Assembly: GCA_965205505.1 (NCBI GenBank)
Contig: CBDBHB010000009.1
Span: forward strand, 1,952,001 to 2,016,000
Length of the DNA stretch: 64,000 nt
Reading direction: 5' to 3'
DNA from: Acidobacteriota bacterium
Lineage (GTDB): Bacteria > Acidobacteriota > UBA890 > WLXD01
A model generated the notes under the pieces. The model did not search any database. It saw only the letters and a list, made by a program, of their open reading frames with translations, and had not been told where the DNA came from. Within the stretch, counting starts at the first letter, position 1, and each line of letters starts with the position of its first letter. Made by a program: the position numbers and the translations under genes. Below, one piece after another: positions 1 through 64,000 of the stretch.

Positions 1-751
1 ACGCAAGGAAATGATGATCGTGCAGTCGGCCCGCGCGCTCGAGGGTGAAAAGGTCTGCTTCGTGGGCGTGGGCATGCCGAACATCGCGGTGAATCTCGCC
101 AAGCGCACTGTCTCGCCCAGTATCCAGATGGTCTACGAGGCGGGTGTATTCGGCGCAGCGCCGGCGCGGCTACCGCTGTCGATCGGTGACCCGACGCTGG
201 TCACCGGGGCGACGGCGGCGACGAGCATGTTCGAGCTCTTCGCCTACTACCTGGCGGCTGGCCTTATCGATGTGGGCTTCCTGCAGGGAGCCCAGATCGA
301 CCGCTACGGCAACCTCAACAGCACCGTCATTGGCGACTATGAGGAGCCCAAGGTGCGTTTGCCCGGCTCGGGAGGCGCCTGTGAGATCGCCATCAACGCC
401 CGGCGCATCTTCATCATCATGCCGCAGAGTCGGCGTTCGTTCGTGCAGCAGCTGAGCTTCCAGACCTCGCCGGGACACAATCCCGATCCACAGGTCGAGC
501 GCGCCCGTGGCTGGCTCGGGACCGGGCCGCAGGTGGTCATCACGGATCTCGGCGAGTACCACTTCGAGGGGGCCACCGGCGAGATGACGCTTACTTCGCT
601 CCACCCCGGCGTGTCGCTGGACGAGATCCGCCGCAATACCGGCTGGGAAATGAAAGTGGCTGACGATCTGCGCGACACGCCTGCGCCCAGCGCCGAGGAG
701 CTACGGCTGATCCGCGAGGAGCTCGATGCCGACGGGATCTACTCGCGATGA
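1..751 (+). CDS. CoA-transferase beta subunit (glutaconate CoA-transferase B-like), probably a few codons short at the window edge
   Basis: Motifs FVGVGMP, YEAG, GAQIDRYGNLNST and RLPGSGGA typical of family I CoA-transferase beta chains; frame is open from base 2. Confidence 0.85.
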   Translation, partial: RKEMMIVQSARALEGEKVCFVGVGMPNIAVNLAKRTVSPSIQMVYEAGVFGAAPARLPLSIGDPTLVTGATAATSMFELFAYYLAAGLIDVGFLQGAQIDRYGNLNSTVIGDYEEPKVRLPGSGGACEIAINARRIFIIMPQSRRSFVQQLSFQTSPGHNPDPQVERARGWLGTGPQVVITDLGEYHFEGATGEMTLTSLHPGVSLDEIRRNTGWEMKVADDLRDTPAPSAEELRLIREELDADGIYSR

Positions 752-2064
752 GCCACATTTTCCGGCGGGCGGCCGCGGACATGCCGGCGGCGTGCGCCGC
801 CGAGGGTGTATGGATCACTGACGAGCACGGCAACCGCTATCTCGACGACGCCGGCGGCGCCGTGGTGGTGAATGTCGGCCACGGCGTGCCCGAGATCCGG
901 CGCGCCATGCTGGAGCAGGTCGAACGCGTGTCGTACGTACACGGCACCGAGTTCACCACTGCCGCTCTCGAGGAGCTGGGGGACAAGCTCGCCCCCCTGC
1001 TACCCATGGAGGCGCCGTCAATCTACCCGGTTTCGGGCGGGTCAGAGGCTGTCGAGACCGCGTTCAAGATGGCGAGGGCCTTCCACCTGGCAAACGGAGA
1101 GGATGGTCGGCACAAGATCATCAGCCGCTGGGGCTCTTACCACGGCAACACCCGGGCGGCCCTCGCCGTCAGCGGTCGCGCGCCGCTGCGCGCCCCGTAC
1201 CTACCCTGTCTCGATAGCGCGATCCACGTGCCGGCGGTATATGAGTATCGCTGCCCGATGCCGACGCATCCGCGCGCCTGCGGCGCGGCGCACGCAGCGG
1301 AGCTCGACCGGGCCATTACGGAAGAGGGCGCCGATACGGTAGCGGGCTTCATCGCCGAGCCGATCGGCGGTGCGACGCTCGGTGCCGTCGTGCCACCGGA
1401 CGACTACTGGCCGGCGATCGCCCAGGTCTGCCAGCGCCACGGCGTCCTGCTCATCGCCGACGAGGTGATGACCGGTTTCGGTAGAACGGGAGCTTGGTTC
1501 GGTGTCGACCACTGGGATGTGCAGCCCGATCTCATCGCCAGCGGCAAGGGCTGCTCGTCGGGCTACTGGCCCCTCGGGCTGACGATCGCCAGCGGGCGCG
1601 TGGCGGCCGCACTGGACGAGGGCGGGTTCGTGCACGGCTTCACCTACTCGCACCATGCCGTCGGCGCGGCCGTCGGGGTAGCGGTGATCGATCGTCTGGT
1701 GGCAGGCGGCCTTGTAGCGCAGTCGCGCGACAAAGGGGAACGTCTCAAGGCCCTGCTCGTGGAGCAATTGTCGAGCAGCCCGTACGTGGGCGAGGTGCGC
1801 GGCCGCGGCCTGCTCGTGGCAGTGGAGCTAGTCGCGGATCGCCACACGCGCGAGCCCTTCCCGCGATCGTCCCGGGTCACCGAGCGCGTGCTCGCGGCGT
1901 GCAAGGCAGAGGGCTTGCTGGTCTATCCGGGAACCGGCATGGTCAACGGCACCGACGGCGACGCGATCCTGTTCGGCCCGCCGTTCGTCATCTCCGACAG
2001 CGAGTTGGATCAGGTAGTCGAGATCACCGCGCAGGTGCTGGGAGCCCTCGAGACGTTGCCATAG
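748..2064 (+). CDS. Class III PLP-dependent aminotransferase
   Basis: SGGSEAVE, SYHGNT, LLIADEVMTGFGRTG, SGKG (PLP lysine), HGFTY; ATGA overlap with the upstream gene. Confidence 0.92.
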   Translation: MSHIFRRAAADMPAACAAEGVWITDEHGNRYLDDAGGAVVVNVGHGVPEIRRAMLEQVERVSYVHGTEFTTAALEELGDKLAPLLPMEAPSIYPVSGGSEAVETAFKMARAFHLANGEDGRHKIISRWGSYHGNTRAALAVSGRAPLRAPYLPCLDSAIHVPAVYEYRCPMPTHPRACGAAHAAELDRAITEEGADTVAGFIAEPIGGATLGAVVPPDDYWPAIAQVCQRHGVLLIADEVMTGFGRTGAWFGVDHWDVQPDLIASGKGCSSGYWPLGLTIASGRVAAALDEGGFVHGFTYSHHAVGAAVGVAVIDRLVAGGLVAQSRDKGERLKALLVEQLSSSPYVGEVRGRGLLVAVELVADRHTREPFPRSSRVTERVLAACKAEGLLVYPGTGMVNGTDGDAILFGPPFVISDSELDQVVEITAQVLGALETLP

Positions 2065-2107
2065 TGGCGTCGACGATCGGCGGGCGCGCCTGACCACTCC
2101 TTCGGGT

Positions 2108-5100
2108 TCACTCCTCCTCTTCGTCCTCTCCCTCGGGCTTCGGCGGGCGCGGGCGATCGAGCCAGAGCCGTACTCCACCGCTCCAGTGGCCAGTGCCATT
2201 GCGGTCGACGCTGTGCTCGCCCTCGTACAGGTAGTCGAGGATTGCCTTGTCCCACTGCAGGCCGGCGGTGGCCACGATCTTCATCCAGTCACCGTAGGCG
2301 GTCTCGTCGGGGGCCTCGGTGCCGCCGGTCCAGATCGTCACCTTCGGGTTGAAACCACCTCCGAAGGCGCCGCCTTCGCCGGATCGGCCGCCCTTGAGCG
2401 GCATCTGCACGTTGACCCCATCGGTCATGTCCTGTCGATAGATGATGGGCTCGTAGTCGCTTCCGTAGCGGTTGTATCGATCGTAGGCGCGCTCGTTCAT
2501 CGCCCGCACATCCTCGGCGGCGTTGATGTAGCGGGTGACGTAGTCACGGATGCTGAAGGCGGCGTCCTTGTGGCGCGGGAACTTGGGATCGTCCAGGTAG
2601 CCGAAGCCGGGAATGAACCAGCCTCGATTGACGCTCCAGTTGCGCTCGGTGATGCGGCCCCGACGTACCAGCCCGGCGTACTCCGAGAACAGCTGCACCA
2701 CTTCGTGCGACGGGTACCCGTGCGGGTTGAGAAAGATATCCGGGAGCCAGGTTCTCCATAGTGTCGGTCGGACCTTGGACTCCGGGTAGATGGGCATGTC
2801 CTCGCGACCCCCGTTCGTCGCATCCTGACCGAGCGCGCCGAGGTAGCCGGCGTGGAGGATGAAATCGGGAGTGATCTCGTACAGGTCGTAGGCTAGCTGG
2901 GCCCCATCCGGGTTGGTGAACGGATGAATGATCACGTTCACATCGAGGAGCTTTTTCTTGAACTCCTCGTCGGTCAGCAGCAGCTCGGCGAGCTTCAGCA
3001 CGTGGCTGGTCGACGAGACCTCGTTGGCATGCTGGCGGGCCGAGTAGACCACCGTCGGCTTGTGCGTCGTGAGCTTGTAGCGCGACCAGTGGCTGGCCTC
3101 GATGGGGGGCATCAAGAGCATCGCCCATATGTCCTTGCCGAGGTAGCTGCGGCCTGCGTGGTACATCGTCGCTTCGGGGAACGTCGACATGCGCGCCAGA
3201 ATCGCGTGCCCCTCGGGCGGCGGGATGGGTGTGTCCCACTGCACCATCTCCTCGCCCGCATAGCTGTAGCCGGCCCCCGGAAGCAATGCCGCGATGGTCG
3301 GATAGGCAGCCGGCGTGCCGTTGGCGTCGAGCGTGGCGACCTCCTGCGTGTCGCGATCGATCTCCCACTCCCACCCGGCGGCGAGACGAATCGTTCGTAG
3401 GCCATGGAACGCGAGCTCGGTGTCGTAGAGGCTGTGAGCGCGCAGCTCCTCGAGGTTGTCGATCATCGACGTTGCCTGGACAGCGCTCATGACGCGGCGG
3501 TCGACCTGGAACTCGTCGGCCTGTTGCAACAGGTCGGCGCGTTGGTCGTCCTCGAAGTCCACCTTGACCCGCATGTCGAGGCTGTCGAGGCCCACCTGCC
3601 CGGCGCGCACGGTCGCGGCGAGGGCGCTAGGTCGTTCCACCGTAACCACAGGGATATCGCGACGTAGCTGTCCGTTGGTGCCGTCGGCGTCGGTATAGTC
3701 GATTATTACGGCAGGTCGGCTGGTGGCGAATCCAGTCAGGCGGATCTTCGCCCAACCGGCCTCGCCACTACTGTTGGGCCGCATGATCGGGATAACCCGT
3801 CCGATGTGGCTGAGCTCCTCACCCCGCGCCATGCGCCCCAGGATGCGGAAGAAGAAGAGGGTGGGGAAGTAGATCTCCTCGTGGAGAGAGTCGAGCGACG
3901 AGATATACTCCTTGTCGATCCCGAGCAGATAGTCGGGCTCGCTCAGGCTTACCTCGACGGTGAGCTCACCGAAGTACGGCGCGTCGGCGCTCCGCGGGTT
4001 GCCGTCGTGTACCTCCGTGACATGGTCGTAGAGTCCGCTCAGCGTTTTCGACTGATAGTGGTCCCAGAAACTCTCGATGTCGGTGACGATGCGCTCATCG
4101 ATCAAGGTACTGTCGCCGCTGTACGCGGCGATCCAGCCGGTGGAGACGCGAACTAGCTCGTAGTCGTCGAAACGCTCGTAGTACGGCTGCAGGACATATC
4201 TCGGCTCGAACGTCCTTCGTAATAACTCGGCACCGCTCGTTGAGGTCACGACGACCTCGTAGGTGGGAGCGTCGATGGGTGCCATCTGGAAGTCGATGAG
4301 CTCCGGGTCCAACGACAGGTCGGCCGACATGACCTCGTCGACCGGCCAGATCTCCTTGAGCCAACGGACCTTGCTGTACATTGCCTGCTGCGGCCAGTCC
4401 TCCGGCGGACCGGTCTCGGCGAAGTTCACGCGGATGCCGCCGATTGCCTGATCGGCGCCGCCCGACTGCAGCCGCTGGAGCTCCGGTACGATCACCTCAC
4501 GTAGCCACGAGAAGCCCTGTTTGACGGCCGACAGCACGGTCACTTCCGTGGCGTTCGCGTCGGCTCCTGCTTCGATCAGCAGATCGCGGGCTTGCTGGGC
4601 AATCCGTTGGCGCACCTCGTGCGGCTCGCTGAGCCGCGCTTCCATACGCACCGGCTGACCGCGGCGCACGCCCGGGACAACCTGCGAACGGAATCGGGTC
4701 CAGAAAGCTTCGACCTCTGAGGGAATTTCGATCTGCTCCTCGCTGAGCACGGTGGCCTTCTGGACGTCGCGATCGTCCAGGTGCACCGAGAGGTTGGCGA
4801 TGTTCAGAGGTGCGAGCCGCTGGCGTACGATCGCTTCCAGCCCCGGCTCGATCTTCTCGAGCGAGACCGTGACATCGGCGGAGTCGATCTGCTCGCCCTG
4901 CAGCTCCTCGACCATGCGGTCGATCTTGTAGAGTGCGGTGGCTGCCTGGCCTCCCGGGCTGCGTTGCGACAGGAATCGCCACACCGCCAGCTCAACTGCG
5001 TCGACCGTCGACCGATCCTGGCCGCGCTCCGACAGGTTGGGGAAGCGCTCCGAAAGCTGCTCCAGCGCCCGCGCCACACCCGCGGCGTCACCGCCGGTAA

Positions 5101-6401
5101 CGACGACCGCACGCTTGTCGCCGAAAGCGCTGGGCACCACCTCGATGAGTCCCTCACCGGCTGCGAGCGCCTCGATGCGTCCCGGCGCCAGCTTGTCACC
5201 GTCCACGAGGTCGGCGATCAGCGGATGATCGAGACCGATGATCACCAGCGTCGGCTCGCTCCCGGCCTTATCGATCTGATCCGGGGTGCGACCGAGAGGC
5301 AAGGTGACTCCTGCCGACTCCAGACCGAGGCGCGCGGCCAGGTCGATCGTTCCATCCACACCCGGACCGGAGGCGCTCAGCACCGCATCGATGCGGTCGG
5401 GAATCACGTTGTTGTCGCTGTCTCCGAGCAAGCCCTCGGCGTCGAACAGCGTCGACAGGTCGAGGTCATCCTTGCCCCCCGACCCCGGACGCGCTGGGGT
5501 GGGACGCGACGGAGCCTCCGGCTCAACGCGTGGGATCTCCACAGCGACCGCGGCTCTGTCTAGCGCCGTCAACGCAACGTGCAGGCGCTCAGCACCGGCG
5601 TACGACAGCAGCTCGGACGGGTCGTTGTCGTCGCCCTCATCGTCATCTTCCACGGCGCTGGCGAGGCGTCGCGACGGCACCTCCGTCAGGGCGGTTCGCG
5701 CCCCTTCGACGTCGGACGCGGACAGACGCACGACCACGTCTACCGAGGAGAAGACGCCGTCGTTGCCGTCCTCGGCGTGGATTGTCGACACGTTGACCGC
5801 CTGCACCACGATCCCTTCGTCACCCAGGTATGCCGCGATATCCGCCGTCAGGTCGGCGAGCGTGGTGCCCTTGGCCGTGCCCACGTGCGGCAGGCGACCG
5901 GCAAAGGCTGCTGCAGCGGCGCGGGTGCCGGCGTCGTCGGCTCCGGCGATCACCAGCCAGTCCCGCCCTTGGGAGCGGATCCGCGTGACCAGCCCGGCGC
6001 CCGGATCCAGCTCGTCGAGGGTCGGGACGCTGAGCCCGAGGCGTTGGGTGCCGCCGCGCCCGACGACGATGCCGACGCTGCCCTCCGGCGCGTCTCGGGG
6101 TACCGGAATGTCCATGGCCATGGTCTCGAATCCGAGCCGAGCTGCGATATCGACGGCCGCCGCCAGGTCGGAATCCGAGCGTTCCAGGCCTAGAACGATG
6201 CCGGTGTCGACGAAGTCGACGACCTCATCGCCGTTTCGATCCTGGAAGATCAACCCGGTATCGAACAGGCTCTCGAGGCCCGCCGCGGCTGCCGCCTGCT
6301 TGGCCGCCAGCCGGTGTCGGGACGCCAACGGCGCCAAGGATCGCGACGAATGCGACGACGAGAGGTCTCCAGAGGCCATTCATGATGCGGGGTCGGATCA
6401 T
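2108..6401 (-). CDS. Very large secreted M14-family zinc carboxypeptidase (~1430 aa), frameshifted near 6300
   Basis: C-terminal M14 motifs RQHANE (HxxE), NPDG, NPHGY, EAPDE. ATG at 6401 with AGGAG RBS encodes a signal peptide (MIRPRIMNGLWRPLVVAFVAILGAVGVPTPAG) in a different frame from the 2108..6379 ORF. Confidence 0.75.
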
Positions 6402-6410
6402 CGTTGTCTC

Positions 6411-6444
6411 CTAGCAGGGTGCTGAAAAACTCTGGTGGGTCTGG
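6411..6444. repeat. Single terminal inverted-repeat end of the CTAG-flanked MITE family
   Basis: CTAG-CAGGGTGCTGAAAAACTCTGGTGGGTCTGG, same as the left end at 20728 and one mismatch to the end at 23734; partner end not found. Confidence 0.8.
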
Positions 6445-6517
6445 TTGTGGCTAGGTTCGTCGTCGTGAATCGCTGCTTCTCGCGAGTTGCTGCCGTCAGC
6501 TTGCTGGCGCCGGAACC

Positions 6518-8107
6518 TCAAGTTGCCCCGAAGCCACCCCCGCCAGGGGTGCGCACGCTGATGATGTCTCCAGCCTGGAGCAAGGTGGTCACCTTGCTCG
6601 GAAGCTCGCGCTCGTCGTCGCCACTGATGAGGACGTTGCGCCCCGGGCGCCCCGAGCCGCCTCCCTGCAGGCCGTAGGGCCCTTCGACGCGACGATCGCT
6701 GAGAATGGTCAGCTGTGCCGGAACGAGCAACTGAATGTCGCGGCGAATCCCATCGCCGCCGCGCCAGGTGCCGGATCCGCCAGAGCCGCGGCGGATCTCG
6801 TAGCGCGTGACGCGGTAGGGGTAGGCGTGCTCGAGAGCTTCTATGGGCGTGTTCAGGCTGTTGGTCATATGTGTGTGAGTGGCGTCGAGGCCATCGGCGT
6901 GCGGCCGCGCGCCCATCCCCCCGGCGACGGTCTCGTAGTAGGCGAATTGCGCCCCGGACAGATCGATCCCGCCGAGCGTGGTGTTGTTCATGGTGCCGCT
7001 GCTGGCAGCCGGTATGATCTCCGGGATCGCCTGGGCCAGCGCGCCGAGGACCGTGTCGACGATGCGCTGCGAGGTCTCGACGTTGCCCGCGGCCATGGCG
7101 GATGGCTCCTGGGCGTTGACCAGGCAGCCGTCCGGAGCCACGACCTCCAGCGGTAACAGCGTCCCGTGGTTCGATGGAATCGGGAACGGAACGATGACGC
7201 GAAAGCAATAGAAGACAGCCGCCAGCGCGATGGCGTAGTTGGCGTTGATGCTGCCTTGCGCCTGCGGCGCTGTGCCGGCGAAGTCGACGCGCGCGTTGTC
7301 GCCGTGGATGGTGATGGTCACCACGATGGCGAGCGGGCCGTTGCCTTGGCCGTCGTCGTCCATGCAATCCTCGAACCGATAGGTCCCGTCTGGTATCTGA
7401 CGGATCGCCTCGCGCGTCATGCGCTCGGCATAGGTCATCAGGTGACCCATGTAGGCCTGCACGACGTCGAGACCGTACTTGCCCACCATTGAAAGTAGGC
7501 GGCGCAGCCCGGTGCGATTCGAGGCGATTTGTGCGGTGAGGTCCCCCTCGCGCTCACGTGGGGTGCGCACGTTGGAGAGGATCATCGACATCACGTCGCC
7601 CACCAGCTCGCCACCACGTACCAGATGGACCGGCGGGATACGGATCCCCTCCTGGTAGATGGAGGTCGCCAGCGGCATGGACCCGGGAGTCATGCCGCCG
7701 ACGTCGGAGTGGTGCGCGCGGTTGGCGACATAAAACGTCGGCTCGGTGGCGCCTTCGACGAATACCGCCTCGACGAGCGTGATATCGGGCAAATGGGTGC
7801 CACCGCGGAAAGGATCGTTGACTACCACTACATCGCCCGGGCCCATGCTCGTGTCCTGGATCGCCGCCGCAACCGAGAGCGGCATCGAGCCCAGGTGAAC
7901 AGGCATGTGATCGCCCTGGGCAACTACGCGCCCGGCACCGTCGAAGATGGCGCACGAATAGTCGCGGCGCTCCTTGATATTGGGGGAGAAGGACGTTCGG
8001 CACAGGGCCACGCCCATCTCTTCCGCTGCCGAGTGGAAGAGGTTGCGGAATACCTCCAGCTGAATGGGGTCGTATTCCGCTTGTGCTTCCGTGGGCTGCG
8101 AGCTCAT
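6518..8107 (-). CDS. hyuB: Hydantoinase B / 5-oxoprolinase subunit
   Basis: SPNIKERRDYSCA, PVHLGSM, NDPFRGGTHLPD, HHSDVGG, NSLNTPIE, TPGGGG. Confidence 0.93.
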   Translation of the reverse strand: MSSQPTEAQAEYDPIQLEVFRNLFHSAAEEMGVALCRTSFSPNIKERRDYSCAIFDGAGRVVAQGDHMPVHLGSMPLSVAAAIQDTSMGPGDVVVVNDPFRGGTHLPDITLVEAVFVEGATEPTFYVANRAHHSDVGGMTPGSMPLATSIYQEGIRIPPVHLVRGGELVGDVMSMILSNVRTPREREGDLTAQIASNRTGLRRLLSMVGKYGLDVVQAYMGHLMTYAERMTREAIRQIPDGTYRFEDCMDDDGQGNGPLAIVVTITIHGDNARVDFAGTAPQAQGSINANYAIALAAVFYCFRVIVPFPIPSNHGTLLPLEVVAPDGCLVNAQEPSAMAAGNVETSQRIVDTVLGALAQAIPEIIPAASSGTMNNTTLGGIDLSGAQFAYYETVAGGMGARPHADGLDATHTHMTNSLNTPIEALEHAYPYRVTRYEIRRGSGGSGTWRGGDGIRRDIQLLVPAQLTILSDRRVEGPYGLQGGGSGRPGRNVLISGDDERELPSKVTTLLQAGDIISVRTPGGGGFGAT

Positions 8108-10083
8108 GGGGCGATCTCCATGAGCAAGTTGCGGTGACCGTCGACGCGACAGCGAACACCCGGCGGCACCACCGTCGTCGTGCTGTATTCGACGACCAGC
8201 GCCGGGCCGACGAATGTGCTCCCGGGGTGTAGCTGGTCCCGGTCGATGAGCTTTGCGGCGTGCGTCTGCTGGTCGAAGACCATCTCGTGGTCTCCGAGAA
8301 CAGCCGCGGCGCTGTCGGACTCGGTCAGGGGCTCGCTCTCCATCGTCGGCTTCTGCGTAGGTGCCACGACACGCAGGCGGACGTTGACCACCTCGGTCGG
8401 TCGCTCGCGATCACTGTATCCGTAACGTTGCTCGTGATGCTTATGGAACGCGGCCTCGAAGTCAGCCTGCATCGGCACCTCGAGCTCGAACCCCTGGCCG
8501 ACGTAGCGTAGCTCGACGCTACGCTCGTAGCGCAGGTCGGCCGCATCCAGGCCATCGAGCGCGAAGTCTTCGAGCGCCCTCGCCTCGAGCTTTCTGAACT
8601 CTGTCTCCAGAACCTCGCGTTGCAGTCCTGTTGCAGCGACCAGCAGCGTCTGCGAGTAGTCGCGCACGATGTCAGCGAGCAGCATGCCGAGTGCCGAGAG
8701 GATTCCCGCGGCGAACGGGACGATCACCCGAGGAATGCCGAGGCCGCGCGCCAGCGCCGCAGCATGCATCGAGCCGGCCCCGCCGAACGACACCAGGCTG
8801 AAGTCGCGCGGATCGAACCCGCGCTCCACGGAGATCACACGAATCGCCCCGGCCATGGTCGTATTGGCGACCCGGGTGACGCCCTCGGCAAGCTCGATGG
8901 GCTCCATGCCTAGCTCGGCGGCGAGGCTTTCCATGGCCGCCGCGACGGGTTCCTGGGCTAGCTGCTGTCCGCCGCCCAGGAAGTGGTCCGGGGCCAGGCG
9001 GCCGAGGAACAGGTTGGCGTCGGTGACCGTTATCTCGGTGCCGCCGTGTCCGTAACAGATCGGCCCAGGTTGGGCGCCGGCGCTGCGAGGACCGACCTTC
9101 AGGGCGCCACCCGGGTCGCGGTAGGCGATCGAGCCGCCGCCGGCGCCAACGGTGTGGATGTCGATTACCGGAAGGCGGATCGGCAGGCCGCCGACGCTCG
9201 ATTCGGCGGTGCGGCCGGGCTCACCCTGGCACAGGCTGACGTCGGTGCTTGTGCCCCCCATGTCGAACGTAATGCTGTTGGGGAAGCCGGCCAACCGCCC
9301 GATCTCGGCGCCGCCGACCACGCCTCCCGCGGGTCCCGACAGCACCGTCTGAATCGCCGCTCGCTGCGCTGACTGCAGCGAGATCGAGCCACCGTTCGAC
9401 TGCATGATCCGGATCGGCGATTCCGGCAGCTGATCGGCCAGCTGTCCGAGGTACCGCTGCATGATCGGGCCGACGTAGGCGTTGGCGACGGTGGTGCTCG
9501 TGCGCTCGTACTCGCGGAACTCCGGCACGACCTGGTGCGACGCGGTGATGAACCCCGCGAACCCGTCGGCGAGTGCGCTCAGCACCGCCCGCTCGTGTTC
9601 CGGATTGGCGTAGGCATGGAGCAGGCAGATCGCCACGGAATCGTAGTTGCCCCCAGCGATGCGATCCGTGACCGCGGCTACGCTGTCGGGATCGACGGCC
9701 TCGACTACGCCGCCCTGTGGGTCGAGGCGCTCGAGCACGCCGAACCGGTCGGCCGCGGCTACTAGCGGCGCCGGCTTGGTCACCCCCAGCTCATAGATCG
9801 CCGGGCGCGTCTGCCTGCCGATCTCGAGCACATCCTCGAATCCGGCGGTGGTGACCAAGGCGGCGCGGGCGCCACGTCGCTCGAGCAAGGCGTTCGTCGC
9901 CACCGTCGACCCATGAACGATCTCGACGCCATCAACGCCCATGTCTCGAAGCCCGGTGAGGATCGCAGCGGCCGGATTGTCGGGCGTGGAAGGCTCCTTG
10001 TGGACGCGGACCTGGCCATCCTTCATGAGGACAAAGTCCGTGAAGGTGCCGCCGGTATCGATGCCGATCACGAGCGTGTTCAC
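8104..10083 (-). CDS. hyuA: Hydantoinase A / 5-oxoprolinase ATP-binding subunit
   Basis: IDTGGTFTD, HGSTVATNALLER, REYERTSTT, SGPAGGV, DMGGTSTD, GAGGGSI. Confidence 0.93.
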   Translation of the reverse strand: MNTLVIGIDTGGTFTDFVLMKDGQVRVHKEPSTPDNPAAAILTGLRDMGVDGVEIVHGSTVATNALLERRGARAALVTTAGFEDVLEIGRQTRPAIYELGVTKPAPLVAAADRFGVLERLDPQGGVVEAVDPDSVAAVTDRIAGGNYDSVAICLLHAYANPEHERAVLSALADGFAGFITASHQVVPEFREYERTSTTVANAYVGPIMQRYLGQLADQLPESPIRIMQSNGGSISLQSAQRAAIQTVLSGPAGGVVGGAEIGRLAGFPNSITFDMGGTSTDVSLCQGEPGRTAESSVGGLPIRLPVIDIHTVGAGGGSIAYRDPGGALKVGPRSAGAQPGPICYGHGGTEITVTDANLFLGRLAPDHFLGGGQQLAQEPVAAAMESLAAELGMEPIELAEGVTRVANTTMAGAIRVISVERGFDPRDFSLVSFGGAGSMHAAALARGLGIPRVIVPFAAGILSALGMLLADIVRDYSQTLLVAATGLQREVLETEFRKLEARALEDFALDGLDAADLRYERSVELRYVGQGFELEVPMQADFEAAFHKHHEQRYGYSDRERPTEVVNVRLRVVAPTQKPTMESEPLTESDSAAAVLGDHEMVFDQQTHAAKLIDRDQLHPGSTFVGPALVVEYSTTTVVPPGVRCRVDGHRNLLMEIAP

Positions 10084-10086
10084 GAC

Positions 10087-11580
10087 CTAGTCGCCGCCGG
10101 CACCGTAGACAAGCTCTTCGATTGCGCCGTGTATCCGGTTGACGGTCGCGGCGGACGGGGCCTGGCTCACCCGCGACACCAGTAGCGCCGTGACGCCGTT
10201 CGCCAGCAGCGCCCACACGCCACCGTGCAGCGTCAGCGGGTGGGGCCATACGACGAGGGTGAGGAACAGCACCACTAGGCCGACCCCGATGCCTGCGAGC
10301 ACACCGGTCGCGGTGAGTCGAACGCGCGCCGGGAAGGTGACGCCGAGCACTGCCGGCAAGAGCTGCAACGCCCCGGCGCCCGAAAGGGTCACCAGGACCA
10401 CCAAGTACTCGAACGTGTAGACGCTGAGGATGTAGCCGATTACCAGGAACCCGACAATGAACACCCGGCTCACGGTGACGTAGTGGCCCACATCGGCGTC
10501 GGCGCGCACGTACCGCTGATAGATATCGCGCGTAAGAACCGCCGAGTTGGCATGAAGTATCGAGTCGAGCGTCGACATTGCCGCGGCCGTGGCCCCGGCC
10601 AGGATCAACCCGGTCAGCCAGGACGGCGCGTAGGAAAACAACAACTCCGGGAAGATCCGGTCTGGGATGGCAATGTCTGGCATCGCCAACGCACCGCCCA
10701 GACCGACGAACGCGGTGGGGATGAACAGGGTGAGCAGGAAGATCGGGATCGTGGCGCCTAGCCATTTCAACGTCCGCGCGTCGACCGCGGTGTAGTAACG
10801 GATCAGGATGTGCGGCTGAAGGACGACCCCGAACGACAACGCGACCATCATCCCGAACCACATCGGATAGGTGAAGAAGTCGCGTGGACCCGGGATCGTC
10901 ATCAGGTCGGGTCGCTGTTCTTTGACCGCATCGAGCAGCTGCAGCGGCCCGCCGAACAACTCGTAGGAGAGGTAAATCGCTCCGGCCCAGACCGCGACGT
11001 ACATCCACACGCCTTGCAAGACATCGGTCCAGTAGACGGCGCGTAGGCCGCCGGCCATGAGGTAGGTCGCGGCCACGACCAGCAACACTGCCGTGGCGAC
11101 CTCGAACGAGACCCGGTCGCCGGAGGCAGCGCTGATGATGTAGCCGAGCCCTTGGGCTTGAACCTGGATGTACAGAATCGTGAAGACGACCGATACCGCC
11201 GCCACCACCACCCGCACGGGCTCGCTCTCGTAGTAGTCCGCCAACATGTCGGCGGGAGTCATGTAGTTGAATTTCTTTCCCAGAGCCCAGATCCGGGGAC
11301 CCAGCACGTAGGTGATCGCGCCCGTCAGCAGGGTCCATGTACCCGCAACCCAGAACCCGATTCCATGCGTATAGAAGAAGCCGCTGCTGCCCAGAAATGC
11401 GAAGGCGCTGTGGTAGGTGGCGACCATCGTGAGGTAGAGCACGAAGAAACCGGCGCGACGGCCGTAGAGCAGGAAGTCCTCGAGATTCACCTCGAGCCGT
11501 CGGTTGGCGACCACGCCCAACAGCAACGTGATCACTAGGTAGACGCCGATCATCGATAGCGCCACCACCCACGGTTCCAC
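10087..11580 (-). CDS. Sodium:solute symporter (SSS) family transporter
   Basis: Many hydrophobic segments; GGLRAVYWTDVLQG and AAAMSTLDS motifs. Confidence 0.9.
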   Translation of the reverse strand: MEPWVVALSMIGVYLVITLLLGVVANRRLEVNLEDFLLYGRRAGFFVLYLTMVATYHSAFAFLGSSGFFYTHGIGFWVAGTWTLLTGAITYVLGPRIWALGKKFNYMTPADMLADYYESEPVRVVVAAVSVVFTILYIQVQAQGLGYIISAASGDRVSFEVATAVLLVVAATYLMAGGLRAVYWTDVLQGVWMYVAVWAGAIYLSYELFGGPLQLLDAVKEQRPDLMTIPGPRDFFTYPMWFGMMVALSFGVVLQPHILIRYYTAVDARTLKWLGATIPIFLLTLFIPTAFVGLGGALAMPDIAIPDRIFPELLFSYAPSWLTGLILAGATAAAMSTLDSILHANSAVLTRDIYQRYVRADADVGHYVTVSRVFIVGFLVIGYILSVYTFEYLVVLVTLSGAGALQLLPAVLGVTFPARVRLTATGVLAGIGVGLVVLFLTLVVWPHPLTLHGGVWALLANGVTALLVSRVSQAPSAATVNRIHGAIEELVYGAGGD

Positions 11581-11597
11581 CGCTCAGTCCCCTCGGC

Positions 11598-11858
11598 TCA
11601 CAGTCGTTGACGGGCCGCGTAGATCAGCACTGCCAACTTGACGGCATAGATAACCGACAGATAAGCGAACAAGAACGGGAACCCCAGTACTGTCGGTTCG
11701 ATTCGATTTGCCAGCGGTAGCAGCGGCCACTCGGCGAATACGAACGCGGCGATGTAGAGCAACACGGCACCGCGACCCTTGGCGGTGCGCGGTAAATAGT
11801 GCGAGCGGAACTCGCGGTAGCGGCTTTGATCGCCGGTCGTAAGGCTCACTCGAGGCAC
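11598..11858 (-). CDS. Small membrane partner of the SSS transporter (DUF3311-like); start uncertain
   Basis: PLLPLANRIEPTVLGFPFLFAY two-helix pattern directly upstream of the SSS gene. Confidence 0.7.
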   Translation of the reverse strand: MPRVSLTTGDQSRYREFRSHYLPRTAKGRGAVLLYIAAFVFAEWPLLPLANRIEPTVLGFPFLFAYLSVIYAVKLAVLIYAARQRL

Positions 11859-12097
11859 CCTTCGCCCATAAATAACCCGTGGTCGATCGTGAACAACGAC
11901 CGGGCGCTATGAGACGCGCACACGGGAGTCGGCCCGACGCGGGGAAACTGCAGTTCGGCAGTCTATTACCAATCGCGCTGGCGAACACGGTGCAACGGTT
12001 CAGACCGCGGTAACTGAGACAACTTGATACAAACAATTACGTTAGATTGACTTGGTAGAACGAACCAAGCACGCTGCGCTACCCGGAAGCGGTCGAT

Positions 12098-13543
12098 TTA
12101 CCTGGCGCCAAGCTCCAGAAAACGTCGCAGCTCGGCGACCCACGGATTGTCAGGCTCGATGCGCGCGGCGCGTTCGACGAGCGACGAAGCTTCGGGGCTA
12201 CGTCCCGTGTCAATGTAGGCTTGGGCCAGGGTCAGCAGGCAGACTGCGCGGTAGGGGTAGAGGTTCGCGGCGCGCTCGAGAAGCGCCAGACCCTCTGCAA
12301 TCGAAGAGCTCAGCCGAGCCCGTCCCAGCACCATGAGGGCTTGGGCGTTGCTCTCGTCTGACACGAGCAGCGCCGTAGCGAGATCGATTGCCGCGTCTGT
12401 TTGACCCGACTCCAGACGCGCGGCCGCCAGGTAGGACCGCGCCGTAGCCCACCCGGGGCGTTCGATCAGAGCGCGTTCGAAGTGCGTGGTCGCCGCCGCG
12501 ATGTCCCCGTTGCCCCAGCTGTCGACACCGGCCCCGACCTCTACCATCGCCCGCGCCTCGGCTTCTTCGGCGGCCTGGGCTCGTGCCTGAATCGCCTGGA
12601 ATTGCTCCAGGGTCGCTCTTGCCTCCGGTCGCCCGAGCGCCTGCTGTGCCTGACCGATCACGTAGAGCGCATCGGGTACGTCAGCGAGCTCGCGTAGCAG
12701 GGCGAGCGCACTTTCGGGCTGGCCGGCGCGCAGATACAAGCGCCCGAGATCGACGGCCAGTGAGGTGTCCGCCGGCGCCAGTCGCGTCGCTTCCACGAGC
12801 ATCTCGGCGGCGGTCTCGGTCTCACCGAGGGCAGCGAGCGACAACCCCAGCTCGCGCAGCAGCTCGGTGTCCTCGGGAGTTTGATCAAGACCCTTCTGGA
12901 TGAGCGCACGGGCAGCGGCGGCATCCCCGCCGATCCTCGCGACCCGCCCTAGCAACAGGTATAGATGAGGGCGCGTATAGCCTAGGGCGCGGGCGCGTTC
13001 CAGATCTTCGATGGCTGGGGCGACCAGACGCTGCTCGCGCCGGAACACCAGCAACGCGCGGTGGTAATGGAGGCTGGCGACATTGGGCCGGTACTCTAGT
13101 GCAGCTGTGAGCACGTAGACTGCGCCGTCGAGGTCGTCGCGGGTCGCCAGCAGCGCCGCCAGGTTCTCGACCGCAGGCACCAGACGGAAATCGAGCGCGA
13201 TAGCCTGTCGGTACGCGTCAATGGCACCGACGGGATCCTCTGTTCGTTCCAGGACCACACCGAGCTCGAAAAGCACGTCCGCACGTTGTGGGGCCAGCTG
13301 CCGTGCGCGGTTCAACACGCGGCGCGCAGAATCCCAATCACCGCGCGCCGCCGCCACGGTCGCTTGCTCCAGCAGCACGTCGACCGTTTGCTGTGGTGCC
13401 ATTGGATCGAGGTGCCACAGCGCAGCAGGGCAGCGTCCGGCTTCGGCGCGCCAGCTGGCTGGCGAGGGAGCGGCGAGCGATGGTATCAAGGCGACGCCTA
13501 GCGCCGCCCACATACCGATTGCACCGAGGCGGAAGCGGCTCAC
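12098..13543 (-). CDS. Secreted tetratricopeptide-repeat protein
   Basis: Many TPR-like helical repeats; hydrophobic N-terminus from in-frame GTG at 13543. Confidence 0.8.
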   Translation of the reverse strand: MSRFRLGAIGMWAALGVALIPSLAAPSPASWRAEAGRCPAALWHLDPMAPQQTVDVLLEQATVAAARGDWDSARRVLNRARQLAPQRADVLFELGVVLERTEDPVGAIDAYRQAIALDFRLVPAVENLAALLATRDDLDGAVYVLTAALEYRPNVASLHYHRALLVFRREQRLVAPAIEDLERARALGYTRPHLYLLLGRVARIGGDAAAARALIQKGLDQTPEDTELLRELGLSLAALGETETAAEMLVEATRLAPADTSLAVDLGRLYLRAGQPESALALLRELADVPDALYVIGQAQQALGRPEARATLEQFQAIQARAQAAEEAEARAMVEVGAGVDSWGNGDIAAATTHFERALIERPGWATARSYLAAARLESGQTDAAIDLATALLVSDESNAQALMVLGRARLSSSIAEGLALLERAANLYPYRAVCLLTLAQAYIDTGRSPEASSLVERAARIEPDNPWVAELRRFLELGAR

Positions 13544-13559
13544 CGCTGGCCTCCCGGGC

Positions 13560-14320
13560 TCACGAGCCGAGTAGTTGCTCCAGCAACGCCGCCATCTCGG
13601 CTGCATCGGCAGCCTCCGGCTCGATCTCCAGATAGCGCTCCAGATGAACGGCTGCAGCCGCGCTATCCGCGTTTCGTACCAGCGCGAAGGCCAGCGCCTT
13701 GTGTGCCAACGCGGCTTCGGGATCGAGCTCGGTGGCGCGTGTCAGGTACTCGATCGCCTCGTCCACGCGATCGGCGCGGACGAAGATTGCGCCGACGTTG
13801 TAGTACACAGTGGCATCGTCGGGCTGCATCGATACCGCCTTCTCGAAGTACCCGGCCGCGCTGTCCAGATCGCCGACTTGCGACAGCGCAACCCCTAGAT
13901 CGAGATAGGCCACCGGAACGCCCGGCTCGAGCTCGATGACGCGTTTGTAGCCAGCGATGGCTTCGACCCAGTGCTCGAGCTCATAGTGCGATCTGGCGAG
14001 CAGCAGATGGGCCGGCCCGAAGTCTGGCTGGTGGCCCACGAGCGTGGTGAGGATCTCGATGGTTTGAGGCAGATCACCGGCCTCGAAGGCGGCGTAGGCG
14101 GCGATGTACTCCGGCGAGGATCCGATGCTGACGGTTGCGATGCGCGCTGGCTCCAGCACTGCGTCGTGGGTGGTTTGACCGCTCCCCAGGCGTCGAAAAT
14201 CGCGCGCCGGAACGTAACCCTCCTTCTCGAACGTGATCTCGAAGCTACCGATCGGCAGCGCGCGGCGGAAGTAGCGGCCGTCGTCGTTGCTCTCGATCTG
14301 GACGGTTGCGCCGGTGTTTA
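13560..14320 (-). pseudogene. 5'-truncated carboxypeptidase-regulatory-like + TPR protein
   Basis: Frame continues upstream of 14159 as NTGATVQIESNDDGRYFRRALPIGSFEITFEKEGY, then TPRs; no start codon or signal peptide of its own. Confidence 0.7.
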
Positions 14321-14784
14321 CAGGTGAACTCGGCCTTCGTGCTCTCGATCAGCGGCGTCTCAGCGGTGACCGTAATGGTCTCCTCTACCGCGCTCAGCTG
14401 CAGCGCGACGTCGAGGATGAGCTCCTCGTCAAGCCGCACCATGATGTCGGGGCGCTCGAGGCTGGCAAAGCCCTGTAACACGAACGTGATGATGTAGGTG
14501 CCGCGCGGGATTCCGGCGACGCGATAGCGCCCCGCCCTGTCGGTGATGTTGCTCTGCGTGATGCCGGTGTCCTGGTTGCGTGCCGTCACCAGGACGCCGG
14601 GAAGACCGGCGCCATCGGCGTCGCCTACCGTCCCTTGAACGGTACTGGTGTTTCCCTGTGCCATCGCCGACGTCGGGACGGCGACCAGCAACATGACGAT
14701 GCAGAGCCCAACTGCGCACTTTGTCACGGCAGACGTCTTGTGTTTTGGGGAACATGCAAACAGCTGATAAACCAAGGTCAACAT
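14321..14784 (-). pseudogene. N-terminal fragment of a TonB-dependent receptor-type protein (carboxypeptidase-regulatory-like domain)
   Basis: Signal peptide, VQGTVGDADGAGLPGVLVTARN...GRYRVAGIPRGTY...VEETITVTAETPLIE; recognisable sequence stops abruptly near 14320. Confidence 0.7.
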
Positions 14785-14826
14785 ACAGGACGGTTACCGA
14801 GCACAAGGTAAAGTAAGGTCAATGAA

Positions 14827-14851
14827 ATGTAATAGCTTGTAACAGTTTGTC
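14827..14851. promoter_or_regulatory. Candidate OmpR/PhoB-family operator (10-bp-period direct repeats)
   Basis: TGTAAT at 14828, TGTAAC at 14838, TGTCG at 14848, in an AT-rich intergenic patch next to an OmpR-type regulator. Confidence 0.5.
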
Positions 14852-14874
14852 GCCTGCTAAGACGCCGCATTCGA

Positions 14875-15567
14875 TCAGTCCACGAACTTGTAGCCGTAGC
14901 CGTGGATCGTCAGCATGTAGCTCGGCGCGTGAGGGCGGTTCTCGAGCTTCTTTCTGAGGCGCGCCACGAGGTTATCGACCGCACGGGTCGTCGGGTCGGT
15001 ACCGTAGTGCCAGACGTCGCGCAGCAGGTCGTCGCGTGATACCGCCTCGCCACGACGCTCGATCAGGTAACGCATCACCTCCAGCTCGAGATGCGTGATG
15101 GGGATCTGGCGCTGCCCCTTGTGTGCCGTCATGTGCAGGAAGTCCAGGGTCACGTCTCCGAAGCGGTAGCTCTCGGTACGCGGAGCGGATACCGAAGCGC
15201 GACGCACAAGCGCCCGTACTCGGGCGACCAGCTCGTTCACGGTGAACGGCTTGGTGACGTAGTCGTCGGCGCCTAGCCCCAGGGCGAGTACTTTGTCGGA
15301 CTCCTGGCCGCGAGCTGACAGCACCAGGATGGGTACCTGGATGTTCTTGTCGCGCAGCGCCCTGCAAACCTCGAAGCCGCTGAGCTTCGGGAGCATGATG
15401 TCGAGGATCATGGCGTCCGGCTTCAACTCCATCGCCTTGCGCAGGCCGTCTTGGCCGTCCTCGGCGGTAACTACGCTGAACCCTTCGAGGTGAAGGCTGT
15501 CGACCAAGCCGAGCAGCATCGGCTTCTCGTCCTCGACGACCAGGATCGTAGGACTCGCGGCGGTCAT
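14875..15567 (-). CDS. OmpR/PhoB-family response regulator
   Basis: VVEDE, LDIMLP, GADDYVTKPF, winged helix RAVDNLVARLRKKLE...GYGYKF. Confidence 0.95.
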   Translation of the reverse strand: MTAASPTILVVEDEKPMLLGLVDSLHLEGFSVVTAEDGQDGLRKAMELKPDAMILDIMLPKLSGFEVCRALRDKNIQVPILVLSARGQESDKVLALGLGADDYVTKPFTVNELVARVRALVRRASVSAPRTESYRFGDVTLDFLHMTAHKGQRQIPITHLELEVMRYLIERRGEAVSRDDLLRDVWHYGTDPTTRAVDNLVARLRKKLENRPHAPSYMLTIHGYGYKFVD

Positions 15568-17360
15568 CGGACTGCATCCGGTGGATCGTTGTCTTGGGTG
15601 TGCGCCAGCGGTAGCTCGATACGGAACACGGATCCCCGTGCAGAGCTGCTCTCGACCGAGATCGTGCCGCCGTGAGATCGCACGACGTGCTGAGCGATGG
15701 GCAAGCCGAGTCCGGTACCGGTCGGATCTGTCTCGGGGTCACGGCGCACGCGATAGAAGCGCTGAAAGATCCGGGAGCGTTCGCTGGCCGGAATACCGGC
15801 GCCGTGATCGTGCACCTTGATTACGGCATTGCCGTCCTCCGCCATCAGCTCGACGCGCAGAAACCGGTGATCCTCGGAATACTTGATGGCGTTGCCGACG
15901 ATGTTGCCGAACGCGTGCGAGAGAGCCTCCAGATTACCGACGAACGGCACCGGGCTCGCCGGCAGGCGCACCTCGGTTCGAAACCCGGTTTCCTTGAGCT
16001 GGGTGGCGAACTCGCCGATCGCTTCCCGTACCGGGTCGCGCAGGTCGATCGTCTCCACGATGTAGCTGCGGCCGCCAGAATCGATGCGCTCGAATTCCAG
16101 CATCCCTTCGATGAGCTTGCCGAGCTTGCGCGCTTCCGCGCCGATCACCGTTCCGTAGCCCCGCACTTTCTCCGGCGGCAGGACGCCCTTGTCGATGATG
16201 TCGGCAAGAACCTGGATCGACGCCAGCGGCGTCTTCAGGTCGTGCGAGACGCTGGACACGAACTCCTTCTTGAGCTCGGCGACGCCGAGCTCGCGGGCGA
16301 CGGCGCGCCCCGACAGGACGACGCCGACCGCGGCGACCACGGTCACCAGAAACAGCACCTGACGTTGCTGATTCGTACTGCTTCTTGCCAGCTCCGCCGG
16401 ATCGGTTCCCGGATAGCCAGTGCGAACGACCCAGACAGGCACGGGCTGGTGGTCGTCGGGGTTGGCTAGCAGGTGGTCGTCGCCGAGCAGCAGCATTGGA
16501 AACGCTGCCTGATGGACGTAGCTGCTGACCAACGACGGGCCGGTTCGATAGGTCTCGGTGCCGCTCGCGTCGAAGATCGAGACCTCCAGTGGTTGGTCGG
16601 TTGAGAAAAGGGCTTCCGATCCGCGAATCTGGGCCGCCAGGCTGGGCAAGTACTGTGAGGCAAGCTGGTCGACGGGGACGGTAAATCCGACGAAGCGATC
16701 GACTCGCGTGCGCGTCGTATCCGAATACACCAGGCGTACGGCGACAAGGTGATCCTGGTCTCTGACTGAAACGAAGCCGCAACCCTCCGGGATCCCCGTC
16801 GCCTCTATGTGCTCGACGCGTGCGGCCACTACCATGGCGAGCTCCGGGTCGGTGCGGAACTCCAGGTGGCTCGGTGCAGCGGGTGGTTCGATGGCACCAG
16901 GCCCACCGAACGTCGTCGCGACGAGCCGAGGATTCTCCGGCCCATCGAACGGCTCCGCCCGATCGAACAGAACGGTGTAGCGAGTTACTTGACCGAGCGC
17001 TTCCGCTCGCGCCGACTCCATACCCACGAAGAACGTGCCCAGCGCCGCGGGATCACGGTGGGCATCCACGAGAGAGCGGATGGTCTCCAGGTCTCCTCGG
17101 CGCAAGGCGATGCGTGGAATCGCGTTCAGAACCTCGCTGTACATGGTCGTGAGATCGCGTCGAATTGCCCTTGCCAGCTCGTCGGCGACGCGCACGCCCG
17201 TCTGCGTCAGCACCTGTCTCGACGCCTGCTCCAAGCGACCCAGTGATTGAAGCTCGGAGACCAGCAACATCGCCAGCGGGACACCGATGATCACTCCCGG
17301 CATCAGGCTCGCGAACAGGATTTTGCGGCGATGTCGACTCCGCACTCGGCCAACGGCCAT
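15564..17360 (-). CDS. Membrane sensor histidine kinase
   Basis: Two TM segments, H box SHDLKTPL, NAIKYS, DHGAGI, GTGLGL. Confidence 0.93.
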   Translation of the reverse strand: MAVGRVRSRHRRKILFASLMPGVIIGVPLAMLLVSELQSLGRLEQASRQVLTQTGVRVADELARAIRRDLTTMYSEVLNAIPRIALRRGDLETIRSLVDAHRDPAALGTFFVGMESARAEALGQVTRYTVLFDRAEPFDGPENPRLVATTFGGPGAIEPPAAPSHLEFRTDPELAMVVAARVEHIEATGIPEGCGFVSVRDQDHLVAVRLVYSDTTRTRVDRFVGFTVPVDQLASQYLPSLAAQIRGSEALFSTDQPLEVSIFDASGTETYRTGPSLVSSYVHQAAFPMLLLGDDHLLANPDDHQPVPVWVVRTGYPGTDPAELARSSTNQQRQVLFLVTVVAAVGVVLSGRAVARELGVAELKKEFVSSVSHDLKTPLASIQVLADIIDKGVLPPEKVRGYGTVIGAEARKLGKLIEGMLEFERIDSGGRSYIVETIDLRDPVREAIGEFATQLKETGFRTEVRLPASPVPFVGNLEALSHAFGNIVGNAIKYSEDHRFLRVELMAEDGNAVIKVHDHGAGIPASERSRIFQRFYRVRRDPETDPTGTGLGLPIAQHVVRSHGGTISVESSSARGSVFRIELPLAHTQDNDPPDAVR

Positions 17361-17602
17361 CGAACGTTACCTCTGCTCGAAACGACTCCAGATGCGGACT
17401 GTAGTCATGCGGCCCTGCAGCAAGCAAGGGATAGCCTCTGACATGTGCATCGGAGCGTTCAGGTAGCAGCTGAGTCGGCGTTTGGTGGCGGCCCGATTCG
17501 TCCTCTACACTGCCGACCTCACGCTGTCTCGGACGGCGTATCGGGACCCACGCGGTCGGCGTTCCGATCGGCGACGACAGGTACCGAAGAATGGAGCGGT
17601 CG

Positions 17603-19126
17603 ATGGCGAGACGGAGAGGCCGGGGCCGAAAGCGGCGTTCCCAGGCCGGTGTGCGTCAGCTTCCGTGGTGCGAGGTGGTCAACCCGTATGCGCCGATGCA
17701 GGTGCTCAGCGACGATCAGGTGGAGGCCATCCATCATGCATCGCTGAGGTTGCTCCAGGAAATCGGCGTCCGCGTGCTTCAAGGGGAAGCTCGTAGTCTG
17801 CTTTGCGAGGCTGGAGCAGACGTCGACGAGGCGGCCCAGATGGTGCGTTTCGATCCAGTGCTCATCGAAGAGAAAGTGGCGCTGGCCCCGTCGGAGTTCG
17901 CCCTCCACGCCCGCAACCCCGACCGGCACGTCAAGATCGGCGGCCGCAACATCGTGTTTACCTCCGTCGGCGGCCCGGCGTTCTGCAACGACCTGGATCG
18001 CGGCCGCCGCACGGGTACTTACGAGGAGCAATGCGACTATCTGCGCCTCATCCAGAGCCTCAACATCGTCCACCAGGAGGGCGGCGGCCCGTTCGAGGCG
18101 ATGGACTTGCACCCCGACACGCGTCACCTCGATCTGTACCTGGCGCAGGCCCGGCTGCTCGACAAGACCTGGCAGCCGCAGGCGCTCGGTCGGGATCGCG
18201 CCGAGGACGCCATCGAGATGGCGTGCATCGGTCTCGGCGTCGACCGTGCCGAGCTGGCGCGACGGCCGGCACTGCAGTCCATCATCAACACCAACACGCC
18301 GCTGCAGTTCGACATTCCGATGGCCGAGGGCACCATCGCGATGGCGCGGGCTGGGCAGTCGGTCTGCGTCACACCGTTCTCGCTGGCCGGAGCCATGGGG
18401 CCGGCAACGCTGGCTGGTACGTTAACGCTTCAGAACGCCGAGGCGCTGATGGGCATCGCCTTCACGCAGATCGTCAATCCGGGCACGCCGTCGGTGTATG
18501 GAGCCTTCACGTCGAACGTCGACATGCGCTCGGGCTCTCCGGCCTTCGGCACACCCGAGTACACCAAGGCAGCGCACGCCAGCGGTCAGCTGGCGCGCCG
18601 CAACAACCTGCCGTTCCGCTCCAGCAACACCACCGCGTCGCCTACCGTCGACGAGCAGGCAGTTTACGAGAGCTCGATGTCGCTCTGGGGCGCCATTTTG
18701 GCGCATACGAATCTGGTGGAGCACGCCGCCGGCTGGATCGAGGGCGGGCTGACCGCCTCGTTCGAGAAGCTGATCATCGACGCCGAGATGTTGCAGATGT
18801 TGGCGGAGTACCTGCGCCCGATCGAGGTCAGCGAGGACACGCTGGCGTTCGAAGCGATACAGGAAGTCGGTCCAGGGGGACACTTCTTCGGCTCCCCGCA
18901 CACCATGGAACGCTACGAGACCGCCTTCTACTCACCGATGCTCTCCGACTGGCGAAACTACGAGACCTGGGAAGAGGCTGGGTCCGTGACTACGCGCGCC
19001 CGCGCCAACGGCATCTGGAAGCGCCTGTTGCAGGACTACGAACAGCCGCCGCTGGATGCGGCGATCGACGAGGAGCTCTGCGCCTACGTCAGCAAACGCA
19101 AGGAAGAACTAGGCGGGTGCTCGTAG
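17603..19126 (+). CDS. mttB: MttB-family (trimethylamine/quaternary-amine:corrinoid) methyltransferase, non-pyrrolysine type
   Basis: TPFSLAGAMGPATLAG, TSNVDMRSGSPAFGTPE, HAAGWIEGGLTASFEK, EVGPGGHF; no in-frame TAG; GGAG RBS before ATG 17603. Confidence 0.9.
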   Translation: MARRRGRGRKRRSQAGVRQLPWCEVVNPYAPMQVLSDDQVEAIHHASLRLLQEIGVRVLQGEARSLLCEAGADVDEAAQMVRFDPVLIEEKVALAPSEFALHARNPDRHVKIGGRNIVFTSVGGPAFCNDLDRGRRTGTYEEQCDYLRLIQSLNIVHQEGGGPFEAMDLHPDTRHLDLYLAQARLLDKTWQPQALGRDRAEDAIEMACIGLGVDRAELARRPALQSIINTNTPLQFDIPMAEGTIAMARAGQSVCVTPFSLAGAMGPATLAGTLTLQNAEALMGIAFTQIVNPGTPSVYGAFTSNVDMRSGSPAFGTPEYTKAAHASGQLARRNNLPFRSSNTTASPTVDEQAVYESSMSLWGAILAHTNLVEHAAGWIEGGLTASFEKLIIDAEMLQMLAEYLRPIEVSEDTLAFEAIQEVGPGGHFFGSPHTMERYETAFYSPMLSDWRNYETWEEAGSVTTRARANGIWKRLLQDYEQPPLDAAIDEELCAYVSKRKEELGGCS

Positions 19127-20396
19127 CAGCATATCGAGCAGCCCGGCGGCGCGCCTCGGACCGTTCTGTGTCCGCATCTGTGCGCTCGTGGTCATCAGCC
19201 TGGTGCGTATGGACTGGTCGTTCAGCAGTGTCGCCAAGGCTGCCGCGAGCTCGTGATCGGTCCATTCCGATCGATGCATCTTGAGGCCGTGGCCGGTTTC
19301 CTGGACGCGAGTTGCGTTGTCGTGACCGTCCCACACGAAGGGGAGAACGAGCGCTGGCTTACCGAAGTACAGGCACTCCGTGAAGCTGTTGTTGCCGCCG
19401 TGGTGGATGACTGCGTCGGCCTGCGCGATCACCGATGGCTGCGGGAACCACGATGCGAGGTGCACGTTCGGCGGTGGCAGCGCGTGGCATTCCATGTAGT
19501 CGCCGACGTTGACCAGCGCTCTGTACGGTAGCTCGCCGAGCACGCCGATGATGCGTGCCAGCAGCGCGGTGTCGCCGGCGCCGAGGCTGCCGAAGCTCAC
19601 GTATATCAGCGCTCCGTCGTCGTGGGCCTCGAACACCGGTACCTGGTAGCGATCTTCCTGTCGGACGCAGCCTTCGAGGTATTGGAATCGCGCTGGATCG
19701 AGGCGATCGCGTCGGGCGAACCGAACAGCTTCGGGGTACAGCAGCAGGTTCAAGAACGGCGACGTCTCGAAGAACTCGCCGAGCGGATAAGGTTCTTCGC
19801 CACACTCCCGTAGGAAGTCGTTGAAGCGCTCATGGATCGGCGAGATGACCTTGTTGAACCGCTCCGTGAAGCGTGCCGCGCAGGCTCGGTCGGTTGCGCC
19901 GCAGCCAGAAAGGTGCGGCGGTATGTCCGGATCCGGAATCTCGTTCTCGCTACACGAGATGATTCGCACCCAGGGCGCGGCGAAGCGCTTGATCGCTGGG
20001 AAGAGGATGACATTGTCGACACAAACGAGGTCGGGCTGCAGCTCGTCGAGGACCTGCGGCAGCTCCTTTTTCGGCCCAAATTGCCGTGTCGATGATGGCC
20101 GTCCAGCAGTCTTTCACATAGTTGTCGATCTGGTCGTATGGTGACTTGCCGAAGTTCGGAATGTGGCCGTTGATGAAATCGGACCAGTAGCGTGCCATCT
20201 CCTCCGGCGCCATGGGCTCGGACATGTTGATCGTCCGCTCCTCGAAGCCGTACCCCTCGAAGACGCCGGCGAACCCCGGATCACACAGGAAGACGACACG
20301 GTGTCCAAGCTCTCGGCATCGCTGAGCGATGCCTACCGAGTTCAAGGCCGGCCCGTAGGCGGCCTCGGGGAAAAAGGCGATTGTGTTATCGCTCAA
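19109..20396 (-). CDS. GT1/MGT-family glycosyltransferase, frameshifted at an A-run near 20067
   Basis: N-part FFPEAAYGPALNSVG...WAEK continues in another frame as ELPQVLDELQPDLVCVDNV; C-part YVSFGSLG, WFPQ, IHHGGNNSFTE, DGHDNA. Confidence 0.85.
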
Positions 20397-20415
20397 CTGT
20401 GCGCCCTGCGCGGGA

Positions 20416-20540
20416 GCCGCCTACTTCATCGCGCATGCCTCTAGCTCGTTCTGGCCGGCGATCAACAAGGGCGACCAGGCCGTGGTGCTTTGTTTCGGGT
20501 TCCTCTGGCCTTCAACGGGGGCGGGGATTGGAGCATCGAC
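20416..20540 (+). pseudogene. C-terminal remnant of a DoxX-family membrane protein
   Basis: AAYFIAHASSSFWPAINKGDQAVVLCFGFLW..GAG..SID resembles the DoxX C-terminus; no 5' part. Confidence 0.55.
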
Positions 20541-20727
20541 GGTCAGTTGCGGAGGCGCGACAACGAAGGAGAACACGGCTGAGGGGTCGGGCGCGGGCGG
20601 ACCCGACAAAAACAGAAGGGTGCACAGCGTGCAGTCGAAAGCTGCCAGGACACGTCTGGTCATGAGCTTCTCCGCAGGCTGCAAGCATCGCGGCTCCCAC
20701 GGAGTGTGCCATAGGTTGCGCATCTTG

Positions 20728-20999
20728 CAGGGTGCTGAAAAACTCTGGTGGGTCTGGTGGGTGGGTCTTGGTGGCGAGGTCAAGGAAGAGCGACGATGGC
20801 GATGCCCGGGCGCATCCTCGAGGAGCTCTGACGCTGAGATCGCCGGCAACCCCCAGGCGCCCGAAGGGTTACGGCGTCGTGGGGCCATCTGCAGCGTTGG
20901 CCCTCCTGGACGTTACAACAAGCATCGCCGGCGTCGCGTCGCCTTGCATCTGGCCCCACGACGCCGTAACCAGATCCGCCAGAGTTCTTGAGCACCCTG
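20728..20999. mobile_element. MITE (272 bp) with ~30-bp terminal inverted repeats and two internal structured modules
   Basis: CAGGGTGCTGAAAAACTCTGGTGGGTCTGG ... CCAGATCCGCCAGAGTTCTTGAGCACCCTG; flanks CTTG/CTAG; interior homologous to the 23734 copy in reverse orientation. Confidence 0.85.
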
Positions 21000-21027
21000 C
21001 TAGATTTGAACAAGTGGAGACACGCTG

Positions 21028-22476
21028 ATGGGCGAGCCCCTGGGCTTCTATATCGACGGGCAGTGGACGACGCCGCGGGGTGACGTAAGTACGGCCCCGG
21101 TGATCAACCCGGCCACCGAAGAGACGATCGCCGAAATCTACCTGGGTAATGCGGCGGACATCGATCGCGCCGTCAGCGCCGCCCGCGCCGCCTTCGACGG
21201 GTATTCGACGAGCTCTGTGGCAGAGCGCATCGAGCTCGCCGAGCAGATCGTCGCGGTGTTCAAGCGTCGCTACGACGAGATGGTCGACGCCATCATCAGC
21301 GAGATGGGTGCGCCTCATGACCTGAGCTACCGGTCGCAAGCGGCGTGCGGCCCAGGGCACTTCGAAGCCACCATTGCCGCGTTGAGGGGCCTCTCGCTGG
21401 AAGAAAAATCCGGGCGCAGCGGCAACGTCGTGCTGGAGCCGATAGGTGTATGTGGATTGATCATTCCCTGGAACTGGCCGATCAACCAGCTGGCCTGCAA
21501 GGTGGCGCCGGCGCTGCTGGCCGGTTGCACGATGGTGCTCAAGCCCAGCGAGCTGTCACCGCTGTCGGCGCATCTGTTCGCCGAGTTCGTCGACGAAGTC
21601 GGCGTGCCGGCCGGCGTGTTCAACATGGTGCACGGGGAGGGTCCGGTAGTGGGGGCCCGGCTTGCCGAACATCCCGATGTCGACCTCGTGTCGCTCACCG
21701 GCTCGACGCGCGCCGGGTCCGCCGTCGCCAAGGCCGCAGCCGACAGCGTCAAGCGGGTGCTACAGGAGCTCGGCGGTAAGTCGCCCAACGTGATCTTCGA
21801 GGACGCCGACCTCGAGGGGGCGGTGCGCAAGGGTGTTCTGCACTGCTTCGAGAACACCGGGCAATCATGCAACGCCCCGACGCGCATGTTGGTTCACGAG
21901 AGCGTCTATGACCAGGCGGTCGAGACCGCAGTGCGGGTAGGCGAGGGCGTGGAAGTGGGTGACCCCACCGAGAGCGGGTCCCACATTGGACCTCTGGTGT
22001 CCAAGACACAGTTCGACAAGGTGCAGCGCTTGATCAACATCGGCGTCGACGAGGGCGCGGAGCTAGCCCTGGGTGGCCCGGGCAAGCCGGAAGGCCACGA
22101 TACTGGGTACTTCGTCAGGCCGACGATCTTCGCGGGCGTTAACAACCGGATGACCATTGCCCGAGAAGAGATCTTCGGCCCGGTGCTGTGCATGATCCGG
22201 TTCGCCGACGAGGAGGAGGCGATCCGCATCGCCAACGATACGCCGTACGGTCTTGGCGCCTACGTTCACACGCAGGACTGGGACCGTGCGCGGCGGGTCG
22301 CCCGGCGGCTCAAGGCCGGAAGCGTGTACCTCAACGGCAACGCCCAGGACTACGACTCTCCGTTCGGTGGCTACAAGCAGTCGGGTAACGGCCGCGAATG
22401 GGGTGGCCACGGGCTCGAGGAGTTTCTCGAGACGAAGGTCATCAACGGCTTCTACGCCGAGAAGGCCAGGTACTAG
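21028..22476 (+). CDS. Aldehyde dehydrogenase
   Basis: PWNWP, KPSE, LTGSTRAG, ELGGKSP, GQSCNA (catalytic Cys), EEIFGPV, PFGGYKQSG. Confidence 0.95.
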   Translation: MGEPLGFYIDGQWTTPRGDVSTAPVINPATEETIAEIYLGNAADIDRAVSAARAAFDGYSTSSVAERIELAEQIVAVFKRRYDEMVDAIISEMGAPHDLSYRSQAACGPGHFEATIAALRGLSLEEKSGRSGNVVLEPIGVCGLIIPWNWPINQLACKVAPALLAGCTMVLKPSELSPLSAHLFAEFVDEVGVPAGVFNMVHGEGPVVGARLAEHPDVDLVSLTGSTRAGSAVAKAAADSVKRVLQELGGKSPNVIFEDADLEGAVRKGVLHCFENTGQSCNAPTRMLVHESVYDQAVETAVRVGEGVEVGDPTESGSHIGPLVSKTQFDKVQRLINIGVDEGAELALGGPGKPEGHDTGYFVRPTIFAGVNNRMTIAREEIFGPVLCMIRFADEEEAIRIANDTPYGLGAYVHTQDWDRARRVARRLKAGSVYLNGNAQDYDSPFGGYKQSGNGREWGGHGLEEFLETKVINGFYAEKARY

Positions 22477-22545
22477 TCAAACGACCGCGGTAAGCCCGTC
22501 TGGTCGTGAGCCGGCTCTGAGGATGGTGCACGAGACGACCTGGCC

Positions 22546-23733
22546 ATGAAGATCGTTGACGCCAAGACCTTTGTGGTCGGCAACCCGGAGCCAGGCTTCG
22601 GTGGTCGCTACTTCGTTTTTGTCAAACTGACCACCGATGGGGGTGTCGAGGGGATCGGCGAGGCCTACGGCGTACCCTTCCATCCACACGTTGCGGCAAG
22701 CATGATCGAGGACGTCTGCGCCCGCGGTGTCATTGACCACGATCCCTTCAAGATCGAGCTGCTGTGGCGCCGCGTCTACTCTGACGGATACAGCCAACAT
22801 CCCGATTTGGCCACCATGGGCGTGCTCAGCGGCGTCGAGATGGCCTGCTGGGACATCATCGGCAAGGAGCTCGATAGGCCGGTTTACGAGTTCCTTGGAG
22901 GGCAGGTCCACGAGCGGTTGCGCTCGTACACATATCTGTATGCCGAGGAAGGCGACGGCGTCGACGTGTACCTCGATCCCGAGCTGGCGGCCGAGCGCGC
23001 CGTCGCGTATGTCGATCGGGGCTTCACCGCCATCAAGTTCGATCCGGCAGGTCCTTACTCCGCCTTCGACCCTCGTCAGCTATCGATCGAGGCGCTCGAT
23101 CGATCGGAGCGTTACGTGAGGCGCATCCGAGAGGCGGTCGGGACTCGGGCAGACCTGCTGTTCGGTACGCACGGTCAAATGACTGCCGCGAGCGCTATCC
23201 GTCTCGCCAAGCGCCTGGAGAAGTACGATCCGCTGTGGCTGGAAGAGCCGACGCCGCCGGAGAACGCCGTGGAGATGGGTGCTGTGGCTCGTGCTACCTG
23301 CATTCCTATCGCCGCCGGCGAGCGTCTCACGACGAAACACGATTTCGCCCGCCTGCTGCACGAGCGGGCCGCGGCGATTCTGCAGATCAACCTCGGGCGC
23401 TGCGGTGGGATCCTCGAGGCCAAGAAGATTGCCGGCATGGCAGAAGCTCACTACGCACAGATCGCGCCACACCTGTATGGTGGTCCGGTGGTGGGTGCGG
23501 CGAACATCCAGATCAGCACCTGCAGCCCCAATTTCCTCCTTCTCGAGGGCATACGTACCTGGGGCGGCTTCCACGCAGAGATACTCAAGTCGCCGATACA
23601 GTGGGAGGACGGTTTCGTCATCCCACCAACCGCGCCAGGGCTCGGCGTCGAGCTCGACGAGGTCGTGGCGGAGCAGCACCCGTACGAAGGCGACGAGCTC
23701 CACCTCGCCCCAGCCGACGACCCGGTCGTCTAG
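22546..23733 (+). CDS. Mandelate racemase/muconate lactonizing enzyme (enolase superfamily) protein
   Basis: EMACWDIIGK, KFD, WLEEP, GER, APH, PGLGVELD. Confidence 0.9.
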   Translation: MKIVDAKTFVVGNPEPGFGGRYFVFVKLTTDGGVEGIGEAYGVPFHPHVAASMIEDVCARGVIDHDPFKIELLWRRVYSDGYSQHPDLATMGVLSGVEMACWDIIGKELDRPVYEFLGGQVHERLRSYTYLYAEEGDGVDVYLDPELAAERAVAYVDRGFTAIKFDPAGPYSAFDPRQLSIEALDRSERYVRRIREAVGTRADLLFGTHGQMTAASAIRLAKRLEKYDPLWLEEPTPPENAVEMGAVARATCIPIAAGERLTTKHDFARLLHERAAAILQINLGRCGGILEAKKIAGMAEAHYAQIAPHLYGGPVVGAANIQISTCSPNFLLLEGIRTWGGFHAEILKSPIQWEDGFVIPPTAPGLGVELDEVVAEQHPYEGDELHLAPADDPVV

Positions 23734-23921
23734 CAGGGTGCTGAAGAACTCTGGTGGGTCTGGTTATGGCGACGCCGTAACCCGTAGGGCGCGCGGGGGT
23801 TGCCGACGATCTCAGCGTCAGAGCTCCTCGACGATGCGCCTTGGCATCGCCATCGTCCCTCTTCCTTGATCTCGCCAGCAAGACCCACGCGCCAGACCCA
23901 CCAGAGTTCTTCAGCACCCTG
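23734..23921. mobile_element. MITE (188 bp), perfect 30-bp TIRs, CTAG on both sides
   Basis: CTAG|CAGGGTGCTGAAGAACTCTGGTGGGTCTGG...CCAGACCCACCAGAGTTCTTCAGCACCCTG|CTAG; left CTAG contains the upstream gene's stop codon. Confidence 0.9.
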
Positions 23922-23935
23922 CTAGGGCTAGAGCC

Positions 23936-25204
23936 ATGGAATCGAACCCCCCAGGTCAGCCCCCCGGACGCGTCCACGTGGACCGGAGGCTCAAGTACCT
24001 GCAGGTGCTGCTGCTGTCGCTGGCCGCATCGTTTATTTATAGCGCCCCGTACCTGCGTCAGTTGTTCAGGTCACCGCTAATGGAGGTGTTTCAGCTCACC
24101 GAGGCACAGCTGGGCAACCTGAGCTCGACCTACGCAGTGGCGTCCGTGATCTGCTACCTGCCGGGCGGCTGGCTGGCCGACAAGGTGGCGCCGCGGCGGC
24201 TGGTGGTCATCTCGCTGCTGACCGGCGCGGCGACGTTCTTTTGGATCGCCACCATCCCCAGCTACCGGTCGCTGCTGGCGATCTATGCGGCGTGGGGTGT
24301 CATCGGCGTGCTGATCCTGTGGTCGGCGATGCTCAAGCAGGTCCGATTGCTCGGCAGCGCCGACGAGCAGGGACGCTTGTTCGGGTTGCTGGAGGGTTCC
24401 CGAGGACTGCTCGAGGCAATCATCATGACCATCGCCTCGTTGCTGTTCAGCTGGTTTGCGACCCAGACGCTGGGCATGTCCGCGGTGTTCGGTTTCTACG
24501 GTGTCTTGTCGGCCCTGATCGGTCTGTGGATACTCTTCGGCACAGGGTCCGCAGACACACCCGCGGACGAGCCCGCCGGCATCAAGCTGTCGGAGGTGTT
24601 GCTGATCGTCCGTGAGCCAACTGTGTGGCTGATGTGCATCATGTTGACGGCGGTCTTTCATCTGTTCTGGGCAGCCATCGAGTTTCCGAGCTTCGGCGAA
24701 CGTGCCGGGTTCGGGATGACGGTGGCCGCGACCCTCGCGCTCGGAACGATAAGAGTGTGGATGCGTCCGATCGGTGGCGTATTCGGCGGTGTCGTCGGTG
24801 ATCGGGTCACCAACCCGCGTGCGTTGCTGTGGCTGTTTGCCTGCGGTGCGGCGATCTGCGCGTTCCTGGCGACAATGAACACGGGCCCCGGCGCTGCCTG
24901 GATCTTGTGGGCGCTGGTCGTGCCATTCGGTTGCCTCGTCTACGCGGTCCGGGGTTTGATCTGGGCGGTGTTGCAGGACTGTCCCATTCCCACCTACCTC
25001 ACCGGCACCGCCATCGGCTTCATCTCCATCATGGGCTACTCCTCGGACATCTACATCCCGCAGGTGAGTAGCTATCTGATCAGAACGTACGCCGACCAAG
25101 CCGGCTATCAGCTGTTCTTCGCCTACATCGCCGCAGCGTCGCTGATCGGCCTTGGCGCCACCCGGTGGTTGATGCGCCTGCGCGTTCGCCCGGCGCCGGA
25201 GTAG
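23936..25204 (+). CDS. MFS transporter
   Basis: About 12 TM segments, GGWLADKVAPRR motif-A-like loop. Confidence 0.9.
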   Translation: MESNPPGQPPGRVHVDRRLKYLQVLLLSLAASFIYSAPYLRQLFRSPLMEVFQLTEAQLGNLSSTYAVASVICYLPGGWLADKVAPRRLVVISLLTGAATFFWIATIPSYRSLLAIYAAWGVIGVLILWSAMLKQVRLLGSADEQGRLFGLLEGSRGLLEAIIMTIASLLFSWFATQTLGMSAVFGFYGVLSALIGLWILFGTGSADTPADEPAGIKLSEVLLIVREPTVWLMCIMLTAVFHLFWAAIEFPSFGERAGFGMTVAATLALGTIRVWMRPIGGVFGGVVGDRVTNPRALLWLFACGAAICAFLATMNTGPGAAWILWALVVPFGCLVYAVRGLIWAVLQDCPIPTYLTGTAIGFISIMGYSSDIYIPQVSSYLIRTYADQAGYQLFFAYIAAASLIGLGATRWLMRLRVRPAPE

Positions 25205-25222
25205 CCGGCGCCAAACGTGCGG

Positions 25223-26185
25223 TCAGTCGGTGTTTCCGTAGCTGCCGACCTCGACCCCGGGCTGCTCCGGCTCGGCATCGACGATCTCCGAGGGAAACCC
25301 CGCAGCGCGCAACTCGACGCCGCACGCTTCCTCGAGCCGTTTGACGATCATCGACGACCAGGCCCGGGGGCCGAACCGATGGTGGCCGTCCTTGAAGATG
25401 TCGAGGATCAGCGGCGACAGCTCGAGAGGCACATCCCGCCGCTGGGCGAGATCGTCGAACAGCCCCATGTCCTTGAGCACCAGATCCATCGTGAAGCCGA
25501 TGTTGTAGCTGCCGTTGAGAATCACCTGGCTCTCGGTCTCGTGCACGAAGGAGTTGCCGGATGAGATGCGGATGGCCTCGAACGTCGTGCTCAGGTCTAT
25601 CTCGGACTGCTTGGCAACCTTGAGGGCTTCACCGAGCGCAACGAGGTGCACCGAGCACAAGTAGTTGGTCACCACCTTGAGGATCGACGCCGATCCCAGA
25701 GGTCCGGTGTGGAGGATGCGCCGACCCATAGCGGAGAGCGCTGGCATCGCGGTCTCGAATGCGGCTCTGTCGCCACCGACAAGAATCGAGATATTCCCGG
25801 TAGTGGCCCGGTGGCAGCCGCCCGACACGGGGGCGTCGAGGGCGCTGGCCCCGAGCTGGCGCACTCGCGCGCCAAGGCGCTGCACCTCGGTCGCATCGGT
25901 GGTGCTCATCTCCATCCAGATCTGCCCAGGCTGCATGCCCGACAGGACGCCGTCGGTCGACTCCATCACGTCGGCGACCGCCTGCGGCGTCGGCAGGCAG
26001 GTGATGACGAGGTCTACGGCAGCCGCTAGCTGGCGCGGAGAATCTGCGGGCCCGGCGCCGTTTTCGACGACTTGCTGCGTCGCGTCTTGATTCAGGTCGT
26101 GAACCACGAGATCGAATCCGTTGCGCTGCAGGCTCGCAGCGAGCTTGCCCCCCACATTGCCCAGTCCGATGAAACCGACTCTCAT
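25223..26185 (-). CDS. NAD(P)-dependent oxidoreductase, 3-hydroxyisobutyrate dehydrogenase family
   Basis: MRVGFIGLGNVG Rossmann start, MSTT, DAPVSGG, LKVVTN, FTMDLVLKD. Confidence 0.9.
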   Translation of the reverse strand: MRVGFIGLGNVGGKLAASLQRNGFDLVVHDLNQDATQQVVENGAGPADSPRQLAAAVDLVITCLPTPQAVADVMESTDGVLSGMQPGQIWMEMSTTDATEVQRLGARVRQLGASALDAPVSGGCHRATTGNISILVGGDRAAFETAMPALSAMGRRILHTGPLGSASILKVVTNYLCSVHLVALGEALKVAKQSEIDLSTTFEAIRISSGNSFVHETESQVILNGSYNIGFTMDLVLKDMGLFDDLAQRRDVPLELSPLILDIFKDGHHRFGPRAWSSMIVKRLEEACGVELRAAGFPSEIVDAEPEQPGVEVGSYGNTD

Positions 26186-26267
26186 ATCGCGCTCCGTACC
26201 GCTACAGTGTGATCGCCTCGATCGCCGTATTGTTGCAAATAGACTCCGTCGCAGCAGGGAGGCAGAC

Positions 26268-27035
26268 GTGAAGAACTGGAAGTTGATCGGCGTCGCTGCA
26301 GCCCTCATGGCCAGCGGCGTGGCGCTCCCGGCAGATGGTGAATCGCAGGAGTGGACGCAGCTCTTCAACGGCAAGGACCTGACTGGGTGGACTCCCAAGA
26401 TCACTGGCTACGAGCTCGGCGACAACTTCGGCGACACGTTTCGTGTGGAGGACGGCGTCCTGAAGGTGGTTTACGACGCCTACGACACCTTCGCCGGCCG
26501 CTTCGGGCATCTGTTCTTTGCCGAGTCGTTTTCGAATTACGTGCTTCGCGTTGAATACCGGTTCGTCGGGGAGCAGGTTCCGGGAGGGCCAGACTGGGCG
26601 ATCCGCAACAGCGGTATCATGATCCACGGGCAGCCTCCGGAAAGCATGCAGCGCGACACGGACTTCCCGGTGTCGATCGAGGTGCAGCTGCTGGGGGGCG
26701 ACGGCGCCACGGAGCGCCCCACGGCAAACCTGTGCACGCCTGGCACCCACGTTGTCATGGACGGCGAGCTGGTGACGCAGCACTGCACGAACTCGACCTC
26801 CAAGACGTACCACGGCGATCAATGGGTCACGGTCGAGGTCGAGGTGCGGGGCAACGCCTTGGTCAGACATCTGATCGATGGCGAGGCGCTGATCGAATAC
26901 TCGGAGCCCCAGTTAGATGAGAGCGACCCGGTGGCGCGGCAGCGTGCCGCGGGCAGCGGCATCATGCTGAGCGGTGGATCGATCTCGCTACAGTCGGAGA
27001 GCCACCCGGTCGAGTTTCGCAGGGTCGAGTTGTGA
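26268..27035 (+). CDS. Secreted DUF1080 / 3-keto-disaccharide hydrolase-like protein
   Basis: Signal peptide, LFNGKDLTGW, NSGI, SIEVQL, ISLQSESHPVEFR; GGAGG RBS before GTG 26268. Confidence 0.88.
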   Translation: MKNWKLIGVAAALMASGVALPADGESQEWTQLFNGKDLTGWTPKITGYELGDNFGDTFRVEDGVLKVVYDAYDTFAGRFGHLFFAESFSNYVLRVEYRFVGEQVPGGPDWAIRNSGIMIHGQPPESMQRDTDFPVSIEVQLLGGDGATERPTANLCTPGTHVVMDGELVTQHCTNSTSKTYHGDQWVTVEVEVRGNALVRHLIDGEALIEYSEPQLDESDPVARQRAAGSGIMLSGGSISLQSESHPVEFRRVEL

Positions 27036-27089
27036 AGGCTGAGATAAGACAAGCACATCCGGGGCGACGAGCACGGGCCGGGGCGCGTG

Positions 27090-28166
27090 TCAGCGAGAGG
27101 TATTTGGCAGGAGCCCGCGCGCGATGGCGAGCTCGGCGGCCAGGATCGCGCCTCCGGCGGCGCCCCGTACGGTGTTGTGCGACAGGGCCACGAACTTGAA
27201 GTCGAGAACCGGGCAATCTCGTAGGCGCCCCACGGACACTGACATGCCCTTTCCCAGGTCGCGGTGCAGTCGCGGTTGTGGATCGGCGACCCCGGTCAGA
27301 TAGTGCACCGGGCGAGTCGGTGCTGAAGGGAGCCCGAGCTGCTGGGGCTCGGCGCTGAAGCGATCCCAGGCTTTCAACAGGTCGTCTCGCGTCGCCGCGC
27401 TACCTAGCCGGACGGAGACGCACGAGGTGTGTCCGTCGATCACCGCGACGCGATTGCAGGCGGCACTAACGACGATCGGCGCCGGATTGATCGCACCTGC
27501 TTCCAGCACCCCGAGGATCTTGCAGCATTCAGTCTCGATCTTGTCTTCCTCTCCGTCGATGTACGGCAGTACGTTGTCGAGCATCTGTAGACTCGATACC
27601 CCGGGAAGCCCTGCGCCCGAGACCGCCTGTAGCGTGACCACTGAGAACGCCTCGACGCCGAAGACGTCGAACAGCGGCTTCAGGGCCAGCACAACGCCGA
27701 TGGTGGAGCAGTTGGGGTTGGTGATGATGGCACCGGAATGTTGCTGCAGAGGGGCCAGGTCGAGGTGCGCCGCATTGACCTCGGGCACGAGCAGCGGCAC
27801 GTCTGCGTCCATGCGGTGGTTCTTGGCGTTGGACACGACCAGCGACCCGGCCTCGGCAAAGCCGCTCTCGATGTCGCCGGCGACACTCGAGTCCAGCGAC
27901 GAGAACGCCAGCGGGCAATCTTCGCGAGACGCACACCGTTGCACGATCATTCCGGCGACGCGATCGGGCAGGGGAGTGGATTGAACCCAGTTAGTGGCCT
28001 CGTAGTAGCTTTTGCCGGCGGATCGGTCCGAGGCCATGAGCGCACGGATGTCGAACCACGGGTGCTCTGCCAGCAGGCTTACGAAACGCTGGCCGACGCT
28101 CCCGGTGGCGCCCAGCACGCAGACCGGGATCTTTTCACTGAGTCCGAGGTCTCGCAGGGTCCTCAC
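27090..28166 (-). CDS. asd: Aspartate-semialdehyde dehydrogenase (archaeal/fungal-like type)
   Basis: LGATGSVGQRF, SNAKNHRM, PEVN, NPNCST, QAVSGAG, HNTVRGAAG. Confidence 0.93.
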   Translation of the reverse strand: MRTLRDLGLSEKIPVCVLGATGSVGQRFVSLLAEHPWFDIRALMASDRSAGKSYYEATNWVQSTPLPDRVAGMIVQRCASREDCPLAFSSLDSSVAGDIESGFAEAGSLVVSNAKNHRMDADVPLLVPEVNAAHLDLAPLQQHSGAIITNPNCSTIGVVLALKPLFDVFGVEAFSVVTLQAVSGAGLPGVSSLQMLDNVLPYIDGEEDKIETECCKILGVLEAGAINPAPIVVSAACNRVAVIDGHTSCVSVRLGSAATRDDLLKAWDRFSAEPQQLGLPSAPTRPVHYLTGVADPQPRLHRDLGKGMSVSVGRLRDCPVLDFKFVALSHNTVRGAAGGAILAAELAIARGLLPNTSR

Positions 28167-30616
28167 GTGGGTACTCCCTCTCGTGCTGGTCGCGGCACGG
28201 CCACCGTCGCGCCCGAGTCTCTCACTGCTCTGAGGATATCCACTAGCACGCCGGCGGCGGTCACCGCGGGACCCGCCCCGGGGCCCTGCACCACCAGCGG
28301 CGTGTCACTGTAGCGCTCGGTCCAGAAAGCGAAGAGGTTGTCGCGATCTCGGACACCGGCACACGGATGCTCGGAAGAGATCTCCCGCAGACCGACGCTT
28401 GCTCCCTGATCATCCAGCCTGGCCAAATAGCACAGGCTGTGGCCGCCTCGCGCGCTTTCTGCTTGGCGCTGCGCGAAGCCTTCGTCGAGGGTCTCCAGCC
28501 CGGCCCAGAACTCGTCGAGCGACCCCGCGGTGAGCGATGCATCGGTGACCAGTGGCTCGACTCGAATGTCGCCGGGCTCCAGCGCGCGCCCTGCCACCCG
28601 TGCCAGGATCAGCATCTTGCGGGCCACGTCCATGCCGCTCAGATCATCACGCGGATCGGGTTCCGTGTAGCCCGCCTCGTGCGCCTGGCGCACCGCGGCG
28701 CTGAACGCCACACCGTGTCTCAATCTGTCCATCAAGTAACTCAGGGTCCCTGAGAAGGTGCCCTCGATCTTCAGCAGACGGTCACCGCTCGCCAACAAAT
28801 CGGTCAGTGTGCGGATCACCGGTAGGCCGGCGCCAACCGTAGCCTCGTGGTACAAGCCAGCGTTGCCCGCGGGTGCCCCGCGGATGGCCTCCCAGGCATG
28901 GAACGTGCTCGCCAGCGGCTTCTTGTTTGCGGTGGCCACGGCGACGCCGGCACGCAGCAGCGGCGCATAGACTTCCCCGATCTCCTCCGACGCGGTGCAG
29001 TCCACGAACACCCGACAGCCGTCGAGGCCGCGAGTCCACTCCACCAGCTCGGTCAGGTCCGCGGCGCGCTCGCCCGCTTCCCCGTCGACCAGGCCCGTGC
29101 TGCTCATGCTCATGAGGCGGCTGTTGGCGACTCCGACGACCACCAGGCCGGGCTGCATCTTGGCGGCTGCCCGCAGCTGTCGTAGTAGCTCCGACCCCAC
29201 TCTACCGGTGCCTACGACCACGATGCGTGCCTGTACGGGGTCTTCGAACAAGCACGCGTGGGTCGCCCGGAGTGCACGGCCTTCGTCCGCCCTGTCGACG
29301 ACCAACGAGATGTTGAGCTCCGAGGAGCCCTGGGCGATCGCGTGAATGTTCACCCCGCCGGCGCCCAGTACACTGCACAGCTTTCCGGCAATTCCAGGGG
29401 TGTGGCGCATGCCCTCACCGACCGCCGCCAGCACGGTGAGGTCGTGCTCTACGACGAGCTCGTCGATGAGCCCGGTACTCCGCTCGAAACGGAACTCCCT
29501 GTCGATCCGTACGCGTGCCTCGTCGATCGCGTCAGGCGGAACGGCCAGGCAGATGGAGTGCTCGCTGGATGACTGGCTGATCAGGATGACGTTTATCTCC
29601 TGACCAGCCAGCGCGCCGAACAGGCGCGCGGCAATTCCGGGCGTACCGACCATGCCGTCGCCCTCCAAACGCATCAGACTGACCCGGCTAATCGACGCGA
29701 TCCCGGACACCGCCCGCGACCGATTCGGGCGCTCGTTGTCGATGCGTGTGCCGGCGAAGCCAGGATTCATGGTGTTGCGAATTAGCAGGGGGATAGACGC
29801 GTTGCGTGCCGGGCGCACGGTCGGCGGATAGACCACTTTGGCGCCGAAGTGCGACAGCTCCATGAGCTCTTCGTAGCTGAGGTGGCCGATCGGGCGGGCC
29901 GCGGGAACGAGCCGCGGGTCGGCGCTCAGAACGCCGTCGACGTCGGTCCAGATTTCGATCACTTCTGCGCCGACGGCCGCCCCGGCCAGCGCCGCCGTCA
30001 GATCTGACCCGCCGCGTCCGAGCGTGGACGTCTTGCCGTCGGTGGTCGAGGCGATGAAGCCGGTGAGCACAGGTACTCCTTCTACCTCCATGAGATGGGC
30101 GCGAAGACGCTCGTAGGTGGCTTCCGTTTCCACCGCTGCGGCGCCGAAGCGTCGATCGGTGACGATTAGCTGCCGAGCATCACAGGGTTCGGCTGCCAAC
30201 CCTTCGCGTCGCAGCGCTTCGGCAACGACTTCGACCGACAGGCGCTCGCCGACAGAGAGGATCGAGTCGAGCGTCCGTGGGCTGCATTCGCCCACCAGGG
30301 TGACGCCTCGCAGACGGTCGCGTAGCCCACCCAGCACGGACTCGAGCCGCCCGGCCAGCACGTCACGGTCCGTTGGATCCCCAAGGGCCTCGAGCGCTTC
30401 CATGTGGCGCGACTCGATTTCGTCGCAGGTCGCCTCGAAGTCAGCGCCCGCGGCGGCTTGCTCCGACGCGCCGAGCAGCGCGTCGGTGACGCCACCCATG
30501 GCGGATACCACCATGCAGACGTTGTTGCTGATGGTCGCCTGCGCAACGATGCGCGCCGCCGCCGCTATCCGGTCGGCGTTCTGGAGCGACGTCCCGCCGA
30601 ACTTCAGGATCTTCAT
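28163..30616 (-). CDS. thrA: Bifunctional aspartokinase/homoserine dehydrogenase
   Basis: KFGGTS, TLGRGGSD, WTDVDG, two ACT domains (QSSSEHSI, QGSSELNI), ANKK, EATVGAGLP, GYTEPDPRDDLSG. Confidence 0.93.
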   Translation of the reverse strand: MKILKFGGTSLQNADRIAAAARIVAQATISNNVCMVVSAMGGVTDALLGASEQAAAGADFEATCDEIESRHMEALEALGDPTDRDVLAGRLESVLGGLRDRLRGVTLVGECSPRTLDSILSVGERLSVEVVAEALRREGLAAEPCDARQLIVTDRRFGAAAVETEATYERLRAHLMEVEGVPVLTGFIASTTDGKTSTLGRGGSDLTAALAGAAVGAEVIEIWTDVDGVLSADPRLVPAARPIGHLSYEELMELSHFGAKVVYPPTVRPARNASIPLLIRNTMNPGFAGTRIDNERPNRSRAVSGIASISRVSLMRLEGDGMVGTPGIAARLFGALAGQEINVILISQSSSEHSICLAVPPDAIDEARVRIDREFRFERSTGLIDELVVEHDLTVLAAVGEGMRHTPGIAGKLCSVLGAGGVNIHAIAQGSSELNISLVVDRADEGRALRATHACLFEDPVQARIVVVGTGRVGSELLRQLRAAAKMQPGLVVVGVANSRLMSMSSTGLVDGEAGERAADLTELVEWTRGLDGCRVFVDCTASEEIGEVYAPLLRAGVAVATANKKPLASTFHAWEAIRGAPAGNAGLYHEATVGAGLPVIRTLTDLLASGDRLLKIEGTFSGTLSYLMDRLRHGVAFSAAVRQAHEAGYTEPDPRDDLSGMDVARKMLILARVAGRALEPGDIRVEPLVTDASLTAGSLDEFWAGLETLDEGFAQRQAESARGGHSLCYLARLDDQGASVGLREISSEHPCAGVRDRDNLFAFWTERYSDTPLVVQGPGAGPAVTAAGVLVDILRAVRDSGATVAVPRPAREGVPT

Positions 30617-30646
30617 GTGAACAACCGGAGCTCGTGATTGCCGTGG

Positions 30647-31204
30647 TCAGTAGCCGCGTCGGTACTCGCCGTCGAACACCGTCGCCCAAATCGCGTCGCG
30701 GTCGGCGCGTTGCTCCCAGTGCTGGCGGACGTGGTCGCTCTCGAGCGGTGTCCAAGTGATGCGGCTAGTGCCCGCATCGTCGACCATCCTCATCCGCCCG
30801 TCCTCGAAGCTGCCGTTGATGTACAGCGGCGCTCCGGCGACATCGATCCAGGTCTGGTGCCACTTCCCGCTGGCGTCGTCGTAGAAGTTGTAGCTGGAGC
30901 CGCGATGGCCCGTGCCGCCGCGCCAGCTCTCGTGCAGTGCGCAGCCGCCCAGTACTTTGTCGATGCGATTGCTCCCGACTCGCTGGCCCTGCGGGTTGAA
31001 GACCTCCCAATCCCCGATCCAGAAATCGAACTGCCGATGCTCGGGCGTCGAACACGGAGGCTGTTGTTGCTGCTGCTGCTGCTGCTGTGGGGCACTGACG
31101 GATAATCCGTCGTCGTGCCCGGGCTCGATGTGCCCGGGCGTGCGTGCGGGTGCGGCCGCCACTAGCACGGCGGCGGTGATCAGGACGGTATGTCGAATTC
31201 GCAT
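30647..31204 (-). CDS. Secreted hypothetical protein (DUF1579-like beta-barrel) with a poly-Gln linker
   Basis: Signal peptide MRIRHTVLITAAVLVAAA, Q9 tract, CSTPEHRQFDFWIGDW, WHQTWID, FDGEY. Confidence 0.75.
   Translation of the reverse strand: MRIRHTVLITAAVLVAAAPARTPGHIEPGHDDGLSVSAPQQQQQQQQQPPCSTPEHRQFDFWIGDWEVFNPQGQRVGSNRIDKVLGGCALHESWRGGTGHRGSSYNFYDDASGKWHQTWIDVAGAPLYINGSFEDGRMRMVDDAGTSRITWTPLESDHVRQHWEQRADRDAIWATVFDGEYRRGY
31061..31087 (-). repeat. CAG/CAA trinucleotide run encoding nine Gln
   Basis: ctgttgttgctgctgctgctgctgctg on the + strand. Confidence 0.9.
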
Positions 31205-31235
31205 GATGATGCTCTCGGGGATGCGTTGCGCGCGC

Positions 31236-31688
31236 CTACGACGCCATGCCTTTGTCGGACAGCTCTCGTTCAGCGTCGGCCGATTTCGGCAGGTTCTCCA
31301 GGCCCATGCCTCGCAGAACCCCGGGTGTCTTGCTGAACTGGATGTTGGCGTACTCCACGATCTGAATGTGGTTTCCCCAGGGGTCTCGGAACTCCGGTCC
31401 CGGAGATGGAAGGATCTCAACGTCGAGGCTTGCCAGGTGCGCGCGAGCGAGCTCCATGTTGTCGACGACGAGGCCGAAGTGCCTTTCCTCGTCGGGCTGT
31501 CGTGAGGCGCTCTCTGCGAGGGCGAGGAACTGGTCGCCCATATCCAGAAACGCCATGTGCTCGAACCGGTTGCGGAACTCGAGCTCGAAGATCCGACCAT
31601 AGAAGTCGAGCGCTTCATCCAAGTTGTCGACCTCCAGCACGACATGGTTGATGCCGACCATCCGTACCTTGTGAGTTGTGTCGCTCAT
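31236..31688 (-). CDS. VOC (glyoxalase) family protein
   Basis: INHVVLEV..LDEALDFY, HFGLVVD, FRDPWGNHIQI. Confidence 0.88.
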   Translation of the reverse strand: MSDTTHKVRMVGINHVVLEVDNLDEALDFYGRIFELEFRNRFEHMAFLDMGDQFLALAESASRQPDEERHFGLVVDNMELARAHLASLDVEILPSPGPEFRDPWGNHIQIVEYANIQFSKTPGVLRGMGLENLPKSADAERELSDKGMAS

Positions 31689-31970
31689 ATGCGTTCCCTC
31701 GGCCGAGCCAAAGCAAGCAAATGGGATTGTGTCCTAAACGCGGTAGCGGAGTCAGCGCTTCCACACACGCGCCACGGTTGGATTGCTGCCCCCTTTTCTG
31801 AGCCTTGGAGCGGTGAAGACTATCATCGCGATCCCTTGTTCCGATCGCAAAGAACATGTGCTAGCTTGCGCCACAGCTACGGGGCTCGGCCGGGCTTGGG
31901 GCTCCCCTACGGCCAAGGCGGGCCGAGTGGCGCGCTGCTGCTTCTGCCCCGGCGAAATGAGGAGATTGCG

Positions 31971-33962
31971 ATGAAGTTCACCGACCGTGAGCTCGGGATG
32001 GATCGCGCCATCACGCGGCGCGATTTTCTCAATGGCGCCAGCGTCGCGATCGGTGGTGCAGGTGCGATAGGCGCGATGCGCCCGGCCGACGCCCACGCGG
32101 CGAGCGACTCGAGCGTCGCGACGTCTCCGAAACGCGGCTTCCAGGATGCCGATGAGCACTATCCGCCGGGTCTGACCGGAATGCGGGGTAGCCACGAGGG
32201 CTCGTTCGAGGTGGCGCACGAGATGCGCTACGGCAAGACCTGGGACAACCCAGAGGATACGGGCGAAATCTACGACCTGATTGTCGTGGGCGGAGGGTTG
32301 AGCGGCCTGGCAGCGGCGTATTACTTCAAGAAGGCGCTGCCGGAATCGAAGGTGCTGGTGCTCGACAACCATGACGACTTCGGCGGGCACGCCAAGCGCA
32401 ACGAGGTCATGGTCAACGGTCACCAGATCATCGGTACCGCGGGTACATCGTACATCACCGGTGCATATACGCCGGAGGGCGAGACGCTGCTCGAGGAGAT
32501 CGGTATCGATCCCCATCGTTTCCATAAGCTCGGCGGCGAACGAGGCGTACTGGCCGGCGAGTACGGCTTGATGAACGCGGTGTTCTTCGACGAGGAGAAC
32601 TTCGGCGAGGACCGACTCGTGGTGGGCGTCCCGGGCCGACGGGCCAGCGGTGCGCCACCCCTTTCGTGGGCCGAGTTCCTCGCCAAGACGCCCCTCCCTC
32701 GGCAGGGGCAACAGGACATCGTCGACCTGTACGAAAGCCCGCGTGACTACATGCCGGGCGCGAGTGTCGACGAGAAGGTCCGCCGCCTCAAGAAGATGAG
32801 TTACAGAGACTTCCTCGTTGACCTCGTCGGGGTGGATGCCAGCGTCGTCAAGTACTTCTGGCATAGCCCGGATTCCAACGGCGTCGCCGGCATCGACACG
32901 CAGAGCGCCTGGGGAGCGTTCCGATCGGGATGGGTTCCCGGACTCGACGCGATGGGGCTCGAACGGCCGCCGCGCAACTGGCTCGAGGGACACGACAACC
33001 CGTGGGAGGGAATCAAATTTCCGGATGGCAACGCCGGGATCGCGCGGCTGATCGTTCGCTGGCTGATCCCGGACGCGCTACCGGGAACCACGATGGAAGA
33101 CTCGGTCGCCGCGCACGTCCGCTACGGGGAGCTCGACAAGCCGAGCAATGCGGTGCGCATCCGTCTGAGCAGCACGGTGGTCAACGCCCGACATCGTGGC
33201 GAGCGCCGCACCGCCGGCGAGGTGGAGGTGACCTACGTGCAAGACGGCAAGGCGCGCCGCGTCCGCGGTGGCACCTGCGTCATGGCCTGCTACAACGCCA
33301 TGATCCCGTATTTGTGCCCTGACTTCCCGCAGGAGCAGAAGACGGCGCTGAAGTGGGCGGTTCGTAAGCCTTATGTCTCGACCAACGTCGTGCTACGAGA
33401 CTGGCGCGCATTTCACGAGCTCGGCATCGCCCGCATTAGCTGTCCGTTGGGCTACCACCAATCAATCTCGCTCAGTGACTGGGCTCCGAGCATCGGTGAT
33501 TACGAGCGCTCCCAAAACCCCGAGCACCCGATGAACCTTCACCTGTCGTTCGTCCCGATCAAGCCGGGGTTGCCGCCGAAGGACCAGTTCCGGGCCGGAC
33601 GCGAGGAGCTGCTGGCGACGACGTTCGAAACTGTCGAGCGCAAAACCCGCGATCAGCTCGCTCGTGCCCTCGACGGCAGCGGGTTCGACCCGGTGCGCGA
33701 CATCGAGGCGATTATTTGCAACCGCTGGCCGCACGGCTACGCGGGCGCAGCGAACGACCTCTACGATCCCGACTGGGGCTACGACGAGGCGCCCTGGGTG
33801 ATGGGTCGCAAGCGCTTCGGGCGCATCGCGGTGGCCAATTCTGACGCAGCGGCGACCTGTCTCACACAGGCGGCGTTCGACCAGGCGCACCGCGCGGTGC
33901 AGGAGCTGGTCACCGACGTCATTCGCCCGGAGTTCCAGTATCCGTGGGCGGAGCGTACCTGA
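31971..33962 (+). CDS. Tat-exported FAD oxidoreductase, spermidine dehydrogenase (SpdH)-like
   Basis: ITRRDFLNG Tat motif, YPPGLTGMRGSHEGSFEVAH, VGGGLSGL, DNHDDFGGHAKRNE, FPDGNA, NRWPHGY; GAGGAG RBS. Confidence 0.85.
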   Translation: MKFTDRELGMDRAITRRDFLNGASVAIGGAGAIGAMRPADAHAASDSSVATSPKRGFQDADEHYPPGLTGMRGSHEGSFEVAHEMRYGKTWDNPEDTGEIYDLIVVGGGLSGLAAAYYFKKALPESKVLVLDNHDDFGGHAKRNEVMVNGHQIIGTAGTSYITGAYTPEGETLLEEIGIDPHRFHKLGGERGVLAGEYGLMNAVFFDEENFGEDRLVVGVPGRRASGAPPLSWAEFLAKTPLPRQGQQDIVDLYESPRDYMPGASVDEKVRRLKKMSYRDFLVDLVGVDASVVKYFWHSPDSNGVAGIDTQSAWGAFRSGWVPGLDAMGLERPPRNWLEGHDNPWEGIKFPDGNAGIARLIVRWLIPDALPGTTMEDSVAAHVRYGELDKPSNAVRIRLSSTVVNARHRGERRTAGEVEVTYVQDGKARRVRGGTCVMACYNAMIPYLCPDFPQEQKTALKWAVRKPYVSTNVVLRDWRAFHELGIARISCPLGYHQSISLSDWAPSIGDYERSQNPEHPMNLHLSFVPIKPGLPPKDQFRAGREELLATTFETVERKTRDQLARALDGSGFDPVRDIEAIICNRWPHGYAGAANDLYDPDWGYDEAPWVMGRKRFGRIAVANSDAAATCLTQAAFDQAHRAVQELVTDVIRPEFQYPWAERT

Positions 33963-34240
33963 CGTTCTTCGGCGAACAGCAGAGCCAGTGCGTTCCCTCG
34001 GGTCGTCGCTCAGCCAGTAGCCGCAGACGCTGGCGGTGCCGAAACGGCTGCAACTCCTCGTACTGGTAGCTCGACAACTTCGCCGCGTCGTCGACACAGG
34101 GGATGCTGGCTATCCGGTGTGTGGCGGCCAGGCGAGCGGCGAGCAACTCACCAGTACCGGCATGCACGAAGTCGTGTACCTCGATGATCAGGTCGTGGTC
34201 GCGCAGGGCCAACACGACGGCCTGGTCAGGAAACAAGAGA
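33960..34240 (-). pseudogene. Fragment resembling the C-terminus of an FkbM-like methyltransferase
   Basis: DLIIEVHDF...RLAATHRI...LLAERRP...WL; no N-terminal SAM-binding part. Confidence 0.35.
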
Positions 34241-34393
34241 ATTCACGAGGCATTATACATTGTGCAACGCAGCCGGTCGATCGGAGTCTTGACATCGTCT
34301 TGCTGTTTCGCGCGGCAGGGATCACCGTGCACTGGACGATGGGTGGTTACGGAGATACCGTCAGGGCGAGTGCCAACTTGGAGGTGATCTGAA

Positions 34394-36793
34394 ATGGCGG
34401 ATTACAAGCTGCTCGGCAAGAGCTACACGCCCCCGGATTTGGTGGCCAAGGTTCAAGGGAAGGCGAAGTACGCCGAGGACTTCCGTGCCGAGGGGATGCT
34501 GTTCGCTAAGCTACTGGTCAGCCCGATGCCGCACGCGCGCGTGCGTCGTATCGATGCGAGCCGGGCGTTGGCCATGCCCGGCGTGGAAGGCGTGTTGACC
34601 GCCGACGATCTTCCAGAAGTGCCGCCGCACCGCGAGCCGGCGCTTACCAACGAGCCACTGTACGAAGGCGCGCCGATCTTGGCTGTTGCGGCAGTCGACG
34701 AGACCACTGCTGCCAATGCGATCGAGCTGATCGATGTCGATCTCGAGCCGTTGCCGTTCGTCATCGACCCGCTGGATAGCTTGCGGCCCGATGGTGTCGA
34801 CGCGCGATCCGAGGGCAACGTCTACGGCGGCCGTGAATTCCACACCATCAAGTGGACGGAGGAGGATTTCGCCGAGGCCGACGAGGATCGCTTGCCGATG
34901 GGCGAGCCGTTTTTCGAGTGGACGAACGGTGACCTCGAGGAGGGGTTCGGCATCGCTGACGTCGTGCTGGACGAGACGATCACTCACCAGTCGTTGACTC
35001 ATCATCCGCTCGAGCCGCGTAGCGCCATGGCGTACTGGCAAAACGGCAAGCTTTACTTGCACGCCTCTACGCAGAGCACCGCCAACAGCGCTCCGGGATC
35101 GGCGCGAGCCTGTGGTGTGGAGCCCGAAGACCTGGTGCTGGTCGCCGAGTACTGTGGCGGCGGGTTCGGCAGCAAGATCGGTGGCTCGGTCAACTTGCCG
35201 GTGGCGGCGCTGCTCTCCAAACAGACCGGTCGCCCGGTGATGCTCCGCGTGACACGTGCCGAGGAGAACTACTTCGGCATGGCGCGACCGGGTTTCCAGG
35301 GTCGCGTCAAGGTGGGGTTCCGCGCCGACGGACGCATGACGGCGCTCGATTTCTACGTTGTCCAGGACAACGGCCCCTATCTGGGCGAGGCGGACTACTG
35401 GATTGCCGGCGAGATGGCGTCGCTCACCTACACGCCGCTTTCGATGCGCTTCCGTGCTGTCCCGGTGGTGACCAACACGCCGCCGCGGTCGGCGCAGCGG
35501 GCCCCTGGTGGGGTGCAGGCAACGGCGATGTTGGAGCCGGTTGTCGACCGGGCGGCGCGTCAGCTGGGGATCGACCGACTGGAGATTCGTCGAATCAACG
35601 CCCCAGACGCAACCAGCACGTACGGCTCGGGGCAGGGGAGCCTGTCGAGCGTCTACGCTCGGGAGGCACTCGAACGCGGCGTTGAGCTATTCGACTGGGA
35701 GGCTCAGAAAGCGCTCAGTGGGCAACGTCGTGGTACCAAGGCGACCGGTACCGGTGTGGTGCTCAGTCCGTTCTACGCCGGCAGCAGTGGATGGGATGCG
35801 TTGCTGGTGATTCGGCCGGACGGCAAGCTCTACATCCACCAGGGTGTCGGCAACTTGGGCACCCACTCGACGTTCGATACGGCGCGCACGGCGGCCGAGG
35901 TGCTGGATCTTCCCTGGGAGCAGTGCGAGGTAGTTTGGGGCAGCACCGCTCGACACTTGCCGAACACCGCGTCGCAGTCGGGCAGCCAGACGACCTGGGC
36001 GCACACGCGAGCCAACTACGTGGCCGCGCTACACGCCAAGGCATTGCTGCAGGAGATCGCGGCGCGTGATCTCGGCGGCTCTGCCGCTAACTACGACGTC
36101 GGTGGCGGCAGGGTATACGCGCGTGCCAATCGGAGCCGTGGGATGAGCTTCGCGCAAGCGGCCCGTCGTGCCATCGATCTGGGAGGCAAGTACAGCGGCC
36201 ACGAGCGCGCAGAAGACCTCGACGAGATGACGGTACGGTCGGTCGAAGCGCTCGCCGGCGAGGGGTTGATCGCGGCGACCAAGGACACCCTGCCGCACGA
36301 CGGCGATACCCTCTCGTTCGTGGCGGGGTTCGCGCGAGTCGAGGTCGACGTTGAGACTGGCCACGTCGATATCGTCGACTATCGGTGCGTCGCCGATTGC
36401 GGCACCGTGATACATCCGCGCGGCCTCGGGGCACAACTGTTGGGAGGAGCGATCCAAGGCTTTGGTGTCGCCCGCAGCCACAAGTGGGTATACGACCCGA
36501 AATGGGGCGTGCCGTTCACCAAGGGCTTCCATGCAGCAAAGCCGCCGACGATCCTCGACGTACCGCTCGATGTCCAATGGGAGGCCGTGAACCTGCCGGA
36601 CCCCTCGAATCCTATCGGCGCCAAGGGCATCGGCGAAGCGTCGATGCCGGCGGGCGCCGCGGCGGTCGCCTGTGCGATTCAGGACGCCATCGGCGGTGCA
36701 GCATTCAACCGTACGCCCATTACCACCGACATGGTGCTGGCGGCGCTCCAGGAAGAGCGTCAGCCGCACGGCGCGCTGACCCAGCACGTCTAG
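34394..36793 (+). CDS. Xanthine dehydrogenase/aldehyde oxidase family molybdopterin-binding subunit
   Basis: AKVQGKAKYAED, SPMPHAR, HHPLEP, GGGFGSK, QRAPG, SGSQ, DCGTVIHP, AKGIGEA. Confidence 0.92.
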   Translation: MADYKLLGKSYTPPDLVAKVQGKAKYAEDFRAEGMLFAKLLVSPMPHARVRRIDASRALAMPGVEGVLTADDLPEVPPHREPALTNEPLYEGAPILAVAAVDETTAANAIELIDVDLEPLPFVIDPLDSLRPDGVDARSEGNVYGGREFHTIKWTEEDFAEADEDRLPMGEPFFEWTNGDLEEGFGIADVVLDETITHQSLTHHPLEPRSAMAYWQNGKLYLHASTQSTANSAPGSARACGVEPEDLVLVAEYCGGGFGSKIGGSVNLPVAALLSKQTGRPVMLRVTRAEENYFGMARPGFQGRVKVGFRADGRMTALDFYVVQDNGPYLGEADYWIAGEMASLTYTPLSMRFRAVPVVTNTPPRSAQRAPGGVQATAMLEPVVDRAARQLGIDRLEIRRINAPDATSTYGSGQGSLSSVYAREALERGVELFDWEAQKALSGQRRGTKATGTGVVLSPFYAGSSGWDALLVIRPDGKLYIHQGVGNLGTHSTFDTARTAAEVLDLPWEQCEVVWGSTARHLPNTASQSGSQTTWAHTRANYVAALHAKALLQEIAARDLGGSAANYDVGGGRVYARANRSRGMSFAQAARRAIDLGGKYSGHERAEDLDEMTVRSVEALAGEGLIAATKDTLPHDGDTLSFVAGFARVEVDVETGHVDIVDYRCVADCGTVIHPRGLGAQLLGGAIQGFGVARSHKWVYDPKWGVPFTKGFHAAKPPTILDVPLDVQWEAVNLPDPSNPIGAKGIGEASMPAGAAAVACAIQDAIGGAAFNRTPITTDMVLAALQEERQPHGALTQHV

Positions 36794-37962
36794 CTTGGAG
36801 GGACGGAGGGCAAGAGCCCGTTGTCCAGCAGATGGTCCGCCGTGTGGCGTGCGCGTAGCTCGTTGCTGAAGTGGTAGCCGTCGACGAAGTACTGCCCATC
36901 GTCGGGCATGAGCTCGGCCATATCGAGCAGCGTCGCGGCGGTGCTGTTTGAACCGAGCGATTTCAACACAGTGTTCTGTTGCCCGATGGCGCGCTGATAC
37001 TCGGGTGTAGCCAAACGGGTCTCATGGACGAAGGATGGCGCGTAGGCGAACGTCGTAAGCACGACGGCCACCTCGTTGGCGGCGGCAACCTCGACCAGGC
37101 TAGTGAGGTTGCGTTCGAAATACTCTGCCCCGTTCTGGGTCAGCATCTGACTGGCCGAGGTCGTCTGGAACACGCCGACGGGGTACCGACCGTCGCGCAT
37201 CTGCACCCAGAAATCGAACGCCCGGGACGTTTCCGGCGGCGCTCCGAACGCCCGGCGGAGCGACGTCTGGGGCTCGGTGAGTCCGAAGCGCAACATCAAC
37301 ATTCGCACCAAGGTGCTGTGTTCCCATATCGAGGGCGAACGGCCGCTCCACGACAGCCCGTTGTGCCCGGAATTGTCGCCGCGGAAAGCCTCCGGCGGCC
37401 ATACGAGCCTCGGGTGGATATCGTTGAAGCCGTGGTACACGATGATCAGATCTGGCGCCAGATCCAAGGTTCGGGACTGGAAGTTGATCAACGTCTCGAG
37501 CGTCCCGTATCCGGGCACGCCTGCATTGATGACCTGCGCGGAGGCGAAGCCACGCTCGTTAAGCTGAGTTTGGAGCGCTCGAGGGTAGGAGTCGTGGAAG
37601 TCGTCTACACCGCCGGAGTAGACGGTGGATCCGCCGAGGCAGACAATCCGGAACACGGACTCTGGCTTGTCGCGGCCGATCTCCTCGCCGCGGAAGCCGA
37701 GCGAGTTGTGCTGGTTGGGGCCACGTCGGTACCCTTGTGTCGGCACGTAGCCGAGGTAACGGTGGGGTGAGAACTTGGGAACCGATTCCGGCCGATCGAG
37801 TGCCTGCGGAATCGAGGCGTACCACGTGACCTGTTCCGGGGTCGCCAAATAACGTAGGAATAGCCGCGCCGAGACCTCCACTAAGATGAAGCCGAGACCG
37901 AGTGACAGGCACATGAGAAAGAGCCGTGCCAGCAGGCGTTCGGAGTAGGCTTGGGCGCGCAT
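36790..37962 (-). CDS. Membrane-anchored SGNH/GDSL hydrolase
   Basis: N-terminal TM helix, CLGGST, INAGVPGY, GFND, DGYH. Confidence 0.85.
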   Translation of the reverse strand: MRAQAYSERLLARLFLMCLSLGLGFILVEVSARLFLRYLATPEQVTWYASIPQALDRPESVPKFSPHRYLGYVPTQGYRRGPNQHNSLGFRGEEIGRDKPESVFRIVCLGGSTVYSGGVDDFHDSYPRALQTQLNERGFASAQVINAGVPGYGTLETLINFQSRTLDLAPDLIIVYHGFNDIHPRLVWPPEAFRGDNSGHNGLSWSGRSPSIWEHSTLVRMLMLRFGLTEPQTSLRRAFGAPPETSRAFDFWVQMRDGRYPVGVFQTTSASQMLTQNGAEYFERNLTSLVEVAAANEVAVVLTTFAYAPSFVHETRLATPEYQRAIGQQNTVLKSLGSNSTAATLLDMAELMPDDGQYFVDGYHFSNELRARHTADHLLDNGLLPSVPPS

Positions 37963-38057
37963 TGTCGTAGCTCCCGAGTTGAAGCCGTCACGCACGGTTG
38001 CTTCCAGCGTGCCAGCAGAAAATGAAACGATCGTTGCCAGACTACGATTTCGTTCGC

Positions 38058-39635
38058 GTGAAGATCAAAGGTAGGGCCCCAGCTAGACTGCGAGCGACTT
38101 CGATCGTCGTGGCGGTACTTGCAGCGGCTAGCCCGGAGGTAGGCGCGTTGGATCAGGCGCCCCCTGAATCTGTACCCTTTCAACTGCTGGAGGCCACCGT
38201 CTCGGAGCTGCAGGCTGCGATGGCGGCGGGCTCGACCACGTCGCACGCGCTCGTCGAAGCCTATTTGGCACGCATTGACGCGTACGACCAGGCCGGGCCG
38301 AAGCTCAACGCCATCCTCGCCATCAACCCGAGGGCAGTCGAGGAGGCGACGGCGCTCGATGAGGAAAGGGCACGACAGGGCGCCAGAGGGCCCCTGCATG
38401 GGATCCCGGTGATCCTCAAGGACAACTACGACACATTCGATATGCCGACTACTGCGGCATCCAAGGCGTTGGAAGGGTCGATGGCGCCTGACGACTCGTT
38501 TCAGGCTCGCAGGCTGCGCGAGGCTGGGGCCATCATCCTGGCGAAGGCGAATCTGCACGAGCTGGCTTGGGGTTGGGAGACGTTCAGCTCACTCGGGGGA
38601 CAGACGCTGAACCCGTATGACTTGAGCCGTAATCCGGGGGGTTCCAGCGGCGGCACGGGCGCTGCGATCACGGCGAACTTCGCGGCCGTGGGCATGGGCA
38701 CCGATACCTGCGGCTCGATCCGCGTGCCCGCCTCGCACAACAACCTCGTCGGCATCCGCCCGACGCGCGGGCTGTCGAGCGTTGACGGAATCGTTCCCCT
38801 GGCGCTCACGCAAGATACCGCCGGGCCGCTGGCACGCAGCGTCGAGGACGTGGCCATCGTGCTCGACGCCACCGTTGGCTTTGACCCGAAGGATCCGGTG
38901 ACGGCGCTCGGCGTGGGAAATGTTCCCGATACCTACACGCGCTTTCTGGCATCCGATGCGTTGCAGGGATCGCGCATCGGGATCTTCCGGGAGCTGTTCG
39001 GTGAGACCGACGCCGATCAGGTGGTCAACGATATCGTGCGCCGGGCGGCGGGCGACATGGCGGCGCAGGGCGCCGAGTTGGTTGCGGTGGGCAGCGCCGC
39101 GATCGTCGATATCCTGGTGTTGCCCGACCTGGAGATCCCCGAGTTCCGTGCCCATTTGGAGGGCTACCTGGCTGCCACGCCGGATGCGCCAGTCAAGACG
39201 CTGCGCGAGATCGTCGAGTCCGGGCTGGCTCACCCGGGCGTGCTCCGCTATCTCCAGCGGTCACTCGACTCCGACGGCCTCGCCGGCGCGGAGTACAAGG
39301 ACATGTTGATTCGTCGCGACGAGCTCAGGGTCAGGATCTTGGCGCTGATGGCGGAGCATCAGCTCGAGGCGCTGTTGTATCCGACCGTCAACGAGCCGCC
39401 GGCTCCCATCGGTCCGGAGCAGGGCGGAGCGATGCCCAATTGCGACCTCAGCGCCCGGTCCGGGTTGCCGGCGATCACCGTGCCGGCGGGGTTTACGGTG
39501 GACGGACTACCGGTCGGCGTGGAGCTGCTGGGGCGCGAGTTCGATGAGCCGACCTTGATTGCGCTGGCCTACGCCTACGAGCAGGCGACGCGCCATCGCC
39601 GGCTGCCGGATACGACACCAGCGCTGTCTCAATAG
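38058..39635 (+). CDS. Amidase signature family protein, probably secreted (start uncertain)
   Basis: GPLHGIPVILKDN, PGGSSGG, GTDTCGSIRVPA, GLPVG. Confidence 0.92.
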   Translation: MKIKGRAPARLRATSIVVAVLAAASPEVGALDQAPPESVPFQLLEATVSELQAAMAAGSTTSHALVEAYLARIDAYDQAGPKLNAILAINPRAVEEATALDEERARQGARGPLHGIPVILKDNYDTFDMPTTAASKALEGSMAPDDSFQARRLREAGAIILAKANLHELAWGWETFSSLGGQTLNPYDLSRNPGGSSGGTGAAITANFAAVGMGTDTCGSIRVPASHNNLVGIRPTRGLSSVDGIVPLALTQDTAGPLARSVEDVAIVLDATVGFDPKDPVTALGVGNVPDTYTRFLASDALQGSRIGIFRELFGETDADQVVNDIVRRAAGDMAAQGAELVAVGSAAIVDILVLPDLEIPEFRAHLEGYLAATPDAPVKTLREIVESGLAHPGVLRYLQRSLDSDGLAGAEYKDMLIRRDELRVRILALMAEHQLEALLYPTVNEPPAPIGPEQGGAMPNCDLSARSGLPAITVPAGFTVDGLPVGVELLGREFDEPTLIALAYAYEQATRHRRLPDTTPALSQ

Positions 39636-39657
39636 AACCGAACTACTAAGAGGGATC

Positions 39658-40554
39658 ATGAGAGGACAAGCGGCGTTCTTGCTGATGGCGCTCGTGTTGA
39701 TTGCGACGCCGGCGTTGGCGCAGGAGGAGGAAGACTTCAGCGCCGTCGAGATTCGTACCACGCGGCTGAGTGATTCGATCTACATGCTAGAAGGCAGCGG
39801 CGGCAATATCGGTGTGTGTATCGGCGACGACGGCACCTTCATCGTCGACGACCAGTTCGCGCCCCTCACCGACAAGATCACCGCGGCGATCGCGCAGCTG
39901 ACCGACCAACCGGTGGAGTTCGTGATCAACACCCACTGGCACTACGACCACACCGACGGCAACGAGAACTTCGGTGAGGCGGGCGCGTTGATCGTCTCGC
40001 ATGAGAACAGTCGCCGCCGTATGGAGACCGACCAGTTCCTCGAGCTGTTCGATCGGCCGCAGCCGGCGTATTCGGCCGCCGGATTGCCGAAGATCACCTT
40101 CACCCGCTCGATGAGCTTCTATCTCAACGGGGAGAGCATCGACGTGTTTCACCGTGGCGCGGCCCATACCGACGGTGACGCGGTGATCTACTTCCGCACC
40201 ACCAACATCGTGCACTCCGGCGACGTATTCGTCCGCTACGGGTTTCCGTATATCGACCAGCCGAACGGCGGCTCGATCGAGGGGATGATCCGTACGGTCG
40301 ATTACCTCGCCAGCATTACCGACGCGGATACGAAGTTCATTCCTGGCCACGGGCAGCTCTCGACCCGCGATGACCTGCTCGCGTACGGAGCCATGTTGCG
40401 CACCATTCGGGATCGCGTTCAGGCGCTGATGAACCAGGGTAGATCGCTCGATCAGGTGATCGCCGCGAACCCCACCGCCGGGTATGAGGAACGTGGCACT
40501 GCCCGCGCGGATTTCGTCAAGATCGTCTACGACAGCCTGCGCTCCCGAGAGTAG
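39658..40554 (+). CDS. Secreted MBL-fold metallo-hydrolase (cyclase-like)
   Basis: Signal peptide, NTHWHYDHTDGN, AHTDGD, HSGD, IPGHG. Confidence 0.9.
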   Translation: MRGQAAFLLMALVLIATPALAQEEEDFSAVEIRTTRLSDSIYMLEGSGGNIGVCIGDDGTFIVDDQFAPLTDKITAAIAQLTDQPVEFVINTHWHYDHTDGNENFGEAGALIVSHENSRRRMETDQFLELFDRPQPAYSAAGLPKITFTRSMSFYLNGESIDVFHRGAAHTDGDAVIYFRTTNIVHSGDVFVRYGFPYIDQPNGGSIEGMIRTVDYLASITDADTKFIPGHGQLSTRDDLLAYGAMLRTIRDRVQALMNQGRSLDQVIAANPTAGYEERGTARADFVKIVYDSLRSRE

Positions 40555-40623
40555 TGGCGATTCGCCAGGCAACTGTGGCGATGCTCGAACCTGGCGGTTG
40601 AGGCAGACGAGGGTGATTGTCGG

Positions 40624-42003
40624 CTACACGAGCAGGTTCGCCGCGATCGCCATCAACGGCAGCGCGATCGCCGTGCGCAGACAGAAGATGGCGACTAGCT
40701 GACCGAGCGACAGGGGGATGCTCGAGCGCAGGATCAGGACCGCGGTCTCGGCAAAGAAGATCAGCTGCGTAACCGATAGTCCGGCGAGCAGGAAGCTGGT
40801 GGTTTGGTTGTCGATGGTGCCGGCGATCAACGCCGGCACGAACTGATCTAGCAATCCGACAACGACGCCAGGGGCGGCGGCCGCCGCCTCGGGAATCTGC
40901 AGAAGGTTCAGCAACGGGATCAGAGGTAGGGTGACGGTCTGCAGCACCGGTGTGTGTGGTGATACGCAACCAGGGCGACGAACTCGATCGTCATCGCCGC
41001 CGGCATCATGGTGAAGAAGATGTCGAAGACTACCTTGAGGCTGCGTTTGAACATCGCTCCGAGCCTCGGAGCGCTCCGGGCTTGCGCAACCGCCTGTTGT
41101 ACGGCCCAGCTGAGCCGCGAGCTCTCGCTGGTCACTTCCTCGTGTATCTGCCGGCCCACGGGCTCGTAGTAGGTATCGGCAAAACCCGACAGGGGAGGAA
41201 GGTGTGGCGTGATCACGGCGCACGCAAGTCCGACCACCAGCATCGACGCGTAGAGCGCGACGAAGTGCTCACCGATGCCGGCGACCTGTGAGGTGAGCAC
41301 CACGAACGGAATCGACACCACCGAGAAGTTGGTGGCGATGACGGCTGCCTCCCGCCTCGAGTAGAAGCCCGACTCGTACTGCCACCGTCACCAGTATCGC
41401 CACGCTCGAGGCGCCGACCCACGACGCCAGCGTGTCGATGGTAGCGCGCCCCGGGAGGTTGAAGATGCGCTTGAACGGGGCGCGCATCAGCGTACCGACG
41501 AACTCCAGCAATCCGAACTCGGTCAGGAACGGAAGCAGCAGACAGGCGACGCCGATGATCAGGAAGATAAGACCAGCGATCTCGACATAGGCCGTACCGC
41601 CCGTCTGGGCTCCGTGGACCCACGCGGGCCCGAGCGTCAGCATCGTCATCGGGGCGCCGATCCCGGCGATTACCCGCATGACGAGCCAGACGGTGTTCGT
41701 CTCGAACACCGAGTCCAGGTAGGGGAATCGCGCCTTGAGTGTCGTAGGGCCATATGTGAACGCCACCGACAGCAGCGCTCCGGTGACGAAGATAGGTGTG
41801 GTGAACAATGCCATCCGGTCGCCGATGAGGGCCTGGAGGGTCGATGTGATCACCCCCATCACGATCGTCACGTCGCCGCCGAACCGTATCGGAACGAGAA
41901 ATAGCGCAACCCCTATTGCCGACGGCACCGCCACACGCAAGTAGTCGCGCACCGTGGCGTGTGCCGGATCGGTCGTCTGCTCCTCCGGTTCGGGATTCCT
42001 CAT
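40624..42003 (-). CDS. YjiH-family (Gate-domain) membrane transporter with two frameshifts (~41382, ~40955)
   Basis: PSAIGVALFLVP, FLTEFGLLEF, LPGRATID, then YESGFYSRREAAVIATNFS in a second frame and LSVTQLIFFAE in a third. Confidence 0.8.
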
Positions 42004-42159
42004 CCGCTCACCGTGGCGGTTGGGTTGCCGATGGCCCGGCCGAGACCTACTGTCAGTGTGGTCATCATGTCTTCAAGGTTTTCCGAGCCCCGGAGCGCCT
42101 GAAGCCTATCCGCATCGGGCTTGGCGATCCAACAACGGGGAGCGGCAGCGAGGTCGGCG

Positions 42160-44577
42160 ATGGACATCTCGAACCTACGTATTTCTTCAAATCGCGGCGC
42201 CTTCAGGGTGCTGGTTCTCTCGATGCTGATCTGCTTGTTGGTGTCGGTGTTGCCGGCGGAGGCACAGTTCAACTTCGGCCTCACGGTGGCGGCGGTGGAG
42301 GGCGAGGTGCTGGTAGGGGAGCCGGGCAATCGCATCGCTCCCGGCTTCGTGTACGTCTACCGCGCCGATGCCGGCGGCTGGCAGGAGGTTCAACGCCTGA
42401 CGCGCTCAGAGGCGACCAACGGCGATGCCTTCGGCCAGGGACTGGTGGCCGACGGCGATCGGCTACTGATCGGCGCCGCGCCGGATGGCCAGGGGACGAT
42501 CTATGTCTTCGAGCGCCGCGGCGCTGGTTGGATCCAGGTCGGGCGGTTCGCAAGCCACGATGGCGAACCGCACGACAGCTTCGGGACGGCCATCGCCGTG
42601 AGCGGCGACGTGGCCCTTGTCGGTGCCGCCGGCAGCGGCGACGACAGCGGAACGGCGTACCTGTACAGCCGTCAGGGTGATGGCTGGCGGCAGCTGCAGG
42701 CGCTCACGCCGGATGACGTCGTCACCGACGTCTCCGACCAGGAGGGCGCGGAGGAAGCCGACGACACTGCAGAGCCGACGGCACGATTCGGCGCTGCGGT
42801 GGCGATCGATGGCGACTGGGCGATGGTCGGTGCCCCGACGGAATCGGGGACCGGGACCGTCTATGCCTTCCGCCGCGAGGAGGAAGGCTGGCAATTCTTC
42901 GACAAGCTGGCGCCGGCCGACGCGGACGAAGAAGCGGGATTCGGCTCAACGGTGGTGTTGTCCGACGGCGTGGCTCTTGTCGGAGAGGTCGGTGCGGACG
43001 GCGGCGGCGCGGTGCACGTCTACGTCTTGGACGACGACGACGGCGGCTGGATCGCCGACAGCGTGCTGCAGCCGTTCGACGGACAATCCGGTGCGGGGTT
43101 CGGCACCGCGATCGCAGTCGGCGACGGCGAGTTGTTGGTAGGTGCGCCCGGTGCCGACGACGACGGCCGTATCTATCGGTTCAGCTACGATGACGAGGGG
43201 ACCTGGACCGGTTCGACCAAGCTGGGCACCTCCTTCTTGGGCTTCCGCGCCGCCTTCGCCTCGGCCCTGGCGGTCAGCGGCGACGTGCTGGTGGCGGGGG
43301 TACCGGAAGATGATCTTGGCGCTGGCTCCGCCGTCATCATGGAGCGCTCCCTTGGTGGTTGGGATCGCACCAGGGTGCTCAGCGAGGCGCTGGCTTTCGA
43401 CCCGGTGGTCGGTGGCGCCGTGGAGTGCGTCGAGGGCATGGCGGGCGTCTTCCCCTGCGACAACTTCGACCTGATCTCGTTTCTGCCCAACCACACGATG
43501 GGTGGCAAGCGTGGCACCTGGGCCAACGACGTCTGGGGCTGGATAGACCCTGACACCGGCCACGAATACGCACTAGTGGGGCTTTCGGGGCGCACGTCAT
43601 TCGTCGACGTGACCGACCCGTACAACCCCGTCTACGTGGGCAACCTGCCGAAGACCGCAGGCTCGCCAGACAGCTACTGGCGCGACATCAAAGTGTACGC
43701 CGACCATGCCTTCATCGTGGCGGATGCCGCCGAGGAGCACGGTGTGCAGGTTTTCGACCTGGCGCGGTTGCGCGAGTACGACGGCACCCCGCTCGTGTTC
43801 AACGCCGACGTCCTCTACGACCGTATCGACAGCGCCCACAACATCGTCATCAACGAGGAGAGCGCCTTCGCATACGTGGTCGGGGCCAGCGGCGGCGGGG
43901 AGACCTGCGGCGGTGGCTTGCACATGATCAACATCGAGGACCCGAAGCAGCCGATCTTCGTCGGTTGCTTCTCCGACGTCAGTACCGGGCGCGCCAGCAC
44001 CGGGTACTCACACGACGCCCAGTGTGTGATCTACGAAGGGCCTGACGAGCAGTACGCGGGCCGTGAGATCTGCTTCGGTTCCAACGAGACGGCGGTCAGC
44101 ATCGCCGACGTCACCAACAAGCGGAACCCGGTGGCGGTGTCGCTGGCGACCTACCCGAATGTCGGCTACACGCACCAGGGTTGGCTAACCGATGATCATC
44201 GCTTCTTCTACATGAACGACGAGCTCGACGAGGCGTCGGGGACGGTCGACGGCACCCGCACACTGATCTTCGACGTGCAGGAGCTCGACGATCCGATACT
44301 GGTGGACGAATACATCCACGACACCGACGCCATCGACCACAACCTCTATATCGTCGGGGATCGGATGTATCAGTCGAATTACAACGCCGGCCTACGGGTG
44401 CTCGACATCAGCGATCCCGAACAACCCGAGATGGCGGGTTACTTCGACACCGTCCCGTGGGACGAGAACGAGGCGCAGTACTCCAGCTTCTCTTGGAGCA
44501 ACTATCCGTTCTTCGACAGCGGTTATGTGCTCATCACCAGCATCCGCGAAGGGCTCTTCATCGTGAAGGAACGCTGA
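42160..44577 (+). CDS. Secreted choice-of-anchor B family protein with N-terminal FG-GAP repeats
   Basis: Repeated FG..A.DGD..LVGAP..G.VYVF units; NDVWGW, WRDIK, SAHN, YSHDAQC, YTHQGW, DELDE, IDHN, WSNYP. Confidence 0.88.
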   Translation: MDISNLRISSNRGAFRVLVLSMLICLLVSVLPAEAQFNFGLTVAAVEGEVLVGEPGNRIAPGFVYVYRADAGGWQEVQRLTRSEATNGDAFGQGLVADGDRLLIGAAPDGQGTIYVFERRGAGWIQVGRFASHDGEPHDSFGTAIAVSGDVALVGAAGSGDDSGTAYLYSRQGDGWRQLQALTPDDVVTDVSDQEGAEEADDTAEPTARFGAAVAIDGDWAMVGAPTESGTGTVYAFRREEEGWQFFDKLAPADADEEAGFGSTVVLSDGVALVGEVGADGGGAVHVYVLDDDDGGWIADSVLQPFDGQSGAGFGTAIAVGDGELLVGAPGADDDGRIYRFSYDDEGTWTGSTKLGTSFLGFRAAFASALAVSGDVLVAGVPEDDLGAGSAVIMERSLGGWDRTRVLSEALAFDPVVGGAVECVEGMAGVFPCDNFDLISFLPNHTMGGKRGTWANDVWGWIDPDTGHEYALVGLSGRTSFVDVTDPYNPVYVGNLPKTAGSPDSYWRDIKVYADHAFIVADAAEEHGVQVFDLARLREYDGTPLVFNADVLYDRIDSAHNIVINEESAFAYVVGASGGGETCGGGLHMINIEDPKQPIFVGCFSDVSTGRASTGYSHDAQCVIYEGPDEQYAGREICFGSNETAVSIADVTNKRNPVAVSLATYPNVGYTHQGWLTDDHRFFYMNDELDEASGTVDGTRTLIFDVQELDDPILVDEYIHDTDAIDHNLYIVGDRMYQSNYNAGLRVLDISDPEQPEMAGYFDTVPWDENEAQYSSFSWSNYPFFDSGYVLITSIREGLFIVKER

Positions 44578-44583
44578 TCGTCG

Positions 44584-44634
44584 CTAGCAGGCTCGTGGCA
44601 GCAGACCCATCAGAGTCTCACCACAGTTTGCTAG
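44584..44634. repeat. Short degenerate relative of the CTAG-flanked MITE
   Basis: CTAG-CAGGCT...CAGACCCATCAGAGT(14 nt)CTAG aligns with the MITE right end CAGACCCACCAGAGT(14 nt)CTAG; right CTAG holds the stop codon of the M24 gene. Confidence 0.55.
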
Positions 44635-45965
44635 GCTACGACCAGCAGGTCCGCCGGGGTCATCGAGAGCCGCCGACAACGATCGGTCTCGTGCACGAAC
44701 GTATCGATCAACGCCGTGCTGCCGGTCGAGTAGCTCTCGTAGTTGAACACCTGGCGCTCCTGGATGATCCAGTCGTTGGTGTCTTCCTCACCAACGCTGA
44801 AGCTCCACCATCCTACCCAGTCGGGCGGGAAGCTGATGCCGAGCTCATAGCCGCCGGTATAGCCGCTGATCTCGCCGCGCTGGCGCATCTGCCACGCACC
44901 GGTCTCTTGATAGAACTCGCGCATGATCTTGGTGAGCTCCTTCAGCGGCATGCCAGCACGAGCGTGATGGGCCAGCGTTTCCATGGCGCGACCGTTCATC
45001 TTGTAGAGGTCGGCCAGCTTCTTGGGCGGGTCGCCGACGAAGAAGCCGCGGGCAGTGTTGGAGTGGTACCGGTTCTTGACGCCACAGATGTCGCAGATCA
45101 CGTGATCGCCCATCTGCACCACACGCGTGGAAGCGATGCCGTGCAGGAACGTCGCGCCGCCTACCTTGATGGATGACAAGAGCCCCGACATCCCGCCTCC
45201 GGCTCGCGTCATCGCCCGTACCATCTCGCCGTAGACCTCGAGCTCGGTGACGCCCGGCTGCAGCGTTTCCATGATCGCCTGCAGACCGATGTCGCAGATC
45301 CGCGCCGCCTCCATCATGACGTCGATCTCGGCGGGCGATTTGTGTAGCCGCACTTCGGCCATGATGTCGGAGCCGTCGACGAGCGGACATCCGCGTGCTT
45401 CGAACACGGTTTCGAGCTGCTTCATGCGCGCCGGTACCGGTCGGTAGCTCCAATACTGCAAGCCGACGGTGCCCTTCAGCCAACCGGCGGCTTCGAGCTC
45501 CATGGCGTGACCTTCATAGGGACGGCCGCCACCGCTCTGCGGACGTCGGATGTCCTCGGCTGCCGACGTGGCCGCCATCAGATCGTCGTGGCTGTCGAAG
45601 TGAATCAGCGTGTCGTGGTCCACGTGCACGGCGCTGATCGAGTTCATGCCCCATGCCTTGGGGCCGTTCTGCTGGAACCAGTTGAGCTCGATGCCGTGCA
45701 GGTAGCACATGTCCTCGGGCATGGTGACGAACAGCATGTCGATATTGTCCTGCGCCATGCGCTCGCGGACGCGATTGAGTCGCCCCTGGTACTCGGCCTT
45801 CGAGAACGGCGGTGGGGGATGCGCGCCGATGGTTGCCCCGGGAGTCGTCCTGTGCGGGGTAAACCCGCCCGCGGCGGCCCTCGCTGAACCGGTAGCGAGC
45901 AGACCCGCGGCGGTGGCGGCCGAGGTCGCCATGAAGTTTCGTCGATTCAACTCCGGATTTTTCAT
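44631..45965 (-). CDS. Tat-exported M24 (pita-bread) hydrolase, creatinase/ectoine-hydrolase-like
   Basis: LNRRNFMATS Tat motif, FSKAEYQGRL creatinase-N domain, VRLHKSPAEI, GYELGISFPPDW; GGAGGAG RBS. Confidence 0.8.
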   Translation of the reverse strand: MKNPELNRRNFMATSAATAAGLLATGSARAAAGGFTPHRTTPGATIGAHPPPPFSKAEYQGRLNRVRERMAQDNIDMLFVTMPEDMCYLHGIELNWFQQNGPKAWGMNSISAVHVDHDTLIHFDSHDDLMAATSAAEDIRRPQSGGGRPYEGHAMELEAAGWLKGTVGLQYWSYRPVPARMKQLETVFEARGCPLVDGSDIMAEVRLHKSPAEIDVMMEAARICDIGLQAIMETLQPGVTELEVYGEMVRAMTRAGGGMSGLLSSIKVGGATFLHGIASTRVVQMGDHVICDICGVKNRYHSNTARGFFVGDPPKKLADLYKMNGRAMETLAHHARAGMPLKELTKIMREFYQETGAWQMRQRGEISGYTGGYELGISFPPDWVGWWSFSVGEEDTNDWIIQERQVFNYESYSTGSTALIDTFVHETDRCRRLSMTPADLLVVA

Positions 45966-46199
45966 CGATCTCCTCCGAGCCGTCGGCCGCGATGGATCCC
46001 ATCGCGCAGTGAGCGGCGGCGAGCAATCCGCCTGCAATGTGTGTCGGACGTCGCCGCGACACTAACTCCGGAAGGTCGGGTTTTCCACCGAGAGACGGGA
46101 GTGAAGCCGAATGATGGTGGATCGCTTTCGAACATCGAGGTCGCGGGCAGCCTAAACTCCTCTCCTGATCCCGGTCGCCAGAGACAAGGAAGTCGTCGA

Positions 46200-47030
46200 G
46201 TGTCAGCGAAATCGAGCTTGAGTGGAAAGACTCTGTTCATTACCGGTGGCAGCCGCGGCATCGGCAAGGCAATCGGAGTGCGCGCGGCGCGCGACGGGGC
46301 CAACGTGGTGATTGCTGCCAAGACAGTGGAGCCCCATCCCAAGCTGCCGGGGACAATCCATACGGCCGCCGAGGAAATGGAGTCCGCCGGTGGCGCGTCT
46401 CTCGCCTGTCAGGTCGACATCCGCTTCGAGGAACAGGTCGAAGCCGCCGTGGCACTGGCGGTCGAGACTTTCGGCGGAATCGACATCCTGGTCAATAACG
46501 CCAGTGCCATCAGTCTGACGGGTACGCTTCAGACCGAGATGAAACGCTACGACCTGATGCACTCCATCAACACGCGCGGCACTTTCGTGTGTTCCAAAGC
46601 GTGCATACCGCATCTGAAGAATGCCGAGAATCCGCACATGCTCAACCTCTCGCCGCCGCTGGATATGGAAGCGCGATGGTTCGCGCCGCACCTCGCCTAC
46701 ACGATGGCGAAGTTCGGCATGAGCATGTGCGTGCTCGGGATGGCGGAGGAGCTCAGAGAAGACGGCATCGCCGTCAACGCCCTCTGGCCGCGGACTGTCA
46801 TCGCCACCGCGGCGGTACAGAATCTTCTGGGTGGCGATGAGGCGATAAAGCGGTGCCGCAAGCCCGAGATCATGGCCGACGCGGCGCATGCCATCCTTAC
46901 CAAAAGCAGCCGCGATTTCACCGGCAACTTCGTGATCGACGACGAGATCCTCACTGCCGAAGGAGGAACGGATCTCGACTCCTATGCGATGACTCCCGGT
47001 GGGGAGTTGCTCCCTGATTTCTTCGTTTGA
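46200..47030 (+). CDS. Short-chain dehydrogenase (HSDL2-like)
   Basis: TGGSRGIG, PHPKLPGTIH, NNASAI, YTMAK, NALWPRT. Confidence 0.92.
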   Translation: MSAKSSLSGKTLFITGGSRGIGKAIGVRAARDGANVVIAAKTVEPHPKLPGTIHTAAEEMESAGGASLACQVDIRFEEQVEAAVALAVETFGGIDILVNNASAISLTGTLQTEMKRYDLMHSINTRGTFVCSKACIPHLKNAENPHMLNLSPPLDMEARWFAPHLAYTMAKFGMSMCVLGMAEELREDGIAVNALWPRTVIATAAVQNLLGGDEAIKRCRKPEIMADAAHAILTKSSRDFTGNFVIDDEILTAEGGTDLDSYAMTPGGELLPDFFV

Positions 47031-47043
47031 GAGGATTCATACG

Positions 47044-47580
47044 ATGACACGAGTGGTGCGCGTTCCGTTGAAACAACTTACGCCCGAAAATGTCGAGGGC
47101 TTTGGCGAGGTGATTCGCAGCCTCGATGAAGTGGAGCCCGTGGTTCGCGAGGGCGAGATGGTGACGGAGCGCATGGAGATGCTCCGCAAGGGCGACGACC
47201 TGTACTTCGCGAATCTCGCGGTGGGTGACGAAGGCGTGGTGGCCACCCTGGTCGAGGGCGCGGCACAGGTCAGCCACGTGAACTTCCACAGCGATGCGAC
47301 ACAGGCGTTCATCGGTGCAGATCGCAAACCTACCGTGTTCCTGCTCGCCAAGCCGACGAACAACCTCCGCCCGGAGGACTTTGTGGCGTTCTATTCCGAT
47401 GGTTCTCTCGGTATGAGCATGCTCCCCGATGTGTGGCACACATCGCCGCTACCGGTCGAGGGGAGTCAGAGCTACGAGAACACGCAGGGCAAGGGCTACC
47501 ACCATGCGACCGTCGGGCACGATTTTCTCGACGAGGACGTGGTGTTGGAGGTGCCGCTCCACGCACCGGAGCACCGGTAG
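47044..47580 (+). CDS. Ureidoglycolate lyase-like cupin
   Basis: LTPENVEGFGEVI, NFHSDATQAF, DFVAF, PDVWH. Confidence 0.65.
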   Translation: MTRVVRVPLKQLTPENVEGFGEVIRSLDEVEPVVREGEMVTERMEMLRKGDDLYFANLAVGDEGVVATLVEGAAQVSHVNFHSDATQAFIGADRKPTVFLLAKPTNNLRPEDFVAFYSDGSLGMSMLPDVWHTSPLPVEGSQSYENTQGKGYHHATVGHDFLDEDVVLEVPLHAPEHR

Positions 47581-47591
47581 GGGGCAAGTCC

Positions 47592-49808
47592 GTGCAAAGA
47601 TGCGCGCGTCTCCGCCGCTGTCGTGCCGAGCGCGCCGCAGTGTCGGTGGTGGTCGCCTTCCTAGGGTCGCTTGCCGGCTCGGCGGAGGCGTCGCCGCGGC
47701 CTCAGTCTCCACAAGCAGGCGAAACGGTGCTCCACGCGACACGTGTTGCTGAGGCGCCGAGGCTCGACGGCGTCCTCGATGAGCGGATCTGGGACCAGGC
47801 GGTGCCCTTCGACCAGTTCCTTCAGCAGGTGCCGAAAACCGGAGCGCCGGCGAGCGAACTAACCGAGGTGCTGATCCTGTATACCGACACCAATCTGTAC
47901 TTCGGCGTACGCGTCTACCAGCGCGATCCGGACACGATTCGCGCTAACGAGCTGCGCTACGACCAGCCACAGATGCACCGGCAGGACGACACCATCTCCA
48001 TCATCCTCGACACCTTTCACGACCATCGCAATGGCTACGAGTTCATATTCAACGCCTTGGGAACGCGCGGCGACTGGGCCTGTACGGACGAGGGGCGCCA
48101 CTGGAACCGGTTCTGGGATCCGGTCTGGGATGTCGCCACGAAGATCACCACACAAGGCTGGACCGCCGAGGTGGAGATCCCATTCAAGAGCATTCGCTAC
48201 CGCAGTGGTGGCGGGCGCTGGGGGATCAACGTTCGGCGCGCCATCTTGTACCGCAACGAATGGGTGCACGCGACCCAGATATCGCCGGCCTACTCTCATC
48301 CGTCGCAGGGCATCGGCGAGCTCTCGTCGGCCGCCGATCTGGATGGGCTGGAAGGGATCGGCGGCGGCCACAACGTGGAGATCAAGCCGTATGCGTCGAT
48401 CGACTCCAGCGCCCAGGTGGCCGGGCTGGAGCGCACGCAGTCGGGAGTAGAGCCGGGGCTCGATCTCAAGTACGGGTTCACCCCGAGCCTGAACCTCGAC
48501 CTGACGTACAACACCGACTTTTCCCAGGTCGAGGTGGACGAGCAGCAGATCAACCTGACCCGCTTCGGGTTGTTCTTCCCGGAGAAGCGCACGTTCTTCC
48601 AAGAGGGGCAGGGGATCTTCGATTTCGGCGTGCGCAACGGCGACTACCGCGTGCTGCCGTTCTTCAGTCGTAGAATCGGGCTGGAGGATGGTGTGCCAGT
48701 GCCGATCGGCGGGGGCGGCCGTCTGACCGGCAAGCTGGGCGGCTACAGCGTCGGTGTGCTGGGATTGCGCACTGCGGCGGAGGGGCAATACGTGCGCAAC
48801 GACTTCTCGGCAGTGCGCATCAAGCGAGACGTCTTCGGTCGGTCCAGCGTCGGGATGCTCTTCACCGATCGCCGTTCCAGTGGCACCGACACCGCCAACC
48901 AGGTGTTCGGACTCGACGCCAACGTGGCGTTTGGGGCGCGTAACAAGGCCGACCTGTTCTGGGTGCGCAGCAGCGACGATCGAGCCGGCGAGAGCTCGTC
49001 CGCCTACCGGGCGCATGTGCTGCTGGAGAATGACCTGCTCGGTTTCGAGACCGACTGGATGCGCGTCGGTGACGCCTTCGACCCCGGTGTTGGCTTCGTG
49101 CAGCGTCGCGGCATGAACCGCCGCTATATCAAGGCACAGGTGAGCCCACGGCCGGGACGACTCGGCATTCGCAAGATCTACCTGCGTACGGAGCTCGACT
49201 ACGTCGAGGATCTGCAGGGTATTCTCGAGACGCGGGTCTGGGAGGAGAGCCTGACGATCCAATCGGAGTCCGACGATACGCTGTTGTTCGGGTGGCAGAG
49301 CGCTGATGAGGTAGTGCAGCAGCCGTTTCTCGTCGCCGGCGTTTTGCCGGTAGAAAACGGGAGCTACGGGTTCAATCACTGGCAGCTTCGCGTCGCTACC
49401 TCACAGAGCCGGAATCTGTTTGCAACCCTGCGCCTGCGCGGCGGCGGCTTCTTCGGCGGTACTCGCACCGATGTGGGCGCCGACGCGTTTCTCAAGGCCA
49501 GCCGGCACCTGCTGGTGGACGCTGGCTACTCCAACAGCAGCATCCACCTGTCGACCGGCGATCTCGATGCCACGCTAATGCGCTTGCGCGGCACGTACAT
49601 TTTCAACCCGCGCATCTGGACGGCAACGCTCGTGCAGTGGAATAGCGTGAGTCGCGAGCTGGGCGTCAACGCGCGTCTCCGCTACACCTACCGACCTGGC
49701 AGCGACATCTACGTGGTGTTCAACGAGCGTGCCATCAGCCCCGAGAGCGCCTGGCTGCTTCGCGAGCGTAGCCTGATCGTCAAATGGATCTACTTGCTTC
49801 GAATGTAG
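47592..49808 (+). CDS. CBM9-like + DUF5916 outer-membrane protein
   Basis: PRLDGVLDE..W, LDTFHD, GWTAEVEIPF, NTDFSQVEVD, NLTRFGLFFPEKRTFF, FFSRRIG. Confidence 0.88.
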   Translation: MQRCARLRRCRAERAAVSVVVAFLGSLAGSAEASPRPQSPQAGETVLHATRVAEAPRLDGVLDERIWDQAVPFDQFLQQVPKTGAPASELTEVLILYTDTNLYFGVRVYQRDPDTIRANELRYDQPQMHRQDDTISIILDTFHDHRNGYEFIFNALGTRGDWACTDEGRHWNRFWDPVWDVATKITTQGWTAEVEIPFKSIRYRSGGGRWGINVRRAILYRNEWVHATQISPAYSHPSQGIGELSSAADLDGLEGIGGGHNVEIKPYASIDSSAQVAGLERTQSGVEPGLDLKYGFTPSLNLDLTYNTDFSQVEVDEQQINLTRFGLFFPEKRTFFQEGQGIFDFGVRNGDYRVLPFFSRRIGLEDGVPVPIGGGGRLTGKLGGYSVGVLGLRTAAEGQYVRNDFSAVRIKRDVFGRSSVGMLFTDRRSSGTDTANQVFGLDANVAFGARNKADLFWVRSSDDRAGESSSAYRAHVLLENDLLGFETDWMRVGDAFDPGVGFVQRRGMNRRYIKAQVSPRPGRLGIRKIYLRTELDYVEDLQGILETRVWEESLTIQSESDDTLLFGWQSADEVVQQPFLVAGVLPVENGSYGFNHWQLRVATSQSRNLFATLRLRGGGFFGGTRTDVGADAFLKASRHLLVDAGYSNSSIHLSTGDLDATLMRLRGTYIFNPRIWTATLVQWNSVSRELGVNARLRYTYRPGSDIYVVFNERAISPESAWLLRERSLIVKWIYLLRM

Positions 49809-49836
49809 GCGCCGTGTCGACGCTCGATCGTGCCGC

Positions 49837-50223
49837 TCAGTCGGATCCGCTCGCGCGGAGCACTTGGATTCGGGCCGGCAGCTCGGAGAAGACCAGCGGA
49901 TTGGAGCTGTCGGCGTTTGCCATGATGACGAACCCGTACCCCTCCTCCAGGTGCGCCACGAGGTTGCTCCGAAACCCCCAATTGCCTCCGGCATGTCCGA
50001 AGTACTGTGGCGCTTCGCCGGCCGGGGCCGGCACGTGTGGAGAGAGCGATCCGACCGTGAACCCCAACGCATAGTGGCCGATGCCGCCCTGGGTCACCAT
50101 CTTCCGGGTCATCTCTCGGGTGAGGACCTCGTTGGAGCGCCCCTGGAGCGATAGCTGAACTTCAATGAGGAATTTGGCGAGATCGGTCGGTGTCGTCCAC
50201 AGCCCGGCGGCGTAGAGCTCAGG
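49837..50223 (-). pseudogene. C-terminal remnant of a serine hydrolase (beta-lactamase family)
   Basis: AAGLWTTPTDLAKF, YALG, FGHAGGNWGF, FVIMAN; 5' part replaced by IS3. Confidence 0.8.
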
Positions 50224-51700
50224 TGACCCAAACCCCGAAAACGGTGCCAGGTTGATGTTTAGGAAATCGGTGTACCGTCGTAGCGGCTGGCAGAGGCAGC
50301 TGACGCCCATACCGATCGGAGAACGGACAGATGAAGCGGAAGAGGTACACGGACGAGCAGATCGCCTACGCGCTGCGGCAGGCTGAGGCGGGCACGCCGA
50401 TCAAGGAGGTGTGTGTCGCAAGCTGGGCGTCAGCGAGCAGACGTTGCCTCGACGTGGCGCCGCAAGTTCGCCGGGATGGGCGTGGCCGAACTTCGGGAGC
50501 TACGACAACTCCGCCATGAGAACCGGAAGTTGAAGCAGCTGGTGGCAGATCTGAGCTTGGCCAACACCATCTTTGAACACGATGCTCACGTTACGGATCA
50601 TGCTTCCGTCAAAAAAGGTGGTCGCCATCGATCACCACCAGGTCTGCAACCGCGACGGGTTCCGTGTCAGTGAGCGTCGAGCGTGTCGGCTGATCGAGTT
50701 GTCGCGCACCAGCCATCGGTATCAGAGCACAAGGACGGACGACCCCGTGCTGCGGCGTCGTCTTGGCGAGCTCGCCGCGGCGCGTCCGCGGTTCGGGTAT
50801 CGGAGGTTGTGCGTGTTGCTACGCCGCGAGGGATGGGTAGTCGAATACCGAAGCGTCGACGTCAGCGACACCCCGTGGGCCACGATGTGGCGGATGGCTG
50901 TAGGTCATCGCTGGCAATGTCCAGGTTGGCAAGCATCGTGCTCATCTCGGGCGGACTTGTTGACCTCTTTGCCGGGTACGAAGTCGCTCATCGTGATGAA
51001 AGCGAGGGTCGCGAGCTCGACCGCCTCAGCGTGGGTCACATACGGCTTGTGCTGCCGCCCGCAGAGCGGCCCAACGAGCGCTGGAGCATGGACTTCGTGA
51101 CCGATCGGCTCGAGAGTGGCCGGCCGTTTCGGGTGCTGACGGTGGTCGATCAGTTTAGCCGTGAATGTCCGTTACTTGAGCCGGCGTGTCGATGACCGGC
51201 AAGGCGGTGGCTGGAGCACTCGAGCGGCTGTCGTTTGCCGGGCCGTTGCCACGGGTCATCACCGTCGACAATGGCTCAGAATTCTACTCCCAGGCGATGG
51301 ACTCCTGGGCGTACCGAAGAGGCGTGCAGTTGGAGTTCATTCGGCCGGGAAAGCATCCGTGGAGAATGCGTTCATCGAGAGTTTCAACGGACGGCTTCGC
51401 GACGAATGCCTCAACGCCAACCTGTTCTTCTCGATCGATGACGCGCGCCGAAAACTGGAGGCTTGGACAGGCTTGACAATACCTTCAGACCACACAGCTC
51501 ACTAGAACGATCGTACCCGGAAACGGAGTCTCGCCAGGGGCTCGGAGGCGTTGCTCGAGCTCGAATCTCCAACTCGACGTGCGCGGCTCCAGGCCACTGT
51601 TTTTGGTGGGTTGGCTACGGTCACCAATCGACGATCGACCTCCCATCCCCAGGAGGTTCGATCCAAACCTCTGACTGGTACTGATTTCGGGGTGGGGTCA
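50224..51700 (+). mobile_element. Degenerate IS3-family insertion sequence
   Basis: Ends TGACCCAAACCCCGAAAACGGTGCCAG and CTGGTACTGATTTCGGGGTGGGGTCA; orfA MKRKRYTDEQIAYALRQ; A6G slippery site at 50611; orfB motifs RFGYRR, WSMDFV, DNGSEF, ENAFIESFNGRLRDECLN split by several frameshifts. Confidence 0.9.
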
Positions 51701-51726
51701 CAGCACCGAGTTACTGAGATAAGACG

Positions 51727-51751
51727 TGGTACTAACCGTGGGGTCAGGTCA
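51727..51751 (+). mobile_element. Second IS3-type right inverted repeat
   Basis: TGGTACTAACCGTGGGGTCAGGTCA aligns ungapped with TGGTACTGATTTCGGGGTGGGGTCA at 51676-51700. Confidence 0.65.
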
Positions 51752-52759
51752 GTAGGTACCGTCGTCGCGCAAGATGCGGTTGTCGATCTCGGGCGGGGTG
51801 GTGGCGTCGGCGGCGAAGGTTGCTGCTGGCTGTGCGAACTCCGCACCACCGGGTTCTACAATCAGGCTCGCTGGCACGTCTCCGCGGGCGGCGATCTCGG
51901 TGCGGGCTGTCGGCACCCAATCGTAGAACGGGTAGGGTTTGTCGAGCCGTGGGCCGTACTGCTGGATGCGGCGGCGCCAGATGTAGTTGTTCGGATCGAC
52001 CGCTAGCGCAGCCTCCCAGTAGTGCACGGCGCGCTGGAAGTCACCGGGGTGCGGCGCGGTCGAGTCGTACCGCCGACGAAATGCCACGCCGGTGCGGAAC
52101 AGCCCGTAGCCATGCTCCGGATTGGCGCTGGCGGCAGTCTTGAACGCGTCGACGATGGCGTCGATCTGGGTGTTGTCACCCCAGCGGTACAGATCGTGGG
52201 CCCGCTGACGATGCAGGTCGAGTGGTGCCGTCGACGTCGACGCCGTGTTGTCTGGTGGCTTGAACTGCACATCCACGAACGTACGCCGTAGCTCTTCCGG
52301 ACGATCCAGCGGCGGATGGATCTGCCGGATGATGCCATGCTCGTCGATCGCGAAGGTCAGGGGAACGACCTGGATCTCGAGCAGGTCGAGAGAGTCGACC
52401 AGCACCGGCCAATCCATTTCCTTCCATTGCATGAACAGGCGCGCTCGGTCCGGATGCTGTTCCTGAACGATGCCGAGCATCTGCACGTCGCCGGCCGCCT
52501 GCCATGCCTTCGTCGCTTCGTGCCACCCGGGCACGTGCACGCGGCAGCCTGCTCACCATGAGGCGAACACATGCAAGATCAGCTTGTGGCCACGAAAGTC
52601 GGCAACACTGCGGCGATTGCCGTCCAGGTCGGGCAGCGCGATGTTCGGGAAGGGGTGACCGATCTGCAAGCCGCCCTCGTCTTGCTGCGCATAACCGCTG
52701 GCCGGCAACAGTGCTAAGAGCATCACCAGAATCTCGAGCGTCACGGTGCGCACCGTCAT
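51749..52759 (-). CDS. Exported selenoprotein: AhpC/TSA-TlpA-like redoxin with UxxC motif plus TPR-like region (336 aa, Sec69), probably 3'-truncated
   Basis: ORFs 52553..52759 and 51749..52540 are in one frame, separated only by TGA at 52553-52555: HVFASW-U-AGC-RVHVPGW; signal peptide; downstream hairpin. Confidence 0.85.
52519..52535 (-). promoter_or_regulatory. Candidate bacterial SECIS hairpin
   Basis: CGUGCC-CGGGU-GGCACG; stem starts after 17 nt and loop after 23 nt downstream of the UGA; G at loop position 2. Confidence 0.7.
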
Positions 52760-52912
52760 CGAATTGTTCGCTCCAGCGTTGCGCCGCCTGGCAGGGCCTG
52801 CGACTGGCGGCCGATCACCTGGTCACGCAGTCTACCGTGGTTGCGCTTGAATACACTAACGGGGTGGCCTGGCTAAGCGCCTGTCGACTTACTCTCCCTG
52901 CGGAAGCGCTCG

Positions 52913-54268
52913 ATGACGAGAAGCGGATGGTTCGGTTGGCCTCGGAGACTCGGCGGCATCCTTGCCGCCTTGCTGGTCGCGGCAGCGGCGGCTGAATCGC
53001 CGACCGATGCTGGGCAGGGCGTCGATGTCGCCTCGGAGATCTGGCAGGGCGACTTGGTCCACCGCCTGGCCGTCGCGGATCGCCTGGCCGAGTCGGGTTC
53101 TTTTGACGAGATCTTCGCCGCGCTCGAGGCCGGCCCACGCTACCGGAGCCAGGTTGCCCTGGGCCGAGTGCAGGGGAGTCACCGCGTTGGCGGCCTCGAG
53201 CACCCCTACTTGGTGCTGGTGCCGGATGGTTACGACCCCGAGTCGCGCTACCCGGCACGTGTCTATCTGCACGGCGGTGTTGCGCGACGCGAGCTGCCGA
53301 CCAACGGTGACTGGTGGCGTGACCCAGACCGCCTGGCGAGCGACTACCACATTGCCGTGTTTCCCGCCGCTTGGGACGAGTCCAAGTGGTGGCAAGAAAG
53401 CCAGCGTGCCGCCCTTGCGGGAGTGCTGGAGCGTTTGAAGCTGATCTACAACGTCGACGAGAACCGCGTGCACGTGCTGGGAGTGTCGGACGGCGCCACC
53501 GGTGCCTGGTATCTGGCCTTTCGCGACCCGACACCGTGGGCCGGCTTTGTGCCAATGATCGGCCACCCGGCGGTACTAGCCAGCCCACGGGTAGATGTGG
53601 ACGGCCAGATGCACGTAGTGAACCTCCGCGGCCGTTCATTTCTGGTGTTCAACGGCGAGACGGACGCACTCTACCCGGCGCGCAGCGTCCGTCCTTACAT
53701 CGAGCTGTTTCGCGATGCGGAGGTGGCGGTGGAGTTCATCGAGATCGCTGGCGAAGGGCACACGGTGAGGTGGTGGCCCGAACATGCCGAGCGTATCGAC
53801 GCTTTCGTGGCGTCGACGCCGCGCGATCCGTTGCCGAGCCGCGTCAGCTGGGAAACCGACGACGTCGGCAGCTTCAATCGCCTGCATTGGCTGGTAATCG
53901 ATGAGCTGGGCCCCGCCGCAGGCGACGCCGAATTGCCCGACATCGAGCGCCACTTGCCGGGTGCGACCGGTCTCCTGGTCGGCTTTCCGCGGCATGCGCC
54001 GAGCGGTCGCGTCGAAGTGACAGCTGAGGGCAACGAAATCGAGATCCGCTCGCGCGGCGTGCGTCGTCTGCGCCTGCTGCTGTCACCACGCCAGTTCAAC
54101 TTGTCGCGGCCGCTGCGTGTTTTGGTCAATGGGGTGGAGCGACACCTCGGCGTCGTGACTCCAGACCGCGGCACGCTGTTGCGCTGGGCGGCCCGTGATC
54201 TAGACCGTTCGATGCTCTTCGCCGCGGAGCTGGAGATCCGGATTCCCGCTGCCAGCGGTCCGTGGTGA
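52913..54268 (+). CDS. Secreted alpha/beta hydrolase (PHB-depolymerase/esterase-like)
   Basis: Signal peptide, VPDGYDP, YLHGG, VDENRV..GVSDG nucleophile elbow, NGETD, GEGH. Confidence 0.8.
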   Translation: MTRSGWFGWPRRLGGILAALLVAAAAAESPTDAGQGVDVASEIWQGDLVHRLAVADRLAESGSFDEIFAALEAGPRYRSQVALGRVQGSHRVGGLEHPYLVLVPDGYDPESRYPARVYLHGGVARRELPTNGDWWRDPDRLASDYHIAVFPAAWDESKWWQESQRAALAGVLERLKLIYNVDENRVHVLGVSDGATGAWYLAFRDPTPWAGFVPMIGHPAVLASPRVDVDGQMHVVNLRGRSFLVFNGETDALYPARSVRPYIELFRDAEVAVEFIEIAGEGHTVRWWPEHAERIDAFVASTPRDPLPSRVSWETDDVGSFNRLHWLVIDELGPAAGDAELPDIERHLPGATGLLVGFPRHAPSGRVEVTAEGNEIEIRSRGVRRLRLLLSPRQFNLSRPLRVLVNGVERHLGVVTPDRGTLLRWAARDLDRSMLFAAELEIRIPAASGPW

Positions 54269-54438
54269 CGCTCTCCGCGTGTCCGTTGTCCGGTTCCTGT
54301 AGTCTGGCCAGGGTTGACTGCTGATTTCTACGCCATCCTCGTCGCGCCCTGAGCTTGCCCCCATCTCGACCTAGCAACATGCAACGAACCTCTGTTACAG
54401 GACACTAGTGCGAAGGCACCTCAGATAGAGAAGCAAGC

Positions 54439-55518
54439 ATGCCGCTGGTCGCCCATTCTCAGCTGCCGAGTTTTGATCGGTTGCGAGCGCGAGGACAGGA
54501 GGTTCTCAGCCTCGAGCGGGCGCTGTCCCAAGACATACGGGAGCTTCATGTTGGTCTGTTGAACATGATGCCCGATGCCGCTCTGAGGATCACCGAGCAG
54601 CAGTACATGCGGCTCATCGGTAGCTGCAATAAGATTGCGCAGTTCTACGTCTATCCCTTCTCGGTTTCTGGTTTGCCGCGTAGCGCCGAGGCCGAGGCCT
54701 ACATAGATAGTCACTACGCCAGCTTCGACAAGCTACGCGACGCGGGCCTCGATGCCCTCATTATCTCGGGGGCCAACGTCACCAATCCTTCGATTCAACT
54801 GGAGCCGTTCTGGGAACCGTTGAAGGACGTCATAGCTTGGGCCGCGGAGAACGTGACCAGCGTGCTGTGTTCATGCTTGTCTACCCATGCACTGGTCAAA
54901 CATCTGTACCAGATCGACCGCCATCGGTTGCCGTGCAAACGTTGGGGGGTGTACAGCCATCAAGTGCTGGATAGACATCATCCGCTCATGCAAGACATCA
55001 ACACCCGCTTTGATGTGCCCCACTCTCGCTGGAACGAGGTGCGGCGCGACGAGCTGGAAGCGGCGGGTCTGAAGACCCTGGTGCAAAGCGAGGTAGCAGG
55101 GGTGCACATGGCAGCCAGCCCGGACCAATTTCGCATTGTCTACATGCAGGGGCATCCCGAGTACGATTCCAACAGTCTGCTCAAGGAATACAAGCGTGAG
55201 GTACTGCGATTCCTCAACGACGAGATCGACGGTCCGCCTCCATATCCGGAGAACTACTTCAACGCCGCCGCCATCGATATTGCCGAGGCCTATCTGCACG
55301 CCGCGAGGCAAGCCAAGAGCACCGGGAACGCCGTTCCCGAGTTTCCGGAGGCGGAGCTTGCGCCCCATTTAGACAACACCTGGAACGACACCGGCAAAGC
55401 CATTTTCAACAACTGGCTCGGACTTGTATACCAGTACACCGACCACGACCGTCATCGGCCGTTCGCCTCGGGGGTAGACCCGGAGGACCCGCTCGGCCTT
55501 GGGCACCGGTCCCGTTGA
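54439..55518 (+). CDS. metA: Homoserine O-acyltransferase (MetA)
   Basis: IRELHVGLLNMMPD, LDALIISGAN, CSC (catalytic Cys), PHSRWN, QGHPEY. Confidence 0.92.
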   Translation: MPLVAHSQLPSFDRLRARGQEVLSLERALSQDIRELHVGLLNMMPDAALRITEQQYMRLIGSCNKIAQFYVYPFSVSGLPRSAEAEAYIDSHYASFDKLRDAGLDALIISGANVTNPSIQLEPFWEPLKDVIAWAAENVTSVLCSCLSTHALVKHLYQIDRHRLPCKRWGVYSHQVLDRHHPLMQDINTRFDVPHSRWNEVRRDELEAAGLKTLVQSEVAGVHMAASPDQFRIVYMQGHPEYDSNSLLKEYKREVLRFLNDEIDGPPPYPENYFNAAAIDIAEAYLHAARQAKSTGNAVPEFPEAELAPHLDNTWNDTGKAIFNNWLGLVYQYTDHDRHRPFASGVDPEDPLGLGHRSR

Positions 55519-55588
55519 CTCGCCAATCCAGGCACGATTTCGCTATCGGCGACGATACGGACACCCGATAAGGGAGAGGAAGATTCAT

Positions 55589-56860
55589 ATGAAGGACGAA
55601 ACGCTGGCCATACACGCCGGTTATACAACCGACCCGACAACCAAAGCAGTGGCGGTGCCGATCTATCAAACCGTGGCCTACGAGTTCGACAATGCGCAGC
55701 ACGGGGCCGATCTCTTCAATCTCGCCGTCCCGGGCAACATCTACACCCGCATCATGAATCCCACGGCAGACGTGCTCGAACAACGCGTTGCGGCACTGGA
55801 GGGCGGCGTCGCGGGTTTGGCCTTGAGCTCCGGTCAGGCTGCTGTCAACTATTCGATTCTCAACATTGCCGAAGTCGGTAACAACGTGGTCTCCGTGCCT
55901 CTGCTCTACGGCGGTAGCTACACGCTATTTGCCCATATGTTGCCCAAGCAAGGCATCGAGGTGCGCTTTGCGGAAGACGATAACTCCGCCAATCTGGAAA
56001 AGCTGATCGACGACAAGACGGTTGCGGTTTTTGCGGAGACCATCGGTAATCCCGCTGGCAATATTGCCGACATCGAAGCGATCTCGATGATGGCGCATGA
56101 ACACGGTATCCCCGTCATCGTCGACAACACGGTGGCTCCGCCGCCGCTGCTCAAGCCGATCGACTACGGCGTCGACATTGTGGTGCACTCGCTGACCAAA
56201 TACATGGGCGGACACGGCAACTCGCTTGGCGGCATGATCGTGGATAGTGGGAACTTTCCGTGGGCCGACAATGCCGACAAGTTCCCGGGCCTCACCCAGC
56301 CTGAGCCCTCCTACCACGGTGTGGTCTACACCGATGCGCTAGGCCCGGCTGCGTATATCGGACGGGCGCGAACCGTGCCGCTGCGCAATACTGGCTCGGC
56401 CATCAGCCCGCTCAACGCGTTCCTGATCTTGCAGGGCATCGAGACGCTGCCGCTACGTATGGAGCGGCATGTTGACAATGCGCTGGCGGTAGCGAAGTTT
56501 CTGCAAGGACACGCCAAGGTGGATTGGGTGCACTATGCGGGATTGCCGGACTCGAAGTATTACGACCTGGCAAAGAAGTACACCAACGGCCGTCCATCCG
56601 CCCTGTTGAGCTTCGGGGCCAAGGGGGGATTCGACGCCGGGGTGAAATTCTACGACGCGCTCGAGTTGTTCAAACGGCTGGTGAACATCGGCGATGCCAA
56701 ATCACTCGCCGCCCACCCGGCGTCTACCACCCACCGGCAGCTGAGCGAAACCGAGCTGACGGCCGCGGGCGTGACCCCGGACATGATCCGGCTGTGCGTG
56801 GGGATCGAGCATATCGACGATATTCTCAGCGACCTGGATCAAGCCCTGTCTGTGTCATAG
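55589..56860 (+). CDS. metY: O-acetylhomoserine sulfhydrylase (aminocarboxypropyltransferase)
   Basis: PIYQT, NIYTRIMNPT, SSGQAA, HSLTKY, LVNIGDAKSL, HPASTTHRQL. Confidence 0.93.
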   Translation: MKDETLAIHAGYTTDPTTKAVAVPIYQTVAYEFDNAQHGADLFNLAVPGNIYTRIMNPTADVLEQRVAALEGGVAGLALSSGQAAVNYSILNIAEVGNNVVSVPLLYGGSYTLFAHMLPKQGIEVRFAEDDNSANLEKLIDDKTVAVFAETIGNPAGNIADIEAISMMAHEHGIPVIVDNTVAPPPLLKPIDYGVDIVVHSLTKYMGGHGNSLGGMIVDSGNFPWADNADKFPGLTQPEPSYHGVVYTDALGPAAYIGRARTVPLRNTGSAISPLNAFLILQGIETLPLRMERHVDNALAVAKFLQGHAKVDWVHYAGLPDSKYYDLAKKYTNGRPSALLSFGAKGGFDAGVKFYDALELFKRLVNIGDAKSLAAHPASTTHRQLSETELTAAGVTPDMIRLCVGIEHIDDILSDLDQALSVS

Positions 56861-56939
56861 CGTTGTGCCGCGGATGGCGGTCCAGTGACGTCGATCCGTG
56901 GCGCACGTTGAGCTCCACTGCTGACTTGGAAGGTGAGAC

Positions 56940-58412
56940 ATGAAGACGGGAGGGGTGCGCGCGTCCAACATTGCGGGCCTGGTCGTGCTGGTGGTTGCGA
57001 CGGTATCGGGGGTGGATCCGGCGGCTGGACAGTGGGCTCAGGCGCCGCCTCGTGAGGTCGTGATCACCGGCGGCTGGCTGTTCGACGGTATCGGCGATGC
57101 GCGCGTCCGCAACACCGGGATCGTCATCCGGGACGGCAAGTTCATCGAGGTCGGCGCCGACCTCAACGGCCGCTATTTCCCGGCGGCACGGGTGATCGAG
57201 CTCGACGACGGTGCCACCATCTTGCCGGGGATGATCGATCTGCACGCGCACCACAACATGAACATGGTGGGGGTAGGGCGTGCCGAGGAGGTCACCTACA
57301 ACTCGATCATCTTTTTGGCAAACGGTGTGACCGCCACCTGGTCGGCGGGGGAATTCTTTCCCGAGCGCGTCATCGAGGCGCGCGACCGGATTGATCGTGG
57401 CGAAGCGATCGGGGCACGCGTATTCGCGTCCGGGCCGTACTTCGGTGCGTTCCGATGCGAGTACCAAATCCAGACAGCCGAAGATGACTGCCCGGCGTGG
57501 CCGAACGACATCACCGAGCCGGAGATCCGTGCCGAAGTGGACTATTGGGCGCAGCGAGGAGTCACGAGCATCAAGATCAAACAGTCGACTCCGGACGAGA
57601 TGCGCATCCTGATCGACCAGGCGCATCGTCGCGGCATGACGACTACGAGCCATCTCGGCAACTACGCCGGGAGCTACGACGTCGAGCCCGAGGACGCCAT
57701 TGCCATGGGGCTCGACCGAGTCGAGCACTGGATCACGCGCGGACGAGACTCCGATCCGGCCGAACTGGAACGCCTGATCGATCTGTTCTTGGAAGAGCAG
57801 GTCTACTTCGATGCCAACTTGCAGATGTTCGGTGGCAATATGGCCAATCATACGAAGCTGGACATGGTGTGGGTCGACGAGTTCAAGTTCTTCACGCCGT
57901 ATGCGCAGAAACGGATCAGGGAGCGTCTGGCTTCCACCGTCGCGCCGGAAGGCGACTACGTAGAGTCGGCGAGCTTTCGCCAGCGGATGGCCGAGGTTGG
58001 AGCGTTCTTCGAATCGGGTGGCGCCGATCTGATCATCGTCGGCACCGACGAGCCCACTTCAGGGCCCTGGCTCCCAGGCTTCGCCTATCAGCGCGAGTTG
58101 ATGGTCATGGCCTATGCCGGGCTGCCACCGGCGGCGGTGCTGAAGGCCGCCACGATCAACGGCGCTCGGGCGCTGGGGGTCGTGGATCGCCTCGGCTCGA
58201 TCGAGCCTGGCAAGCTCGCGGATCTTTATGTCGCCGAGGGCAACCCGCTAGAGGACATCTCGACCGCTCGCAACGTCCGCCTGGTGATCAAGGCAGGGGT
58301 GGTGTATGACCCGGCGGCGTTGCTGAGGTCAGCCGAGGGGATGATCGGGCCATCCGGGCCCGACGATCACGATGCCTGGGAACTGAAGATTCGACCGCTC
58401 ACCAGACAGTAG
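56940..58412 (+). CDS. Secreted amidohydrolase (imidazolonepropionase-like)
   Basis: Signal peptide, PGMIDLHAH, VEH, GTD, AATINGA, GSIEPGKLADL. Confidence 0.88.
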   Translation: MKTGGVRASNIAGLVVLVVATVSGVDPAAGQWAQAPPREVVITGGWLFDGIGDARVRNTGIVIRDGKFIEVGADLNGRYFPAARVIELDDGATILPGMIDLHAHHNMNMVGVGRAEEVTYNSIIFLANGVTATWSAGEFFPERVIEARDRIDRGEAIGARVFASGPYFGAFRCEYQIQTAEDDCPAWPNDITEPEIRAEVDYWAQRGVTSIKIKQSTPDEMRILIDQAHRRGMTTTSHLGNYAGSYDVEPEDAIAMGLDRVEHWITRGRDSDPAELERLIDLFLEEQVYFDANLQMFGGNMANHTKLDMVWVDEFKFFTPYAQKRIRERLASTVAPEGDYVESASFRQRMAEVGAFFESGGADLIIVGTDEPTSGPWLPGFAYQRELMVMAYAGLPPAAVLKAATINGARALGVVDRLGSIEPGKLADLYVAEGNPLEDISTARNVRLVIKAGVVYDPAALLRSAEGMIGPSGPDDHDAWELKIRPLTRQ

Positions 58413-58429
58413 GTCAGGAGGAGGGTCTG

Positions 58430-59401
58430 CTAGCCTCGGTCCGGCATCTCCATGCCGCGCGCGCCGCCTTGCCAAGCGCGGACGCACAGGTATTCGAGGG
58501 CAATCGCCGCCCCCGCGAGTGACGTGATTTGGGCATGATCGTACGGCGGCGAGACCTCGACGAGGTCCATGCCGACATAGTCGATCTCCGTCAGCTTTCG
58601 CAGGATAGACAACGCCTGATGCGTGGTCAGGCCGCCAGGTACAGGAGTGCCGGTGCCGGGCGCGAAGGCCGGATCGAGGCAGTCGATGTCAAAGGTCAGA
58701 TATGCCTTGCGATCGCCGACCGTGCGCCGGATCTCCGCGGCGATCTGCTCGGCCGAGGAAGCGTGGACCTCGTCGACGTACACGACCCGCATGCCGAATG
58801 CTCGCTCGCCTGTGTAGTTGGTGCGGATGCCGATCTGAACCGACCCTTCCGGATCGATGACGCCGTCCTCAATAGCCTGGCCAAACATGGTTCCGTGGTC
58901 GATGCGGCCGTGGCCGCCGGGTTCGACGTCTCGGTGCGCATCGAACTGAATCAGCGATAGCGGTCCATATACCTCGGCGTAGGCTCGTAGGATCGGATAG
59001 GTGACGTAGTGATCGCCGCCGATCGCCAACGACGATGCACCGCCGGTGATGATTTCGGCGATGTGTGTCTCGATCGCCCCCGGCGCCCCCGTCAGGCTAC
59101 CGTAGTCGAGTATGCAATCCCCGTAGTCGGTGACCGCCAAGGTATCGAACGGGTCGAACATCCATGGCCATTGGGGCCCCCAGGCGTAGTTCGCCGCCGC
59201 TTGCCTCACCCCCTGAGGCCCGAGGCGCGTGCCGGGGCGGTTGCTGGTCGCCTGGTCGAATGGGATGCCGGTGACCGCGATGTCGACCCCGGCCAGGTCA
59301 CGAGTGTACTTGCGCCGCATGAACGACAGCGCGCCGGCGTACGTCGACTCGATTTCGCTGCCCTTGAGACGTTCGCGCCGAAACGCGGCGTCGCCCGTCA
59401 C
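58430..59401 (-). CDS. speB: Agmatinase (ureohydrolase)
   Basis: GIPFD..RPGTRLGP, GGDH, QFDAHRD, TFDIDCLDPAFAPGTGTP, DLVEVSP; GTG start overlaps the upstream TGA. Confidence 0.9.
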   Translation of the reverse strand: MTGDAAFRRERLKGSEIESTYAGALSFMRRKYTRDLAGVDIAVTGIPFDQATSNRPGTRLGPQGVRQAAANYAWGPQWPWMFDPFDTLAVTDYGDCILDYGSLTGAPGAIETHIAEIITGGASSLAIGGDHYVTYPILRAYAEVYGPLSLIQFDAHRDVEPGGHGRIDHGTMFGQAIEDGVIDPEGSVQIGIRTNYTGERAFGMRVVYVDEVHASSAEQIAAEIRRTVGDRKAYLTFDIDCLDPAFAPGTGTPVPGGLTTHQALSILRKLTEIDYVGMDLVEVSPPYDHAQITSLAGAAIALEYLCVRAWQGGARGMEMPDRG

Positions 59402-59947
59402 TTGAGTTGCACGAGCTGCTCCGGATCTACCCGTACCACCAGGTAGGTAATGTCCGTCTGCAGCTCGCTGAACCCGTGCGGTACACCGGCCGGGATGATG
59501 ACCATGTCGCCGGCCGTGACCTGCCGGCTTTCGCCGCCTTGAATCCCGCTGCCGTAGGAGCTCGGGCCGGTCAGCTGCTTGACGACGTCGCCGTCGGGGG
59601 GGGAGACGCCGGCTGTCGATCAGCTCGCCACCCGTTATCAGCGTCCCCGAGCCCGCCAGGACCCGGTAGATCTCGGTTTGCTTGTCGTGCTCGATCGCAC
59701 CGCCGGGCGCCGACGCGGGCCGCTGCACGACGCCGATACCGACGTTGTACCCACCCGCGTCCACCATGCGGAACTGCACATCGCTAACGCGATCTTCTGG
59801 AGCCGCGTCGATCACAGCTCGAATTTCGGCATGGGTTACCACCGTGGCGGAAGCGACATCGGCGCCGCTCTGCGGGAGTGTGCCCGCGTTCGCGCTAGCT
59901 AGCTGGAGCGCGATGACGATTCCCAGGCCGGCGATCGTGTTGCTCAT
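59398..59947 (-). CDS. Secreted cupin-domain protein, frameshifted at the G8 run 59596-59603
   Basis: MSNTIAGLG signal, IEHDKQTEIYRVLAGSG, then in the shifted frame GDMVIIPAGVPHGF...VRVDPEQLVQLK*. Confidence 0.8.
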
Positions 59948-59969
59948 GAAACCCTCCGTTGGCAGGCAC

Positions 59970-61469
59970 CTACTGGAAGACCCAGGGGCCCAGCGGCACG
60001 TCGTTCGTGCAGCTGTCGTCGACAACAGCGTGGGGGTCTTCGAGGAAGGCCGCGATCATCGTCGTGCGGCAGGGCCCCGGGATCCCGTGTCCAAGCGCCT
60101 GGAACTCCACGAGCTGCAGGTTGGGCATGGTCCTGGCCACGTAGTGCCCCCAACGGATGCCGCAACACGAGTCGACCTGGCCGTGTAGCGACAATCCCGG
60201 AACATCGGAGTGGAAGCGATCGTTGTGTTCGGGCGGAACGGCCCCGTCAACGCCCCACCAGGCGCAGATCTTGATGTCTTCGAAACCAAGCAAGGCCGGC
60301 TCGCGCTCGAGCATGGCGCGAACGTCGTCCTTCGAGGGGCGGTTGGTTCCCAGGTCGCCACAGATATGCGCCAGGTAGTAACCGTAGGGAAGAATGCCGG
60401 AAGTGTCGTCGCCCGACACCTCGACCCACTGATCCGTTCCGAAGAAGTCGTCGAGGGCCGAGTAGTCATCGCGCTGGATCCTCGAGAGGACGTTCGGCAA
60501 CCTCGCGTAGATGTTCTCGAAGTCGCGGTAGATCTTGCCCATGAGCGCGACGCCGTCGAAAGACAATGTACGCTGCTCGCCGCTGGCAGTCTCGACGATG
60601 CTCGAGAAGGGCTTCTCGTCGAGGGCGCGCCGGGCGCGATCGATAGCGTAGTACCAGGCGGGCAGCAGCTCTCGGCAGTGCGGATCCTCGGCCACACAGA
60701 GTCCCAGGATGTCCGTGTACTTCTGCTTCAGGGTGTAGAACTCGTCGATCGCGGCGCGATTGCGGTACTCGCCGAACCACGGCGCGCCGAGGACCATGGA
60801 GCGCACGTTTTCCTGGTAGTAGCGCAAGTACGAGATCGCGCCGCCGCCGCCGGTCGACCAGCCGAGGATGTTGATCTTGTCGTACCCGAGCAGGGCACGA
60901 ATCTCGTCGACGTCGCGGGCCACGTCGTACTCATTGTAGTGAGCAACGTCGATGCCCTCGCTGACCAGCTTCTCGTAGCAGCGCTCAACGGATTCTGCGT
61001 GAATGCGCAGCCGCTCCCAGGTGTCGGTGGACGACACGATCGCCGGCGACAGCTGGTTGAACCACGGAGCGAGCTGGCTCCCGGGGCACTCCAGGTGGGG
61101 CTTGGCGTTGACGAACCCGCGATGATCAATGAGGACGACGGCGCGATCAGCGCTTACGTCGCGCAACCAGTCGAAACCGCGTAGCGGTGACCCGCCGGGT
61201 CCTCCGGGAAAGTAGAACAGAGGGTCATCGGACGGTGCGACCCCGCTGTTTGGCGGGATGATCCCCACGGGTAGCTCGACCACCGTATCGTTGGGGTCGT
61301 CGCGATTCTCCTGTCCGTAGAAGCGGTAACAATCCGCGTCGGCGGCCGCTAGCTCCTGGGTGACGCATTCCTCCGGTTCCAACCGTGGGATCTCGGCCGA
61401 CTCCTGTCCGCTTGCCCAGGCGCCGAGCATGAGGATGAACCCAGCGGCCAATGTCCTTACCGTCGCCAT
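59970..61469 (-). CDS. Secreted alpha/beta-fold hydrolase (TAP-like/S33)
   Basis: Signal peptide, PGGPGGS, DHRG, GWSTG, HGQVD, LGH. Confidence 0.85.
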   Translation of the reverse strand: MATVRTLAAGFILMLGAWASGQESAEIPRLEPEECVTQELAAADADCYRFYGQENRDDPNDTVVELPVGIIPPNSGVAPSDDPLFYFPGGPGGSPLRGFDWLRDVSADRAVVLIDHRGFVNAKPHLECPGSQLAPWFNQLSPAIVSSTDTWERLRIHAESVERCYEKLVSEGIDVAHYNEYDVARDVDEIRALLGYDKINILGWSTGGGGAISYLRYYQENVRSMVLGAPWFGEYRNRAAIDEFYTLKQKYTDILGLCVAEDPHCRELLPAWYYAIDRARRALDEKPFSSIVETASGEQRTLSFDGVALMGKIYRDFENIYARLPNVLSRIQRDDYSALDDFFGTDQWVEVSGDDTSGILPYGYYLAHICGDLGTNRPSKDDVRAMLEREPALLGFEDIKICAWWGVDGAVPPEHNDRFHSDVPGLSLHGQVDSCCGIRWGHYVARTMPNLQLVEFQALGHGIPGPCRTTMIAAFLEDPHAVVDDSCTNDVPLGPWVFQ

Positions 61470-61803
61470 CGTTGAAGCTCGGCGCTCGCTCATCCGAAAT
61501 CTCCTGATCCGAGGGGCGTGGACGCGCGACCAGTAGAATGGAGCCCGCGCGCGCCGGACGCAACGACCCGACCAGGATGACGTCAAGAAGGGGCCGCTCC
61601 GGTGGTCACGGAACTCGAGGTTTCGGGCCCTAGCAGGCCCGCGGCGCGTTGTTTGATAGTCTTCTCATTGTCGCGACGAGCATCCCCGGAATGTAGATTA
61701 CGCACTACTCACATCGAGGATGGCCTGGCAGTTGAACCGGCGCGCGGCCGGCAGGTAGGTTTGCGGCGATGTGTGAGGTGCCCTTGGGCGCAGGAGATCT
61801 TCG

Positions 61804-64000
61804 GTGAAAGAGCGCGAGCACGCGATCCGGTTTTTCGGCTTCCTCCTGGCGTTGACGGTCAGTGGGCTACCGGTCTCGAGCGCCGTCGCGGTGGCCGGTG
61901 CGAGCTGGAGTGCGACGTCGTCCGTGATGTTGGCGCAGGAGGCGCTGCCGGCGCAGACACCGAACTTCCGGTCCGCGGTTACGCGCGTGCGTGTCGACGC
62001 GATCGTTTCAAACAAGGACGGCAACTTCATCGACGACTTGAAGGCGGACGACTTCCGCGTATTCGAGGATGGGGTCGAGCAGTCGATCTTGAACGTCCAG
62101 TTGGTCAGCCTGGCAAAGGGCCAGGTGACGACCGTGGCCTCGCGCGACGAGGCGGTCGTGGCGTTCGATAGCGACATTGACGGCAGCCCGGGGGACAGCC
62201 AACCAGTGGCGCGCGAGGAATCGCCCGGCGCGCCGGCAGAGCCCACGCCCATCCGGCGAAGCCCTGCAAATCTGGGTGCTGTCGTCTATCTGGTCGACCT
62301 GCCGAGCCTGGATCGACGGAACAAGCCTCGGCTGACGAAGACATTCGAGGGATTCTTCGAAGGGGAGGGTGACCTGGAGGTACCGCGCAGCGTGTTCATG
62401 ATCGATCACAGCGGCACCGTTCAGGAGCTGGCCCCATTGACGACCGATCGTGAAGTGCTTCGCAATGCGGCGGCGGCGGTGGCGGCGGCAGGGCTAACGA
62501 GCACGTCTATCTTCAGCCGCATGGAACGCGAGTATCAGCCACTAATGCAGCAGGCTATCGACGCGCAGAATGCGGCGTCGGCCGGCGCACGAGGCCTCGA
62601 CGACTCCATGCCCATTACGGTGCGCGAGATCGTCGAAAATCTAGAGCGAAAGGCCGAGAGAGACGGCGAGGTCGAGCGCATGCGCGGCGAGCGGACGCTC
62701 CGGACACTTCTTCAGTTCACCAACGCCTTGTCGGCAATGGAGGGCCGCACCGCTCTGGTGTGGATCTCGTCCGGTGCGATGATCACCGAGGGTGGACCCT
62801 ACTCGGCTTTCTCGGCAGCGGTGCGTGAGGCGGTCGACGCTCCGATGGGAACATCGACGCTGGCAAGGTCGGCACCCAATACGCACATCCTGGACTTGAT
62901 GCAGGAAGTGTACGAGACGGCGAACACGGGTAACGTGAGCATCTACACGGTCGATCCGCGACCGATCTCGGAGCTCAACAACCTCGGCACCAGCGCCGCC
63001 ATCGGCCAGGGCTTGGTCTCCACGGCATTGCGGCGCCACGTCCGGCCGGCCTATCGCGACCTCACCACACCGCTCGTGGAGTTGGCCGCCAAGACCGGCG
63101 GCCGGGCGTTCATCGGCTGGGGGGATCTCGACCGGGCGTTCGAGGAGCAATACAACGACTCGACGCAGTTCTACCTGATCTTCTATGAGCCGCCAGCGCC
63201 CCACGAGGATGGTGAGTACCACGAGATCGAGGTGCAGGTGAGCTACCCGGATGCCGAGGTGCGAGCGCGGCCAGGCTATCGAGAGCTGCCGGGCTCGGAG
63301 CTCGAGACCCTCAAGGTGGCCGCCGCCTTGGCCTTGCCGGGCTCAGTCATGGGACGACCCGTGCCGGCCGCCGCGTTCCACCGTTTTGAGGCCGACGGCT
63401 CGGCCAAGATCGTGCTGGTTGCCGGGCTGCCGCGGCCCGCAGAGGCGGTCACGGGTAGCTGGGCACCGGCGTTCGGGGGAATCGATCCCGCCGAGGATAT
63501 CCTCGAGGAAATGATCGACATGCTCGGCATCCCGTTCTTCCGCGTGCACGCCATCGTGTTGAGCCGCGCCGGCGAGATCAGTGGCGAGACTCACGAGTTG
63601 GTTCAGCCACGCGAGGATCTGGCGGAGTACGCACCCGATGCAGCCTTCCGACACTTCCGCTATACGACGGAGTGGTCGGTCGAGCCGGGCACTTATGAAA
63701 TCCGTCTGTTGGTGGCCGAAGACGGCGGTGACCGACTCGGTACGTCAAGGCTCCAGGTGCAGGTTCCGTCCATTGACGAGTGGACGATAGCGGACCCGAT
63801 GCTTGTCGTGGTGGACGCCGATGCCGGGCTCAGACCCTTGCTGGACCAGGGCGTACCCGCAGGTATCCAGATCTCCGCGAGTGTTCAGGTGCGCGGTGCC
63901 ACGAGCCCCTACGTTTCTGCCTCGATCTTCCATCGCGCCACGCGACGCACCATGGCTGAAGTGCCAGCCCAGGCACTGCAGCTCGAGGGCCCCGGAGTAC
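61804..64000 (+). CDS. VWA-domain protein (VWFA-related acidobacterial family), runs off the window; absent from the ORF track
   Basis: AGGAG RBS, signal-like N-terminus, PNFRSAVTRVRVDAIVSNKDGNFIDDLKADDFRVFEDGVEQ, EGRTALVWISSG, IYTVDPR, LAAKTGGRAF, FYLIFYEP, VRARPGY. Confidence 0.88.
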   Translation, partial: MKEREHAIRFFGFLLALTVSGLPVSSAVAVAGASWSATSSVMLAQEALPAQTPNFRSAVTRVRVDAIVSNKDGNFIDDLKADDFRVFEDGVEQSILNVQLVSLAKGQVTTVASRDEAVVAFDSDIDGSPGDSQPVAREESPGAPAEPTPIRRSPANLGAVVYLVDLPSLDRRNKPRLTKTFEGFFEGEGDLEVPRSVFMIDHSGTVQELAPLTTDREVLRNAAAAVAAAGLTSTSIFSRMEREYQPLMQQAIDAQNAASAGARGLDDSMPITVREIVENLERKAERDGEVERMRGERTLRTLLQFTNALSAMEGRTALVWISSGAMITEGGPYSAFSAAVREAVDAPMGTSTLARSAPNTHILDLMQEVYETANTGNVSIYTVDPRPISELNNLGTSAAIGQGLVSTALRRHVRPAYRDLTTPLVELAAKTGGRAFIGWGDLDRAFEEQYNDSTQFYLIFYEPPAPHEDGEYHEIEVQVSYPDAEVRARPGYRELPGSELETLKVAAALALPGSVMGRPVPAAAFHRFEADGSAKIVLVAGLPRPAEAVTGSWAPAFGGIDPAEDILEEMIDMLGIPFFRVHAIVLSRAGEISGETHELVQPREDLAEYAPDAAFRHFRYTTEWSVEPGTYEIRLLVAEDGGDRLGTSRLQVQVPSIDEWTIADPMLVVVDADAGLRPLLDQGVPAGIQISASVQVRGATSPYVSASIFHRATRRTMAEVPAQALQLEGPGV

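Follow-up and report, generated by a model that had tools for sequence, protein, structure and literature searches.

Among bacterial selenoproteins, redoxins of the thioredoxin fold that contain selenocysteine (Sec) form the most common kind; the class to which the gene described here is assigned is therefore not new. The UxxC redoxin selenoproteins that have been tabulated resemble its family in their Pfam domains and in the UxxC motif, and all of them are predicted redox selenoproteins; as described in that table, however, they are defined by the redoxin domain alone, with no TPR or further domain named. Among Cys-based proteins, TlpA, ResA, StoA, CcmG/DsbE, and the pneumococcal thioredoxin-family lipoproteins (1jfu, 1st9, 3erw, 2b1k, 2yp6, and 4hqz) have the fold, export, and a W-C-x-x-C-type motif in common with the family, and a proline lies a few residues past the motif both in the TlpA/ResA/StoA/CcmG-type reductases and in the family. 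The family differs from the Cys-based TlpA/ResA-type reductases in having Sec in place of the first Cys, in being about three times as long, and in its TPR, Trp/Arg-rich, and Cys-pair domains.

DsbD contains a periplasmic Ig-like domain (nDsbD) and a thioredoxin-like one (cDsbD). The family resembles DsbD in that one exported polypeptide combines a thioredoxin-fold centre with a putative beta-sandwich that has a Cys pair close to its C-terminal end, but the family is without a membrane domain, its domain order is different, and its Cys pair is spaced C-x6-C instead of having the shorter DsbD_N spacing. The top NCBIfam match is NF041054 (WAxxUGC_long, "ResA-like WAxxUGC motif-containing protein"), also a Sec-containing TlpA/ResA-like redoxin, the profile of which extends, in a weak alignment, into the TPR region of relatives (residues 2 to 193 of P0017 to profile positions 121 to 317). 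However, its motif is U-G-C, whereas that of the family is U-A-G-C, and its 354 positions, which include an N-terminal extension, do not cover the Trp/Arg-rich segment or the C-terminal Cys-pair domain. The NF041054 cutoff of 300 bits was not reached by the protein studied here (61.1 bits) or by three relatives (20.9 to 30.2 bits), and relative P0002 gave no match. The Unknown_3 fusion (PMC2398784) is similar to the family in joining a UxxC Prx-like selenoprotein to an unknown Cys-bearing domain; going by the description in the text of that paper, three Cys are conserved in Unknown_3, with a CxxC among them, whereas the added part of the family has only two, spaced C-x6-C.

The gene lies in a 64,000-nucleotide stretch of DNA, here called the window. 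With a probability of about 0.85, we consider it to belong to a large unannotated family of exported selenoproteins, predicted to be Sec-containing UxxC thiol-disulfide oxidoreductases with TPR and Cys-pair domains.

One reading frame across a TGA codon

Two ORFs on the minus strand, 52553..52759 (68 aa) and 51749..52540 (263 aa), lie in one common frame, and the sole interruption between them is a TGA at 52553-52555. Translation through this codon gives ...ILHVFASW-U-AGCRVHVPGWH..., where Sec is U69. An earlier note on this DNA had proposed a single frame split by one TGA at the first Cys of a WCxxC motif, which is the arrangement found (FASW-U-AGC).

51749..52759, minus strand: selenoprotein gene as present in the genome, 336 codons plus stop, with TGA codon 69 read as Sec; a truncated allele
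52544..52555, minus strand: active-site motif U-A-G-C (UxxC), with the Sec codon TGA at 52553-52555

In 80 of 80 related loci, which belong to several phyla, the codon aligned with codon 69 is a TGA, with ASW-*-AGCR-x-HVPGWH conserved on either side of it. The gene was also found in 29 of 401 sampled genomes of the phylum, one of the matches coming from the unpublished genome G049. Residue 69 is covered by 27 of the matches, each with an in-frame TGA; this count refers to a TGA within the match and not to a position checked row by row. Contigs from four runs show no letters other than TGA at 52553-52555, so the TGC or TGT that would have spoken against a Sec codon was not seen; a contig from a separate study is 99.6% identical over 790 nt. 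Contigs of RNA libraries, from two runs of a single study, extend across the TGA (52478-52657 and 52421-52571), a hint that the gene is transcribed; in these data, stretches without cover are uninformative in either direction. Comparison of the loci shows that UGA codon 69 behaves as a sense codon under purifying selection.

If the TGA were a true stop, the locus would consist of two genes, one for a 68-aa exported peptide and the other for a cytoplasmic TPR protein starting just 3' of it. The gene calls of the public entries all split here, as had been predicted for standard gene callers: the best 120 of 425 database relatives, which are named "hypothetical" or "TPR repeat" proteins, all begin 3' of the TGA. 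TGA is also an ordinary stop in the family, for example, at the end of the intact gene in many loci. However, a stop at codon 69 would cut the thioredoxin fold at its active site, while frame and residues are conserved across the TGA in 80 of 80 loci of several phyla and the synonymous sites directly 3' are frozen. Moreover, the supposed second gene lacks a conserved start (the database entries open with MHVPGW, VHVPGW, or MPGWHE), and its product would be without a signal peptide. Two separate genes are therefore very improbable, and in what follows the frame is treated as one Sec-containing gene.

SECIS-type hairpin downstream of the TGA

52519..52535, minus strand: SECIS-type hairpin with a 6-bp stem and the 5-nt loop CGGGU, overlapping codons H75-V-P-G-W-H80

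The stem is formed by 52535-52530 paired with 52524-52519, and the loop occupies 52529-52525. The stem starts 17 nt and the loop 23 nt from the TGA; the 6-bp hairpin with its CGGGU loop reported earlier is thus real, and the distance of 23 nt given for it holds for the start of the loop but not for the stem. The bacterial SECIS consensus as given in PMC13188914 has a loop of 3 to 9 nt, a stem of 4 to 16 bp, a G in the first two loop positions, a spacing of 16 to 37 nt, and a minimum free energy (MFE) of -7.5 kcal/mol or lower, and the hairpin agrees with it (loop, 5 nt; stem, 6 bp; spacing, 23 nt; MFE, -9.6 kcal/mol). Its stability exceeds that of shuffled sequences modestly, 9 of 200 shuffles being as stable (z = -1.84).

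RNAalifold applied to 81 sequences returned precisely this 6-bp helix and no other, and a conserved hairpin accompanies the TGA in homologs, as the earlier interpretation demanded. A longer lower stem, seen in the 71-nt MFE fold, was dropped, since RNAalifold retains the 6-bp helix alone. No SECIS family was among the Rfam matches to positions 52300-52800 at E values up to 10, which comprised two chance-level rows.

Across 79 loci, codon entropy within the hairpin was 0.0 for V76 (GTG, 100%), 0.29 for P77 (CCC, 95%), and 0.10 for H80 (CAC, 99%); the values for conserved Val and Pro codons elsewhere in the gene were 1.2 to 1.9. In the helix alignment, 98.1% of the cells are paired, and the five core pairs change only to G-U wobble. 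Covariation is nearly nil because the helix hardly varies: its covariation score was matched by 68 of 500 shuffles, and the single pair with two-sided changes was equaled by 276 of 500. For the same reason, the argument for a functional RNA stands on the frozen synonymous sites, and these coincide with a peptide that is itself invariant.

Selenocysteine machinery

All four components that the earlier note had named for checking were found in the genome: selA (516.6 bits), selB (354.6 bits), selD (322.8 bits), and a tRNA-Sec with anticodon TCA (68.2 bits). The fdhA of this genome contains one in-frame TGA, and in two fdhA-type genes, similar hairpins, rich in GC and with G in the loop, lie 3' of the TGA. 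A complete predicted Sec machinery is present in the genome and, as judged from these genes, is used in fdhA. SelB was detected in five of five other carrier genomes tested and in five of five noncarriers too, so that its presence does not discriminate carriers.

These genes also bear on the idea that no selenocysteine is involved and that the UGA is instead decoded by a near-cognate tRNA, for Trp or Cys, or through a variant genetic code. Nothing specific favors it beyond a frame that is open only with TGA as a sense codon, and it is at odds with the use of TGA as the stop of many genes, both in the family and in the genome, with the tRNA-Sec, selA, selB, selD, and TGA-containing fdhA, and with a SECIS-type hairpin conserved at the right distance. 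We regard it as the least credible of the explanations considered and retain Sec insertion.

Domains encoded by the window gene

52688..52759, minus strand: putative signal peptide M1-A24 (ending ...LLALLPASGYA, followed by QQ), read from the sequence
52313..52663, minus strand: thioredoxin-fold redoxin domain, residues 33-149, TlpA/ResA/StoA-like (Pfam, NCBIfam, and PDB profile)
51989..52207, minus strand: TPR region of about two repeats, residues ~185-257 (family profile against consensus TPR structures)
51917..51994, minus strand: Trp/Arg-rich segment PNNYIWRRRIQQYGPRLDKPYPFYDW, residues 256-281 (nearly invariant columns in alignments)

The signal peptide proposed previously corresponds to a hydrophobic, signal-like N terminus, and by a Kyte-Doolittle heuristic, 55 of 57 relatives also have a hydrophobic N-terminal segment; a lipobox-like motif was present in 10 of the 57. 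The redoxin domain was recognized by the Pfam models AhpC-TSA (PF00578; 50.5 bits; cutoff, 26) and Redoxin (PF08534; 40 bits; cutoff, 26.6), with ResA, StoA, and TlpA as weak NCBIfam matches and 2yp6, 4hqz, 3erw, 1jfu, and ResA as PDB profile matches. The W-C-x-x-C motif is found as W-U-A-G-C, in which U replaces the first Cys. Comparison with these proteins shows Sec at the attacking position of W-U-x-x-C in a TlpA/ResA-type thioredoxin fold.

A Sec-dependent, peroxiredoxin-like peroxidase acting on extracytoplasmic peroxides, instead of a thiol-disulfide reductase, would be in keeping with AhpC-TSA as the top Pfam match, with a weak NCBIfam match to thiol peroxidase (24.4 bits), and with the statement in PMC13188914 that Sec is common in peroxide-reducing enzymes. 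However, W-U-x-x-C is a motif of the kind present in TlpA, ResA, and DsbE and not the peroxiredoxin PxxxTxxC/U (PMC13188914), and the closest curated or solved relatives are ResA, StoA, TlpA, CcmG, and pneumococcal thioredoxin-family proteins. A peroxidase is accordingly unlikely, and a thiol-disulfide oxidoreductase is the preferred assignment.

The TPR-like region is recovered by the family profile, positions 190 to 273 of which align to consensus TPR structures, and by Pfam in two relatives above the cutoff (P0094, TPR_11, 35.9 versus 26.8 bits; P0037, TPR_14, 30.5 versus 23.5 bits), whereas the window protein itself stays under it (TPR_16, 22.3 versus 32.7 bits). The Trp/Arg-rich segment PNNYIWRRRIQQYGPRLDKPYPFYDW gave no match in a PDB sequence search and has no known relative. 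Together, the TGA in 80 of 80 loci, the hairpin sites, the Sec machinery, the Pfam matches, and the TPR profile bear out the core of the earlier proposal, an exported Sec-containing UxxC redoxin with a TPR region.

C-terminal domain of intact relatives

Intact relatives are ~460 to 490 aa long, compared with 336 codons in the window copy. They have a further C-terminal beta domain of ~120 aa, present in nine of nine aligned relatives and in a 57-row alignment, in which the Cys residues of a C-x6-C pair, C436 and C443, are nearly invariant. This Cys-pair domain of the relatives had gone unnoticed in the earlier note.

In an hhalign comparison with a DsbD_N alignment, the C-terminal half aligned over 95 columns with a probability of 70% (E value, 4e-5), the first Cys being aligned. 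None of 70 members matched Pfam PF11412 (DsbD_N) at E values up to 1, and a genome search with this model failed to pick up the gene in G069, G118, or G275. The Cys spacing is C-x6-C here, whereas relatives have C-x3-C or C-x4-C in their DsbD_N domains. The domain may thus have a weak likeness to DsbD_N. Pfam matched the C-terminal half only to NPCBM_assoc, weakly (23 of 70 members; best E value, 0.00029), a hint at a possible beta-sandwich, and a PDB sequence search with a profile of this half gave no matches at E values up to 10.

Truncation by an insertion sequence

50223..51752, plus strand: IS3-type insertion sequence, mosaic and degenerate; its right end adjoins codon 336 and gives the stop at 51749-51751
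51541..51668, minus strand: stranded fragment of the lost C-terminal domain (EPPEGWEVDRRLVTVANPPKTV...), 128 nt within the IS-derived stretch, 88% identical to positions 4134-4265 of locus L024

Intact relatives show homology as far as 51752 (codon 336); the stop that follows is IS derived. Many copies related to the IS3-type element are found elsewhere in the genome. The end at 51749 is therefore not the natural end of the gene, and the truncation is another feature that was previously missed. The 99.6% identical contig from a separate study runs 126 nt beyond 51752 into sequence unlike the IS.

If the truncated allele is expressed, its product keeps the redoxin, TPR, and Trp/Arg-rich parts and loses the Cys-pair domain; we lean slightly toward the view that its normal function is impaired or lost. 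The family could be real and this allele a dead pseudogene, the IS having removed the second redox centre and left a useless remnant. The genome as a whole lacks codons 337-378 and 423-458 of the intact form, only the 128-nt fragment being left in IS-derived DNA; the conserved Cys pair is lost; and the gene is intact in the same-genus genomes G069, G118, and G275. On the other hand, the 336 remaining codons are without frameshifts or extra stops and 98% identical to an intact database relative, and the start, signal peptide, TGA, and hairpin are all undamaged, so that the truncation looks recent; a truncated redoxin-TPR protein could still be made. A dead pseudogene is close to an even chance. 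The assignment of the family as exported selenoproteins is common to both views of the allele.

Distribution and annotation

The family comprises 388 loci when each of 185,579 species is represented by one genome, and 640 cluster representatives match it at E values up to 0.001; it extends across several phyla of soil and sediment. The alternation of Cys and TGA expected at codon 69 was not observed, every form found having TGA. We were not able to identify a Cys ortholog of the same architecture, or a full-length database form, among the best 120 of 425 proteins or the best 150 of 640 cluster representatives, so Sec/Cys pairing is seen only at the superfamily level (the CxxC of ResA, TlpA, and StoA). 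The family appears to be present in the Sec form alone. For Prx-like 1 and Prx-like 3, in contrast, the Cys homologs listed in the GOS study number in the thousands. One entry, P0247 (488 aa), was considered as a full-length form and rejected; its N-terminal part is the redoxin region in an alternative frame, which makes it a frameshifted entry.

NCBIfam has no model for the family, and judged by the names given, the family appears to be absent from a 2026 table of 119 selenoprotein families. When 1182 flanking ORFs of 80 loci were clustered in search of a conserved operon partner, no ORF family occurred in more than four loci. The neighbors of the window gene (HTS, a Cys/Met PLP enzyme, an amidohydrolase, DUF5916, and SDR) are not common to the family.

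Proposed function

SelB and Sec-tRNA(Sec) would bind the hairpin, leading to insertion of Sec. After export, the U69/C72 selenylsulfide centre would be active in extracytoplasmic thiol-disulfide exchange; its most likely role is that of a reductase similar to TlpA, ResA, CcmG, or Etrx. The pair of TPR repeats, together with the invariant Trp/Arg-rich segment, may hold a partner or substrate. In intact members, a putatively Ig-like, possibly DsbD_N-like C-terminal domain would provide, with C-x6-C, a second redox centre that passes electrons on.

A more speculative reading, possible rather than probable, goes further. The family would be an obligately selenium-dependent, exported, four-module family without a Cys form anywhere, working as a soluble two-centre relay (Se-S on the TlpA-like domain and C-x6-C on the nDsbD-like domain) bridged by the TPR region and an invariant Trp/Arg clamp, and thereby a self-contained equivalent of DsbD's periplasmic half. 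It would be common among Acidobacteriota, Gemmatimonadota, Verrucomicrobiota, and Planctomycetota, no current annotation would show it, and its SECIS would be locked to the invariant peptide HVPGWH, so that RNA and protein would constrain each other.

Significance

What sets the family apart is its large size, its occurrence in several phyla, its apparent restriction to the Sec form, and the truncation of all the public entries examined, together with the lack of an NCBIfam model. Recognizing it would allow hundreds of annotations to be corrected and would add an extra selenoprotein to the selenoproteomes of poorly studied phyla. The IS-truncated allele and the intact alleles of the same genus offer a natural comparison. 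The family is suited to dissecting a SECIS that overlaps an invariant peptide, and it would provide an unusually clear natural setting in which to ask why Sec persists where Cys never takes its place.

Reading frame and redoxin fold

The earlier note had read two ORFs sharing one frame as a single gene for a hidden exported UxxC redoxin with a TPR-like domain, the TGA between them encoding selenocysteine (Sec). This core reading of an exported Sec-redoxin with a TPR region was right, and the TGA found in 80 of 80 loci, the hairpin, the Sec machinery, the fold and the signal segment speak for it. The features of the region are as follows.

50223-51752: IS3-type element
51541-51668: 128-nt remnant of the domain lost from the gene, within IS-derived DNA
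52759-51749, minus strand: selenoprotein redoxin gene (ATG at 52759, terminal TGA at 51749-51751)
52519-52535: hairpin (6 bp, loop CGGGU, MFE of -9.6 kcal/mol)
52553-52555: in-frame TGA (residue U69)
52913-54268: 451-aa ORF with a signal-like N terminus, divergent from the selenoprotein gene
54439-56860: divergent upstream genes for homoserine O-succinyltransferase (HTS, 275.9 bits) and a Cys/Met-metabolism PLP enzyme (429.9 bits)

The frame continues unchanged through the TGA, and the read-through product has 336 residues, with ILHVFASW-U-AGCRVHVPGWH surrounding residue 69. Residues 33 to 149 match Pfam AhpC-TSA (50.5 bits; cut-off, 26) and Redoxin (40 bits; cut-off, 26.6), and in the Pfam alignment of this protein the TGA occupies the position of the first Cys in the W-C-x-x-C motif, exactly as had been claimed. 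The closest curated models are ResA, StoA, TlpA, and DsbE, every score being far under the model's own cut-off; the top curated match is NF041054, "ResA-like WAxxUGC motif-containing protein" (61.1 bits versus a cut-off of 300). Comparison with these models indicates a TlpA/ResA-type fold. A hydrophobic N-terminal signal is present in 55 of 57 relatives and a lipobox-like motif in 10 of the 57.

TGA as a sense codon across the family

A scan of one genome per species (185,579 species) found 388 loci, and all 80 loci kept of these have TGA at the position of U69, in the conserved context ASW-*-AGCR-x-HVPGWH. By record titles, and with class and order names placed in what we take to be their phyla, the 80 loci belong to Acidobacteriota and its classes (about 47), Gemmatimonadota (13), Verrucomicrobiota (7), Planctomycetota (3), Poribacteria (1), Neomarinimicrobiota (1), and "uncultured bacterium" (8). 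Of 401 genomes sampled evenly from the window's phylum, 29 carry the gene, with one entry coming from an unpublished genome (G049); all 27 matches spanning residue 69 have the in-frame TGA, and no stop-free match spanning this residue was found.

Among 5.8 billion protein clusters, 2,605 relatives scored an E value of ≤0.001, and query cover was ≤80% in all 120 listed because the entries begin just past the TGA; the predicted split by gene callers is thus borne out. Likewise, residues 25 to 125 matched 425 proteins, the 120 listed of which span only the half after the TGA. A profile of the C-terminal half matched 640 proteins among 1.84 billion cluster representatives (HMMER), 313 of them at an E value of ≤1e-30, and the module begins no later than residue 217 in 149 of the 150 listed, which is the truncated form. 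The sole exception, the 488-aa entry P0247, was rejected as a full-length form, being a frameshifted entry. Since the listed relatives begin past the TGA, the truncated call is the only one among these public entries, under the name "hypothetical protein" or "TPR repeat protein." The Cys/TGA alternation that the earlier note had looked for at codon 69 was not seen: no Cys form was found among the best 120 of the 2,605 relatives, 120 of the 425 proteins, or 150 of the 640 cluster representatives. Comparison across the family argues that UGA is a sense codon here and that the family is apparently Sec only.

The sister genome that carries the intact copy L024 has a second copy (L028), 61% identical and likewise with the TGA; the final ~60 residues of L028 lie in a different frame, hence a frameshift or pseudogene. 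At another locus (L040), a redoxin of the Cys type (WATWCVPC), distinct from the selenoprotein, is encoded at 855 to 1223 on the minus strand, ~1.7 kb upstream of the selenoprotein gene.

Hairpin downstream of the TGA

The segment CACGTGCCCGGGTGGCAC downstream of the TGA is near-invariant as DNA in 81 sequences, and its codons are almost frozen.

Codon shares and entropies in 79 loci
V76: GTG, 100%; 0.0 bits
P77: CCC, 95%; 0.29 bits
H80: CAC, 99%; 0.10 bits
H75: CAC, 90%; 0.47 bits
Other conserved Val and Pro codons: 1.2 to 1.9 bits

RNAalifold predicted one helix (columns 21 to 26 with 32 to 37, numbered from the T of TGA), in which 98.1% of the cells are paired. The five core pairs show six single-side changes, each a G-U wobble that leaves the pair intact. 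The helix varies so little that covariation is essentially absent, and the RNA case rests on frozen synonymous sites and not on compensatory change. With 23 nt between the UGA and the loop start, the hairpin agrees with all four constraints of the consensus bacterial SECIS model in the Fig. 2 legend of PMC13188914; Rfam gave no match for it. Taken together, the comparisons uphold the earlier proposal and point to a SECIS-type hairpin.

Two fdhA-type genes of the source genome (G000:C9:1517186-1520185 and G000:C9:1541902-1542651) each contain one in-frame TGA (contexts ARL-U-HGPTV and AAT-U-HAPTV), followed in both by a GC-rich hairpin that resembles that of the redoxin gene, its loop containing G and U.

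Sec machinery and independent reads

The components sought in the source genome are all present: selA (516.6 bits, two matches), selB (354.6 bits), selD (322.8 bits), and tRNA-Sec (68.2 bits; anticodon TCA by ARAGORN). As selB occurs in 5/5 other carriers and 5/5 non-carriers of the phylum, its distribution provides what is necessary and does not correlate with carriage of the gene. The two selA copies (G000:C6:10376-11734 and G000:C6:191379-192737) lie on the same contig with the same score, reflecting recent duplication or else an assembly repeat. In 3 of the 80 loci (L057, 33 to 995, and two others), an opposite-strand ORF just upstream resembles, by eye, a protein of the selenophosphate-synthetase/AIR-synthase type.

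At least half of the window is present in each of 17 runs from several studies. A TGC or TGT at 52553-52555 had been named as evidence against Sec; contigs of four runs carry no letter other than those of TGA. In one study, contigs from two RNA libraries run across the TGA (52478-52657, one difference; 52421-52571, none), with DNA carry-over possible. Contigs of other organisms stack on 52520-52559 (summed depths of 46 and 250 versus about 9 to 11 alongside), and contigs of two DNA runs break there; the pile-up fits a TGA-hairpin stretch that is nearly letter-for-letter common to many community members.

Truncation in the window and the intact architecture

The window copy is homologous to the intact ortholog L024 (92% DNA identity) only as far as 51752, where codon 336 ends, and the three bases of the following TGA are part of the IS3-type element end; the downstream flank of the gene picks up again at 50223. 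The source genome has no second copy, three other genomes of the genus have the gene intact, and a 99.6%-identical contig from another study runs beyond 51752 with different sequence. Judged by these alignments, the window copy is an IS-truncated allele.

The element itself has many related genomic copies: by BLAST, its transposase part recurs with 96% identity at about two dozen sites, and many more sites match its 52-nt end. The window copy is a mosaic, with the transposase split across several frames and the selenoprotein gene fragment enclosed. IS-like sequence 86 to 88% identical to it lies downstream of the intact gene (L024, about 5134 to 5805), and an IS may therefore have adjoined the gene before the truncation.

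Intact relatives have about 460 to 490 residues. About two TPR repeats follow the redoxin domain, as the TPR-like region had been placed: profile positions 190 to 273 match consensus TPR structures, and Pfam TPR models score above cut-off in relatives. Past the repeats come a near-invariant PN-x-YIWRRRIQQYGPRLDKPYPFYDW segment and a terminal region, AHWNNE ... GYALYYVCEDVNGxCLYRRQD, with two conserved Cys. The last half has no sequence relative in the PDB and no Pfam family other than weak NPCBM_assoc matches; profile-profile comparison with DsbD_N domains drawn from relatives gave 70% probability (E value, 4e-5) over 95 columns, in which the first Cys is aligned.

Gene neighbors, known families, and proposed function

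No conserved gene neighbor hinting at a partner was found. HTS and the PLP enzyme are ordinary methionine pathway genes not conserved beside the family, and the 451-aa ORF has no Pfam match at an E value of ≤1e-4.

Among the 119 families tabulated in 2026 (PMC13188914) are several redoxin-type selenoproteins with a UxxC motif, along with a TlpA family that contains UGC. Compared by name only, none of the families in that table names a TPR or further domain; overlap with a broadly named entry is possible. Full-text searches combining selenocysteine, tetratricopeptide or TPR, and redoxin returned no paper on the architecture, PMC13326102 had no match to the terms searched, and the family lacks a model in NCBIfam release 20.

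From its sequence features, the protein would acquire Sec in a SelB-dependent way, be exported, and then carry out thiol-disulfide exchange at the U69/C72 center, while the TPR and Trp/Arg parts may bind a partner. In DsbD, two periplasmic domains act together as redox centers; by analogy, the C-x6-C domain of the intact proteins could be a second center. The family is large and universally mis-called; its members are exported redoxins whose architecture is unusual.
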